In this document: in pieces, positions 1 to 64,000 of the stretch
Layout of the letters: each line of letters starts with the position of its first letter
Numbering within the stretch: position 1 is the first letter of the stretch
NCBI GenBank assembly: GCA_951406725.2
Contig: OX597827.1
Location: forward strand, 49,662,001 to 49,726,000
Direction of reading: 5' to 3'
DNA: 64,000 nucleotides
Source of the DNA: Octopus vulgaris
Taxonomy: Eukaryota
Notes under the pieces: generated by a model
Database searches by the model: none
The model's input: only the letters and a program-made list of their open reading frames with translations
Told to the model about the DNA's origin: nothing
Position numbers and translations under genes: made by a program

Positions 1-121
1 TCCAGTCTACTCAGGTGAAAGTAAGCACCACCTGAGTGCTGGTACAGCTCTCTCTCCATCCAATCATCATATTGGGCCAAAGGATGGGGAAAAAGAGAGT
101 GTGTCTATGCCTGCTTATGAC

Positions 122-436
122 AGTTACCCTCCCTGCTTAGAAAGTTACCCTCCCAGACACAAGTCAAGGCAAGGTTGTTTATAGAAGACCAGCAGTCGCC
201 CATGCATACCACCCTCCCCTCTCCACATAACCAGTGTTATCCAAGGGAAAGGCAAAGGGGCCGATACAGCTTGGCACCTGTGATATCACAACTCATTTCT
301 ACAGCTGAGTGAACTGGAGCAATGTGAAATAAAGTGTCTTGCTCAAGAACACAACATGCAGCCCGGTCCAGGATTCGAACTCACAACCTCACAGTTGTAA
401 GCTTGACGCTCTAACCACTGAGCCATGCACCTTCAC
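122..436 (-). mobile_element. tRNA-derived SINE family D
   Basis: - strand head GTGAAGGTGCATGGCTCAGTGGTTAGAGCG; TSD TGCTTATGAC; + strand copy at 52260-52590. Confidence 0.82.
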
Positions 437-1122
437 ATGCTTATGACTACAAAGGCACATAAAATAATTATCAGCAAGCATGGTACATGTTACCAAACCA
501 TACTCATCTGTGGGTGATCCCTGGCTCTATTTATTGACCTGTATATATCTCGTGAGCTGACAGATTTGCATCTGAAAATTTTCTCTCTGGAACACTGACT
601 AGGTTATGAAAAGCTAGCAGTTGCTCATGCATGTAGGTCTCCTCTCTCCATGCCACCTATGTTGTCCACGAGTTGCATTATATTATTGTGTGGCAACTGT
701 GTAAAATATGAGTTTGTGTGAGTTGCAAGGATGCGTTATAGTATAAGGTATTGATTATGTAAGAGTGTTGTGCTAGTCTAGAGTATGTGCTTTATGGATT
801 ATGTTATGTTACTCACTGGTGATTGAACAGTGTATTTTACTGCTAATTGCTTGAATGCATAATTAATTAGATAAAAATTGGATATGTTAACATAATGTGA
901 GAGAGGAGGGGAGAAGAACTGGGAAAAGATGATATGTTTGTGGTATTGGGTTCGTTGGAACTGTAACAATCAGTTGAACCAATATAAAGAAGATGGTAAT
1001 GCAATGGGTAAACAAAGAGATTTGTATAGTGATCCTTTTGGGGGTCGATTAAATAAGTACCAGTTACGCACTGGGGTCGATATAATCGACTTAATCCAAT
1101 TGTCTGTCCGTGTTTGTCCTCT

Positions 1123-1380
1123 GTGTCATCTCTTGTGAAAGGTAGGAGATTCCAGGTTGCTGGACATTGTTGTAGAGCTGAAAAAGAAGTAATTTCTACT
1201 CTTCTCCTCTGGAAGCCATCTACTCACAATACCAGAGGGTGCACACTCTCCTACCCTGATGTAATCTCCAGGGATACAGGCATCCAGCAACAGGACCTCC
1301 GTAATGCCATGATGGACCGTGAAGTCTGGCGTAGCATGATAAATTCCATTGTCTCGACCACAGTCGAACAATGATGATGA
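1123..1380 (+). mobile_element. LINE 3' fragment with (ATG)n tail nested in a SINE
   Basis: RRFQVAGHCCR...DLRNAMMDREVWRS; flanked by TSD TTGTCCTCT (1114-1122 and 1381-1389) within SINE family A (1036-1424). Confidence 0.75.
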
Positions 1381-2454
1381 TTGTCCTCTCTGTGTTTAGC
1401 CCCTTATGGGTAGTAAAGAAATAGGTAAGGGAGAGATTATTCCTATTTGGTCTAAGTAATCTGTTACATGCATTAAAATATTTTAATAATTTGGAGTAAA
1501 AGGAACTGAAAACTATTTGAAATAACAAGAAGCTGAACAGTTGTAATGGATTAATAAATCAACAGTTGTGGATTTATTGAATAACACATGTAGATTAATA
1601 AACGAACACACTTAGCTGTGACTATTACCAACCAAACTCTTTCCATATAATATTTATATATTTGTGCCTCTTTCTCATCATATTCTTGTCCATCCACCCT
1701 CTCATCGATTCTAGCCCTTCTGATGACATTGCTCTCAAATACCTATTTCTGGCTTTTTTTGTTGTCATTGTTTCCTTTACTGTTCATACTCTAAAGTGGT
1801 TGATTGTATGAGTAGAGAAAGTGTAGGGATATGATGTCTCTCTAATCCTGTCTTATTGCAAACTACTTAAACCTTTCTAATGTTGGTGCCATGAGAAAAT
1901 GCACCTAGTACTCTCTGTAAAGTGACTGGCATTAGGAAGGTGGGGGTCATCTAGCTGTAGAAACCCAAACCAAATGACAAGTATAAGCACTGAGATTTTG
2001 GGAATAGCAACCCCAAATGGAACATGACTTAAACTGCGATACCCATCCAACCCATGTGAACATGGAAAGCAAACATAAAATGAAGCTGTGATGATGATGA
2101 TGATGATCATGATGATGATAGTGGTGGTGGTGGTGGTGGCAGTGGCGTTGGCAGTGGCGGCAGTGGTGGTGTCAGCGGCGGCAGTGATGATGATGATGAT
2201 GATGATGATGACAATGTTGTTGATGATGTGAATTTGTTAAGCTACTAATATGGATTGTTGAGCCATTATGAATAACAGAGAGTTCACTGTGTATCAGAAA
2301 AATAGTGGATTAGTTAGACAGTTACTGAAAATAAAGGAATTCAGTATTAGAAATGAAGTAAGTCAGTGTTTGAATGGATTAAGTCAACAGGTAGGTGTTA
2401 GACTTATGATTCGGTTAATAGGGAGATGTTAAGAAGTCTAAAGTTTAATTAATA

Positions 2455-2716
2455 TTATCTACGACGATTTCATCTCAATCGAAGGAGAGGGGCTTTCTCT
2501 GTATGGGTTGCGGATCCATGGAATAAGTTGCCAGACGAGATAGTGAAGATGCTGACGACCACTCGGTTCAAAGTCTCTCTTGACCAGAAATGGCCTGAAC
2601 TCTTTGTATGACCATCCTCCTTGTACATAACTCTCTGTCCCCCTACATGGTCTTGCTTTTGCTTTTTAAGCCAATAAAAATTAAATTAAATTAAATTAAA
2701 TTAAATTAAATTAAAA
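2455..2716 (+). mobile_element. CR1-like LINE 3' end with (TTAAA)n tail
   Basis: RRGAFSVWVADPWNKLPDEIV..FKVSLD; a related copy with a (TTAAC)n tail lies on the - strand at about 5060-5210. Confidence 0.7.
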
Positions 2717-3224
2717 TATTGGCTTGTTAAGGCTAATGTTGGGTTCATGTGATATTAAGTCCAAGTGAAAGGACCTGTAACAGAAAGTTTTAAAATACTA
2801 TGGAAAATAAACACATGCACAGATATATGTTTAAACACAGTCATATACATACAGGTAAAAAAAATACGGAAAAGACAAAAAGGGTGAACAAAAATTATTT
2901 CAAAAATATATTTATTAGTGGAATTTAGAAGAATTCCATTAGTGTGATTTAGATAACTACATTGTGGGGATCAGGGCTTTGAATGATGGATTTATGGGGT
3001 TGCATTTGTTGGGGTTCAGGAAACTGTTTTGTAAAAGCTTAGGAAACTGCATTGGAAAAGGACAGGAGGTTGTATTATTGAGGTTAAGTAGGTCTGTAAT
3101 GGTTTTGCTTAAGTGACTGTTTGAAGTGATAAAATTAAGAACAACAAAAGCTGAAGGTTTAAAAGAGAAAATATATTCAATTAAGGCATGAGAAACAAAA
3201 GTATAAAAACAATAAGTGTTAAAG

Positions 3225-4084
3225 AAAGAAAGGTAAGTTAGAAGGGTGTTATTAAAGAATTCACCTCCTGTATTCATACTGTTATGGATGAAGTAAACCA
3301 TGAAGGGCTCCCTCATACTACACAACATCCACTGAGTGGGTGCTTTCTTCATACTTTCTTGATGTTCCAAGTTTTCATTACCTGAACCTGTTTTTGTGAT
3401 TATGGTTGATATAATGATATTTCAGTGAAGGTCATGGTAAAGTTTGGTTAATGCTTCCATCATGATATATCAATGGTAATTCAGGTGGAAGTCAGAGAAA
3501 CTATGGTCTAATTGACAAGAAATTAAAAGATCCATCTACAGATATTCCTTCAAAAATGTAGATGTTGCCATCATTTGGAATGGCACCGAGAGTATGGTGA
3601 TGGCCAACAGAAGCTGACCACGTAACTTTCTGGCTGTTGTCATGATTCCATGTCCAAGACATGGGATTTATCAAAGTATTCATCCCCATACACTTCTCTG
3701 TGGATGTAGACATTCTTGTCAATGTCAACTGAGATGTATCTAAGATGAAGTTTCAATGCCAGTTCTTTGATATCTCATGTTGACCACTTGGAAGAGGATA
3801 CTCAGAAGCGCTATACCTGGACATTCATGACCAGGCTCAAGCTTTGAGATCCACTGCCAAGTGTTCAAGTCCAGAATTGGATTATTGGAAAATGTGTTAT
3901 CTAGACTAGTCCTTCCAATTAGATAAAGCTGTTCATTGTTATAAGGTACCTCCATACTTCTCGGTTTCACTATATAAGAGCTGTGTCCTGCTCTATACTT
4001 CAGTGCACCTCTCCCAGTTTCAAGGAAGTGCCACACATAAGCAGTGTGTTTGCTTTTATCACTAAAACAAGGCAGAATTTCCAT
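3225..4084 (-). pseudogene. RABEPK: Processed pseudogene of Rab9 effector protein with kelch motifs (RABEPK/p40-like)
   Basis: Colinear, intronless, frameshifted blocks: MEILPCF..VWHFLETG..RAGHS..LYLIGRTSLDNTFSN..LDLNTWQW; IDKNVYIHREVYGDEYFDKSHVLDM; NDGNIYIFEGISVDG; QTLP*P; FIHNSMNTGGEFFNNTLLT. These match recalled RABEPK motifs (MKQLPVL, RVGHS, VFIVGGANPNRSFSD, LFIHGGLAGDRFYDDLH, VYIFGGMT, IIPWP, FGGMNTEGEIYDD). Kelch GG motifs are mutated and stops are present. Confidence 0.7.
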
Positions 4085-5260
4085 GCCCTCACATGCAGCA
4101 TATATATGTATATCCTTGTAATCCATCCAATCAATTAATCAATTCATTCCTCCCATTTTGTTTCTATCACATCTCACCAAGCTTATACTCACTCAATATT
4201 TTAAAGTAAAAGTTGACAACAATAAAGATGTTCTTTCATGGTTTATAAGCTTTAGACTATCGTGCATGCTTTTGAAGTTATTTTATCTTGCCTGACTGCA
4301 ATGTTTTGATTGGATGTAACACTTGCTTTGTCTGCCACCACACCACTGTTACCATAGTGATCTACAGTGATGTAATTGGATGTTGATGGTAACGGCTTAT
4401 TTGAAAACTGGGAATAATTTGACCTTTTTTCCTTCTGGATTTGCTGAAAAATTAGCAATGCTGTGTCTTTGTATCGTTGTTGTATATGGAATGTAGACTC
4501 CTTGTGTGGAACTGGTGGTTCATTCATTTAGTCACAGGAGGACAGATTATTAAATCTTGTAATTGTGGAAATGACAGTCATTTAATTGAAGTCGCTGCGT
4601 GATTTTGTTATTGTTTTTGGTAACGATGGTATTGCTGATATTATTGAGGCATCAATCAATAACAGAACTGCCTGACAGTTACACATGAATCACACCTTAC
4701 AAAAAGTTTTGGGCATGAAATTAACAAAAAAGGAAGGCAAGATAGCAACAAGTAAAAAATTTTAAAATCTATTAGTATTGATATGTGTATGTAGAGTTGC
4801 TAAGAGACCGTATATTAGTGTACTGTAGGAAGCAACAGTGAGAGTGGAAGCATAAGGCAGAGAGAAAGAGAGGGAGAGAGGGAGAGAGAGAGAAATAAGA
4901 AAGGATTGAATTGATCTAAATAAAACTCTACATGTGCTAATCAAAATAATCTCCCGGGACCATGGGTGGGTATCGAAGAAGTGAATAACCAATAAAGTGA
5001 AATAACTAACCATTATACTATTTCAGATCATGTAGGGTAAATGTTACTATGGTTTAGGGTTAAGTTAAGTTAAGTTAAGTTAGTTAAGTTAAGTTAAGTT
5101 AAGTTAAGTTAAGTTAATTTTTTGGCTCAAAAGCAAAAAGCAAGGCCATGTAGGGGGACATGGAGTTATGTACAGGGAGGGTTTTCATGCAAAGAGTTCA
5201 GGCCAGTTCAGGTTGTGGTAATGTATTTTGTTGTTTGATAATAATGTATATTGTGGGGAA

Positions 5261-5490
5261 GGTGGCGAGCTGGCAGAAATGTTAGCACGCCGGGTGAAAT
5301 GCGTAGGTGTATTTCGTCTGCCGTTACGTTCTGAGTTCAAATTCCGCCGAGGTCGACTTTGCCTTTCATCCTTTCGGGGTCGATTAAATAAGTACCAGTC
5401 ACACACTGGGGTCAATATAATCGATTTAATCCATTTGTCTGTCCTTGTTTGTCACCTCTGTGTTTAGCCCCTTGTGGGTAGTAAAGAAAT
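5261..5490 (+). mobile_element. tRNA-derived SINE family A
   Basis: GGTGGCGAGCTGGCAGAA...GAGTTCAAATTCC (A/B-box-like) ... GTAAAGAAAT; TSD ATAATGTATATTGTGG. Further copies at 23632, 26746, 33157 and 42107. Confidence 0.85.
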
Positions 5491-6280
5491 AATGTATATT
5501 GTGGTGGAAGTAATGATGTTGGTGTTCACAGTTGATGTTCTCTTCCTTCGGACCATGGGAAACATGGGGATTAAAAAGGACATTTTGTTGTACAATTGTT
5601 GCTATTACATTGCCTGCTGTTTTACAAAAAGAATAAACAATATTTTGTTTGACCAAAATAGGCTATAGATATATATAAAAAAAAAAAAAAAAAATATAAA
5701 AATTAAAGGAAGGTCACATAAACTGAAATTAAATTCATATTATTTTAATGTTTATTTATTTTTAAATACAGCTTCCAAGCCCAAGTGCTGTATTGAAGAA
5801 GTGTGCCCCTACAACCATCAGCTTACATTATATTAATTGACCTATGGGCCTCCTAGGCCATTGTGTTGCAGTACGCATAGCATCTACCCTAAGTTAGCCC
5901 TGGTCATGACATACAGCATGTTTTGAGTGTCAAAACCTGGCACAGCCCATTCCTCTTCAAAATATGCGTGTGAGAGGGTGGGGAGGGAGAGAATGAGAGA
6001 TGAGGAGGAGAAGGGAGAGAGGGAGAGGGAAAGAGAGAGTGACAGAGACAGACAGACTGTCAGACAGAGAAAGGGCTGAGAGAGAGGGAAGGAGGGAGAC
6101 AGAGAGTTGAAGAATAAGAATGAATTGTTACGCTATTTATTGATCCTGGCAATGAAAACACAGAACTAAACATTGCCTAATGTGAATGCACTGTGATTTG
6201 AACTTGCAATGTATATATAATGTTCTTCAGTAGATCACTTGGGCTTGGAAATATCTATATGACTTATGTTTAACAATAAG

Positions 6281-6602
6281 TGACAACTTACTGGGGCTGC
6301 CTGCTGGAGCCTAGCAGCAGGTATTTAAAGGGAAAAATTTGACAAGTCAGTCATTCACCGGCTGACCCTCACTGACGATACATCGAAGAGGCCAGGGAAC
6401 AGAAGAAAGAAGAAGAAAGAAGACATGCACCCAACACCAGAGCTGAAGACACCTCTGAAAGGGGGGCCCCGCCACGTCAAAATGGTAGAGGAGTAGGGGC
6501 CGAAACTGGACGTGGTTCCTCCTGATGATGTCTTGAGCTAACTGGATCCTATAAAGGAGCTGTTGTGGTAGCAGATCACGAAACACGGTTGTAATTCCTT
6601 AC
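6281..6602. mobile_element. About 320-bp interspersed element (solo-LTR-like), copy 1
   Basis: Reverse complement of 45644-45962; termini TGACAAC...TTCCTTAC. Confidence 0.65.
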
Positions 6603-7547
6603 CATGACCATCTCATCTCTTTTGTATATCCAGGACTGCATTGTCCACTGATTTTGTTTTAAGACACTAGGTGTGTGATATAAGGGTGAAGCAGCACAAG
6701 CAGTCAGCACCATATTGGATGAGATCTCGCGGCAGCCATTGCCAGCTCCGAGACTGGAGCAAGACCTTGCCATCCATTTCAAGGGAAATTTGGTTACTAT
6801 TTTCTAGTAGATCAAGTAATAAGGAAGTGACACCCTTCGTAACTGCTGGAGGTAGTCAGTGGCTTTAATAGGTGGCTGTGGGATGCTGAAAATAAGTAGG
6901 CTGATGGCAATTGATTGAACTGATATTTTATCTGGGAAGATAATTAGCAGAGGAGAGAGAAGTTATTGTGAAATGTGAAAGATTATTTTAATGTGCACAT
7001 GTATATGCAAGTTAATGTACGTACATATGTGTACACACATGAACACAAGTCTGTGTATTTGTGAATGTGTATATTTGCATGCAAATTTCTGCATATGTCT
7101 GTGTTTATGGTGTGTGTGTATGTGCACTTGTATGTGTGTTTGGATCAGGCCTTTTTCTATTAGTGATAAGACATTATTTATAGCAGAATTCAAACATGAA
7201 TTCAAGGAAGCAGACATAACAAAATTAGCTTAATGTTTAGATTAGTCTACTCTGTACATGTGTATTGACATATACATAAACACTGAAACAGCCACTTGGT
7301 TATATGTATGTGTGTGGATGTGTATGTATGTATGTATCTATCTAACTATATGTGTGTATGGTGGTGGTGGTGTTGGTGATGTATGTGAAAACCGGCAACA
7401 GGTAAGGCATCTAGTCAAGATGTACACCTGGCCTTTATAGTTGAAAAAATAAAATTTTAATTCATCAGATGACAAGACTTTTGACAACTCTAAGGACTTT
7501 CAGTTTTTCAGTTCCTGAGCAAACTGAATGCAAAAACTTTATGTTTG

Positions 7548-8013
7548 CACACCTGCAGCAGGAGGTGGACTCAGTTTATAGATGGGCTGAGGATAATAAT
7601 ATGCAGTTTAATGCTGAAAAATTCCAAACCCTGTGTTACCAGCATCTAAAACTTATAGGGTACTCTGGTCCGCAGGGGATTACAATCCCAGAGCCTAAAT
7701 CAGTGAGGGATGTGGGTATCAACGTGAGTGATGATACCTCTTTCCAAGTGCACATTACCAGGATGGCGACAAAGTGGAGATGACTGGCTGGATGGATCCT
7801 GAGAACGTTCAGAACCAGAGAGAAGGAAACCATGCTGGTCCTCTGGAGGACATTCATTCTCAGCCACCTGGATTACTGCTCCCAGCTATGGTCACCCAAC
7901 AGTGTAAAATTAACAGTAGACCTTGACGCAATCCAGCGAAGCCTCACAAAGAAGATCGTCTCATTGCAACAGCTCAGTTACGGAAAACGCTGAAACAGCT
8001 AAGACTCTACTCC
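7548..8013 (+). mobile_element. CR1/L2-group LINE RT C-terminal fragment
   Basis: HLQQEVDSVYRWAEDNNMQFNAEKFQ...VRDVGI...HLDYCSQLWSP, with stops. Confidence 0.8.
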
Positions 8014-8145
8014 CGCATAAACCCAAAATGCTTTTAGTCAATTCTTGATAATAGTTATACTGTTGGCAAATTGGTATTTCTTTCAAGTATCATTCAAAAC
8101 GTCAATGGTGTAATTTTCTTGTTCTTCATTAACACTTGTGAATGT

Positions 8146-8442
8146 GGAGGCACATTGCCTAGTGGTTAGAGCAGCGGACTTGCGGTCGATGGATCGCAGG
8201 TTCGAATCACAGAACGGGTGATGTGTGTGTTTATGAGCGAAACACCTAAGCTCCACACGGCTCCAGCAGAAGGTAATGGTGAACTTCTGCAAAGTCTTTC
8301 GCCACAACTTTCTCTCACTCTTTCCTCCTGCATCTAGCAGCTCACCTGCGACGGACGGGCGTTCCGTCCAGGTGGAGAACCTATATGCCAAGGAAACCGG
8401 GGAACCGGCCCTTATGAGCCAGGCATGGCTCGAGAAGGAATA
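8146..8442 (+). mobile_element. tRNA-derived SINE family C
   Basis: Head GGAGGCACATTGCCTAGTGGTTAGAGCAGCGG...GGTTCGAATC; 15-bp TSD AACACTTGTGAATGT; 3' part recurs inverted at 31434-31605. Confidence 0.85.
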
Positions 8443-8664
8443 AACACTTGTGAATGTAACAGTGGTTTTTGCACCTATCTTGGTTAAGTGTGACCTGAAA
8501 AGATAGCAGTTTCATTCAAGATGTCTACAGTATTGTGAGCAGCAGTTACTGAGTTACTGAGCATTCGACTTCAGCAACTGAGACTCAAAAAGTCCATTTA
8601 TGAGCAATTTTTTATTACATCTCTGATGATAAGCTCTTTTCCATTTGTGTACCATAACAGATCT

Positions 8665-10283
8665 TCATCATCATCATCATCATCGTTTAACGTCCGCTTT
8701 CCATGCTAGCATGGGTTGGACGGTTCAACTGGGGTCTGGGAAGCCCGAAGGCTGCACCAGGCCAGTCAGATGTGGCAGTGTTTCTACAGCTGGATGCCCT
8801 TCCTAACGCCAACCACTCCGAGAGTGTAGTGGGTGATTTTATGTGCCACCGACACAGGTGCCAGACGAGGCTGGCAGACGGCCACGCTCGGATGGTGTTT
8901 TCTTATGTGTCACCGACACAGGTGCCAGACGAGGCTGGCGGACGGCCACGCTTGGATGGTGTTTGTTACGTGCCCTCAGCACGGAGGCCAGTCATTGCGG
9001 TACTGGCTACGGTCACGTTCGGATGGTTTTCTTATGTGCCACCGGCACTGGTACCACAAGGATACAAATTCCATTGATGTTCATCTATTTTGATTTGGTT
9101 CGATTTGATTCGATACGATTCGATTCTCACTTGCCTCAACAGGTCTTCACAAGTGTCACAAGAAGGAAGGTATGCACAGGTGGACTGACTACGTCCCAGG
9201 TAGGGGCCACGGATTATGGCTTCACTAGTCTTGCCGGGTCTTCTCACGCACAGCATACTTCCATAGGTCTCAGTCTCTAGTCATTTCCATGGTGAGACCT
9301 AACGTCCGAAGGTCGTGCTTCACCACCTCGTCCCAGGTTTTCCTGGGTCTACCTCTTCCTCGGGTTCCCTCAACTGCTAGGGATTGGCACTTTCTCACAC
9401 ACCTATCTTCATCCATTCTCGCCACATGACCATACCAGCGCAATCGTCTCTCTTGCACACAACAACTGATGCTTCTTAGGTACAACATTTCTCTCAAGGT
9501 ACTAACGCTCTGTCGAGTAAGTACACTGACATTACACATCCATCGGAGCATACTGGCTTCGTTCCTCACGAGCTTACGCATGTCCTCAGCAGTCACGGCC
9601 CATGTTTCACTGCCATGTAGCATAGCTGTTCGTACACATGCATCATACAGTCTGCCTTTTACTCTGAGCGAGAGGCCTTTAGTCACCAGCAGAGGTAAGA
9701 GCTCCCTAAACTTTGCCCAGGCTATTCTTATTCTAGCAGTTACACTTTCAGCGCACCCACCCCCACTACTGACTTGGTCACCTAGATAGCGGAAGCTATC
9801 AACTACTTCTAGTTTTTCCCCCGGAAAGTGACAGAAGTTGTTTTCTGCAGATTTTCGGAGGTCAATGCTCCAGAGCACCTGCCACATACAAAAACTATCT
9901 TCCCAGTTAGCCTACCTTTGACATTGCTGCACCTCTTATGTGTCCATAGCTTACACTGGGTACATCTTATAGAGTTTCTACCTACACCTTTTCTACAGAT
10001 CGAGCAGGGCCATCTTCCTGAGGATATTTGTGGGTTTTCTACCTTTCTACTTATTAGTACTTTGGTTTTAGCTAGGTTGACTCTAAGGCCCCTCGATTCT
10101 AAACCCTCCTTCCACACCTGGAACTTCTCCTCCAGTTCTGATAGTGACTCAGCGATTAGAGCGAGGTCGTCAGCATAGAGGAGCTCCCAGGGGCAACCTG
10201 TCTTGAATTCCTCCGTTATTGCCTGGAGGACTATGATAAATAGGAGGGGGCTGAGTACTGAACCCTGGTGGACCCCAACCTCT
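8665..10283 (-). mobile_element. 5'-truncated RTE-clade LINE (RT C-terminal part, Cys-rich insert, 3' UTR with about 60-bp repeats, (GAT)n tail)
   Basis: ORFs 9809-10117 and 9270-9887 (GLRVNLAKTK, WPCSICRKGVGRNSIRCTQC, FRYLG, LHGSETW, RRLRWYGHV, GRGRPRKTW), joined by one frameshift; QGSVLSPLLF and LLYADDL upstream; 3' UTR runs on to the (CAT)n tract at 8665. Confidence 0.92.
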
Positions 10284-10680
10284 TAGGTTGATATAATTAA
10301 ATCATTATTAATAGTTATTTGTTTTACTTAGTGTATAAAACTGAATATTAGAATTTGGAGACTTTTTCCTAAAATGATCTTCATTTAGGTTGCATTCATT
10401 TTATGAATACTGTTGATGATTGTATTGCACTAATTTTTTTTTTAAATAAGAGTAAAAAACTGTTTTTACTCATTTGTAGTTTAAATTATAAACGTTTACA
10501 TAAATGGAATTAATTATCGTTTAATCATTAATTTGCTTTTGTTTTTAAATTGATAGACATATTATCTTTCTCTCTCTCTCTCTCTAAATATGTATGTATG
10601 TATGTATGTGTATATATGTTAACATAAAGTAGATGATTTCATAGAAGCATTATATATAAGTGTGTGTGTATGTACATTTG

Positions 10681-10681
<1 letters not shown>

Positions 10682-10721
<40 letters not shown>

Positions 10722-10759
10722 GTCATCATCATCATCATCATCACCATTATCATCATCAT
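10682..10759. repeat. (CAT)n microsatellite, representative of dozens of (TA)n, (TG)n, (GA)n, (TATG)n and (CAT)n tracts in the window
   Basis: Direct reading. Confidence 0.9.
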
Positions 10760-11041
10760 TTAATGCCTGCTTTTCAATGCTTACATGAGCCAGACAGCAT
10801 TTGTTCATACAGATTTACTACGGCTAGAAGCCATTCCCATCAACACCTCTCACCTGTTTCCACATAAAATAATATTTCCCATTATTTTGTTCCCATAGCT
10901 AGGCCTGTTAATTGAAGAAGACTGGAAACAAAGAAAACTTACTTGCATGATGATGATGATGCTCATTTAAGACCATCACAGGATGTCTAGAAAAGGGTAC
11001 ACACAGACACAGATAGACAAACAGACGGCGAACAGGCAGAA

Positions 11042-11456
11042 GCGGTGAACTGGCAGAAGCGTTAGCACGCCGGGCGAAATGCTTAGCGGTATTTCGTCTG
11101 GCGTTCCGTTCTGAGTTCAAATTTCGCCAAGGTCGACTTTGCCTTTCATCCTTTCGGGGTCGATAAATTAAGTACCAGTTACGCACTGGGGTTGATGTAA
11201 TTGACTTAATCTCTTTGTCTGTCTTTGTTTGTCCCCTCTGTGTTTAGCCCCTTATGGGTAGTAAAGAAATAGGTATTTCGTCTGGCGTTCCGTTCTGAGT
11301 TCAAATTCCGCCGAGGTCGTCTTTGCCTTTCATCCTTTCGGGGTCGATAAATTAAGTACCAGTTACGCACTGGGGTCGATGTAATCGACTTAATCTCTTT
11401 GTCTGTCCTTGTTTGTCTCCTCTATGTTTAGCCCCCTGTGGGCAATAAAGAAATAA
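11042..11456 (+). mobile_element. SINE family A partial dimer
   Basis: Full unit followed by a second unit starting GGTATTTCGTCTG at 11272. Confidence 0.85.
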
Positions 11457-11689
11457 GACAGACAAACAGACAGACAGGCAGACACACACGTGTGTGCGCA
11501 TACTTACATGCATTCATATGTATATAAATATTGGGCTTCTTTCAGTTTCCATCAACCAAATCCATTTACGATGCTTTGACCCAGAGCTATAATAGAAAAC
11601 ACTTGCCCAAGGTGCTGCACAGTGGGACTGAACTCATGACTACATGGTTTGAAAGCAACCTTTTCATCTACATTTCATATGTGTATGTT

Positions 11690-11893
11690 ACTCTCTTTTA
11701 CTTTTTTATTTGTTTCAGTCATTTGACTGTGGTCATGCTGGAGCACCGCCTTTAGTCAAGCAAATCGACCCCAGGACTTATTCTTTGTAAGCCTAGTACT
11801 TATTCTATCGGTCTCTTTTGCCAAACCGCTAAGTTACGGGGACGTAAACACACCAGCATCGGTTGTCAAACGATGTTGGAGGGACAAACACAG

Positions 11894-11950
<57 letters not shown>

Positions 11951-12121
11951 TATATACGATGGGCTTCTTTCAGTTTCCATCTACCATATCCACTCACAAG
12001 GCTTTGGTCGGCCCGAGGCTATAATAGGAGGCACTTGCCCATGGTGCCATGCAGTGGGACTGAACCCAGAACCATGTGGTTGGTAAGCAAGCTACTTACC
12101 ACACAGCCACTCCTGCGCCTA
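11690..12121 (-). mobile_element. tRNA-derived SINE family B (internal TA/TG microsatellite, GTAAAAGA tail)
   Basis: - strand head AGGCGCAGGAGTGGCTGTGTGGTAAGTAGC...GGTTCAGTCCC; homologous to the copies listed below. Confidence 0.85.
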
Positions 12122-12682
12122 TGTTGTGTATATTAATGCTCCAAAATTTGTGACTGAAGCATAAAGAAGAAGAAAAGGGAAAGTATAAAAAGGAAAGAAA
12201 TAAAAGTGTTCAAGAAAGAAATACAGTACTTATGTGTATATAAATGTGAGTGTATATGTATGTAAGTGTTCATCTACGTTAGTTTTTTTTTTTTTTCTTT
12301 GGATAGGCAGGTGACTTTTCAAGAAGTCACCAAGACAAAAAGACTGACCTGTTAAAAGACTTTTTGCCATACAAAGGGAACTTAAGCATGTAACTAACAG
12401 ACCTGACCTCTGCATGTTCTAGCATGTTCATTCAATCTTAGTCTGCTTCAACTTAAACTTTTTGCAGTATATTTGATTTGTAACACTATCACCAGCGACA
12501 ACACCAATGCCACCACCACTGCCACCACTGCCGTCACTACATCACACCACTCCTGTAAGAATGTGTGTGTGTGTGTGTGTGTGTGTGTGGTGGAGGTTAG
12601 CGTGGTCCAGCCTGACTGGGGCCTATGGAATTTAGGTTGACTGAAATTGTGTTTTGAAGTTATAAATCATTCAGGAACTAAG

Positions 12683-12713
<31 letters not shown>

Positions 12714-13104
12714 AAATTCAGAAGTTGTTTGTTTGTACATGTGTGTGTTTGTACATGTGTGTGTTTGTACATGTGTGTGTTTGTACATGTGTGCATGTGT
12801 ATGTGTTTGTGCTCTGTTGTGTGTGCGTGCACATGCCTGTGTGTAGTAGCGGTCATCGACATGGTTTTAAGCATAACCACTTTCTCATTGCAGAGATATG
12901 CCAATAACAAGTTTAATAGCTTTTATGCCACAAGGTTAGGTCGTCATTTGAGGAAACGACTACCTAATCCTGGCTTTAAAATTTTTCTTGATAAATGGAG
13001 TGCATAATTTTTTCAACAATCACACTAACAGCTACTCTACCATTTAATCTACCCATTAATCTAAAATAGATTTTCAGTCCTGTAGTAGATGGAAAAACAT
13101 TTAA

Positions 13105-13327
13105 CCCTTTAGGGTTCACATTATTCTGCCAAAATTAATGCTTTTTTTTATCCGCATTGTTTTGAACTGATCATGCATTATCTTGTAGCGATGAGATTTT
13201 GAAGAGGTAGCTGTTAATTTTTAAAACAATATTGTGGGGTTGGTGTGAGAGACAAGATCTGACCAGTTTGAACATAAAACAGGCAGAATACTTTTGGCCG
13301 AATATGGCCGGTTTAAATGCTAAAGGG
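13105..13327. mobile_element. piggyBac-type MITE (TTAA TSD)
   Basis: TTAA-CCCTTTAG...CTAAAGGG-TTAA; inverted copy at 39046-39256. Confidence 0.8.
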
Positions 13328-13559
13328 TTAAATGTAAAAGACAGTACTGATGGGGTTTCTAGAGCTGCTGGAGCTGTATCCATTGAAACATCCCATGTTG
13401 GTCCCCTAATATGTGACCTTTTGTGGATGACAAGACTAGTTTTAAGTGTAAAGTGACTAAAATGAATACAAGTGAGATCAGTTCTGCACCCTCTCAAATA
13501 TCATTATACATGTGTATGTATGTAGTATGTATGTATGTATGTATGTTATGTCAGGTCAC

Positions 13560-14105
13560 TTTCAAGTGCTACTGGTAACATGTAACCCAGTACAACCTGT
13601 TGCATGGTCGGGTCGTCGGCAACTAAACCGGCAACCCCACCAAGCTTGCTTGGTGAGGAGGGTGTTTATTGGACACCCTGCAGGATGAAAAACAAAACCC
13701 GTCAAAGGGCGGAGGAACTCTTGAGAGTCAACAGCCATCCAATAAATGTCTTAAGGCTGTATCATGCGCGGGGACATAGAAATAATCGGACTGAATACCC
13801 GAACGTGCGGTTAAAACATTGGGAGTGAAGGACTCCCAGCCTTTGTTAGGGCATCCTTCTAGGAGAAGGTAACTCATGTAACTGGGATAACTCCGACATA
13901 AAACCTGTGACTCAGTGGTTACCGATGATGTTGACTTGTTCTTCTTTTCGGATTATGGCTACTGTTGCTTTGTGAGTGGGATTGACTCAGTGCACAGCCT
14001 TTCCTCACTTAAAAAAAAATCTTCTTGCACAGGCATTGCACGATAACAACATTGATTAAGCTTCGTACAATGGCCATACTCGATAACGAGGGGGCAGCCA
14101 CCATG
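13560..14105. repeat. GC-richer interspersed repeat between (TATG)n tracts, class uncertain
   Basis: Abrupt composition change with (TATG)n at both ends; no credible coding signal. Confidence 0.4.
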
Positions 14106-14129
14106 TATGTATGTATAAAGCTTATTTTT

Positions 14130-14480
14130 TTATCTTTTACTTTTTACTACTGGGGCACTACCATTAGTGTGATTGCTACCTTTTTCAATCTCACTTCCTG
14201 GTTCGTTCTCTTGATTTGGTTTTGGGGAAGCAATGAGCTGGATAACGCAACCCTTTTTTTGCATTTCTTGCAATGTTGTGGGCTCATCTGGTATCCCAGG
14301 TAAAAACTTTTCTAAATGTTTTTTGAACACAGCCCATCAACATCTTGTAGATTTCTGAGATCTTTTGGCAAAGTATTGGAAATCTAGGGACCCTTGAAGC
14401 TGTTATGGCATCAGGTCCTTACTCTAAATGGCAAGGGTGGGATCTTTGGTACTATGCAGTGCCATCCAGTACAGTGTGCA
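14130..14480 (-). mobile_element. CR1/L2-group LINE 3' fragment
   Basis: FKKHLEKFLPGIPDEP and a GP..FQYLPKDLRN-like motif on the - strand. Confidence 0.6.
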
Positions 14481-15064
14481 TGTACGACAAAGTGCAAATG
14501 GAGTGAGATAAAAGTTGAGCATCAGAGGAATCAAATGTAGCATGCAAGAGAGAAGGCTTCATCATCACCATCATCATCATCATCATCATTATCATTTAAC
14601 ATGGAGGGGAATCCATGTCAGAGGATGAAAGGCTAGAGGATGACAAAGAGACAGAGAGGCAGAAACAGGTGTCTTTCCACAATGGAGAGGCCACTGGAGT
14701 AGGCAGTCCAGCACCAGATGATAAAAGGGAGGTAGAAACACGTGTTCTGCTACAGAAGAGGCACATGGCCACCCTGCAAGAGAGTGAGAAAAACATGGGA
14801 AGAGAAAGAATTTCAGAGGACAGCTGTTTTAGTGATGAAGGTTTGGGGTTTGTAACTGATAAACTGAGTGGTATTCAGATGGTAAGTTTAGAGGAACATG
14901 AGCCATTGTGATAATAGTACAGGAGTCAATACAAAGACATATTACTTCACTGTGCTTTTTGGTTGCAGTGTGTTAATGTGTAAAGTTTTGCCAGTAAGTA
15001 GTCTGGTCTTTCATTAAGGACATGGTCAAGAACACTTGTGCATATGAAAGAAGCACCATCTCTT

Positions 15065-15425
15065 CATCATCATCATCACCATCATCGTTTAACGTCCGCT
15101 TTCCATGCTAGCATGGGTTGGACGGTTCGACTGGGATCTGGGAAGCCAGGAGGCTGCACCAGGCTCCAGTCTGATCTGGCAGTGTTTCTACAGCTGGATG
15201 CCCTTCCAAACGCCAACCACTCCGTGAGTGTAGTGGGTACTTTTTATGTGCCAGGTGAGGCTGGCAACGTCCACGATCAGTTGGTGCTTTTTACGTGCCA
15301 CCTGCACGGAGGCCAGTCGGGGTGGCACTGGCAATGGCCATGTTCGGATGGTCCTTTTACGTGCCACCGGCACTGGTACCACAACTACAATTTCCATTGA
15401 TTTTTGAGCGATTTCGATTTCGATT
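15065..15425 (-). mobile_element. RTE-type 3' end repeat
   Basis: (CAT)n-cgtttaacgtccgctttccatgctagcatgggttggacgg head shared with 8665. Confidence 0.75.
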
Positions 15426-17577
15426 TGTACGTGAAAAATAATTTAGTGTGATACATATATTTTGAACTTTGAATAGAACCTACTAAACTTCATAGCTGAA
15501 GTAGTTGCTCAAATATACATTAATATCGTTAGCTGTATCTAAGGACTATTTAATATTTGATATCAGTAAAAGCAAATATAATTTATCAAGATTGTCGTGT
15601 AACTTTGTAGAAGTAAATATGTATACATATTATATTTTATGTGTGCATATATGTTGTTGTTAGCCTTGGCTAAACCCTGATCAAGCGGTCCTATGATCAA
15701 AACATACCTATCTTTATGTATATCAAAAATTACGACATTGTTCAAGCAAGATGCGATTTGAGGGAAATTTGGCTGCTTTTTCTACTAGGTCAGACACTTA
15801 ACATCTCAGATGACTTTGCTTCTCATTCTTTCAGTATCAATGATATATGTACCTGTCAAGTACTGTGTCAATCTAAAAAAGTTATATTCTTTCTAAAGAA
15901 ATCATGACTTTGTACCCATATTAGAAATCAATAATTGGAAAGTACAAATCTATCCCACCTGAAAATACACCAAAATGTCTCTCTTATCAGTTAATCCATG
16001 AATAAATCATCTAGATAGATTTTCTGATGATTAATGTCTGTCTGTTGGGTCTTCTTCAATCCATTAATCTCTCTCTTAAGTGAGATTAACTATTTCCTAC
16101 TTTAACTGTCATAAAGTCAGAGAGGTCAAGACAGCCTGCAATTAAAAACCAAACCTTCTTTGACAGGTTTTATGTTTCCTTCAAAACTAGCTTTTCTTTG
16201 TCTCTTCTGTTTGAATACCACGTGTTTCATAAGTCCATCAGTGTTTGGAATATAAAGCATGCTTAAATACTTCCTTATTTATGAGATACCCTACATAGTA
16301 ATAGCTGACCCAAATAACGAAATGTCCGGTTGGACCCCTTCTATATCATTGGTAATATTACACATCTTCCAGGTTGAACCAAGGTATTTAGTTTCTGGCC
16401 TTATACCTCAATTTAGTGGGGAGAGGGCAAAACATCATGACCATATTTCCTCCATTTATTTCTGCTTGCTGCCATTGTGTTGAGTTCAGTTTGTTATGAC
16501 ATTGACACCCCTTTAAGATCTGGTTTCCCCATTTACCATCAGAGAATTCTCAGTTTCTCTCTCCCCACCCAGTTTTTCCATTAGACTCCAACCAAGTTAA
16601 AACCGAACATCGCCTCCATTTATCAAATAGAAGAGTGTGCAAAGAACTTAGACTCTGCCACACCTTCCAACTAAATCATAAAAGAAAATGACTGCAACAC
16701 TAAAGAAGAAATGAGCATTTTCATTATAGTTGTTTAGTTTCAGGTCAAGCCTTAGCTGAACAGTAAGCCGCTTTCAAAAATGATCACTCAGCCTGCTAGA
16801 AATAGTAGCCAAATCTCTGTGAAATTAGACTTTAACATCTTTAGATAGCAAAGTAGTAGAATCATTAGAGCATCAGATTAAATGCTTTTTGATATTTATT
16901 TCAGCTCCGAGTGTTCTAAGTTCAAGTCCCATCAAGGTCAACTTTGTCATTCTTGCCTTTGAGATTAATGAATAAAGCAGCAATGTAAGGTGGTTTTGAA
17001 GGCCATGAAAAGGATCTTGGGCACGGGGGGGGGGGGGAAGAAGAAAGGGAGTGGAGACATATGGGATAACATAATCCTTGCTAACGTAGTCTTGTAAACA
17101 TAATGAGCCTTTGATTTATAGGTCAGCTTTATCAGATCTCAACTTGTACAAAATGATGAGGTTGAAAAACAAATAATTAATGTTGTTGAAGCAACATAAA
17201 TGACTGGAGAGAAACTGGTTCTCACATTACTGTCACTGTTGTAGCAAAGGAAGCTCCTGAATAAATAAAACAAAACATAAGGGTATCCCGTAGATACCCA
17301 TATATATATATATGTACATGTTTGTACACATTTAGGTATGCAAGTAGGTAAGTATTCATTCATTTTTTTTTTGTGTCTTGGAAACAAAGAAGTGAATGGT
17401 TTTCCGTTTTCTACGTACTCTGTAAATGAGGTAAGACAGGATGGTCATGGCTAGAGTCCTTTGACCTTAGATTTGCTTTACCAGAGCTTGCCTAAGGCTA
17501 AACAATATCATTACCATGGAAGTTAGGAATTAAAAAATAAAATAAAAAAAATAAAATTTTTCATTTTTTAACAAATA

Positions 17578-17614
<37 letters not shown>

Positions 17615-17899
17615 AAGAGAGAGTGAGAGAGAGAATGTGATTGTGTCTATTCTTTGCAGGAGGGAAACATTTCTACACAGGAGGCATAAAAAGAGCTCAC
17701 TGATGATACAAAAATGTCTTAGGGAGGTAAAAATGGTGTGTGTGTGTGTTATACAAGTCCATATTATGTGACAATAAGAAATTAAAAAAAGTGTGTGTGT
17801 GTGTGTATGTGTGTGTGTGTGTGCGCACGCGTGTATGTGTGTGGGTTTGTTTATTCATACTGAAGGTTTGATCATAAACTATCGGGACTAGTGTTATAT

Positions 17900-18279
17900 G
17901 GAAGCACTCCATCGGTTACGACGACGAGGGTTCCAGTTGATCCGATCAACGGAACAGCCTACTCGTGAAATTAACGTGTAAGTGGCTGACCACTTCACAA
18001 ACACGTGTACCCTTAACGTAGTTCTTGGGGATATTCAGCGTGACACAGAGAGTGACAAGGCCGGCCCTTTGAAATACAGGTACAACAGAAACAGGAAGTA
18101 AGAGTGAGTGAAAGTTGTGGTGAAAGAGTACAGCAGGGATCACCACCATCCCTGCCGGAGCCTCATGGAGCTTTAGGTGTTTTCGCTCAATAAACACTCA
18201 CAATGCCCGGTGTGGGAATTGAAACCGCGATCCTACGATCGCGAGTCCGTTGCCCTAACCACTGGGCCATTGCGCCTCC
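17900..18279 (-). mobile_element. tRNA-derived SINE with family C-like head and a different tail
   Basis: - strand head GGAGGCGCAATGGCCCAGTGGTTAGGGC; TSD ACTAGTGTTATAT. Confidence 0.85.
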
Positions 18280-18317
18280 ACTAGTGTTATATAAAGAAAA
18301 CTACAACATTTATCAGT

Positions 18318-18660
18318 TCACCATTTAATCTCCTTTGAAGGTTGTCCCCTTTTCAAGCTACACACTTTATCCAGTATCATTTCCATTGATGGAAGCATAC
18401 CTAGAACTCCTTTTTTTTTTGGATAATGAGCAACTGCTTTGTGACATTCTCTTAGGTTTCCTTGACATCTTGAAATCTTGTGAAGACTGAGCCTTGGCTT
18501 CAGAGTCATAGCCACAGGACACAAGATTCATCACCTGTTATGACCACTTTCCAAAGTTTTCATCATCTCCAAAACCCAATCTCCTTTTTGAGATGACCAC
18601 ACTCAGCACACTTTACTTCCAAGCACTGCTATAAACTACAGAAGTGAGCAAAAACATTAC
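18318..18660 (-). mobile_element. Mariner transposase remnant
   Basis: - strand VITGDES..GYDSEAKAQSSQ resembles the mariner ITGDE.W.YGYDPETK.QS.QW motif. Confidence 0.55.
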
Positions 18661-18800
18661 AACTTAATGTGCATGTGCACCTGAGCAGTTGTGGTGCACC
18701 TGAGCACTGTATACAATAATTTAATTATTATTATTAATATTATTATCAGAGTTCAAGGTCAATCTGTGCCAAACAGCTTCACTCTGCATTCTTTAGCTCT

Positions 18801-18814
18801 GTTACCATAGCAAC
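18801..18814. promoter_or_regulatory. RFX X-box motif GTTACCATAGCAAC
   Basis: Matches the GTTNCCATRGYAAC consensus, in a short apparently unique stretch about 2.7 kb upstream of the FANK1 copy A ATG. Confidence 0.4.
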
Positions 18815-19056
18815 TGTCCCAAGACTTTTGGATCAGACCTTATATATATATGTCTGTATATACAGACACATATATAGGATGTTTATAAAATGCAAAAAAA
18901 CAAAAAACAATTATATTTTATATATATATGTTATGTATTATATGAATTATATTTATATTATTTGTTATTATTTATGTATTGATTTATCTCTATCACTGTT
19001 TGTGTTGCCTAAGAGTAGTTTTATCTCTAATTCATATTTTATATATATATATATAT

Positions 19057-19096
<40 letters not shown>

Positions 19097-19190
19097 TGTA
19101 TATATCTTCCCTTTTTTCCTGAGCGCCCAATAATACTTTATTTGTTCCACATCCTCGCGTTGTTGTCTTTTTGTTTTCTTGTTTGGATTA

Positions 19191-19233
<43 letters not shown>

Positions 19234-19901
19234 CTATTCTATTTTATATATATGTATGTACATACACAAATACATATGTATATATATTTGTATATTTGTG
19301 TGTGTATATATCCATATACACACATATATGCACACACACATGGAACAATTGCTAAGTGCTATTAATTTCACAACTAAATGCTCATCATTGATCCACATAC
19401 TTAGCATATAGGAGATTCCCCCATCAGTCTCAACGGTGAGCATTCACTCATGAAATTTACGTGTTAGCTAAGTATTAGACATGTACACTCAACATAAATC
19501 ACCAGCCAAATCAACATGAATCAATGACAGAGTTTCACTTTTGAATTACAAAATACATGCAATTCCGAAAGAAAAAGAGGATAATATAGACCTTAGTGAC
19601 ATGATTTTATTCATTGATCCTGAATGGATGAAAGGCAACGTTGACTTCAGCAGGATTTTACCTATGAGGCACAGAGAACAGGAATGAATATCACAATATT
19701 CAATGTTCTACTGACTTAGCAAATAGGCCTTTTCACACACACACACACACACACTCATTTGCATTCTTCAGCACTGTCGCTAAGCCCCTGCAACTCCTGC
19801 GGCCGCAGGGGGGCCTCCGCAGTTGAGGGGGCCCCATGTTTAGATCAAAGTACATAGATGAGTCATCTATTTACTTTGGTTATGATGTTGAACAAGAATT
19901 A

Positions 19902-20353
19902 GGATCTTTTCTTTTTGAAGGCCAGATTTTTACAATACTATTAACACTCCACGCACAAACTCGAGACCGATTTAGGCATATTATTGTTTTGTTTTTGTTG
20001 TTTCTGGCCCTTCAAAACCATGGGAGAAGCCTTTTCGGTAAAAAGAAAGAAAGAAAATATTCAAAAAATATCGATAATATTTTTATTGGGCGACGAAATT
20101 AATCGATTTAAGAGATATAGCTGTTATTTCTAGCACATGTAGAAGACAGAAGAAGAGGTAAATAATTTGAGCTCGAATGCTGCAATTTCATTGGTTAAAA
20201 TTCTTAAAATTAAACTACGTTTAAGTTACGAATTACAATTTTGTTTTCAATTTTGTTTACAATAATGTTTTCTTTTGACACATTCTACCAGTATACGAAG
20301 TTTCAAATTTTTTGGTTTACTAGGAAAATCTGGCCTTCAAAAAGAAAAGATCC
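19902..20353. mobile_element. MITE with GGATCTTTT termini and 8-bp TSD
   Basis: TIRs GGATCTTTTCTTTTTGAAGGCCAGATTTT / AAAATCTGGCCTTCAAAAAGAAAAGATCC; TSD AAGAATTA on both sides. Confidence 0.85.
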
Positions 20354-20781
20354 AAGAATTAAACTATCGGACAAACTAAAAAAAATTAAAAAAAAAGAAA
20401 TAGGAATTTATGTAAGATCTTTGGCTCTCCCTAGCCCTGAACGTAGTATTAGCTGACAATGAACCATGACAAGTTGGGGGGACGTTGAGCGTGATCAGAC
20501 CTGTCCAACACATTGGCATAGGACAAACGAACATAAAACGCTGATGCTCACACCACATCTCTATTACTGTGTATATGTGTGTGTGCGTGTGTATGCGGAT
20601 GTATGTATGTTTTGTGTCTATAATGGTAATTGACGTCACACACACACAAGAAGGTTCATTCCGTCACTAGTCAAAGTTTCTTGCTCAGAGAAACTTTGGG
20701 TAGCGACAGAATTGATCATCTGCTTCGGGCGAATAAACCCTACGTGTATTGATTACTTCCCCTACCGTTTTATAACCCTAA

Positions 20782-21258
20782 TGTGTGTGTGTGTGCGTGC
20801 GTGTGTATGTGTGTGAGTATGATAGAGAGAAAGAGAGAGAAGAGGGTGAGACAAGGAAGGAGTGTGTGTATATGCGTGCGCGCGTGTGTTCGTATGTGTT
20901 TACGTGTGTATTTGTGAGTGTGCATGCGTGTGTGTGTGTGTGTGTGTGTGCGTGTGAGTATGATAGAGAGAAAGAGAGAGAAGAGGGTGAGAGAAGGAAG
21001 GAATGTGTGTGTATATGCGTGTGTTCGTATGTGTTTACGTGTGTATTTGTGAGTGTGCATGCGTGTGTGTGTGTGCGTGTGTGCGTGCGTGTGTATGTGT
21101 GTATGATAGAGAGAAAGAGAGAGAAGAGGGTGAGAGAAGGAAGGAATGTGTGTATATATGCGTGTGCGCGTGTGTTCGTATATGTTTACGTGTGTATTTG
21201 TGAGTGTGCATGCGCGCGTGTGTGTGTGTGTTTGTGTATGTGTGTGTGTGCATGCGTG
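20782..21258. repeat. Three-copy, about 140-bp compound tandem repeat upstream of FANK1 exon 1
   Basis: Unit GTATGATAGAGAGAAAGAGAGAGAAGAGGGTGAGA...GTTCGTATGTGTTTACGTGTGTATTTGTGAGTGTGCATGC at about 20816, 20957 and 21101. Confidence 0.85.
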
Positions 21259-21503
21259 TTTACATATGCGGATATGTCAGCGAGCTATCAGTGCGTGCGT
21301 AAGAAACCACGTGTGGAGCGGATTTGTCATTAACTGTCAGTCGTGTCACGGTTCAGTTTTAGACTTGCGGGTGTTCCTAGAGTACCCGGCTTTACAGGGG
21401 GGAGAAGAAAAAAATACTAGTAGTGACTGTCATCTTAGCCATTCACTCAGTCACCATAAGAGTTCTTATACTCTTGTTGGTGGATATTATCCCGTACCCT
21501 GTA

Positions 21504-21513
21504 ATGTCAGCAG
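21504..21513 (+). CDS. FANK1: FANK1 copy A exon 1 coding part (ATG TCA GCA G)
   Basis: ATG followed by consensus donor CAG|GTAAGT in phase 1, matching exon 2. The context TACCCTGTAATG is shared with the paralog's start at 58109-58120. Confidence 0.8.
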
Positions 21514-22304
21514 GTAAGTCGTGTTTATATTAATTACGGTAGTTTTGTATCTTATATCTCTTTTACTCTTTTACTTGTTTCAGTCATTTGACTACTGTGG
21601 CCATGCTGGAGCACCGCCTTTAGTCGAGCAAATCGACCCCCAGGACTTATTCTTTGTGAGCCTAGTACTTATTCTATCGGTCTTATTTTAACCGAACCGC
21701 TAAGTTACGGGGAGGTAAACACACCAGCATCGGTAGTCAAGCGATGTTGTGTGTGTGTGTGGGGGGAGGGGACAAGCACAGACACACAAACATATACACA
21801 TACACACACATATATACATGTATATACATATATATACGACGGGCTTCTTTCAGTTTCTGTCTACTAAATCCACTCACAAGGCTTTGGTCGGCCCGAGGCT
21901 ATATAATAGAAGACACTTGCCCAAGGTGCCATGCAGTGGGAATGAACCCGGAACCATGTGGTTGGTAAACAAGCTACTTACCACACAGCCACTCCTACGC
22001 CTATCTCATAAACAGTTATCTTATCTCAGGTGAGAAAACATTGTAAGATTTCTTAGCATTTCTCTTGGAGATTAACTTTAAGATGTCACTTTCACTTTTT
22101 GTTGGTCTGTAGTTTAAGTGTTGTTTTGTTAGGACGGCCGGTGAAGAATTTCTTCCCCACTACACACACACACACACACACTTTTTTTTTTCTTTTTCTG
22201 AAATCACACCTCTGGCCCACTTGCTTGTCTTAGGCTTGAATATTTCTTACGTTGTTGTTCATTTGTGTATGCGTGTGTGTGTGTATTTATATATGCATAT
22301 GTAT

Positions 22305-22338
<34 letters not shown>

Positions 22339-22477
22339 GATCGTTTATAGAAATGCATAGATCTGGAGGAGAAGTACACTCTGAAATGTAGAGCAGTTAA
22401 TATTATAGTGGGGTAGGCCGGTTTATGGGGTTACCCCGAGTGATAACCCGGGGTAATCCCATAAACCAGCCTACCCC

Positions 22478-22530
<53 letters not shown>

Positions 22531-22563
22531 CGGGAAGCTTTATGAAAATAGACAAAAGACGTA

Positions 22564-22599
<36 letters not shown>

Positions 22600-22631
22600 T
22601 GTATGTATGTATGTATGTATGTATGTATGTA

Positions 22632-22679
<48 letters not shown>

Positions 22680-24573
22680 TGTGTGTGTGTGTGACAATCT
22701 TTCGGTATTCATACATGACTTCAAGCGGCGAGCTGGCAGAATCGTTAGCACACCGGGCGAAATGCTTAGCGGTATTTCGTCTGCCGTTACGTTGTGAGTT
22801 CAAATTCCGCCGAGGTCGACTTTGCCTTTCATCCTTTCGGGGTCGATAAATTAAGCACCAGTTACGCACTAGGGTCGATGTAATCGACTTAATACCTATG
22901 TCTGTCCTTGTTTGTCCTCTCTGTGTTTAGCCCCTTGTGGGTAATAAAGAAATAGAAATAGGTATTTCGTCTGCCGTTATGTTCTGAGTTCAAATTCCGC
23001 CGAGGTCGACTTTGCCTTTCATCCTTTCGGGGTCAATTAAATAAGTACCAGTTACGCACTGGGATCGATATAATCGACTTAATCCGTTTGTCTATCCTTG
23101 TTTGTCCTCTCTGTGTTTAGCCCCTTGTGGGTAGTAAAGAAATAGGAAAGTTTTACCTGTGTCCGATAATTTACGAAAAAGTTTTTTTTAAAATTTTTTT
23201 CATGGGCTGAGGATGAGCCGACATTGTCTTTGGTCTGCATGAGTGCTGAACAAACAAACAAACAGACACACACACACATACATACACACGCTTTGCCTAC
23301 ATATATATATATAAAACGACAACATCAATATAAAAAATAAACAACAACGCAAAAGCCGATACACACACCTAAAGTTAAGTGGCTGCAGGTACGACTTCAC
23401 CGGCCGCTAAATAAAATGACACCAAACTGCTGGTTGGCAAAAGTGAAAGTAATACTCTAAATTCAAATATCGCCTTTCTTTTCAATACTAACTTTATTAA
23501 TGAATGCTTTTGTCTCTGACTCGACCAGATAACAAGTCGCTATATTATCAATCGACCTGCTAGAAATAGCAAGCAAATTTCCTAAAAACTTCATTCAATC
23601 TCCTTAAAAAAGGGATATGGTATACCTAAAAAGGCGGTGAGCTGGCAGAAACGTCAGCACGCCGGGCGAAATGCGTAGCCGTATCTCGTCTGCCGTTGCG
23701 TTCTAAGTTCAAATTCCGCCGAGGTCGACTTTGCCTTTCATCCTTTCGGGGTCGATAAATTAAGTACTAGTTACACACTGGGGTCGATGTAATCGACTTA
23801 ATACCTATGTCTGTCCTTGTTTGTCCCCTCTATGTTTAGCCCCTTGTGGGTAATATAGAAATAGGTATACCTAAATAGACGGCCTTACAGGCCAGGATCA
23901 ATATCAAAATTTCTAAAAAGACGATGAGCACGGCAGGAACGTCTTTCATCCTAGGTCTGCTGGGTCAGTGCAGATCTGGGACCGCACAACAGCGATTTTT
24001 TAAACACTGTCTACATTTATTTAGTTGTTGATAATATAAGCTGAAATTTGAAAAGTAGAGAGCAGTCGATTCTGTCGACTCAGTACCTCTGAAAGCCAAC
24101 CTCGGCGAAGCGGTTAGCGACGTAACACTGGGTGTGCAGCATGTGCAGACCACATAGGGTCGCTATTTTATATACGTGCATTTACTACTAGCGAACAGTG
24201 AGAGAGTAATGTGTGAAAGAGAGAGATAACTGAAATTTTTTACTTGGTGTATGTGTCTATGTATGTATGTGTGTATGTGTGTGTGTGTATGTATGTGTGT
24301 ATGTATCTATGTATGTGTGTGTGTATGTATGTATGGCCGATTCAGTGTACACTGAATCGGCCATACATACATACACACATACATACATAGATACATACAC
24401 ACATACATACACACACACACATACATGCATACATACATATACACATACACCAAGTAAAAAAATTTCAGTTATCTCTCTCTTTCACACATTACTCTCTCTG
24501 TCTCTTCACACACACTAACAGAAGCACTTCACTTACACAACATACTGTCTGTCTCCCACACCCCATCAAACAC

Positions 24574-24604
<31 letters not shown>

Positions 24605-27600
24605 TGTGCATCAATGCTTCGGTAACTTCAAAAGAAATTCCCTCGTCATAAAATCGCTTCCTCTTAGTCTCTTTCGCTCTCATTACTTCAAATGTTCCCG
24701 CAAGCCCATATGTAAAAAAATAAAAGTTTTTTACGGAAATCATCGACGGAAACGTGCTACTACAAACGAAAGATCGCCAATAATTTTTGTTAAACAAAGT
24801 AAATAAAACTCAAAAAACACAAAGTAAATAATTTTTTAAACAAAGTAAATAACACACAAAAACACAAAGTAAGGATCGACTAGTCATGACTAGCTGGCGC
24901 GGATGCGCGAGTACGCGAGAGCGCGCACTGTTCTCAAGTAGTACCAAATTATTTATTTTGTTTTATTTACTTTGCCAGGTCGTCGTTGTAGAATCGACTA
25001 CTTAAGACTAGCTAGCGCGGATGCGCGCACCGGGACCACTGTTTGCTTGTAGTACCCATTTACCGTAATCAGAAGTTAGGTTAATTACTTCTTTAACACC
25101 TGGCCACCAAAAAAAAACCAAAAAAAAAACAAGTGTAATAGGTGTAAAAAAAAACGTGTGTTAAACGAATATGAAAACAAAAAGGTGAATAAAAGTTTGC
25201 GCCAACAAACCGGGAGGTCGGGAGAGGACTTTCGGAAAATTCACAAGATCCGATTTTTCCTCTCGTATATTTTAGGGAAATAGCCGAAAAGGGATATCTT
25301 TCCATGAAATTTTACATAAATATCTTTCATAGATTACGATTATAAAGAAATTTGTGGGGGAAATTTTTTCCGTGGGGATAAGGAGAGGACTTTTGAAGAG
25401 AAAGAGATTCCTAAATTATTTTTTGGCTTCAGTGTAATGGAAAAAAAATTTGAAATAAAAATTTTTTGATTAATTTATTTTTCGTTTCAGTAATAAAAGG
25501 TTTTTTTTAAAAAAAAGATCCCATTTATCATGGTGAGAGAAACAAATTCATAAATACGGTGTTGAATATGGTTTCACTGTGGAAAAAAAGTTAAGGGCAA
25601 TTTAGCTGTTGTTTTTAACACATCTCCACCGTTGGGAGTAAGAAGAGCTGTATTGAATATTTTACAATATTAAAAAATTGCATTGTGTGAATTTTCCGAA
25701 AGTCCTCTCCCCACCCCATTGAAAAAATTTTCCCCACAAATTTCTTATAATTGTAATCTATGCCATTTGAAAGGTATTTATATAAAATTTCATTAAAAGA
25801 TATCCAGTATGAACAGACCAATTCTGAGGATACACCTGTAAAAAAAAGGTAATATAAAAGGAGAAAGGGGCTCTCTACCCACCTTTTGACCAAGCTCCCA
25901 TGGCTTTTATGGGTTTTTCCACGAGTAACCTTTCGAAGCGCCTCCCTCTATTTTTGTTGTTATCTTGTATTTTTACACGGACTTTACAAACGGACAAAAC
26001 CCTTTTTGTAACTTTCGTCCTGTATTTTGTCCTTACATGTTTTATTTGATTTTTGTTAGCCCCTGTGGCCAATAAACGAATTAATTATTATCATTTTTTT
26101 CTTAATTTCTTTCTATCTTGTCAGATAAAACTGAAATCTCAGAGGCTGATGTGATTGCTTCAAACCATTATTCTGTGCATCTTGACTGGTCTTCCTCTCT
26201 GCTTCAGTTCAAATACCACATTCTATGTGATTCAGAGAGAATCTACACTATCTTGCAACAAACTGAGGGTACCTTAGAAGAAGAGAACGAGTGGAAAAAT
26301 GTATATACGTATGTATGTCTCCTTGTCGAGATATTTCCTATGGGGTAGATAAAAAAAAAAAAACAAGCAAAAAAAATATTAAGGCATATTTATTTATCAG
26401 GAAATTATTGTTATTGTTGCTGTTGTCTAACACCAACTCAATGCTTGACTAACCATAAATGATCATGTCTATTCAAACACAGTGCATCTGGGGCTATTTT
26501 TATTGTTATTTAGTCCCAAGTAAACCCTGATCTAGCAGACCCATGATCAGAAACATTCTATTGATGACCAATCCATCTTTTATTTAAGCACAATGTATCT
26601 GGGATCACATTATCCTATGTGTCTTTTTTGTTTTTGAGAAATAAGATATGAAGGAGATTTTGGTTCTGTTTCTAGCAGGTCAAGCAAAGTGCTATGGTTT
26701 TAAGCAGTGGCATAGAATGAGGTGTACAGACTACACAGGGTAACCAGGTGGTGAGCTGGCAGAAACGTTAGCGCGCCAGGCGAAATGCTTAGCGGTATTT
26801 CGTCTGTCGTTACGTTCTGAGTTCAAATTCCACTGAGGTCGACTTTGCCTTGCATCCTTTCAGAGTCGATAAATAAAGTACCAGTTATGCACTGGGGTCG
26901 ATATAATCGACTTAATCCCTTTGTCTGTCCTTGTTTGTCCCCTCTATGTTTAGCCCCTTGTGGGTAGTAAAGAAATAGGTATTTGTTGTAGTCAAAGCTA
27001 TGTTTTGTTTAAAAAAAGTGGTAACAAATTCCACTACTGTATAAGGTGGCCTAAAACCACACTATATTACTAGTTTTGAGGTTAAGATTCTGAATTACTA
27101 GCTCACATAGTCACGAGTCCAAGTTTTACTATGATTACTTCAGCCATTGTGTTGTGCAAGTGTATAAATTACATAGTTTTTCTTGCACCAGTTTTCCTAA
27201 CAAACAAAACCTCTGCTATTCCTATTCCATTGTTGACTGGGAGTTTACATCAAATTGTAAAAAGCCAAATGAGACCATAATCTCGTGGCCTATGCCAGGG
27301 GTGTTACCAGCCCACTTATGCATACCTTTCCCTTCTTTGGACACTAAAACTCTGCTTGCAAAGACCTGTTGAGGCAAGTGAAATCAAATCAAAATTAAAA
27401 TCAAATTCGATGACTGGCGTCCGTGCTAGCGGGGTGCAAAAAGCACCATACGAGTGTGATCATTGACAGATCGACTAACCAGCTTCTGTGCCAGTGGCAC
27501 TTAAAAGGCACCATTTGAGCATGATCATTACCAGCGTCGCCTTACTGGCACTTGAGCCCCGTACTAGTAGGGTATTAAGAGCACCATCCGAGCGTGATCG

Positions 27601-30600
27601 TTGCCAGAGCGGGTATCTGGCCTCCATGCAGGTGGCACGTAAAAGACACCATCCGAGCATGATTGTTACCTGCATCGCCTTACTGGCACCTGTGCTGGTG
27701 GCATGTGTAAAAGATTCAAGCGAGATTGTTGCCAGTACCACCTGACTGGCCCCATAACACTCTCGGAGTGGTTGGCGTTAGGAAGGACATCCAGCTGTAG
27801 AAACTTTGCCATATCAAGATTGAAGCCTGGTGTAGCCATCTGGTTCACCAGCCCTCAGTCATTCATCCAACCCATGCTAGCATGGAAAGCGGATATTAAA
27901 CGATGATGATGTAAAAATCAATCACACCAACAAAATTACCTTTCTAATTACTCAAGCATAGTTAAATAAGAATCTGCATCTAAATGGTAAATAAGGTGTT
28001 TACATCTTAATGAAAAACCATCCTGTGACTTAAGGCATACAGAAAATGAGGAGTCTAAGTATTCTGTTCTAATGTTTTGCATCTAGAAGTATTACATCTG
28101 ATTCAGTCATCCATTTTTAAGGCATTAAGGTAAATTTAGGAACTATTTATAGCCTATCAGGTAAAGTGTAATTGATAGTTGTTTCTGATATAGGCATAAG
28201 GTAAGAAATTTGTTGGGAGGAGATTAATCAATTAAATTGGCATCGGTAGTTAAATGTTACTTTATTTTATTGACACCAAAAGAATGAAAGACAAAGTTCT
28301 CTTTGGCAGGATTTGAACTCAGAATGTAAAGAACCAGATCAAATACCACAAGGTATTTTGTCCAATACTTTAACAAATCTGCTTGTCCATTGTCGTAGTG
28401 TAACATAATGTATAAAGAATATATAAAATCAAAATAGCTTCTAGCAAATGAAATAAATATTTATTTTAATTAGAATGGCTGTGTGGTAAGTAGCTTGCTT
28501 ACCGACCACATGGTTCAGTCCCACTACGTGGCACTTTGGGCAAGTGTCTTCTACTATAGCCTCGGGCTGACCAAAGCCTTGTGAGTGGATTTGGTAGACG
28601 GAAACTGAAAGAAGCCTGTCGTATATATGTATATATATGTATGTGTGTGTATGTGTTTGTCTTCCCAACATCGCTTGACAACCGATGCTGGTGTGTTTAC
28701 GTCCCCGTAACTTAGCGGTTCGGTAAAAGAGGCTGATAGAATAAGTACTAGGCTTACAAAGAATAAGTCCTGGGGTCGATTTGCTCGACTAAAGGTGGTG
28801 CTCCAGCATGGCCACAGTCAAATGACTGAAACAAGTAAAAGAGTAAAAGAGATGCTAAACCAGACTTTATTGTAGAGTGGCCCAAGTTGATAGAAGTGAC
28901 CCTAATATATCACTGGTATTCTATTAATTTATACATGCAGAAGGTGACAGGCGAGTTTAACACAAGCAAGATGTGAACTCAGAACTTCTACTAAATACTG
29001 TAAAACATTGAGTCCAGCATTATCTCCTCTAACCTGTTGTTCCATCATCCTCTAGTCTTGGCATTTCCACATTTTTAAATATATTACACTGGTGTGTATG
29101 TGTGTGTGAGAGAGAGAGAAAGAAAGAGAAAGAAAAAAACAACCATCATAATAGCCATTCTATATTGCTTTTTACCTTTTTTTTATAGGGGATATGGTGA
29201 AAATACGATCGTGGAGGACCTTAAACCATATCAGGAGTATCTATTTAGAATTCGGTTCCATCGAAGTAACAATAATTACACTAACTGGTCACCTCCAATG
29301 AAAGTTATCACAGAAAGTAAGCAAACGTCTTAAGTTGTTTATATTTTACTCTTTCTGTTTTTCTTTTTAATTGGTCCCAACCAGGTGGACGTAGCCATAC
29401 TGAGGCTGTTACAAACACTAATTGCTATTTTTTTTTCATCTTTCATATTTACAAATTTTTGGTATTTTAACGATTGTATTTAATTTATACTAGCACTATG
29501 ACCTGGCGTTGCCAGGTCATAGTGCTAGTGCATGCATATACAGCTGCATGCATGCACACATACACGCGTGTACTGTCCAAATCTCCGACTAATCACATAC
29601 AGCTAGCTGGCATTCAATTAGCGTATCAAGTTTCGGTCATTTTGATTGGGTTTTGGATAGAAAATTCACCAAAAATCACTTCTATTGATTTTTTAATGGC
29701 TTTGCGGGGTGACTGGGGAACTGTAAAGATGTGCACGACCACCCTTGGACGGTTTTGAATGACCATAGAATATGCGAGCCCTCTAACTGAAAAATTGTGG
29801 ATTTGTATAAAGGACACACATGCAGACATTTTGCATTTATATATAGAGAGATTGCATCAGGTGACAACTTTGTCACTGGTCACAGGTTCCTAATTGTCCC
29901 ATTACTGAATAACTGTGCTTCTTGTAGCAAGTGTTTATCTGTGCAACTCAGATGAAACAAATATTTCACAGGATATTTTGTATTTAAAAGCACTGATATT
30001 CAGTCTTTCATATTTTGAGATTTTTAGCCAATGCACACACACACATTGTATATCATATATGCATATATGACTGGCATAGACGTATCCTTGTAAACTGCCA
30101 TAAAGGCAAAGAGATTAATTAGGGATGGGAAATGCTAAAGGCATCAAATTGTTAGACCAGGCTATGAAATTTATAGTACAATTGATTCATCATCATCATC
30201 ATCGTTTAATGTTCGCTTTCCATGCTAGCATGGGTTGGACGATTTTGACTGAGAGCTGGCGAACCAGATGGCTGCACCAGGCTCCAATCTTGATCTGGCA
30301 GAGTTTCTACAGCTGGATGCCCTTCCTAACGCCAACCACTCCGAGAGTGTAGTGGGTGCTTTTTACATGCCACCAGCACGGGGGCCAGTCAGGTGGTACT
30401 GGCAATGACCTCATTTGAATCTTTTTATACGTGCCACCAGCACAGGTGCCAGTGAAGCGACATTGGTAACTATCATGCTTGAATGTTGCCCTTTTATGTG
30501 CCACGGGTACGGAAGCCAGTTGGCTACTCTGGCAACGATCACGCTCGGATGGTGCTCTTGGCACCCTACTAGCACATGCACAAGTGCCAGTAAGGCGACG

Positions 30601-31333
30601 CTGGTAACGATCATACTCGAATGGTGCCTTTCTATGTGCCAATGGTACGGAAGCCGGTTAGCCGCTCAGTGTAGATGAAATGCTTTCTACATTTACTGTT
30701 TACAAGGCACCCCACTCCTATACTGTCCACCCACACTCCTTCTAAAGTGACTGGTAAGACAACCTTTCTAATGCTGGTGCCATGTAAAAATGTATCAAGT
30801 ACACTGTAAAAGCAGAGGTGCATGGTTTAGTGGTTAGGGTGTTGAACTCATGATCATAAGATTATGGTTTCAGTTCCTGGACCATGTGACGTACTCTTGA
30901 GCAAACACTTTATTTCATGTTGCTTCAGACCACACAGCTGGCAAATATGAGCACACCTGTGATGGACAGGTATTCCATCAGGTGGGGAATATATATATAT
31001 AGAAACCACAAAACTGGTTCTATGAGTTTATATAACCCAGGAATGATCTTTATCCATCATTTTTTATACTGTAAATTGGCTGGCAAATGAGCAGAGAAAA
31101 TAGGATTGGGAGGTCCCTTCAGTTTTGTCTTCTCAAGACCTATTCAACCTGTCTATTGTTGATGCCACAAGCACATGCACCCAGTAAAGTGGTTGACAAT
31201 AGGAAGAGTATCAAGCCCAAGAAACCAAGCCAAATGACTAGTCCAAGCATCACTCTATAGTAGCAACAGCTCCCAGTAAGAAATGACTCTGATAATTTGT
31301 CCAACCCATGCCAGCATCAAAAATAGATATAAA

Positions 31334-31382
<49 letters not shown>

Positions 31383-32532
31383 GCACGGAAAACGGACATT
31401 AAACGATGATGATGTATATATATACACATATTGTTTGTTCCTTCTCGAGCCACACCTGGCTCATAGGGCTGGTTTCCCGGTTTCCTTGGCATATAGGTTT
31501 CCCACCTGGACGGCACACCGGTCTGTTGCAGGTGAGCTGCTAGATGCAGGAGGAAAGAATGAGAGAAAGTTGTGGCAAAAGAGTCAGCAGAAGTTCGCCA
31601 TTACCTTATATATATGTGTGTGTGTGCGTGTATATGTACATACACTCACGGAGTGGTTGGCGTTAGGAAGGGCATCCAGCTGTAGAAACACTGCCAGATC
31701 AGACTGGAGCCTGGTGCAGCTTCCTGGCTTCCCAGACCCCTGTCGAACCGTCCAACCCATGCTAGCATGGAAAGCGGACATTAAACGATGATGATGATGA
31801 TGATGAAGTTTGAACAATTTACATAGACGGATGTTAAACGATGATGATGATGATATATATATATATACACATGTATATATATATATATATATTGTGCCGG
31901 TGGCACGTAAAAAGCACCATCCGATCGTGGCCATTTGCCAGCCTCGTCTGGCACCTGTGCCAGTGGCACGTAAAAAGCACCCACTACACTCACGGAGTGG
32001 TTGGCATTAGGGAGGGCATCCAGCCGTAGAAACATTGCCAGATCAGACTGGACCTGGTGCAGCATTCTGACTTCCCAGACCCCAGTTGAACCGTCCAACC
32101 CATGCTAGCATGGAGAACGGACGTTAAACGATGATGATGATGATGATGATGATGATGACACACACATATGTATATATACATATATATACATACATATATA
32201 TATGTGTGTGTATATATATATACATATATATACACACACACACACATATATATATATACATATATATATATACATGTATATATATACATATATGTATACA
32301 TGTATATATATATATAAATATGTATATAACGGGAAGCTTTATGAAAATAAACAAAAGACGAAGGCAGGTGGAATACAAACAAACAATTGTATTAGTATGG
32401 CGCTCAGGAATATAAATAAAACAAGTCTTTTACGTTTCGAGCCTACGCTCTTCAACAGAAAGATACACAGAAAAGAAACACAGAAAGAAACAAGGAGAGA
32501 AAAAAAATGTGTGCAGAGGCTAGTGAATCAAC

Positions 32533-32574
<42 letters not shown>

Positions 32575-34224
32575 TTGTACATATATATACATATAAAGCA
32601 AAATAAGTAACAAGGATGTCAAGGTATTAGTGCATTATGACCGTTTCCGGCGGTTCCATTTAATCAAACAATGCAAGTATTACATCAATTTGAAAAATAC
32701 TGCTTTCATTGCATGCATAAGACGATATAGGTTTTCAACATACAGGATACTCTATTATGATATTTTAGCAAATATTTCGTCAGTACTAGAGAATAAAAGA
32801 ATTACATGTTTGTTGGTATTATTGTAGCAGAATTAACTTGGGGACAAAATACCCCAATTATAATTTGCAGTCGCAGAAGAGAATAACAGCCGTGGTCATG
32901 AGATGGTAATATGGCTACATTTATCTATCTCCTTTATCACCATCAAAAGATTTAATGCAGCTAATATACGATGTCCACTAAGAATTAAAACCATTGGCAA
33001 TTGACAGTTAAGTTCTAACTGCTGATGATAAATCAATTAACGTCAGATACTCTCCCAAACTCCTAATTTGCTATGGCTATAAATTCGCTATGACTACATG
33101 AAGGAATAAATCTCAGAAGAAGTCAGTAAGATAGTGGTATTTGTCCAGAAAATAAAGGCGGTGAGCTGGCAGAATTGTTAGCACACCCAGCGAAATGCTT
33201 AGCGGTATTTCGTCTGCCGCTGCGTTCTGAGTTCAAATTCCGCCGAGGTCGACTTTGCCTTTCATCCTTTCGGGGTCGATAAATTAAGTACCAGTTACAC
33301 ACTGGGGTTGATGTAATCGACTTAATCCATACAACCATAGAATGAATTGTATCAGATAAAATGCTTAAATAGTCTTGACTATTAATTCTGTCATGAAGGG
33401 AAACCATTGGGCCAGCAGATTTCCAAGATATAGCCCCACCCCCAGATTATCACAGATCCTCCTCTATGTTTAACAGTTGGAAGAAGGCTATCTGGGTCAA
33501 ATGCTTCTTGTGGCTGTCTCCATACATATACTCAGCCAGTGGTCAGAAATAAGGTAAAGGATGACTCTTCCAAGAAAATAACATTCTTCCACTGCTCTAG
33601 GGACCAATTCTGTAGATTTTTACTCCACTCTAAACGCTTTGCAACGTTTGTTTTTGAAAGTAGTGCTTTTCTGATTGCAGCCCCCAACCCCCATGAAATC
33701 TGGCTTTGTGCATCTCCCGGCAAACAGAATATGGGTTCTCGAGGTGGTCATTAAGCTCTGCAGTAATTTTGGGAGCTGTACTTTTGTAATCATTTCTAAC
33801 AGTTTGCGTAAGAGTCCGACAGTCCCTATCTGAAAGTATTGGTTTTCTTTCGGAGTTTTGTTTCAACGAGGAGGTTTTTCCCTCTTTCTCAAAGGTGGTC
33901 ATTACTTTCAAGACAGTACATCTTGATACACCAAGCATTTCAGCTGTTTTCGTTATGCTAGCATCTGCCATACTAGCACTAACAATTTGTCCTTTTAGAA
34001 AGTCCAATAGATCTGTCATTTTAATGAATTTTAATTACCTTTTTCCAATGATATCTGAAAAGAAACAGCAATTTTAGCAAAACGTTTTAAGCAACATTAA
34101 TAATAAATCAAAAAACATAAAAATAAACAAGCTTTCGATGGTTTTATAGATATTTTAAAATTATGATGTTATGATGCTAGGTGTTTCCATTATTTTGTCC
34201 AACCCCTGTATGTACAAAAATATC

Positions 34225-34280
<56 letters not shown>

Positions 34281-37052
34281 ACGAATATATTATAATTATA
34301 AAATGCAATTACAAATAAATAAAAAATATATCAATATAAATACCATATTGTATTATATTTTGTCATGATTAACTGTAGAGAGAAGTTACAACCCCTCTGC
34401 AAATCATAGAATGTTACACCAGTATACACGAGAGTAAATAGGTATACAAAATGCAAAATTTGATAATATGATATAATATAAAATAAAAGAATAGATAAAA
34501 TACTCCCAAAAATAGGTGTTAGGCAGGGTATCCAGCTGTAGAAACTCTGACAGATCAAGATTGGAGCCTGGTGCAGCCATCTGGTTCACCAGTTCTCAGT
34601 CAAATCATCTAACCCATTCTAGCATGGAAAGCGGACGTTAAACAATGATGATGATGATGATGATGATTATATATATATATACATATATGAATATAAATTA
34701 AATTAGAGATAAAACCACTATTAAGCAAATCAAACAGTGAAAAACATAAACCAAAACATAAAACTAAATATAATTAATATAATATACAAAAAATTTTAAA
34801 TTTAAATTATTAGATAAAAAATTTTTCATATTTATACATTTTATAATTTTTTTATTTTCTAATTTAATTTATATTTATACTGTGAAATTTGATTTAATCT
34901 TAAATCTAATTTTTCCCTGTAAGTTTGGATTTAATCCCAAATATTATTATCATATATGAATGTACATAAAAAATTTCAATAAGGGATTTATAAAATGAAA
35001 AAAAATAGACATAAGTTAAAAACTTTTTTCATTGTTGAAACCATAAGATACATACTGGATATAGGGAGAGATAAAGGATTACAAAATAAAGGTAAAAATA
35101 AAAAAATAGAAATAATAAAAAAATAATAAGTAAATAAATAATAAGGGTAGGTCAAGATATTCCTAACAAAGGAAATTAAGAAATAAATGATGCTTCATAC
35201 ATTAGTGCCTGTAATATTCCATCTTATTTTATAAAACAACATCCAATGGTATCCTCATTTTATTTCTTAATTTGCTTTGTTAGGAATACCTCGATCTCAT
35301 CATCATCATCATCGTTTAACGTCCGCTTTCCATGCTGGCATGGGTTGGACGATTTTGACTGAGGGCTGGCAAACAAGATGGCTGCACCAGGCTTCAATCT
35401 TAATCTGGCAGAGTTTCTACAGCTGGATGCCCTTCCTAACGCCAACCACTCTGAGAGTGCAGGGGGTGCTTTTTACGTGCCACCGGCACGGGGGCCAGTC
35501 AGGTGGTACTGGTAATGACCTCACTTGAATATTTTTACACATGCCAGTGAAGCGACATTGGTAACGATCATGCTCGAATGGTGCCCTTTTACGTTCCACG
35601 GGTACGGAAGCCAGTTGGCTGCTCTGGCAACGATCACGCTCAGATGGTGCTCTTGGCACCCTACTAGCATCCTTATTATATATTTACTTATTAAATTTTG
35701 TTTTTTATTATTATTTTTATTTTTATCTTTATTTTGTTATCCTTTATCTTTCCTTATATCCAATATGTATCTTATGGCTTCAACAATAAAAAAATTTTTT
35801 AACCTTATATCTATTTTTTCATTTTATAAATCACTTATTGAAATTATCATCATCATCGTTTAGCGTTCGCTTTCCATGCTAGCATGGGTTGGACGGTTCG
35901 ACTGAGGTCTGGGAAGCCAGAATGCTGCACCAGGCTCCAATGTGATGTGGCAGTGTTTCTACAGCTGGATGCCCTTCCTAACGCCAACCACTCCGTGAAT
36001 GTAGTGGGTGCTTTTTACGTGCCACTAGCACAGGGGCCAGAGGAGGCTGGCAAACGGTCACAATCGTTTGGTACTTTTACGTGTCACCGACACGGACGCC
36101 AGTCAGGCGGTGCGGGCATCTGCCTCGTTTGGATGGTGCCTTTTACGTGTCACCGGCATGGGTATCTTAACTACAATTTCCATTTGATTTTTATTTTGGT
36201 GTTGGTGTTGACGTACTTGACTCAATAGGTATCCTCAAGCACAGCGGATCACCCTATGATCCAAGGTTAGCACAGCAGGCCGTCCTGCGAGCCATGAACT
36301 CACTTCATTTGTCGTGTCTTCACAGTCACAGCATATCTCAGTGGTCTCGGTCTTTGTCATTTCCTCTGAGAGGCCCTACGTGCCACCGGCATGAGTATCA
36401 CAACCACAATATCCATACGATTTTTATTTTGATGTTGATTAACTTGACACAATAGGTCTCCTCAAGCACAGCAGGCCATCCTGCAAGCCATGAACTCACT
36501 TCATTTGTCGGGTCTTTGAAGTCACAGCATATCTCCAGAAGTCTCAGTCTTTCGTCATAGCCTCTGTGAGGCTCAATGTACGAAGGTCACGCTTGACCAC
36601 CTCATTCATTTCTCACCACTGTCTTTGAGCCATTTCTTTCCCATATGCGACATACCTTATCTCAAACTAACAAGAGAGACTCAGTGCAGTTGCTCAACTT
36701 GTTAGATATATTGTAGCCAAATTTACTCCAAATCATACCCCACCATCTCAAAAACAATGAAGTACACATTGGATAATGTAATCCTAGATACCCCTAAAAA
36801 GATAGGATGGTCATAATTGGAATGTCTTTGTCTTTGAGCAGGAATGATCTGAACCAAAACAACAACATACTTCTTTTATTTTCTTTTAGTTTAGGATTTT
36901 CTTCGTGGTAAGTAGCATGCTTACCAACCACATGGTTCCAAGTTCAGTCCCACTGTGTGGCACTTTGGACAAGTGTCTTCTACTATAGCCTCGGGCCGAC
37001 CAAAGCCTTGTGAGTGAATTTGATAGGCAGAAACTGAAAGAAGCCCATTGTA

Positions 37053-37108
<56 letters not shown>

Positions 37109-40100
37109 TATGTATGTGTGTGTGTGTGTATGTTTCTGTGTCTGTGTTTGTCCCCCCAACATCACTTGACAACCGATGGTGGTGTGTTTACATCCCTGTA
37201 ACTTAGCAGTTCGGCAAAAGAGACCGATAGAATAAGTACTAGGCTTACAAAGAATAAGTCCTGGGGTCGATTTGCTCGACTAAAGGTGGTGCTCCAGCAT
37301 GGCCACAGTCAAATGACTGAAACAAGTAAAAGAGTAAAAGAGTAATAAATCTATCCTTTCAACATAAGATTTTAGAAGTAATATCCTTGAATTCTAGTGA
37401 TTATATTTAAATAAAATTAATCAATTCAATAAAAATATAAATAAAAAAAAAATTATTTTCATTCAATCCCATCTTTCTCTTCTATAGAAGAACCATACTA
37501 TGGAGAGAATTTACACAAAGCCATTCGGAACCGGAGATTTTCTGAAGCTGAGAATGTGCTGAAGTCAGGGTAAAACACTAATTATCTTTTTTTAAAAACT
37601 TTTTTCCTCTTTTGTCTCTTTGTTGAATTTTGTGTCCATTGTTGTACTGCTGCCTTTGAAGAATCTTTCTTTTTAATTCCCACTCCTCAACTTCATTACT
37701 TTCACTAACTCTGGTGTTATCACCATTTTCATCAATATCCCTATCATCACTGCCAACATCATCCCTATTATCATCTTGATCATCATAACGAGCTTCCTTC
37801 TCTTCATGATCCACCACTACAAACACAACTACTATTATCATCATTCATCATCATCATCATCATCATCGTTTAAAGTCCGTTTTCCATGCTAGTATGGGTT
37901 GGATGATTTTGACTAATATTTAATCTGATCATTATAATTAAATTGAGGATGATGAGGATTATGACGATATTAATGATAAATAATGACAATAATGATGAGT
38001 ATGCACGTCTTAGCAATGGTAGGGAAGATGATGATGATGATGATGTTAATGAAGATAACACTGATGATGATGAGTTTTTCATGATGTATTACAGATCTGT
38101 CAAAATTGATGTGCCAGACAATCAAGGTCTAAGTGCATTAATGAATACAGCAAAACGGGGCCAAATTGAGTAAGTACCCACTATATATATGTAGTTTTAT
38201 GGTGTGTGTGATGCTTACTGTTGAAATGAAATAGCAAAGTGGTTAACATATAAAACTACTTGCTCTTGTGTCTTTGGGTTCAAATCTACTTTAGATATTT
38301 TATTGTGTTTGGATAGGGCACTTAATTTTAGTCTCTCTCAGATACCCCAGATGTCAGAAATAGTAACCAGATCAAATAAGATAGATGGGCTTCTATTGCC
38401 TCTCTAAGTTCAGAATTCTTCCAATGAAAGAGGTTTTTTTCCCCTCACAAAAAAAAAAAAAAAATTATTTGCAGCATATCCATTTAGTTTAACTCTTTTG
38501 TTACTAATCTGGCCAAAACCGGCTCTGGCTCTGTGGTAAAATGTCTTGTTTTCATAAGTTTTGAATTAAAATATTCCACCAAGCCTTAGTCACAATTTAC
38601 GTTCCTAACACTAGCTTAATGATTACTAAGTTATTTTAATAAATTCTTTGTTATATTTAAAATAATTGAAGGAAACACTGAGCATCTCAAAATTAATACA
38701 GTAACAAAAGGGTTAAGAGCAATCACACATCTAGTCTCAAATACAGTCTCAGTTAAAATCAAATCTCATAGTTTATAATCCAAGAACAAGGAGAAAAAGC
38801 CAACCAGATTACTCCTTGCCTTTTTCTCATTTGGAACACTTTTTAGCTCAGTTGGTTCAGATAAATCCCTGTGAGGATGAAAGAGGTTTGTATCTATTCC
38901 TTTTGGCAGTATTCCACCTTTTGTAATTCAGAGTGTTACTGTGAATGCAAGTTGTGTGGAGCAGGAAATGTTGTTGTAGCAACAGAAATAGAGGAAAGTC
39001 AAATAGTATAAGTGGTATATAGTTTTAACCTGTTGAAGTCTTTAACCCTTTAGCATTTAAACCGGCCATATCCGGCCAAAGGTATTATGTTCAAACTGGC
39101 CAGATCTGGTCTCTCACACCAACCCTACAATATCGTTTTAAAAATTAACAGCTACCTCATCAAAATCTCATAACTACAAGATAATGCATGATTAGTTCAA
39201 AACAATGCAGATAAAAAAAGCATTAATTTTGGCAGAATAATGTGAACACTAAAGGGTTAATGTAGGGTGTACTGGAAACTTGTAATCTGCAAAATATTGT
39301 ATCAGAGGATTACTAGCTGTAATATGTTAAGAAATTATGAGATTAGTCAAATGTTCTTTGTTTCAATATAGTCAAGAATGTCTGTGTGTGTGTAGCAGCT
39401 GCACTGTTGCAAATATATGTTGAACGATATTTTTGTAAAGCATTCTTGAAGCTTAGAGACAGTTTGTATGCTTTTGACTCAGAGGGTTACTGGTTTTAGC
39501 ATATCAATACATGATGATTCTGTCAAAATGTCTAATTGTTTTTCTTTAACGTTTGTTCATAATATGAATATTTAAGTGCATATGTGCTTTCCTTATCCCC
39601 AATATGTCGAACAGTACTCTAATGTAGAACATACCTGAATCTTGTAATCTGCAAATATTTAGAACAGAAATATTTTCTGATAGGTTAAGTCTTCTTATAT
39701 AATAAATGAGTGATGACTTTTTTTAATGGCTTAATTTAAGCTGTAAAGGTAATCAATGTCCAAGACTGACAAGAGAAAAGAGAGGAAAAAACCCATAACA
39801 CATGGGTTGCTGCAGTAGTTGAAGATAAGCCTTAGACTAGAGAACTGACATAAATGATGGCAACAAAATGAGATCTGCTAAAGTCACATAAGGACCAGTT
39901 GGTTATGTTCATCCTTTTGTAACCATGTTTATAATGAAATTCACAGACCACGAAGAATTTATCAAAATACTATTGTTTGCATTAAGAGTTTCTCTGCTGA
40001 ATTTCACTTATAAAACTATGGTCAAGCAAAGCTATGGTAGAAAATTCTTGCCCAAAGTACTGTCCAGTGAGATTTAACATGGAACCATGTAATGACAAAG

Positions 40101-42931
40101 CAAATATCTTAATCACAGCACTTTATCTATACATGTATATGGCTATGCCAGTATGAAAGTTTGAGTGTGTCAACTTATTTTTTAATGATTATATTAAATA
40201 GAATTATATTTCGTTTTTGGATTTGGTTTGCAAGATTCTTTGTGTGAGTTCATGTGTTGAAGCATATTCTGTTGTGTCTGGGGAAAGTCATTTTCTTTTT
40301 GTGCCTTATAATATAACACACTCACCGGTAAAATTTCCACGTTTTTCTTATTTTTATTTTCCTAAAATTTTCGTGGAGTCTTGCAACCTTTTCAATAGTT
40401 TTTCAACCTTTTCAAGAGTCAAAACTATTGAAAAGGTTGCAAGACGCAACGAAAATTTTAGGAAAATAAAAATAAGAAATAAGTGGAAATTTTACCAGTG
40501 ACTCTCCCCAGACACAACAGAATTAAATAGAATATTTATTCTATTAAACTGCCAAGATTTCAGAGTGTTTTCTTTAATTAATTAGTTTGTGCCTCTAATT
40601 CTCACTGTTTCTTGCTAATACATATTTCTGACATACACAGAAGATCAAAATTTCAATGTGGGTTAGGACATATATTCAGTCAATTTAATTAACCCCAGTG
40701 CCTCACTGGTACTGAAATACAAATTTATCAACTTCAAATAATTTGAAAGATAAAAGTCAACCTTGACATGACTTCAGTTAAAAATGTAAAAGGACATTTC
40801 TAAATATAGCACATTAATCAACTATTTACTGATTCTGTAATTCCATAATTCAATGGGTTTTTATTGTATATTTCTAACAATCAGTCTGTATTGCATTGTA
40901 TTGTAACTATTGTACATTGTAAAGTATAGGTAACTGCACTACATCCTGAAATGTTACCCTTTGTATTTCAGTATTATGGAAATGCTATTGTCCTTTAATG
41001 CTTCGGTCAATGGAAAAGATGAGTCAGGGAAAACAGCGTGAGTATTTAGAGCATCTTGTTTTATTTATTCAACAATGATATCAGAGAGACCAATGATTAG
41101 AAAAATTCTGATTCAAGGACCCCATATAACTCCTCATAACTTTTTTATTTTTTGAAATTTTCAGAAAATGTTTGCACATGGTTCCGGGTTCAGTCCCACT
41201 GCGTGGCACCTTGGGCAAGTATCTTCTACTATAGCCTCGAGCCGACCAAAGCCCTGTGAGTGGATTTGGTAGACGGAAACTGAAAGAAGCCCGTTGTATA
41301 TATGTATGTGTGTGTATATGTTTGTGTGTCTGTGTTTGTCCCCCGACATTGCTTGACAACTGATGCTAGTGTGTTTGCGTCCCCGTAACTTAGCAGTTTG
41401 GCAAAACAGGCCGATAGAATAAGTACTAAGCTTACAAAGAATACGTTCTGGGGTCAATTTGCTCGACTAAGAGCGGTGCTCCAGCATGGCCAGTCATATG
41501 ACTGAAATAAGTAAAAGAGTAAAGAGTAAATGTGTGTTCAACACATGGGAATTCATATAATTATGCAAAAAACAATTTTTTAATTTTTATTTTTATTTGA
41601 AAATTCCCCAAAATAAAAAAGTGAAGGATTACATGGCATGCTTAAACCAGAATTTCACCCAGTGATTTGATCACATTTTAGTTATCTACTTTCCATTCTG
41701 GCTTGAGTTGGACTCGCCATCATAATCGGTCAGTTCTTATGAAGTTACTGCCCTCCTAGGTGTGGTTAAAGGACCATGTCTCACTTGTATATTTTCCTTT
41801 GGCATAGTTTCAATGGTTGGCTGTCCTTTCTAATACCAACCACTTTACAGAGGGACTGGTTGCATTTTATTGTGATAGGTTGCTATAGCCTCAGCAAGAC
41901 AAGAACTAAATTTTACGATTATATTTGATTTTAATATTGATAACAGAGATTTTTTTTTTAATTAGAATTTTGTTTTTAAATTGAAATTGAATTTCAGTTT
42001 TTATCAAAATTCAGATAAAAGTGTAACTTTGTCCCTCACCAACAATATTCTCCTGTTGTCTCTGTTTTGGGAAACATGTTAGTTTAATTAATTCAGTTTT
42101 TCATAGGTGGTGAGCTGGCAGACACGTTAGCGCACTGGGCGAAATGCTTAGCGGTATTTCGTCTGTCGTTACGTTCTGAGTTCAAATTCTGTCAAGGTCG
42201 ACTTTGCCTTTCATCCTTTCGGGGTTGATAAATAAAGTACCAGCTTCGCACTGGGGTCGATGTAATCGACTTAATCCGTTTGTCTGTCTTTGATTGTCCC
42301 CTCTATGTTTAGCCCCTTGTGGGCAATAAAGAAATATAATTCAGTTTTTCATACAAAGTAAAAAAATAAAGAAGGAAATTGACAAAAACAATATGTAAAA
42401 TAACATATTTCTTTCTATTTTTTATGGGTTTACTTCAGTTTAATGCATGCCTGCATACATGGTCAATTACCAGCTGTGAAGATGCTGCTCAATAATGGTG
42501 CGCTCTATAATGATTTTGATTTGGGTGGTTCTAGTCCATTGCATTATGCTGTTGACAGCTGCAAGTGTGAGCTCATTGAATGGATGATCAAGGATGGAGC
42601 AGATGTGAACATTCAAGACAGAAATGCTGGTTGGACTCCATTGATACGGTGTGGTGAGTTACATTTTTTAAAAAACTGATTGGAAAGCACATTTATTGTG
42701 TGTGTGTGTGTGTGTGTGTGTGTGCTTGTTTTCATAACTGCAAGGTTTAAGACATGTGCATAACATGTATGTATAAAATACTACAATTAGCTGCCGTCAT
42801 TTTTGATAGCAGGGTGCCAGCGAGTAAAAAATGAAAACCGTATATGGATTCTATTTAATTTTAAAAATAAAATGTATTTCAACTCTGACTTTGTAAACAT
42901 TCAACGTGTATATATATTTTTTGGGACACCC

Positions 42932-42980
<49 letters not shown>

Positions 42981-43798
42981 TCACAATTAGGGTGAAAAAA
43001 ATTGAATATTAATTAATAACATCAATTTAAAACACCAAGTGGCCTAGCGTATAAAAAGACTGGGATACAGTAAAAATTATTAATACAAGTAATAAGAGAG
43101 AGACCACATGTGGTCACTCTAACGCTAGATATAGATCCGCAAAGGGAATCCACCACTAAAGAATTGTTCTCAAGAATTAATTCAACACGCCAAGAATGTA
43201 AGCGAGCAGGACAAATAAAAAATAACGAAAAAATAGGTTAACTCTATACAATTGTTTCATCGTTAATAGATTGTGTAATTTTACTTACATAATCATTTTC
43301 GAATCTTCAGTAGAGTATATCAAAAAAATATAATTTGCTGAACCGAACGCCAAAATCCACACGAAGCCGAACAAAGGCGAACGGCACAGCCGATTATACT
43401 TGCAGTTACGTTCAGATATCCTTATTCTGGCGTGTTAGAAACCCGGATGTAAATACTACCCCAATAATTTACTGCCGGTTTGAGAACATATTAATTTATA
43501 ATTAAAATCACAATAAGGGTAAAAAAAATTGAATATTAATTAATAACATCAATTAATAACATTTTTGATATACTCTACTGAAGATTCGAAAATGATTATG
43601 TAAGTAAAATTACACAATCTATTAACGATGAAACAATTGTATAGAGTTAATCTATTTTTTCGTTATTTTTCATTTGTCCTGCTCGCTTACATTCTTGGCG
43701 TGTTGAATTAATTCTTGAGAACAATTCTTTAGTGGTGGATTCCCTTTGCGGATCTATATCTAGTGTTAGAGTGACCACATGTGGTCTCTCTCTTATTA

Positions 43799-43841
<43 letters not shown>

Positions 43842-44044
43842 TCAAAATGTGACCACATGTGTACCGTTGGCGATTTTTTTCTTCTTCTGTCCTCCCTTCT
43901 CTGGATCTTTCCTTCTCCTATGTCTCTGACGAAGAGCTCCGCTCGAAACGTTAAACCCTCCTTCTTTCCTGAGCATCCAATAATACTATATTTGTTCCAC
44001 GTCCTTGCGTTGTTGTGTTTTTTTGTGCTTTCATGTTTGGATTA

Positions 44045-44106
<62 letters not shown>

Positions 44107-47100
44107 TATATATTGATGTGAGGTATGCTTTTACTGTATATATTTTTCAGCTTCCCTTTCTGGTAAGAAATTAGTTGCTCTTACATTGCTCCATAATGGA
44201 GCCAATACTGATCTGAAGGACAACAATGGGAAGACCTGTTTAATGGTTGCTGTTATCAATGGACATCAACAATTAGTGGAAGTCCTTCTGGAGAACAATG
44301 CTGATATCACAATATTAAATACGGTTAGTGGATTGCCACCCCTTTGATTTTCATCATTGATCATTTCCCTCCTTTCATCATAGATTGTTACCATTATTAT
44401 TGCCATTTAGCCTCAAGTTAGCCCTGATAGTACATACCTTATTCTAAAAGATATCCTTGCTGTTACCAGCCTATTTTTTGGTATTTCAGAGACCTCATTG
44501 CTCAATATATCCTTATTATTTACAATTTTAGCATGTGATTGTATGGAGACTTGACTGTACTGATACTCCATATTTGGCTTAAAGTACAACTCAAGTACTT
44601 GGATTGGTGGGATTAACTTCTACTGTTACAATAATGGCTACTACTACTCAGAGCTGAATTTATGCCAATTGCACTCAACAAGTTCTGTCCCATTCACCTC
44701 TCCTACTCTCTTCGTCCTTATTGTGTTCCTACCCCAGCCATGCACTACGCCATGACCAGTCCTTCTTTCTTAAAACATTGTTCCTCTGGAATTCCCTCTC
44801 TGCTCATGTCTTTCCTGCATAAAGATTCAAGAGGAATGGCTGTAATAATTTTCTACCCCACCTGCAAATTACTAGCCTTGTGTCCAAATTAGAAACAATT
44901 ATTATTGTCGGCATAGTAGGTAAGAAACAAGAGAGCTATAAATGAAATATTTCGCTTTTGGATTTGGTTTGCAAGATTCTTTATATGAGTTTGTGTGTTG
45001 AAGCATATTCTATTGTGTCTGGGGAGAGTCATTTTCTTTTTGTGCCTTATTATGTAACACATTCACCGGTAAAATTACCACTGTTTTCTTATTTTTATTT
45101 TCCTAAAATTTTCGTTGCGTCTTGCAACCTTTTCAATAGTCAAAACTATTGAAAATGTTGCAAGACACAGCGAAAATTTTAGGACAATAAAAATAAGCAA
45201 AAAGTAATTTTACCGGTGAGTGTGTTACATAATAAGGCACAAAAAGAAAATGACTCTCCCCAGACACAATCTAAATGAAATATTCACACTGCTACATTTA
45301 GTTATGTTCTATTGTTTTACATCAGTTTTCCCACCTGTAATTCCATGAGTACTTATGATTCATGTTGAAACGATTGATTTCCACAGTTGGAAGCCCTTCC
45401 TATTTACCATTTAAAGTGATATCTGTTTTGTATCCAGTCAGCAAAAATGAATCAAGGAGTATTATATGCCTTACTTGAGTAAGGCACATAACACTCACTC
45501 TGTGGCCCTACTAGTACACCACTTCCTCTTTTTGCTTCTAATAATAATAATAATAATAATGGCTACTACTACTCAGAGCTGAATTTATGCCAATTGCACT
45601 CAGCAATTTCTGTTCCATTCACCTCTCCTACTCTCTTCATCCCAAGGAATTACAACCGTGTTTTGTGGTCTGCTACCACAACAGCTCCTTTATAGGATCC
45701 AGTTAGTTCAAGATAACATCAGGAGAAACCACGTCCGGTTTCGGCCCCTACTCCTCTACCATTTTGACGTGGCGCCCCCCGCTTCGGAGGTGTCTTCAGC
45801 TCTGGTGTTGGGTGCATATCTTCTTTCTTCTTCTTTCTTCTGTTCCCTGGCTACTTCAATGTGTCATCAGCGAGTGTCAGCCGGTGACTGACTGACTTGT
45901 CAAATTTTTCCCCTTAAATACCTGCCACTAGGCTCCAGCAGGCAGCCCCAGCTAGTTGTCACGTGTTCCTACCCCGGCCATGCACTACGCCATGACCAGT
46001 CCTTCCTTCTTAAAATATTGTTCCTCTGGAATTCCCTCCCTGCTCATGTCTTTCCTGCATAAAGATTCAAGAGGAATGGCTGTAATAATTTTCATTTGAA
46101 CTCATGATCCTCAGGTTCAGCCTACGCTAATATACTCTTTTACTTGTTTCAGTCACTTCGCTGTGGCCATGCTGGAGCACTGCCTTTAGTCGAGCAAATC
46201 AACCCCAAGACTTATTCTTTGTAAGCCTAGTACTTACTCTATCGGTCTTTTTTGCCGAACCACTAAGTTACGGGCACGTAAACACACCAGCATCGGTTGT
46301 CAAGCGATGTTGGGGGTGGGGAGACAAACACAGACACACAAACATACACACACACACACACATATATATATACATATATATACATATATACGATGGGCTT
46401 CTTTCAGTTTCCGTTTACCAAATCCACTCACAAGGCTTTGGTCGGCCCGAGGCTATAGTAGAAGACACTTGCCCAAGGTACCACGCTGTGGGATTGAACC
46501 CGGAACCATGTGGTTGGTAAGCTAGCTACTTACCACGCAGCCACTCCTACGCCTATAGTAATCTATAATATTATTTTGTCTTCCTGCATTCTTGTTTGTT
46601 TCATCTGTATTATGCTTACACCAAGGGAGGTAATAACTTGAATGGAGAACTATAGCGAGAGAGAGAGAGAGAAGTGGAAGGGAGACAACAAAATGGAATA
46701 GTGGAATTAGTGGAAAAGATAGACAAGGAAAACATGAAATAGAGAGAGAGAGGTGGGGAGAAGGTCTATATTATTCTACATTTATGTTAAAATTGCAAGC
46801 ACAATTGAAATGCTTAACATAATGAAACAGTGTCATGACCCATAAATTTATGCTTTAAAAGATATATCAATAGATAGTTAAGTTAAAGGGAAATAACCTT
46901 AGTTAGCAAATAGTTGTGGAAATGGACACTTTTATTTTTAACGTGTTCCAGACCAAAACCTGTGACCGTGTTGGGGCAATGGTGTTATCCTTTTCTTTTT
47001 TTTCTGTTAGGTTTAAATGTTTATTGATATCTATATATATAAAACTGTAGTTGTGTGAGTGTCTGTCTCCTACGATTTAGATTCCTAACTCCTCCCACAT

Positions 47101-50100
47101 TTTGCGGTGCAGTTTAACCAAATTCGGGTATCTTATAGTCGTGATTAATATCGAGCCCGTCTGGCTATTAGCGCGCGTCTACGATGAGTCTACGATTTTA
47201 AAAATAATTTAACATCATTTTTTATTCCATTTTAATGCATAATTTTTCGTGTGTCGATGGCGGCGGAGTTGGCGTCCACGCTCAAACACCTGCACCTGTG
47301 TTTGCTTCTCCCCCTTCTTCCCTCCCTCGTGAAGCTGTGGGGAAGGGAGTTTAAGGAAATCAACGTCGTAATGCGTTGTCAAGGAGACCAGCGTTCTTTT
47401 AGAACAACGACTTCATGGCTTGAAGACACCAAAACAGAAATGGCTAAGAAAGCCCGAATTGGCATCTATAAAGGAAGTAACTCTCTAAAAATGCTTATAT
47501 AGTTATTTCCCTTACAAACCCGAGCAACGCCGGGCGATACTGCTAGTTTAAAAATAAACAGATACACATACCAGCAGAAGGGAAAGTAGATATGATAGTT
47601 ACTTAGACAGACAAACTGACAGCCAGGTAGGTAGACTATCTTACCGATATATCCAAAGAATTTTATTAATCTCATGCCTATGCATGCCTTTCATATTTCA
47701 TTCAATTCATGCAGTTTATAAAGAATTTTCTGTGATCATATAAATGCCATTCATATTACATTCAGTTCATCCTAATACTTGACCAGTTCATTATATTAAC
47801 AATCCCGAAAGGATGAAAAGCAAAGTTACCCTTAGTGGTATTTGAACATGGAATGAAAAAAAACATAACTAAATACCACTAGTCATTTCATCTGGTGCTC
47901 TGCCACTCACTGTTTCACTGAAAACCAATATTGGTTAAAACCAGTAAAAGAACTAATTATTATTGGGATCTTTTCAGTTTGAACGGCAGTTTTTAACATA
48001 ATTTCTAGATAACTAAAAAATTTTAAGCTTCGTATACTGGTAGAATGTGTTTATAAAACATCTTTTTCTCTTGGCTTTATTGAGAAAATTCTATAGTTTG
48101 TAAGATATTTGTTGTTTATTTCCTTCAATTTCTGCAATTTCAACCAATCAGTGTTGTGTATTGAGGTAAAAAACATTCTGTGCTGTATGAATATGTTCCT
48201 CGTTTAAGAAACAGATTGGATTTATTTACATTTGTGAAGAAAAAAGAAACCCTTCCTCTACCCCTAACCCTAACCCTAAAACAGATTGAAATGCAATAGA
48301 TCGATACTAGGGTCATAATTATGGGTGACAATTTCATATGACACCGCTAGAAAAAACTGCCATTCAAACCGAAAAGATCCTATTATTGTTGTTACTGTTT
48401 TAATTAAAGTTATGGAATGTAGAATTTTCAGTGTATCACACTTCAGGGATTTTGCTATAACTATTTACTTTCTGAGTTTAAATTACCTGAAGGTCAAGTT
48501 TACTTTTATCCTTCCAGAGATAATAAAGTACTTGTCAAATAGTGAGCTTGATTTAATTCATAAGTTCACCTTTTTAAAACTTACCTCTACAAGTTCTGTA
48601 AAGCAGATTATGAAATGGCAGAATAGTTAGACTATTGGAAAAAAGACCTTGTGGTATTTGTTCAGACACTTTACATTCTGAGATCAAATCTTGTCAAGGT
48701 TGACTTTGCCTTTCAATAAAATAAATACCAGTCAGGTACTGGGAATCAACAAAACCAACTGTTTCCTTTCCTACAAATTTTTAGCTTTGTGTCAATGTAA
48801 GAAAACATTTTTATTGAAAATAACTGAGGGAAAGGGTATGGGAAAAGAAATGAATCAACAGATTGCCTAACTAAATGTCTTGAGCTTTCTTAATCACCCT
48901 ACGACCCTTCAACTAAAAACCAAATATAAACTTGGACCCAAAAGGTCATGGTTCAATAAAGTAAATAACTAGGGTTGATTTAATTGATACATCATTCTAG
49001 TCCCAAATATAAACTTGGACCCCAAAGGTCAAAGTTCAATAAAGTAAATAACTAGGGTTGATTTAATGATACATTATTCTAGTCCAAATATAAACTTGGA
49101 CCCCAAAGGTCAAAGTTCAATAAAGTAAATAACTAGGGTTGATTTAATGATACATTATTCTAGTCCAAATATAAACTTGGACCCCAAAGGTCAAAGTTCA
49201 ATAAAGTAAATAACTAGGATTGATTTAATTGATACATCATTCTAGTCCAAATATAAACTTGGACCCCAAAGGTCAAAGTTCAATAAAGTAAAGAACTAGG
49301 TTTGATTTAATGATACATTATTCTAGTCCTATCTACTAAAGATGGTTTGATCACTTCAAAAGAAATCAATATTGTATATGAATAACCTTATACACTTGTT
49401 TTTGGAGTTTTATTTGTTTTCCTTTCAGAGTGGTCGTACAGCATATGAAATGGCCGTTTCTCTTGAAAAAAGGGTAAGTAAATTCATCGTTGAAGTTAAC
49501 TTTTAAAGATGGAATGGGTCATCTTCATGCTGTTTAGATCATCCCTGATTGCATAGCCTCCACAACACTTAGTTTAGAAAATATTTTTAACTTTTCATTT
49601 TTTTTTTCATTGTTTAGTCGTCATTCCAGCCATGACCCTTTTCTTTTGTGTAAGAGGAAATAAATCAATGTGTCCCTTCTTTTTTTTTAATGATAGGGTG
49701 TAATTTGATGGGCTTTGGTTATTATCCCTAGGAGGCTGAGTGACCAAGTAGAGGCTCCCAAAGTGTTGTTACTTTCATTGTTTTCTACCACTGAATATTT
49801 TATCCAATACCTTCCTTCCTTCTTGTGACACTTGTGAAGACCTGTGAAGACCTGTTGAGGCAAGTGCTGTTGAGGCAAGTGAAAATCAAATCAAATCAAA
49901 TCAAAATAGATGAACATCAATGGAATTTGTATCTTATGGTACCAGTGCCGGTGGCACACAAGAAAACCATCCGAACGTGGCCGTAGCCAGTACCGCATCG
50001 ACTGGCCTCCGTGCTGTGGGCACGCAACAAACACCATCCGATCGTGGCCGTTCGCCAGCCTCATCTGGCACCTGTGTCGGTGGCACATAAAAACACCATC

Positions 50101-52137
50101 CGAAGACCCGGCAAGACTAGTCAGGCCATAACCCGTGGCCCCTACCTGGGACGTAGTCAGTCCACCTGTGCATACCTTCCTTCTTGTGACACTTGTGAAG
50201 ACCTGTTGAGGCAAGTGAAAATCAAATCAAATCAAAACAAATCAAAATAGATGAACATCAATGGAATTTGTATCTTTGTGGTACCAGTGCCGGTGGCACA
50301 CAAGAAAATCATCCGAACGTGGCCGTAGCCAGTACCGCATAGACTGGCCTCCGTGCTTTGGGGACGTAACAAACACCATCCGATCGTGGCCGTCCGCCAG
50401 CCTCATCTGGCACCTGTGTCGGTGGCACATAAAAACACCATCCGAGCGTGGCCGTCTGCCAGCCTCGTCTGGCACCTGTGTCGGTGGCACATAAAAACAC
50501 CATCCGAGCGTGGCCGTTCGCCAGCCTCGTCTGGCACCTGTGTCGGTGGCACATAAAATCACCCACTACACTCTCGGAGTGGTTGGCGTTAGGAAGGGCA
50601 TCCAGCTGTAGAAACACTGCCAGATCTGACTGGCCTGGTGCAGCCTTCGGGCTCCCCAGACCCCAGTTGAACCGTCCAACCCATGCTAGCATGGAAAACG
50701 GACGCTAAATGATGATGATGATGATGATGATGATGTCCATCACATAACCACAGCTGCATCATAAATAGCTTTCTTCCTCAAAGATAGAAATTGCTTCAAC
50801 TCTGATCAGATGCCAATTCTCTTTAAGTTACATGTGTACCTTCCATGAGATTCATGTTGGAGCTATATCTAGGAAAACACAGCTACTGTACATATAGACA
50901 TAAAACAAACAAAAATTTCATGAATTGATTATCTAATACTCTCTTTACTCTTTTACTTGTTTCACTCATATGACTGCGGCCATGCTGGAGCACCGCCTTT
51001 AGTCGAGCAACTCAACCCCGGGACTTATTCTTTGTAAGCCCAGTACTTATTCTATCGGCCTCTTTTGCCGAACCACTAAGTAACGGGGACATAAACACAC
51101 CAGCATTGGTTGTCAAGCAATGCTAGGGGGACAAACACAGACACACAAACACACACGCACACATATATATATATATACATATATACGACGGGCTTCTTTC
51201 AGTTTCCGTCTACCAAATCCACTCACAAGGCTTTGGTTGGCCCGAGGCTATAGTAGAAGACACTTGCCCAAGGTGCCACGCAGTGGGACTGAACCCAGAA
51301 CCATGTGGTTTGTAAGCAAGCTACTTACCACACAGCCACTCCTGCCCCTATATAATCTTCACTCATCTAAAATGCTGTTGTCTCTAGCACACTGTTAAAA
51401 TTCCACATCTTATATTTCTTACTTTCTAGCACTTTACTAGGTTCATGTTCATACTACTTATCAATATGGTCAAATCCTGGCTTTATACATAACTCTCAGT
51501 GGATTATTCTCACTAGGTTATCATGTCTTTTGTATTTTTTCTGTGCCAGCATACTACATTCTCTAATTATATGAGTAACACTTTCCTCCTTTGATTTACA
51601 TAAGCTACATTGGGAATCTACCTGATTTTTGTCTATTTTGGGTTTTATCCAGTTAGTCCTTGATGCCTGATCTTATGCTGCTACCGAGAAGCTTTCTGTC
51701 TCCCTTTTCAGCCATCCTTTCTGCAACTACAACCATGTCTCACTATTACTATTTTCTGTAACTATCTTTGGAAATCTACTATGAAAAGCATAATTGTTAA
51801 TTCATACGATTATGGTTGGATATGGATTTGAGGTCACAGCCCAATTGTTGCATTCCCAGACTAATAATGGAAGGCATTGCAGATGTGACCATCATGTAGA
51901 ATATGACTTGAAGACAATTTGACTGCACAAAGGCAATCGTCTCGTTGAATTGTTAGTTTCTTGAATATGTTGGTACATATCATGCACTTACTCAGATTTC
52001 CCCTGGCACTGATTTATATGTTGGTACATAATTGGTTTGTTGTAGATGATGTTATTACTTTTTTTTTCTTCATTTGCCAGAAAATAATAGATACCATGGA
52101 GAAATTTATGAAAAAACATGGAATAAAATTTTTCTAA
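21504..52137 (+). CDS. FANK1: Fibronectin type III and ankyrin repeat domain protein 1 (FANK1-like), copy A; join(21504..21513,26125..26308,29189..29316,37488..37569,38095..38169,40972..41037,42439..42653,44151..44323,49429..49473,52081..52137)
   Basis: Ten GT-AG-bounded exons with compatible phases (1,2,1,2,2,2,1,0,0) sum to 1035 nt, an open frame of 344 aa plus TAA. The translation is FN3 (HYSVHLDW...[23 protein letters not shown]) then ankyrin repeats ([14 protein letters not shown]; [13 protein letters not shown]; [19 protein letters not shown]; [16 protein letters not shown]), colinear with vertebrate FANK1 as I recall it. Confidence 0.93.
21558..22002 (-). mobile_element. SINE family B in FANK1 intron 1
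   Basis: Consensus match. Confidence 0.85.
22400..22488. repeat. 89-bp GC-rich hairpin
   Basis: ATATTATAGTGGGGTAGGCCGGTTTATGGGGTTACCCCGAGT / ACCCGGGGTAATCCCATAAACCAGCCTACCCCCACTATAATAT. Confidence 0.8.
22724..23145 (+). mobile_element. SINE family A partial dimer
   Basis: Second unit starts GGTATTTCGTCTG at 22961. Confidence 0.85.
23632..23862 (+). mobile_element. SINE family A
   Basis: Consensus match; TSD GGTATACCTAAA. Confidence 0.85.
24200..24498. repeat. About 300-bp spacerless palindrome
   Basis: Centre GGCCGATTCAGTGT|ACACTGAATCGGCC at 24348/24349; arms extend through (TG)/(CA) tracts into unique sequence. Confidence 0.88.
25093..26075. mobile_element. Non-autonomous DNA element with internal inverted repeats
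   Basis: GGGAGAGGACTTTCGGAAAATTCACAA (about 25220) and the ATGAAATTTTACATAAAT...TTTGTGGGGGAAATTTTTTC block recur inverted at about 25685-25805. Confidence 0.45.
26125..26308 (+). CDS. FANK1: FANK1 copy A exon 2 (FN3 N-terminal half)
   Basis: Acceptor ttctatcttgtcAG, donor AC|GTATGT; encodes [31 protein letters not shown]...WKNVY. Confidence 0.9.
26746..26977 (+). mobile_element. SINE family A
   Basis: Consensus match. Confidence 0.82.
27240..27911 (+). mobile_element. RTE-type 3' end repeat, second subfamily
   Basis: Ends ccaacccatgctagcatggaaagcggatattaaacgatgatgatg; internal repeats shared with 30187-30665 and 35297-35668. Confidence 0.75.
28476..28851 (+). mobile_element. SINE family B
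   Basis: Consensus match. Confidence 0.85.
29189..29316 (+). CDS. FANK1: FANK1 copy A exon 3 (FN3 C-terminal half)
   Basis: Acceptor tttttttatAG, donor A|GTAAGC; encodes [42 protein letters not shown]. Confidence 0.92.
29490..29851 (-). mobile_element. Non-autonomous Helitron-like element
   Basis: - strand A|TCTCTCTATATAT start; terminal palindrome ACTAGCACTATGACCTGGC-GTT-GCCAGGTCATAGTGCTAGT ending CTAG|T. Confidence 0.7.
30187..30665 (-). mobile_element. RTE-type 3' end repeat, second subfamily
   Basis: Reverse complement of 27480-27911. Confidence 0.75.
31643..32157 (+). mobile_element. Cluster of RTE-type 3' end fragments with (GAT)n tails
   Basis: Two copies of the ggagtggttggcgttaggaagggcatccagc...aaacgatgatgat motif plus one isolated tail. 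Confidence 0.7.
32425..32463 (-). ncRNA. Variant hammerhead-like motif (core CUGUUGA)
   Basis: Reverse complement reads TCTTT-CTGTTGA-A-GAGC-GTAG-GCTC-GAAAC-GTA-AAAGA; helices intact but core A6 is U. Confidence 0.4.
33330..34208 (-). mobile_element. Tc1-like DNA transposon remnant (one TIR plus broken transposase)
   Basis: TIR CAGGGGTTGGACAAAATAATGGAAACACC next to TA at 34209; ORFs 33630-34019 (HTH; [10 protein letters not shown]), 33532-33723 ([19 protein letters not shown]) and [10 protein letters not shown]; interrupted by a SINE at 33157-33327. Confidence 0.85.
35297..36605 (-). mobile_element. Two RTE-type 3' end repeats, the second extending into the ORF end
   Basis: (CAT)n heads at 35297 and 35846; 36540-36603 encodes [19 protein letters not shown] on the - strand. 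Confidence 0.7.
36905..37343 (+). mobile_element. SINE family B
   Basis: Consensus match. Confidence 0.85.
37488..37569 (+). CDS. FANK1: FANK1 copy A exon 4
   Basis: Acceptor ctttctcttctatAG, donor GG|GTAAAA; encodes [26 protein letters not shown]. Confidence 0.88.
38095..38169 (+). CDS. FANK1: FANK1 copy A exon 5
   Basis: Acceptor gtattacAG, donor GA|GTAAGT; encodes [24 protein letters not shown]. Confidence 0.9.
38493..38712. mobile_element. piggyBac-type MITE, different family
   Basis: TTAA-CTCTTTTGTTAC...GTAACAAAAGGG-TTAA. Confidence 0.72.
39046..39256. mobile_element. piggyBac-type MITE (TTAA TSD)
   Basis: TTAA-CCCTTTAG...CTAAAGGG-TTAA; homologous to 13105-13327. Confidence 0.8.
40972..41037 (+). 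CDS. FANK1: FANK1 copy A exon 6
   Basis: Acceptor ctttgtatttcAG, donor GC|GTGAGT; encodes [21 protein letters not shown]. Confidence 0.9.
41176..41530 (+). mobile_element. SINE family B, 5'-truncated
   Basis: Consensus match. Confidence 0.82.
42107..42336 (+). mobile_element. SINE family A just upstream of exon 7
   Basis: Consensus match; TSD TAATTCAGTTTTTCATA. Confidence 0.85.
42439..42653 (+). CDS. FANK1: FANK1 copy A exon 7 (ankyrin repeats)
   Basis: Acceptor tttacttcAG, donor G|GTGAGT; encodes [17 protein letters not shown]...[13 protein letters not shown]...GWTPLIRC. Confidence 0.95.
42783..42933. mobile_element. Tc1/mariner terminal fragment
   Basis: Ends TTTTTGGGACACCCTG, the reverse complement of a CAGGGTGTCCCAAAA-type TIR. 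Confidence 0.5.
43241..43316 (-). ncRNA. Type I hammerhead ribozyme motif, inverted copy of 43572-43647
   Basis: Reverse complement of the + strand motif, located in the other arm of the inverted repeat. Confidence 0.7.
43572..43647 (+). ncRNA. Type I hammerhead ribozyme motif (Penelope/retrozyme-like), extended helix II
   Basis: ACTCTA-CTGAAGA-[long helix II]-GAAAC-AATT-GTA-TAGAGT: 6-bp helix I, intact CUGANGA/GAAA core, palindromic helix III (ACAAUUGU), GUA triplet with cleavage predicted after 43641. Confidence 0.72.
43922..43957 (+). ncRNA. Minimal hammerhead-like motif in a Penelope-like repeat end
   Basis: CTGACGA-A-GAGC-TCC-GCTC-GAAAC-GTT-AAAC; helix I (gtct/aaac) has one mismatch. 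Confidence 0.5.
44151..44323 (+). CDS. FANK1: FANK1 copy A exon 8 (ankyrin repeats)
   Basis: Acceptor atttttcAG, donor ACG|GTTAGT; encodes [57 protein letters not shown]. Confidence 0.93.
45012..45270. repeat. Fold-back (inverted) repeat; related copy at 40271-40520
   Basis: ATTGTGTCTGGGGAGAGTCATTTTC...TTCAATAGT caaa ACTATTGAAA...GAAAATGACTCTCCCCAGACACAAT. Confidence 0.8.
45644..45962. mobile_element. About 320-bp interspersed element (solo-LTR-like), copy 2
   Basis: Inserted in one copy of a local duplication (44631-44851 versus 45556-46091). Confidence 0.65.
46133..46554 (-). mobile_element. SINE family B
   Basis: Consensus match. Confidence 0.85.
47030..47546 (+). mobile_element. Non-autonomous Helitron
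   Basis: A|TCTATATATAT start; subterminal hairpin CCCGAGCAACGCCGGG; CTAG|T end. Confidence 0.8.
47966..48380. mobile_element. MITE with GGATCTTTT termini, 8-bp TSD and internal (CCCTAA)n
   Basis: TIRs GGATCTTTTCAGTTTGAACGGCAGTTTTT / AAAAACTGCCATTCAAACCGAAAAGATCC; TSD TATTATTG. Confidence 0.85.
48920..49329. repeat. Five-copy, 81-83-bp minisatellite
   Basis: Unit CCAAATATAAACTTGGACCCCAAAGGTCAAAGTTCAATAAAGTAAATAACTAGG...TTCTAGT at 48920, 49003, 49084, 49165 and 49247. Confidence 0.9.
49429..49473 (+). CDS. FANK1: FANK1 copy A exon 9
   Basis: Acceptor ttttcctttcAG, donor AGG|GTAAGT; 45 nt encoding [15 protein letters not shown]. Confidence 0.9.
49805..50735 (+). mobile_element. RTE LINE 3' UTR, two tandem truncated copies, (GAT)n tail
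   Basis: Near-identical reverse complement of 8665-9245; the block 49812-50103 is repeated from about 50174. Confidence 0.85.
50938..51349 (-). mobile_element. SINE family B
   Basis: Consensus match. Confidence 0.85.
52081..52137 (+). CDS. FANK1: FANK1 copy A exon 10 coding part, to stop
   Basis: Acceptor tttttcttcatttgccAG; encodes [18 protein letters not shown] then TAA. Confidence 0.82.
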   Translation, partial: KIIDTMEKFMKKHGIKFF

Positions 52138-52259
52138 GGAGTGAAGCAGTAGTGTTAACACGGCATTAATTGAGGTATGTACCTGTTTGCATATTCTTAG
52201 ACATTTCTTTCTTGGAACTTCTAACCCTTATTTCCATCTCTTAATTTATAAAATATCCT

Positions 52260-52590
52260 CCATGGCTCAGTGGTTAGAGCGTTGAGCTTACGATCGTGAG
52301 GTTGTGAGCTCGAATCCCGGACCGGGCTGTGTCTTGTGTTCTTGAGCAAGACATTTTATTTCACGTTGTTCCAGTTCACTCAGCTGTAGAAATGAGTTGC
52401 GACATCATTGGTGCCAAGTTGTATCGGCCTTTGCCTTTCCCTTGGATAACACTTGTGGCATGGAGAGGGGAAGCCAGTATGCATGGGCGACTGCCGGTCT
52501 TCCATAAACAACCTTGCCCGGACTGGTGCCTGGGAGTACCTAACTTTCTAGGTGCAATCCCATGGTCTGTGTCGTGATCAAAGGGGGTCT
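52260..52590 (+). mobile_element. tRNA-derived SINE family D
   Basis: CATGGCTCAGTGGTTAGAGCG...TCGAATCCCGG; homologous to 122-436. Confidence 0.8.
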
Positions 52591-52697
52591 CAGACTCCAT
52601 TCCTTAATTCTTGTATTCTTATTTGCATACCTGGTAACCCTGGTTGCTCACCGTAAAATATTAAAAAAAATTTTTTTTTTCAGCTTATCCATACTTC

Positions 52698-53000
52698 TCA
52701 TCATCGTTTAACGTCTGTTTTCCATGTTAGCATGGGTTGGATGGTTTGACCGGGGTCTGGGAATTCAGAAGGCTGCACCAAGCTCCAGTCTGATCTGGCA
52801 GTGTTTCTATAGCTGGATGCCCTTCCTAACGCCAACCACTCCATGAGTGTAGTGGGTGCTTTTTACGTGCCACCGGCATAGGTGCCAGGCGAGGCTGGCT
52901 ACAGCCACGATCGGTTGGTGCTTTTTATGTGCCACCGGCATGGAAGCCAGTCAAGGTGGCGCTGGCATTGGCCATGTTCGGATGGAGCTTTTTACGTGCC
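52698..53000 (-). mobile_element. RTE-type 3' end repeat
   Basis: Same (CAT)n-headed consensus. Confidence 0.7.
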
Positions 53001-53065
53001 CCCCCCCCCCCCAAGCCAACTAATGTTGGTCTGGGACTATGCATGCATAGGTACAAATACATACA

Positions 53066-53122
<57 letters not shown>

Positions 53123-53419
53123 GATGTTGGGCTAAATTTGAAGATTGTTTTTTTTTTCCATGCCTCCATTTTTCAAGACAGCTTGATGTATTGGTGAACC
53201 ATGAAAGGTGTTGGAAAGCATAAAGATTAAATTTGTAGTTGACAAAAAAGTTAGCTGACATGGCAACCATCTGAATACTGGAAAAGAGTTACTTGTATCA
53301 TGATGATTCATACTGGACATCAAAATGCCAGCTCCACAACTGCTGCTCAATGCCCTGTGAACACTGTAAAGGCTGTACGACACGACATGAATATCATGAA
53401 AACTAAGTTCCCAAAAGCT

Positions 53420-53835
53420 GTGATTATTTTTGGGGTGTGTCTCCAGTGAGAGCAACATCATGCCACTCTATATCTTTGAACAGGGCGTTAGGCTCAATTC
53501 AGATGGCTATGTGAAACTGCTGGAGACTGTAGTCAAACTCTAGCAGGAGAGAGTTACTGCTGGAAGGCCACATGTGTAGCAGAAGGGTTCAGCTCCTTGT
53601 CATACTCCAGAAAGAGTCAGTAGTGGTTGTCAGAAAATTTTTACAATTTTACCAGCACCAATTTCTGGCCTCATAATCCCATGGATTACTATGTGTGGGG
53701 CTTAGTTGAGAAAAACACGAAGGCCAAGCTGATGGTTAAGATCTTCCAAGGGACACAGTGAGGGATGCATGCACCCGGTTCCAGAGTTGTTTTGAGGTTA
53801 TGATGGAAGCTGAGGGCAGGTACTTTGAGTAAAGT
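53420..53835 (+). mobile_element. Tc1/mariner-superfamily transposase remnant
   Basis: MPLYIFEQGVRLNSDGYVKLLETVVK...SAPCH...FWPHN-PMDYYVWG (WPPNSPD.NP.DY motif), with stops. Confidence 0.75.
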
Positions 53836-54008
53836 GTTTTTTCCTCACCATAATTTAGTTGATGTTTTTTGATATTTTAAAATATTTTTAGGTTGGTATC
53901 TTGAAATTGCTCTCTGTATGGAAAGAAATACTTGAAATTTCCTACTGTTGCTTTGAAAATGTATTTTTTGATTATTCATAAACCTAATTTTTTTTTCTAA
54001 TTTATCAG

Positions 54009-54385
54009 AATTGTAATGGCAACAAACTCAACAAGCTGGACATGCATTCAAAGAGACTTTTCTTTTCATTCACGATCTCTGTATGTCTTCATATAATGGA
54101 TTGAATCAACTCTTGCCCATTTGCCTGCAGTCACAGAATCTATTTGGCATGGATTAAATTGTTAGATCTGTCCAAACAATGTGTGTCACTGAATCTTCCA
54201 GTTTTAATGGCATCAAGTTTTGTATATTTTTGTTTTCTCAACTTCAGCCAGCAGAAGCAGACAATATTTGTGTAACAACTTATGTATTTTTATCATCTGA
54301 AAATTCTAGCCTATTCCAAAAGAACTGTTATGATAAAGTTATTTTCCTTACCAATAAACTGTCATATACAAAATAAAATTATTAT
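54009..54385 (+). other. Putative non-coding terminal exon (3' UTR) of FANK1 copy A
   Basis: Donor GAG|GTATGT at 52174/52175; acceptor with long T tract ending tttatcAG at 54008; unique sequence followed by AATAAA at 54353 and 54372. Confidence 0.5.
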
Positions 54386-54654
54386 TATTATTATCCAATT
54401 GATTTGCATTTTATTTCATCTTCCAACCAGGTCTCAACCAGAGACCTATGGCACATATATATTAGATGGAGAGAAACTTCTTTAGAATGTGGGTTGATGT
54501 CAATACAATTTCTTGAGTCTCATAGATTGTTGGTCTCCCAGGGATATGGTTAAAAAATTTGTCACAACCTTCTTGATCATTCTCAGGGCACCCACACCCA
54601 CAACCATAGGGATGGTTTGGGTCTTTAATTACCACATCCAAGATATCTCAAGCT

Positions 54655-54995
54655 CATCATCATCATCATCATCATCATCATTTAACGTCCATTTTCCATG
54701 CTAGCATGGGTTGGACGGTTCGACCGGGGTCTGATAAGCCATGGAGGCTGCACCAGGCTCTAGTCTGATTTGGCAGTGTTTCTACAGCTGGATGCCCTTC
54801 CTAACGCCAACCATTCCGTGAGTGTATATGGGTGTTTTTTACATGCCACCGGCACAGGGGCCAGAGCAGGCTGGCAAACGGCCATGATCGGTTGGTGCTT
54901 TTACGTGTCACCGACATGGATGCCAGTCAGGCGGCGCTAGTATCTGCCACATTTGGACGGTGCTTTTTACGTGTCACCGGTACGGGTGTCTTAAC
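54655..54995 (-). mobile_element. RTE-type 3' end repeat
   Basis: Same (CAT)n-headed consensus. Confidence 0.7.
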
Positions 54996-55029
54996 TAAGT
55001 CTTTCAAATTCCTTTACTGAGATGTTTCT

Positions 55030-55345
55030 AACAGAAGGCATTGTCATATCAAGAAACAGGCATGTCTTTTATCTTGACTCTTTGATGACAATGTCTGGTC
55101 TGTTAGCATGCATTTATTTGCCTGTGTGTATGTATCTCATAATCAAATAGGATGGTAACATTCTCTCCCTTGGTGATTGGATCTGGATGGTGTTCATACA
55201 AGTTCTTAGGGTGTAGGATATCAGTGACAGCATATGCTCCAGTGCAAGTATTAGCCAATTCAATCATGCCTGGTTTTATATTCTGTAAGACAAGAGCTGA
55301 GCAACCAGCAACAAGGCAGTCAATACTCAGATTTGGCATTGCAGA
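55030..55345 (-). mobile_element. R4/Dong-like (restriction-like endonuclease) non-LTR retrotransposon fragment
   Basis: IDCLVAGCSAL...YEHHPDPITKGENVTILFDYEIHTHRQI, followed by RPDIVI..TCLFLDMTMP in an adjacent frame. Confidence 0.65.
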
Positions 55346-55994
55346 GTCTATTATTATTATTAAGGTGATTTTGCAGAATTATTAGTGTGTTAGATAAAAT
55401 GTATAGTGGCATTTCATCCATTTTTATGTTCTTAATTCAAATCCCACTACAGTGAAATTTGTCTTTCATCCTTTTGGGCTCAGTAAATAAGTACCAGTTG
55501 AGCACTGGCTTCTTTGAGTTTCTGTCTACCAAATCCACTCACAAGGCTTTGGTCGGCCCGAGGCTATAGTAGAAGACACTTGTCCAAGGTGCCACACAGT
55601 GGGAATGTACCCAGAACCATGTGGTTGGTAAGCAAGCTACTTACCACACAGTCACTCCTGCGCCTATTAAAAGAATTTTAAATCGTTTTTTTAAAATTTT
55701 TAACCTTGTTTGGTTCTTGTCAGAAGTGTTTACACTGATTTGACCAATTCAAAAGGACAATATATATATATATATGTATGTATATGTATATAGATAGATT
55801 GATTAGATAGACAGACGGACGGACAGACAGACAGATGACATGTGTCAATGAATGTTCTGCTAACCAAAAGTATTGACCAACCAGAAATACTTTTGCTAAG
55901 TCGCTGTGCAATGGCATCAAACCCAGAACCACATGACTGATGCAAATTTCTTGGCACAAAAGACATTATATACACATTTTATACAGCAACATTG

Positions 55995-56395
55995 TGGGAG
56001 TGCAATGGCCCAGTGGTTAGGGCAGCGGACTCGTGGTCGGAGGACCGCGGTTTCAATTCCCAGACCAGGCGTTGTGTGTGTTTATTGAACAAAAACACCT
56101 AAAGCTCCACGAGGCTCTGGCAGGGGGTGGTGGCGACGCCTGTTGTACTCTTTCATCCCAACTTTCTCTCACTCTTTCTTCCTGTTTCTTGTCCCCGACT
56201 TCCTACGCAACCGCTGAGCCTGGATGTGCATTCATCCATCTGTCGATGCTCTCGGTGTCGGGGGTTAACCTGCTTTCTCTTCTGCGGGTCTTACGAATAG
56301 CAAAGGACCACAATTCAGACTTCTCCCGCTGCAAGCTCTGGGACGAAGACTGCTTCGCTCAGCAGGAACAGAAACAGCAACATCACAATTGAAAG
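55995..56395 (+). mobile_element. SINE with family C-like head and a LINE-derived 3' part
   Basis: Head matches the reverse complement of 18100-18279. Confidence 0.7.
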
Positions 56396-56446
56396 ACAAG
56401 AGTATAAGGATGATTAATTATTTCTATTTATTAATAGAAAAAAAAC

Positions 56447-56946
56447 AAATCAAAATAGATGAACATCAATGGAATTTGTATCTTTGTGGTACCAGTGCCG
56501 GTGGCACATAAGAAAACCATCCGAACATGGCTGTAGCCAGTACCGCATCGACTGGCCTCCGTACTGTAGGCACGTAACAAACACCATCCGATCGTGGCCA
56601 TTCGCCAGCCTCATCTGGCACCTGTGTTGGTGGCACATAAAAAACACCATCCGAGCGTGGCCGTCTGCCAGCCTCGTCTGGCACCTGTGTCGGTGGCACA
56701 TAAAAAACACCATCCGAGCGTGGCCGTTCGCCAGCCTCGTCTGGCACCTGTGTCGGTGGCACATAAAATCACCCACTACACCCTCGGAGTGGTTGGCGTT
56801 AGGAAGGGCATCCAGCTGTAGAAACACTGCCAGATCTGACTGGCCTGGTGCAGCCTTCGGGCTCCCCAGACCTCAGTTGAACCGTCCAACCCATGCTAGC
56901 ATGGAAAGCGGACGTTAAACGATGATGATGATGATGATGATGATGA
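56447..56946 (+). mobile_element. RTE LINE 3' UTR copy with (GAT)n tail
   Basis: Near-identical to 50240-50735. Confidence 0.85.
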
Positions 56947-57226
56947 ATCACTTTTGATTCAAACTTTGTATGAATAACTTGAGAATATTTTTATATTTTT
57001 AAATAATATATGCTTATACAAGAAAATTTTAATTAGTATCGTACAATCGTTGGCAGGTTTAATAAATCCACAAAAACGAGCTTCACTTAATTTATGAACA
57101 TTTTAGGAAAAGTATGTTACTTTTAATAGCTGGAGTTATACTGAAACAGTCAGAAGAATAAATCAAAGAATCCATCAAAAGCAAGAGAATTTGAATGCTG
57201 CAGAGACCATCACAGCTTCTGCTTTT

Positions 57227-57658
57227 GGATCTTTTCGGTTTGAACGGCAGTTTTTTAAAATAATTTCCAAGTCACTAAACACTTTTTAACTTCGTATACT
57301 GGTAGAATGTGTTTATAAAACATCTTTTTCTCTTGGCTTTATTGAGAAAATTCTATAGTTTGTAAGATATTTGTTGTTTTTTTTCTTCAATTTCTGCAAT
57401 TTCAACCAATCAATGATGTCTATTGAGGTAAAAACATTCTGTGCCGTATGAATATGTCTCTCGTTTAAGAAACAGATTGGGTTTATTTACATTTGTGAAG
57501 AAAAAAAGATACCCTTTCCCCACCCCTAACCCTAACCCTAACTAACCCTAACCCTAAAACAGATTGAAATGCAATAGATCGATACTAGGGTCATAATTAT
57601 GGGTGATAATTTCATATGACACTGCTAGAAAAAACTGCCGTTCAAACCGAAAAGATCC
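57227..57658. mobile_element. Second copy of the 47966-48380 MITE
   Basis: Near-identical body and TIRs; no TSD visible. Confidence 0.82.
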
Positions 57659-57830
57659 GAAAGAGGTACATGTAGGGCTGGAAGAAAGAGGAGGAATTTG
57701 AACTTAGAACGTAAAGACGGACGAAATGCCGCTAAGCACTTTGCCCGGCGTGCAAACAACTGTCAGAATAATAAAGACGTTTAAAAAGAGTTTCTAACCC
57801 ATGCACATATATATTAAGAGAGCAAGCGAG

Positions 57831-57862
<32 letters not shown>

Positions 57863-58117
57863 TTATATATGTATATGTGTCAGTGAGTATGTATACATAC
57901 GTAATAAACCTCGTGCATGCTTTCTCTAAAAACAGCGTCTTGGTTGCGGTTTTTCTGAGTTCATTTCGTTGTCAACTGCCAGTTTATATGCTCGGTTGAC
58001 ATTTTATTTTGCTTTTGGCCCATGAGTACCCGCCTTTCCATGAGTGAAAGGGGACTAGTAATTATCATCTCGATCACTCACTCTTCATAAATATATGTAT
58101 TCATTATATACCCTGTA

Positions 58118-58127
58118 ATGCCAACGA
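58118..58127 (+). CDS. FANK1: FANK1 paralog (copy B) exon 1 coding part (ATG CCA ACG A)
   Basis: TACCCTGTAATG context identical to copy A; donor A|GTAGGT in phase 1; upstream blocks homologous to 21324-21506. Confidence 0.72.
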
Positions 58128-58192
58128 GTAGGTAGAATTTATATTTTTGTTTTGTTTATATTTAATTAATGTTTCCTTTTTTGTTTACATTT

Positions 58193-58329
58193 GGCGGAGG
58201 TAAAGAATACGTTCACCACCCGTTTTCGGCGTAACAAAAACTCTGACCCTAATCCTCACCCTAAACCTTAACCCTAACCCTAAACCTTAATCCTAAACAC
58301 CGGGTGTACGTATTTGTTTTACTTTCGCC
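58193..58329. mobile_element. Tiny MITE-like element with degenerate (CCCTAA)n core
   Basis: Imperfect TIRs GGCGGAGGTAAAGAATACGTTCACC / GGTGTACGTATTTGTTTTACTTTCGCC around telomere-like hexamers. Confidence 0.55.
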
Positions 58330-58779
58330 GTTTATTTTACGCTTTTTTTTTTTTTTTTTTTTTTTAGTGGGGGTAAACGAGCTAAGAAGGGAGTTTCTAT
58401 GAATGAATTCGTTCGACTTTCCAGAAATAGGAACTAAATCTCAAGTATATCTTATCGTTTTAAAAAAAATATGAAGGACTCGCTGGATAATGTAATGCTC
58501 GATGCACTGTCTGGAAAAGGTAAGGATCGTCACGGCTGTAATGCCTTTTTCGATCAATACTTTCTTGCCTAATCTAAAATATCACGGATCAGGACGCCTA
58601 CTTAAGTTGGATTTTTTCCGCTTTGAAGGGAATTTTTCCAATTTATTTTTCACTACACCCCGGGTTTCTTATCGCGAGCCACTTTGAATATTTTCATGGA
58701 ATAATTTGAACGTAATAAAATCATTGAAATTAAACCAAAAGAGCCTAATTGAAATATCAAATAAGGCAAGTTAACAGAA

Positions 58780-58934
58780 AGCAATAATAAGTTAATGCAT
58801 GAACGACTTCAATAGGTTTTTGATTCACAAGGATTTGTGTATCCCCTTGCCCACTGGATTGCATCTCCTTTGTTTTCTCGGAGCAGATCCTAAGACCATC
58901 CTTTCCCGCTTCTTCAGCCATTAGACTCCTGGCA
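58780..58934 (-). mobile_element. Short LINE RT fragment of another RTE-like family
   Basis: EEAGKDGLRICSEKTKEM...IEVVHALTY resembles the GL.I...KTK...IE.V..F.YLG motif. Confidence 0.45.
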
Positions 58935-60335
58935 TAGGCCACAGGTTATGGTCTCACTTGGCTTGCTGAGTCTTCTCAAGCACAGCATATTTCCAAAGGT
59001 CTCGGTCACAAGTCATTGCCTTGGTGAGGCCTAATGTTTGAAGGTCGTGTTTCACCACCTCATCCCAGGTTTTCCTGGGTCTACCTCTTCCACAGTTTCC
59101 CTCAACCACTAGGATGTGGCACTTTTTCACACAGCTATCCTCATCTATTCTCACCACATGACCATACCAGCATTGTCGTCTCTTTTGCACACCGCATCTG
59201 ATGCTTCTTAGGTCCAACTTTTCTCTCAAGGTACTTACACTCTGTCGGGTACGCACACTGACATTACACATCCATCAGAGCATACTGGCTTCATTCCTTG
59301 CGAGCTTACACATGTCCTCAGCAGTCACAGCCCATGTTTCACTGCCATGTAATATGGCTGTTCATACACATGCATCATACAGTCTACCTTTTACTCTGGG
59401 TGAGAGGCCCTTTGTCACCAGCAGAGGAAAGAGCTCTCTGAACTTTGCCCAGGCTATTCTTATTCTAGCAGCTACACTTTCAGCACACCCTCTCCTGCTA
59501 CTGACTTGGTCACCTAGGTAATGGAAGCTATCAACTACTTCTCCCTGGAAACTGGCGGAAGTTGTTCTCTGCACATTTTCAGTGTTTATTGCTCCTGAGC
59601 ATCTGCCACATACAAAAACTATCTTCCCAGTTAGCCTTCATTCGATATTGCTGCACCTCTTATATGTCCCTAGCTTACATGGGGTACATCTTATAGAGAT
59701 TCTACCTACGCCTTTTCTACAGATTGAGCGGGATCATCTACCAGAAGAGATTTGTGATTTGCTCACCTTCCTACTTAATAAGGCTTTAGTTTTTGCTAGG
59801 TTAACTCTAAGGCACTTCGATTCTAGACCTTGCTTCCACACATGAAACTTCTCTAGTTCTGGTAGTGACTCTGTTATTAGAGCAAAGGTCATCAGCACAG
59901 AGGAAGACCTAGGGGCAGCCTGTCTTGAATTCCTCTGTTATTAGCTCTGAAGTAAATAATTCCTATGAAGTAAATTCCTCTGCTATTGCCTGGAGGATTA
60001 TGATAAACAAGAGGGGGCTAAGAACTGATCCTTAATGAACCCCTACTTCTACCCGGAATTCTTTGCTATACTTATTGCCAACCATCACCTTACTGACAGC
60101 ATCCCTGTACATGGCTTGTACAGCTCTCGCCAACACCTCATCTATCCCTAGTTTCCGCATTGACCACCAGATAAGGGATGAGGGGACCATGTCAAAGGCT
60201 TTCTCCATGTCAACAAAAGCCAAGTACAGATGTTTATTTTCAGCTAGGAATTTCTTCTGCAGTTTTCTTACTAAAAATATAGCATCAGTGGTGCTTCTCC
60301 CTGGCACAAACTCAAACTGCATCTCATCTAAACTA
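58935..60335 (-). mobile_element. Degenerate RTE LINE of the same family (RT fragment)
   Basis: ORFs 60032-60322 (GRSTTDAIF, AFVDMEKAFD), 59362-59574 and 58954-59271, homologous to 9270-10283, with frameshifts and stops. Confidence 0.9.
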
Positions 60336-60572
60336 GCACAGACCCAAACTGCTTATATATAAATATTTGCTTTTCATTCAGTCATAATAAAAACAATTTT
60401 ACATTGTTTTGAAAGGTTACTCCTGTTATTGAGTACAAATTTAATATTCTTTAAAAAGAACAGCACTGACAGTGACTTTGAAGCTTTGGCCAGCTAAGCC
60501 ATCATTGGTCTGTGATGCATGCCTGCATTCTGATGATGGGTTAGTTAGCTGGCCAAAACATCAAATTCACCA

Positions 60573-60652
<80 letters not shown>

Positions 60653-61333
60653 AATTAGTAAATAAATGGCACAACTAAGTACCGATATTTACTGGAAATA
60701 GTGAACGTAAAAATACGACGTTAATGTGTAGCTTCACCGCGTATGTATTAGCAAAAATGCGTGTGTGCAACAAAATAGAGAAAAAAAACCGTCTTACCTC
60801 CAGGGAGAACATCTGAAAGATGAAACACCCGGAAAAGGATAATGTGGTACCTGCAGGTTTCAGGTTTTACAAGATATGTATCTCACCCATATTTTGTTTT
60901 ACCTTCATCAGCCAAACATATACCAAGACGAAATCTACGATGTTACCACATAAATACTAACACACTCGACTGAAATGCGGAACGCTAACAGTACGAGAAA
61001 TGGTGAAGAAGTTTCAAAATATCAGTAATGCAATACAAAGTATTGCCTTCCAGTAAAAAGTAGCCCGTGAGGGAAAAATACACAAATTAGTAAATAAATA
61101 TATATATATTTATATATACAAGCAATAATAAATCTCTGAGCAAGGTATAAACAGTAGCTGCAACACATTGTGAAGTATATTTGCCACTTAAATGTGGCTA
61201 ACCCCTAAGGGTGGATGCTACTGTAGCTTGTAGCCCCAGGAGGACACCTCCTCCAGCTGGCTATTGATGCACTTTCTGTGCCCTGTCAGTATTTGCGAAG
61301 GGAAGCCATCCTCCCCACCTTCAACCTATGATA

Positions 61334-61378
61334 CACACGAACTCGAGTTTCTGGGTATTGACACATCATCAGCGTGTG
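61334..61378 (-). ncRNA. Minimal type I hammerhead ribozyme motif
   Basis: Reverse complement reads CACACG-CTGATGA-TGTGTCAATACCCA-GAAAC-TCGA-GTT-CGTGTG: 6-bp helix I, canonical core, 5-bp helix II with one mismatch, palindromic helix III. Confidence 0.68.
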
Positions 61379-61402
61379 ACAATCACGAGTTGTCAATGAA
61401 AA

Positions 61403-61448
<46 letters not shown>

Positions 61449-61828
61449 GCATATTTTTATCAGGTGGTCGTACTGCTTGTACAGATTCCCATGACTCTCT
61501 GTGACCATCTTTAAACTGGGACCTTAAAGTCATAGTGTATTTTTCATTAGCTGATTACACAACCATAAATACTGCCCCTGTGGATTACATTGCAATTGCT
61601 CTCTTGATAGAGCTTGGTAATCTTGACTGTTGATCTTCTAAGATTCTTCTACTCAGTACAATGTAAGAAGTACCACCTAGCATCATTATAAGAAGCACCA
61701 TTCACCATCAATATAAGAAGCACTCTGTTAAGCTCTTCCACTACCTCTTCTCAATCTACAATGCTGCAGTCCCATGACTTTGCAGTATCCCCAGCAGTGT
61801 GGCTGAGTGGGTGGTATGCCTTGCCAAA

Positions 61829-62243
61829 GGCGGTGAGCTAGCAGAAATGTTAGCATGCCGGGCGAAATGCTTAGTGGTATTTCGTCTGCCGTTACGTTCT
61901 GAGTTCAAATTCCGTCGAGGTCGACTTTGCCTTTCATCCTTTTGGGGTCGATTAAATAAGTACTAGTTGCACACTGGAGTGGATGTAATCGACTTAATCC
62001 GTTTGTCTGTCCTTGTTTATCCCCTCTGTGTTTAGCCCCTTGCGGGTAGTAAAGAAATAGGTACTTCGTCTGCTGTTATGTTCTGAGTTCAAATTCCGTC
62101 GAGGTCGACTTTGCCTTTCATCCTTATGGGGTCGATTAAATAAGTACCAGTTACACACTGGGGTGGATGTAATCGACTTAATCCGTTTGTCTGTCCTTGT
62201 TTGTCCCCTCTGTGTTTAGCCCCTTGTGGGTAGTAAAGAAATA
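61829..62243 (+). mobile_element. SINE family A partial dimer with a single flanking TSD
   Basis: Second unit starts GGTACTTCGTCTG at about 62060; GGTATGCCTTGCCAAAG flanks the whole dimer. Confidence 0.87.
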
Positions 62244-62603
62244 GGTATGCCTTGCCAAAGGGCAACCCATAATTATGCAGAACATAGTCATCACTTAAGG
62301 AGGTATTTTCAAAGTACTAGCATAGCCAGACACACATACAAAGTATCAATAAAGTAATGCTGGAAAAATACATCATTTGTGGCCTCATACCTCTGTTAGA
62401 AATTATTTTTATTCTTAGTTTAAACTCTGCAAATACTGACTTTGCTTTTCAGCCCTATAAGTTTGATAGAACAAGTTTCACTGATGCATTTTAGGTGAGG
62501 TTGGAGGTGGCTAGTGCAGATACTAATAAAGTTATCCATACAATTTTGTGTTTATTTCTACCATCCTAATTTTAACTTTAAATTTTTTTTTCTACCTGAT
62601 CAG

Positions 62604-62787
62604 ATAAAATTTCGGTCGCAGATCCTGATGTGACTTCTTCAAACCATTATTCTGTACATCTTGATTGGTCTTCTTCTCTGCTCCAGTTCAAATACCACAT
62701 TCTAAATGAAACTGAGAGAATCTACACCATTGCACAGCAATGTGAAGGTCATATTGAACACGAAGATGGCTGGAAAAATGTATATAT
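62604..62787 (+). CDS. FANK1: FANK1 paralog (copy B) exon 2; gene continues beyond the window
   Basis: 184-nt exon, same length and phases as 26125-26308, open frame [60 protein letters not shown]; 42 of 60 aa identical to copy A by manual count. Confidence 0.9.
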
Positions 62788-64000
62788 GTATGTACACTAA
62801 TATGTGCTGATTTATCTTGTAGGATAGTTAACTTTAAAATTTAAAGACGATTTCATTTATATGAAAATAGTTATTGCTGTTGTTTAATCCAGTTTAGCCT
62901 TGATACAGGAGACATATAATCAAAGACATTCCAGCTGTGACATTCCTGTTTTTTTTATTCTTACAGAGTGTATTTATGTTAATATTATCTAATGTGTCTT
63001 TCTTTGTCAGACCTGATTCAGTAACCTTATTATTAAAGACATTCTAGTTTGAACAATCTGTGTTTTATTTAATGTGATTTTCCATTTTTTTTAAGATGAT
63101 AGGATGTAAGATGAAATAAATTTGGCTGCTATTTCAGGTAGATTGAGCAGATGCATAAATGATTCTATATTCCTTCTCTCCATTGATGAAATTGCATTAC
63201 TGCTGCTGACCTTAATCAAATAGTACTGTTCAGTCAAGGTCAGCTGCACATTAAACATTACTGAAAACAATATAAACTATTGAGTGTAACTTTTATTGCT
63301 TTTTGCTGATGTGGTATAAATTAGATACAGTGGCTCTGAAGTTAAGGTGATTCACAACTGATTGCATAGCCACATGTCCAATTCTTATTCCATATAGATG
63401 CTAATCATTTACTTTCATCAACTGAATGATTTTCTGATAACAATCTTCACAGCAAAACTAAGTATATTTACATGCACTCTGATATACAGTGTGGTACAAT
63501 ATATGATTAAGCTTTGTATGTATCAGAATATATTTTTTAGGAGTTTGTGCCTAAATTAGAGAATATAGTATTTTATACCAAGCCTGAAGACAGTTTTTAC
63601 AAAGACTCAAAATTACTAGAAGCTAGTTTTTTATCACCAAATTTTCTCCACAACAAGACTTAATATATTTACATACCTACAATAAACATCTGCTGTAACC
63701 ATGCCATCTTTCCTGGAGGTTTGCATCCAGAGCTTGGACATCCGGTATATTCATCTATTTTTAAGACTGTAGGATAAAACTTGGAGCAAATCTAAGAGCT
63801 GTTGCATGCACAGAATATATCATGTAATGTACTAGTAATAATACTTAAAATCATAAAAGAAAATACAAACCTTATTTTAATTCACACTATAGAACTTACT
63901 CTAAGCCAAACTTTATTGTAGAGTGGATATAGTTGATGTTAGTAAATCACTGATACTTTCTTAGTTGACACTGTGTGAAGATGGAAGGCAAGTTTGACAA

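Follow-up and report, generated by a model that had tools for sequence, protein, structure and literature searches.

Inverted hammerhead ribozymes in an intron of an Octopus vulgaris FANK1-like gene: a probable record of two-ended insertion by a Penelope-type reverse transcriptase

A fairly young, non-coding insertion of a 527-bp family lies in an intron of a FANK1-like gene of Octopus vulgaris, and its two mirror arms very probably arose in a single event driven by a Penelope-type reverse transcriptase. The inverted pair is most likely the footprint of both DNA ends being primed from one RNA source; we favour this reading because autonomous Neptune-type elements of the same genome follow the same end rule. 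The feature is not special to the FANK1-like gene: sampling recovered 137 insertions of the dispersed family, this one included. The insertion is real but ordinary, and no sign of host-gene regulation was found.

The original prediction placed a hammerhead pair in intron 7 of FANK1. The exon 5' of the intron matches a protein named FANK1-like at 100% identity, and six coding exons were mapped 5' of the intron; residues 1-3, which stayed unmapped, require one extra exon, so that the number 7 fits and the placement holds. The intron (42654-44150 of the window, the whole 64,000-nucleotide stretch that was analysed) is spliced GT..AG in four of five RNA-like runs, the fifth being without exon cover. 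These runs are assembled contigs, unstranded mixtures of family copies in which no editing signal was readable, and none of the listed holders is recorded as RNA. The contigs end at the TA tracts, and no listed piece bridges a locus-specific junction or the empty site. A second FANK1-like paralogue begins in tandem at window 62600-62788, with 69% identity to the host gene exon, and the next intron holds a near-perfect 259-bp palindrome (45012-45270), probably a MITE, whose Rfam matches are only sub-threshold and of miRNA type. The features of the locus are the following (window coordinates, strand, description).

42439..42653, plus: host FANK1-like ankyrin exon upstream of the intron (100% identity; RNA-like contigs join it to 44151)
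42942..42973, no strand: left (TA)n target tract (from the sequence; family arms mostly end in TA tracts)
42974..43561, minus: long arm, covering the 527-bp retrozyme circle 1.12 times (588 nt), with the long end at 42974
42974..43082, minus: 109-nt tail from the short end (43083) to the long end (42974)
43241..43316, minus: long-arm hammerhead in minus-strand sense, with the cut predicted 3' of 43247; the host pre-mRNA carries its antisense
43555..43562, no strand: inversion junction of the two 5'-truncated arms; about 7 bases look, by eye, like a short copied insert
43562..43805, plus: short arm, unit positions 236-479, stopping at the short end
43572..43647, plus: type I hammerhead in the sense orientation of the pre-mRNA, with the GUA cut expected after 43641
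43585..43629, plus: extended helix II, 45 nt with 17 pair positions; GUAAGU at 43600-43605
43768..43790, plus: hairpin just 5' of the short end (fold; similar sister-family hairpins by eye)
43801..43838, no strand: right (TA)n target tract (from the sequence)
44151..44323, plus: host FANK1-like ankyrin exon downstream (spliced RNA-like contigs and exon mapping)

The inverted arms, predicted as about 240 bp with few mismatches, were found at 43078-43326 and 43562-43810 as 249 nt with 6 mismatches, of which three lie at the outer end. The direct repeat from which a unit of about 527 bp had been proposed (42974-43027 and 43501-43554) carries 2 mismatches in 54 positions and does have a period of 527. 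It is the overlap of a partial tandem, because the minus strand from 43561 to 42974 reads 588 nt of a 527-nt circle. The two arms diverge, each with its 3' end leading into (TA)n. Within the 109-nt tail lie a hairpin and a motif (43034-43048) common to the sister families; the hairpin at 43768..43790, judging from its predicted fold, is a candidate mark for the start of reverse transcription. Neither an ORF for RT and GIY-YIG inside the element nor a long ORF in the six frames of the unit was found. As it carries about 1% private changes, the copy in the FANK1-like intron is young. Another, very abundant repeat occupies window 43842-44048 in the same TA tract; it contains a small hammerhead-like core (43926-43953) without helix I, which is changed in most contigs of its family, and a 12-letter stretch in common with the short-end hairpin.

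The family unit, a circularly permuted repeat, is 527 bp long, has 33% GC, is non-coding and carries one type I hammerhead, as a metazoan non-LTR retrozyme unit does. The core pattern matched the genome exactly 100 times (reversed control, 0) and the 26-letter end motif 79 times. After exclusion of duplicates, locus-edge pieces and relatives below 78% identity, 168 loci gave 137 distinct insertions, with 80 head-to-head, 57 in single orientation and 0 tail-to-tail. The arms are mostly flanked by TA tracts, the (TA)n target of Penelope-like insertions, and the family shows the Penelope-like combination of a partial tandem, an inverted 5'-truncated copy and a tail at one end. No poly(A) and no target duplication were found at insertions of the 527-bp family. 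Together with a hammerhead present throughout the family and a covarying helix II, this substantiates the link to Penelope-like elements and retrozymes that had been proposed. Two ribozymes in direct tandem were present in 4/137 insertions and are absent from the intron copy. At one locus (L051, 2020-7545) an LTR retrotransposon sits between the two pieces of one insertion of the family.

The 5' ends of the arms are scattered and the 3' ends fall at unit position 479 (short) or 588 (long), 109 nt apart. A short end was paired with a long end in 62 of the 63 head-to-head insertions with both ends canonical, the remainder being one short+short and no long+long pair (P about 7e-18 for 62/63 unequal ends, against 50%); the other 17 of the 80 have one eroded end and could not be scored. 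The sample holds a few local duplicates (L069/L070, L011/L141) and is biased to copies with the ribozyme or the short-end motif, neither of which would exclude equal-end pairs. Partner arms agree at 273/284 subfamily-diagnostic sites (96%) vs 58% for other arms, and their median difference is 3.2% vs 5.8% (33 insertions); sibling RNAs of one active master could also cause such allele sharing. The junctions of the two-piece insertions (n=76) are short overlaps in 41 cases, short inserts in 28 and blunt in 7.

The same rule was seen in autonomous elements of this genome. In the young Neptune-type family D, 18/18 head-to-head insertions have one of each end, the two ends bounding a 47-nt tail; 16 of these loci had been chosen as nearby opposite-strand matches and 2 as long-ORF copies. 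In the Neptune-type family A, 7/8 scorable insertions obey the short/long rule, with a tail of about 42-44 nt (scored by eye). Both families encode a C-terminal GIY-YIG with a Cys linker. Family D (L269-L306), of which >90 copies encode an identical endonuclease protein, has open frames of up to 782 codons and an AC-rich tail, and was likely active recently. The terminal repeat of family A (L131-L138) appears, by eye, to carry the U3-A8 hammerhead variant known from Schistosoma. The sister retrozyme family W gave 4/4 scorable insertions with short+long ends among 30 loci, and its tail is 135 nt. This family (L240-L268) is very young (98-100%), has a 538-bp unit with a canonical G-C hammerhead and a GUC site, and forms arrays of at least 1.5 kb, many of them with the direct tandems that are rare in the 527-bp family; it is the best candidate for cleavage and circle work.

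A linkage to a Penelope RT/GIY-YIG ORF, suggested in the original prediction as a check, was seen in a sister family and not in the 527-bp family itself, where none of the 168 loci has a direct junction with a Neptune-type ORF. Family V (L071-L100), an older sister retrozyme of about 540 bp with 2341 first-look candidates, adjoins Neptune-type ORF pieces directly in 2/30 loci (L052/L071, L089), and one locus passes from the 527-bp family into V. The terminal repeats of families A and D, the two compared, are unlike the 527-bp unit, and the parent search yielded no autonomous element with the unit sequence. Since neither a shared-sequence autonomous element nor a direct ORF junction is at hand, the mobilising enzyme is read from the footprint.

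From the end rule and the allele sharing we infer the following steps of copying and joining. A Penelope-type RT/GIY-YIG complex would cut the (TA)n tract, both DNA ends, each at its own start site, would prime cDNA on RNA from a single source, multimeric or circular, and the pair of truncated cDNAs would then be linked 5' to 5'. Arms that exceed one unit, such as the long arm of the intron copy, call for a multimeric or circular template. The ribozyme would serve the element's own cycle, probably working as a dimer that trims tandem transcripts to single units. Published Penelope insertions combine a partial tandem with an inverted, 5'-truncated copy, and often only one end bears a tail (PMC8557442); a Penelope-type enzyme with two internal RT start sites cuts and extends both strands and is predicted to be a dimer (PMC11167929). 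The strict end pairing finds no counterpart in vitro, where the anole Poseidon enzyme showed no start-site difference between the strands (PMC11167929). On balance we lean towards Penelope-type retrotransposition being obligately two-ended, with the octopus extended-helix-II retrozymes riding it through their own hairpin-marked start sites, 109-135 nt apart, and without kinship to the helper; every two-ribozyme insertion would then be born self-silenced, as a side effect.

Two other origins of the inverted pair have to be weighed. The inverted arm could have been added after insertion, through fold-back repair of one existing arm or because the same TA tract independently received another insertion. 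Junctions with short overlaps (41/76) or short inserts (28) do look like repair, and nested insertions are drawn to TA tracts (L054, L052), but fold-back copying would yield equal ends, and independent insertions would yield equal ends in half of the cases, some tail-to-tail pairs and unrelated alleles. With 62/63 unequal ends, no tail-to-tail insertion and 96% agreement between partners, an origin after insertion is largely refuted already and we regard it as extremely unlikely. Alternatively, the family might owe its movement to an agent that is not a Penelope-type enzyme (a different LINE, or a DNA fold-back or rolling-circle route), the common end rule being convergent. This would suit the lack of a sequence tie to an autonomous Penelope in the families compared; however, variable 5' ends, fixed internal 3' ends, (TA)n targets without poly(A) or target duplication, a short/long rule identical to that of the Neptune-type elements and the direct junctions of V with Neptune-type ORF pieces all speak against it, and we hold such a mover to be very unlikely.

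Single-event insertion by a Penelope-type enzyme bears on a task named as open by Craig et al. 2021 (PMC8557442), the origin of tandem and inverted Penelope-like insertions, of which the intron copy would be a clean record by a likely route. In Li, Clavereau and Pollet 2026 (bioRxiv 10.64898/2026.07.22.740005), the case for an animal retrozyme helper is made only via co-occurrence and homology. The near-strict end rule, common to a retrozyme clan and to autonomous elements with numerous identical copies, makes a sharp prediction for the bench and offers a workable pair of enzyme and template. In the literature searched on Penelope-like elements and retrozymes we found no match for this rule, although supplements could hold end statistics.

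By analogy, the intron element would behave as metazoan non-LTR retrozymes do, with a Penelope-like element as its mover (PMC7229834; bioRxiv 10.64898/2026.07.22.740005). In common with metazoan non-LTR retrozymes as described in PMC7229834, the family has a non-coding, low-GC unit with one type I hammerhead and a self-paired predicted fold. Its unit is larger, 527 bp vs 150-450, its 45-nt helix II is extended, and its copies are mostly of about one unit, dispersed and with inverted arms, unlike the retrozymes of that paper. The words 'Octopus' and 'inverted' are absent from the main text of PMC7229834, whose supplements could list cephalopod families. Li et al. propose retrozymes to be non-autonomous Penelope derivatives, the same dependence as suggested here, and the 527-bp unit falls within their range of 51-972 bp. 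Their argument rests on co-occurrence and terminal-repeat homology in Xenopus, with no cephalopod in the accessible text, whereas the octopus link is a footprint with no homology found. The intron copy lacks the two consecutive complete units by which they define an active element. In their cleavage assays 1/9 retrozyme dimers cleaved.

Neptune/Nematis-type elements (Craig et al. 2021, PMC8557442) resemble the octopus insertions in the partial tandem, the inverted 5'-truncated copy, the one-end tail and the (TA)n. The octopus family differs from them by having no ORF, a tail of 109 nt (135 in W) vs 30-40, and a near-strict pairing of short and long ends where that paper says 'often'. The Poseidon element PAc in vitro (Frangieh et al. 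2024, PMC11167929) has, like the octopus family, two RT starts 3' of the hammerhead that bound the tail, cutting and extension of both strands and an AT-rich target. Unlike in octopus, no strand difference in start was seen with PAc, and the accessible text of that report gives no description of paired site use at one target.

The ribozyme itself was as predicted, a type I hammerhead at 43572-43647 on the gene's sense strand with its reverse complement at 43241-43316. On the plus strand, helix I (43572-43577/43642-43647, 6 bp), CUGAAGA (43578-43584), helix II (43585-43629), GAAA (43630-43633) and the palindromic CAAUUG (43634-43639) make up the motif. When both window strands were scanned with a generic type I pattern, 3 matches emerged, the two arm motifs and an unrelated one at 61378. 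The latter is a separate hammerhead-like motif (61317-61378, minus strand) with a short helix II and a longer helix III. The Rfam Hammerhead_1 model gave a match that spans exactly 43572-43647 with a score of 16.7 bits (E 0.12), below the 34-bit gathering cut-off; it appears only when 131 bases are scanned and is absent from a 5-kb scan. The model treats the long helix II as an insert, and sister W scores 27.5 bits. The type I core (CUGANGA, GAAA and a NUH site) is fixed in four families, with N7 variable. A table of core conservation across copies was set aside and is not counted as evidence of conservation, because some loci had been chosen by the core pattern.

Helix II of the 527-bp family is real, as judged from covariation: 7/17 pairs are altered on both sides in 38 alignment rows, and slid controls drop to 28-41% paired. 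The rows were picked from 64 distinct variants so as to span subfamilies, and their kinship inflates the shuffle control. Helices I and III are invariant within the family, and helix I is altered in sequence yet still paired in V and W. The sister units V, W and L057 (53-67% unit identity) all keep the core, the long helix II and GUAAGU at its tip, the V copy in one such comparison having a decayed core. GUAAGU is invariant across the alignments of the four families and complementary to the 5' end of this genome's U1, with a chance of about 1 in 5 for any 6-mer to be invariant at the divergence of these families. The 45-nt covarying helix II tipped by GUAAGU and the tails of 109-135 nt are new features.

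At the base of helix II, the 527-bp family departs from the usual type I hammerhead, in which position 10.1-11.1 is paired, mostly as G-C. This position is a U.U mismatch in the intron copy, is unpaired in 33/38 rows (nearly all U.U) and A-U in 5, and is G-C in V and W. The axolotl HHR_Amex2 (PMC7229834) also has U.U at the base of helix II; it has a 2-bp helix III and reached 22% cleavage as a monomer, better as a dimer (PMC7229834). For the octopus motif the active monomer is predicted at -9.8 vs -11.8 kcal/mol for the best fold, 2 kcal/mol worse, and the active dimer at -30.8 vs -31.2 kcal/mol, a gap of 0.4, from which the hammerhead of this family is predicted to need dimers. The predicted fold of the circular monomer has a z of -4.2 to -5.7 (15-30 shuffles), and the antisense strand is similar. 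The dimer action invoked at first thus agrees with the folding of the family motif but cannot apply between the two intron ribozymes, which are on opposite strands and therefore form no dimer with each other.

Minimal Penelope hammerheads (Cervera and de la Pena 2014, PMC4209133) share with the octopus motif the type I topology, a palindromic helix III region and predicted dimers. Compared with that type, the intron motif has a 6-bp helix I, a far longer helix II and a genuine helix III, and it is not of the minimal, helix-III-less class. Opposite-strand hammerhead pairs 100-700 bp apart have already been noted in Schistosoma (PMC4209133).

The masking of the sense ribozyme by the antisense arm is borne out by folding, with 76/76 ribozyme bases paired with the left arm in the predicted duplex and -467 kcal/mol for the element. 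Such masking is forced by geometry, because a read-through transcript always meets the antisense arm first, and this order needs no selection, because a head-to-head insertion shows its antisense arm first from either side. The ribozyme of the intron copy would be close to silent, because there is one motif per strand, the monomer favours an inactive fold and a duplex of about 244 bp would enclose it in any read-through transcript. As with other young inverted repeats, the intron hairpin would probably be edited by ADAR as a bystander, because A-to-I editing in animals falls mainly on young repeats (PMC9989829). The host-gene lesson is deflating, the masked ribozyme being a default product of the insertion mechanism.

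One might instead regard the pair as a co-opted switch, in which the ribozyme, masked by the antisense arm, is freed through ADAR editing or unwinding and then cuts the FANK1-like pre-mRNA. The complete burial of the ribozyme, the absence of private mutations from both motifs, the editing of young repeats (PMC9989829) and the conserved intronic hammerheads of amniotes (PMC6155905) would be in keeping with such a switch. The head-to-head geometry, however, is the family default, and the absence of private mutations is unremarkable, because a private divergence of about 1% should give only about 2 changes in 152 ribozyme bases. Moreover, a freed monomer is predicted to be weak, editing would presumably strike core adenosines too, and splicing is normal in 4/5 RNA-like runs, from animals that may or may not carry the insertion. 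The domesticated amniote hammerheads are likewise type I and on the sense strand of an intron, but they are conserved across species (PMC6155905), whereas the octopus copy is a young member of a dispersed family. We consider a switch highly improbable. The regulatory coupling originally suggested also finds no support in the family: inverted arms are its commonest shape (80/137), and both arms hold a ribozyme in 10/60 two-piece insertions vs 13.9 expected under independence. A stricter regex left 6 intact inverted ribozyme pairs among the 137 insertions.

Three side readings were not adopted. Fossils of editing would appear as an excess of A>G, which was 5.5 vs 3.9 per 1000 for T>C (p 0.045, one of five uncorrected tests) and absent in W. 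An intron within the ribozyme (donor GUAAGU at 43600, acceptor at 43732) is unsupported, its joint being absent from the 5 RNA-like runs. No genomic copy lacking this intron was found, the single regex match being unrelated DNA, and the acceptor is not retained in W or L057. We call it no more than unsupported because Penelope introns are usually retained. For an snRNA-type promoter in the tail we built a matrix from the U1/U2 upstream sites of this genome; the shared motif scored -4.7 to 2.7 in the four families vs 6.4-18.8 for left-out true sites, and the best matches were no better than shuffles, which rejects such a promoter for these families. The U1/U2 genes themselves (L307-L356) have in common an element with an ATCAGT core that lies about 57-60 bases 5' of the start.
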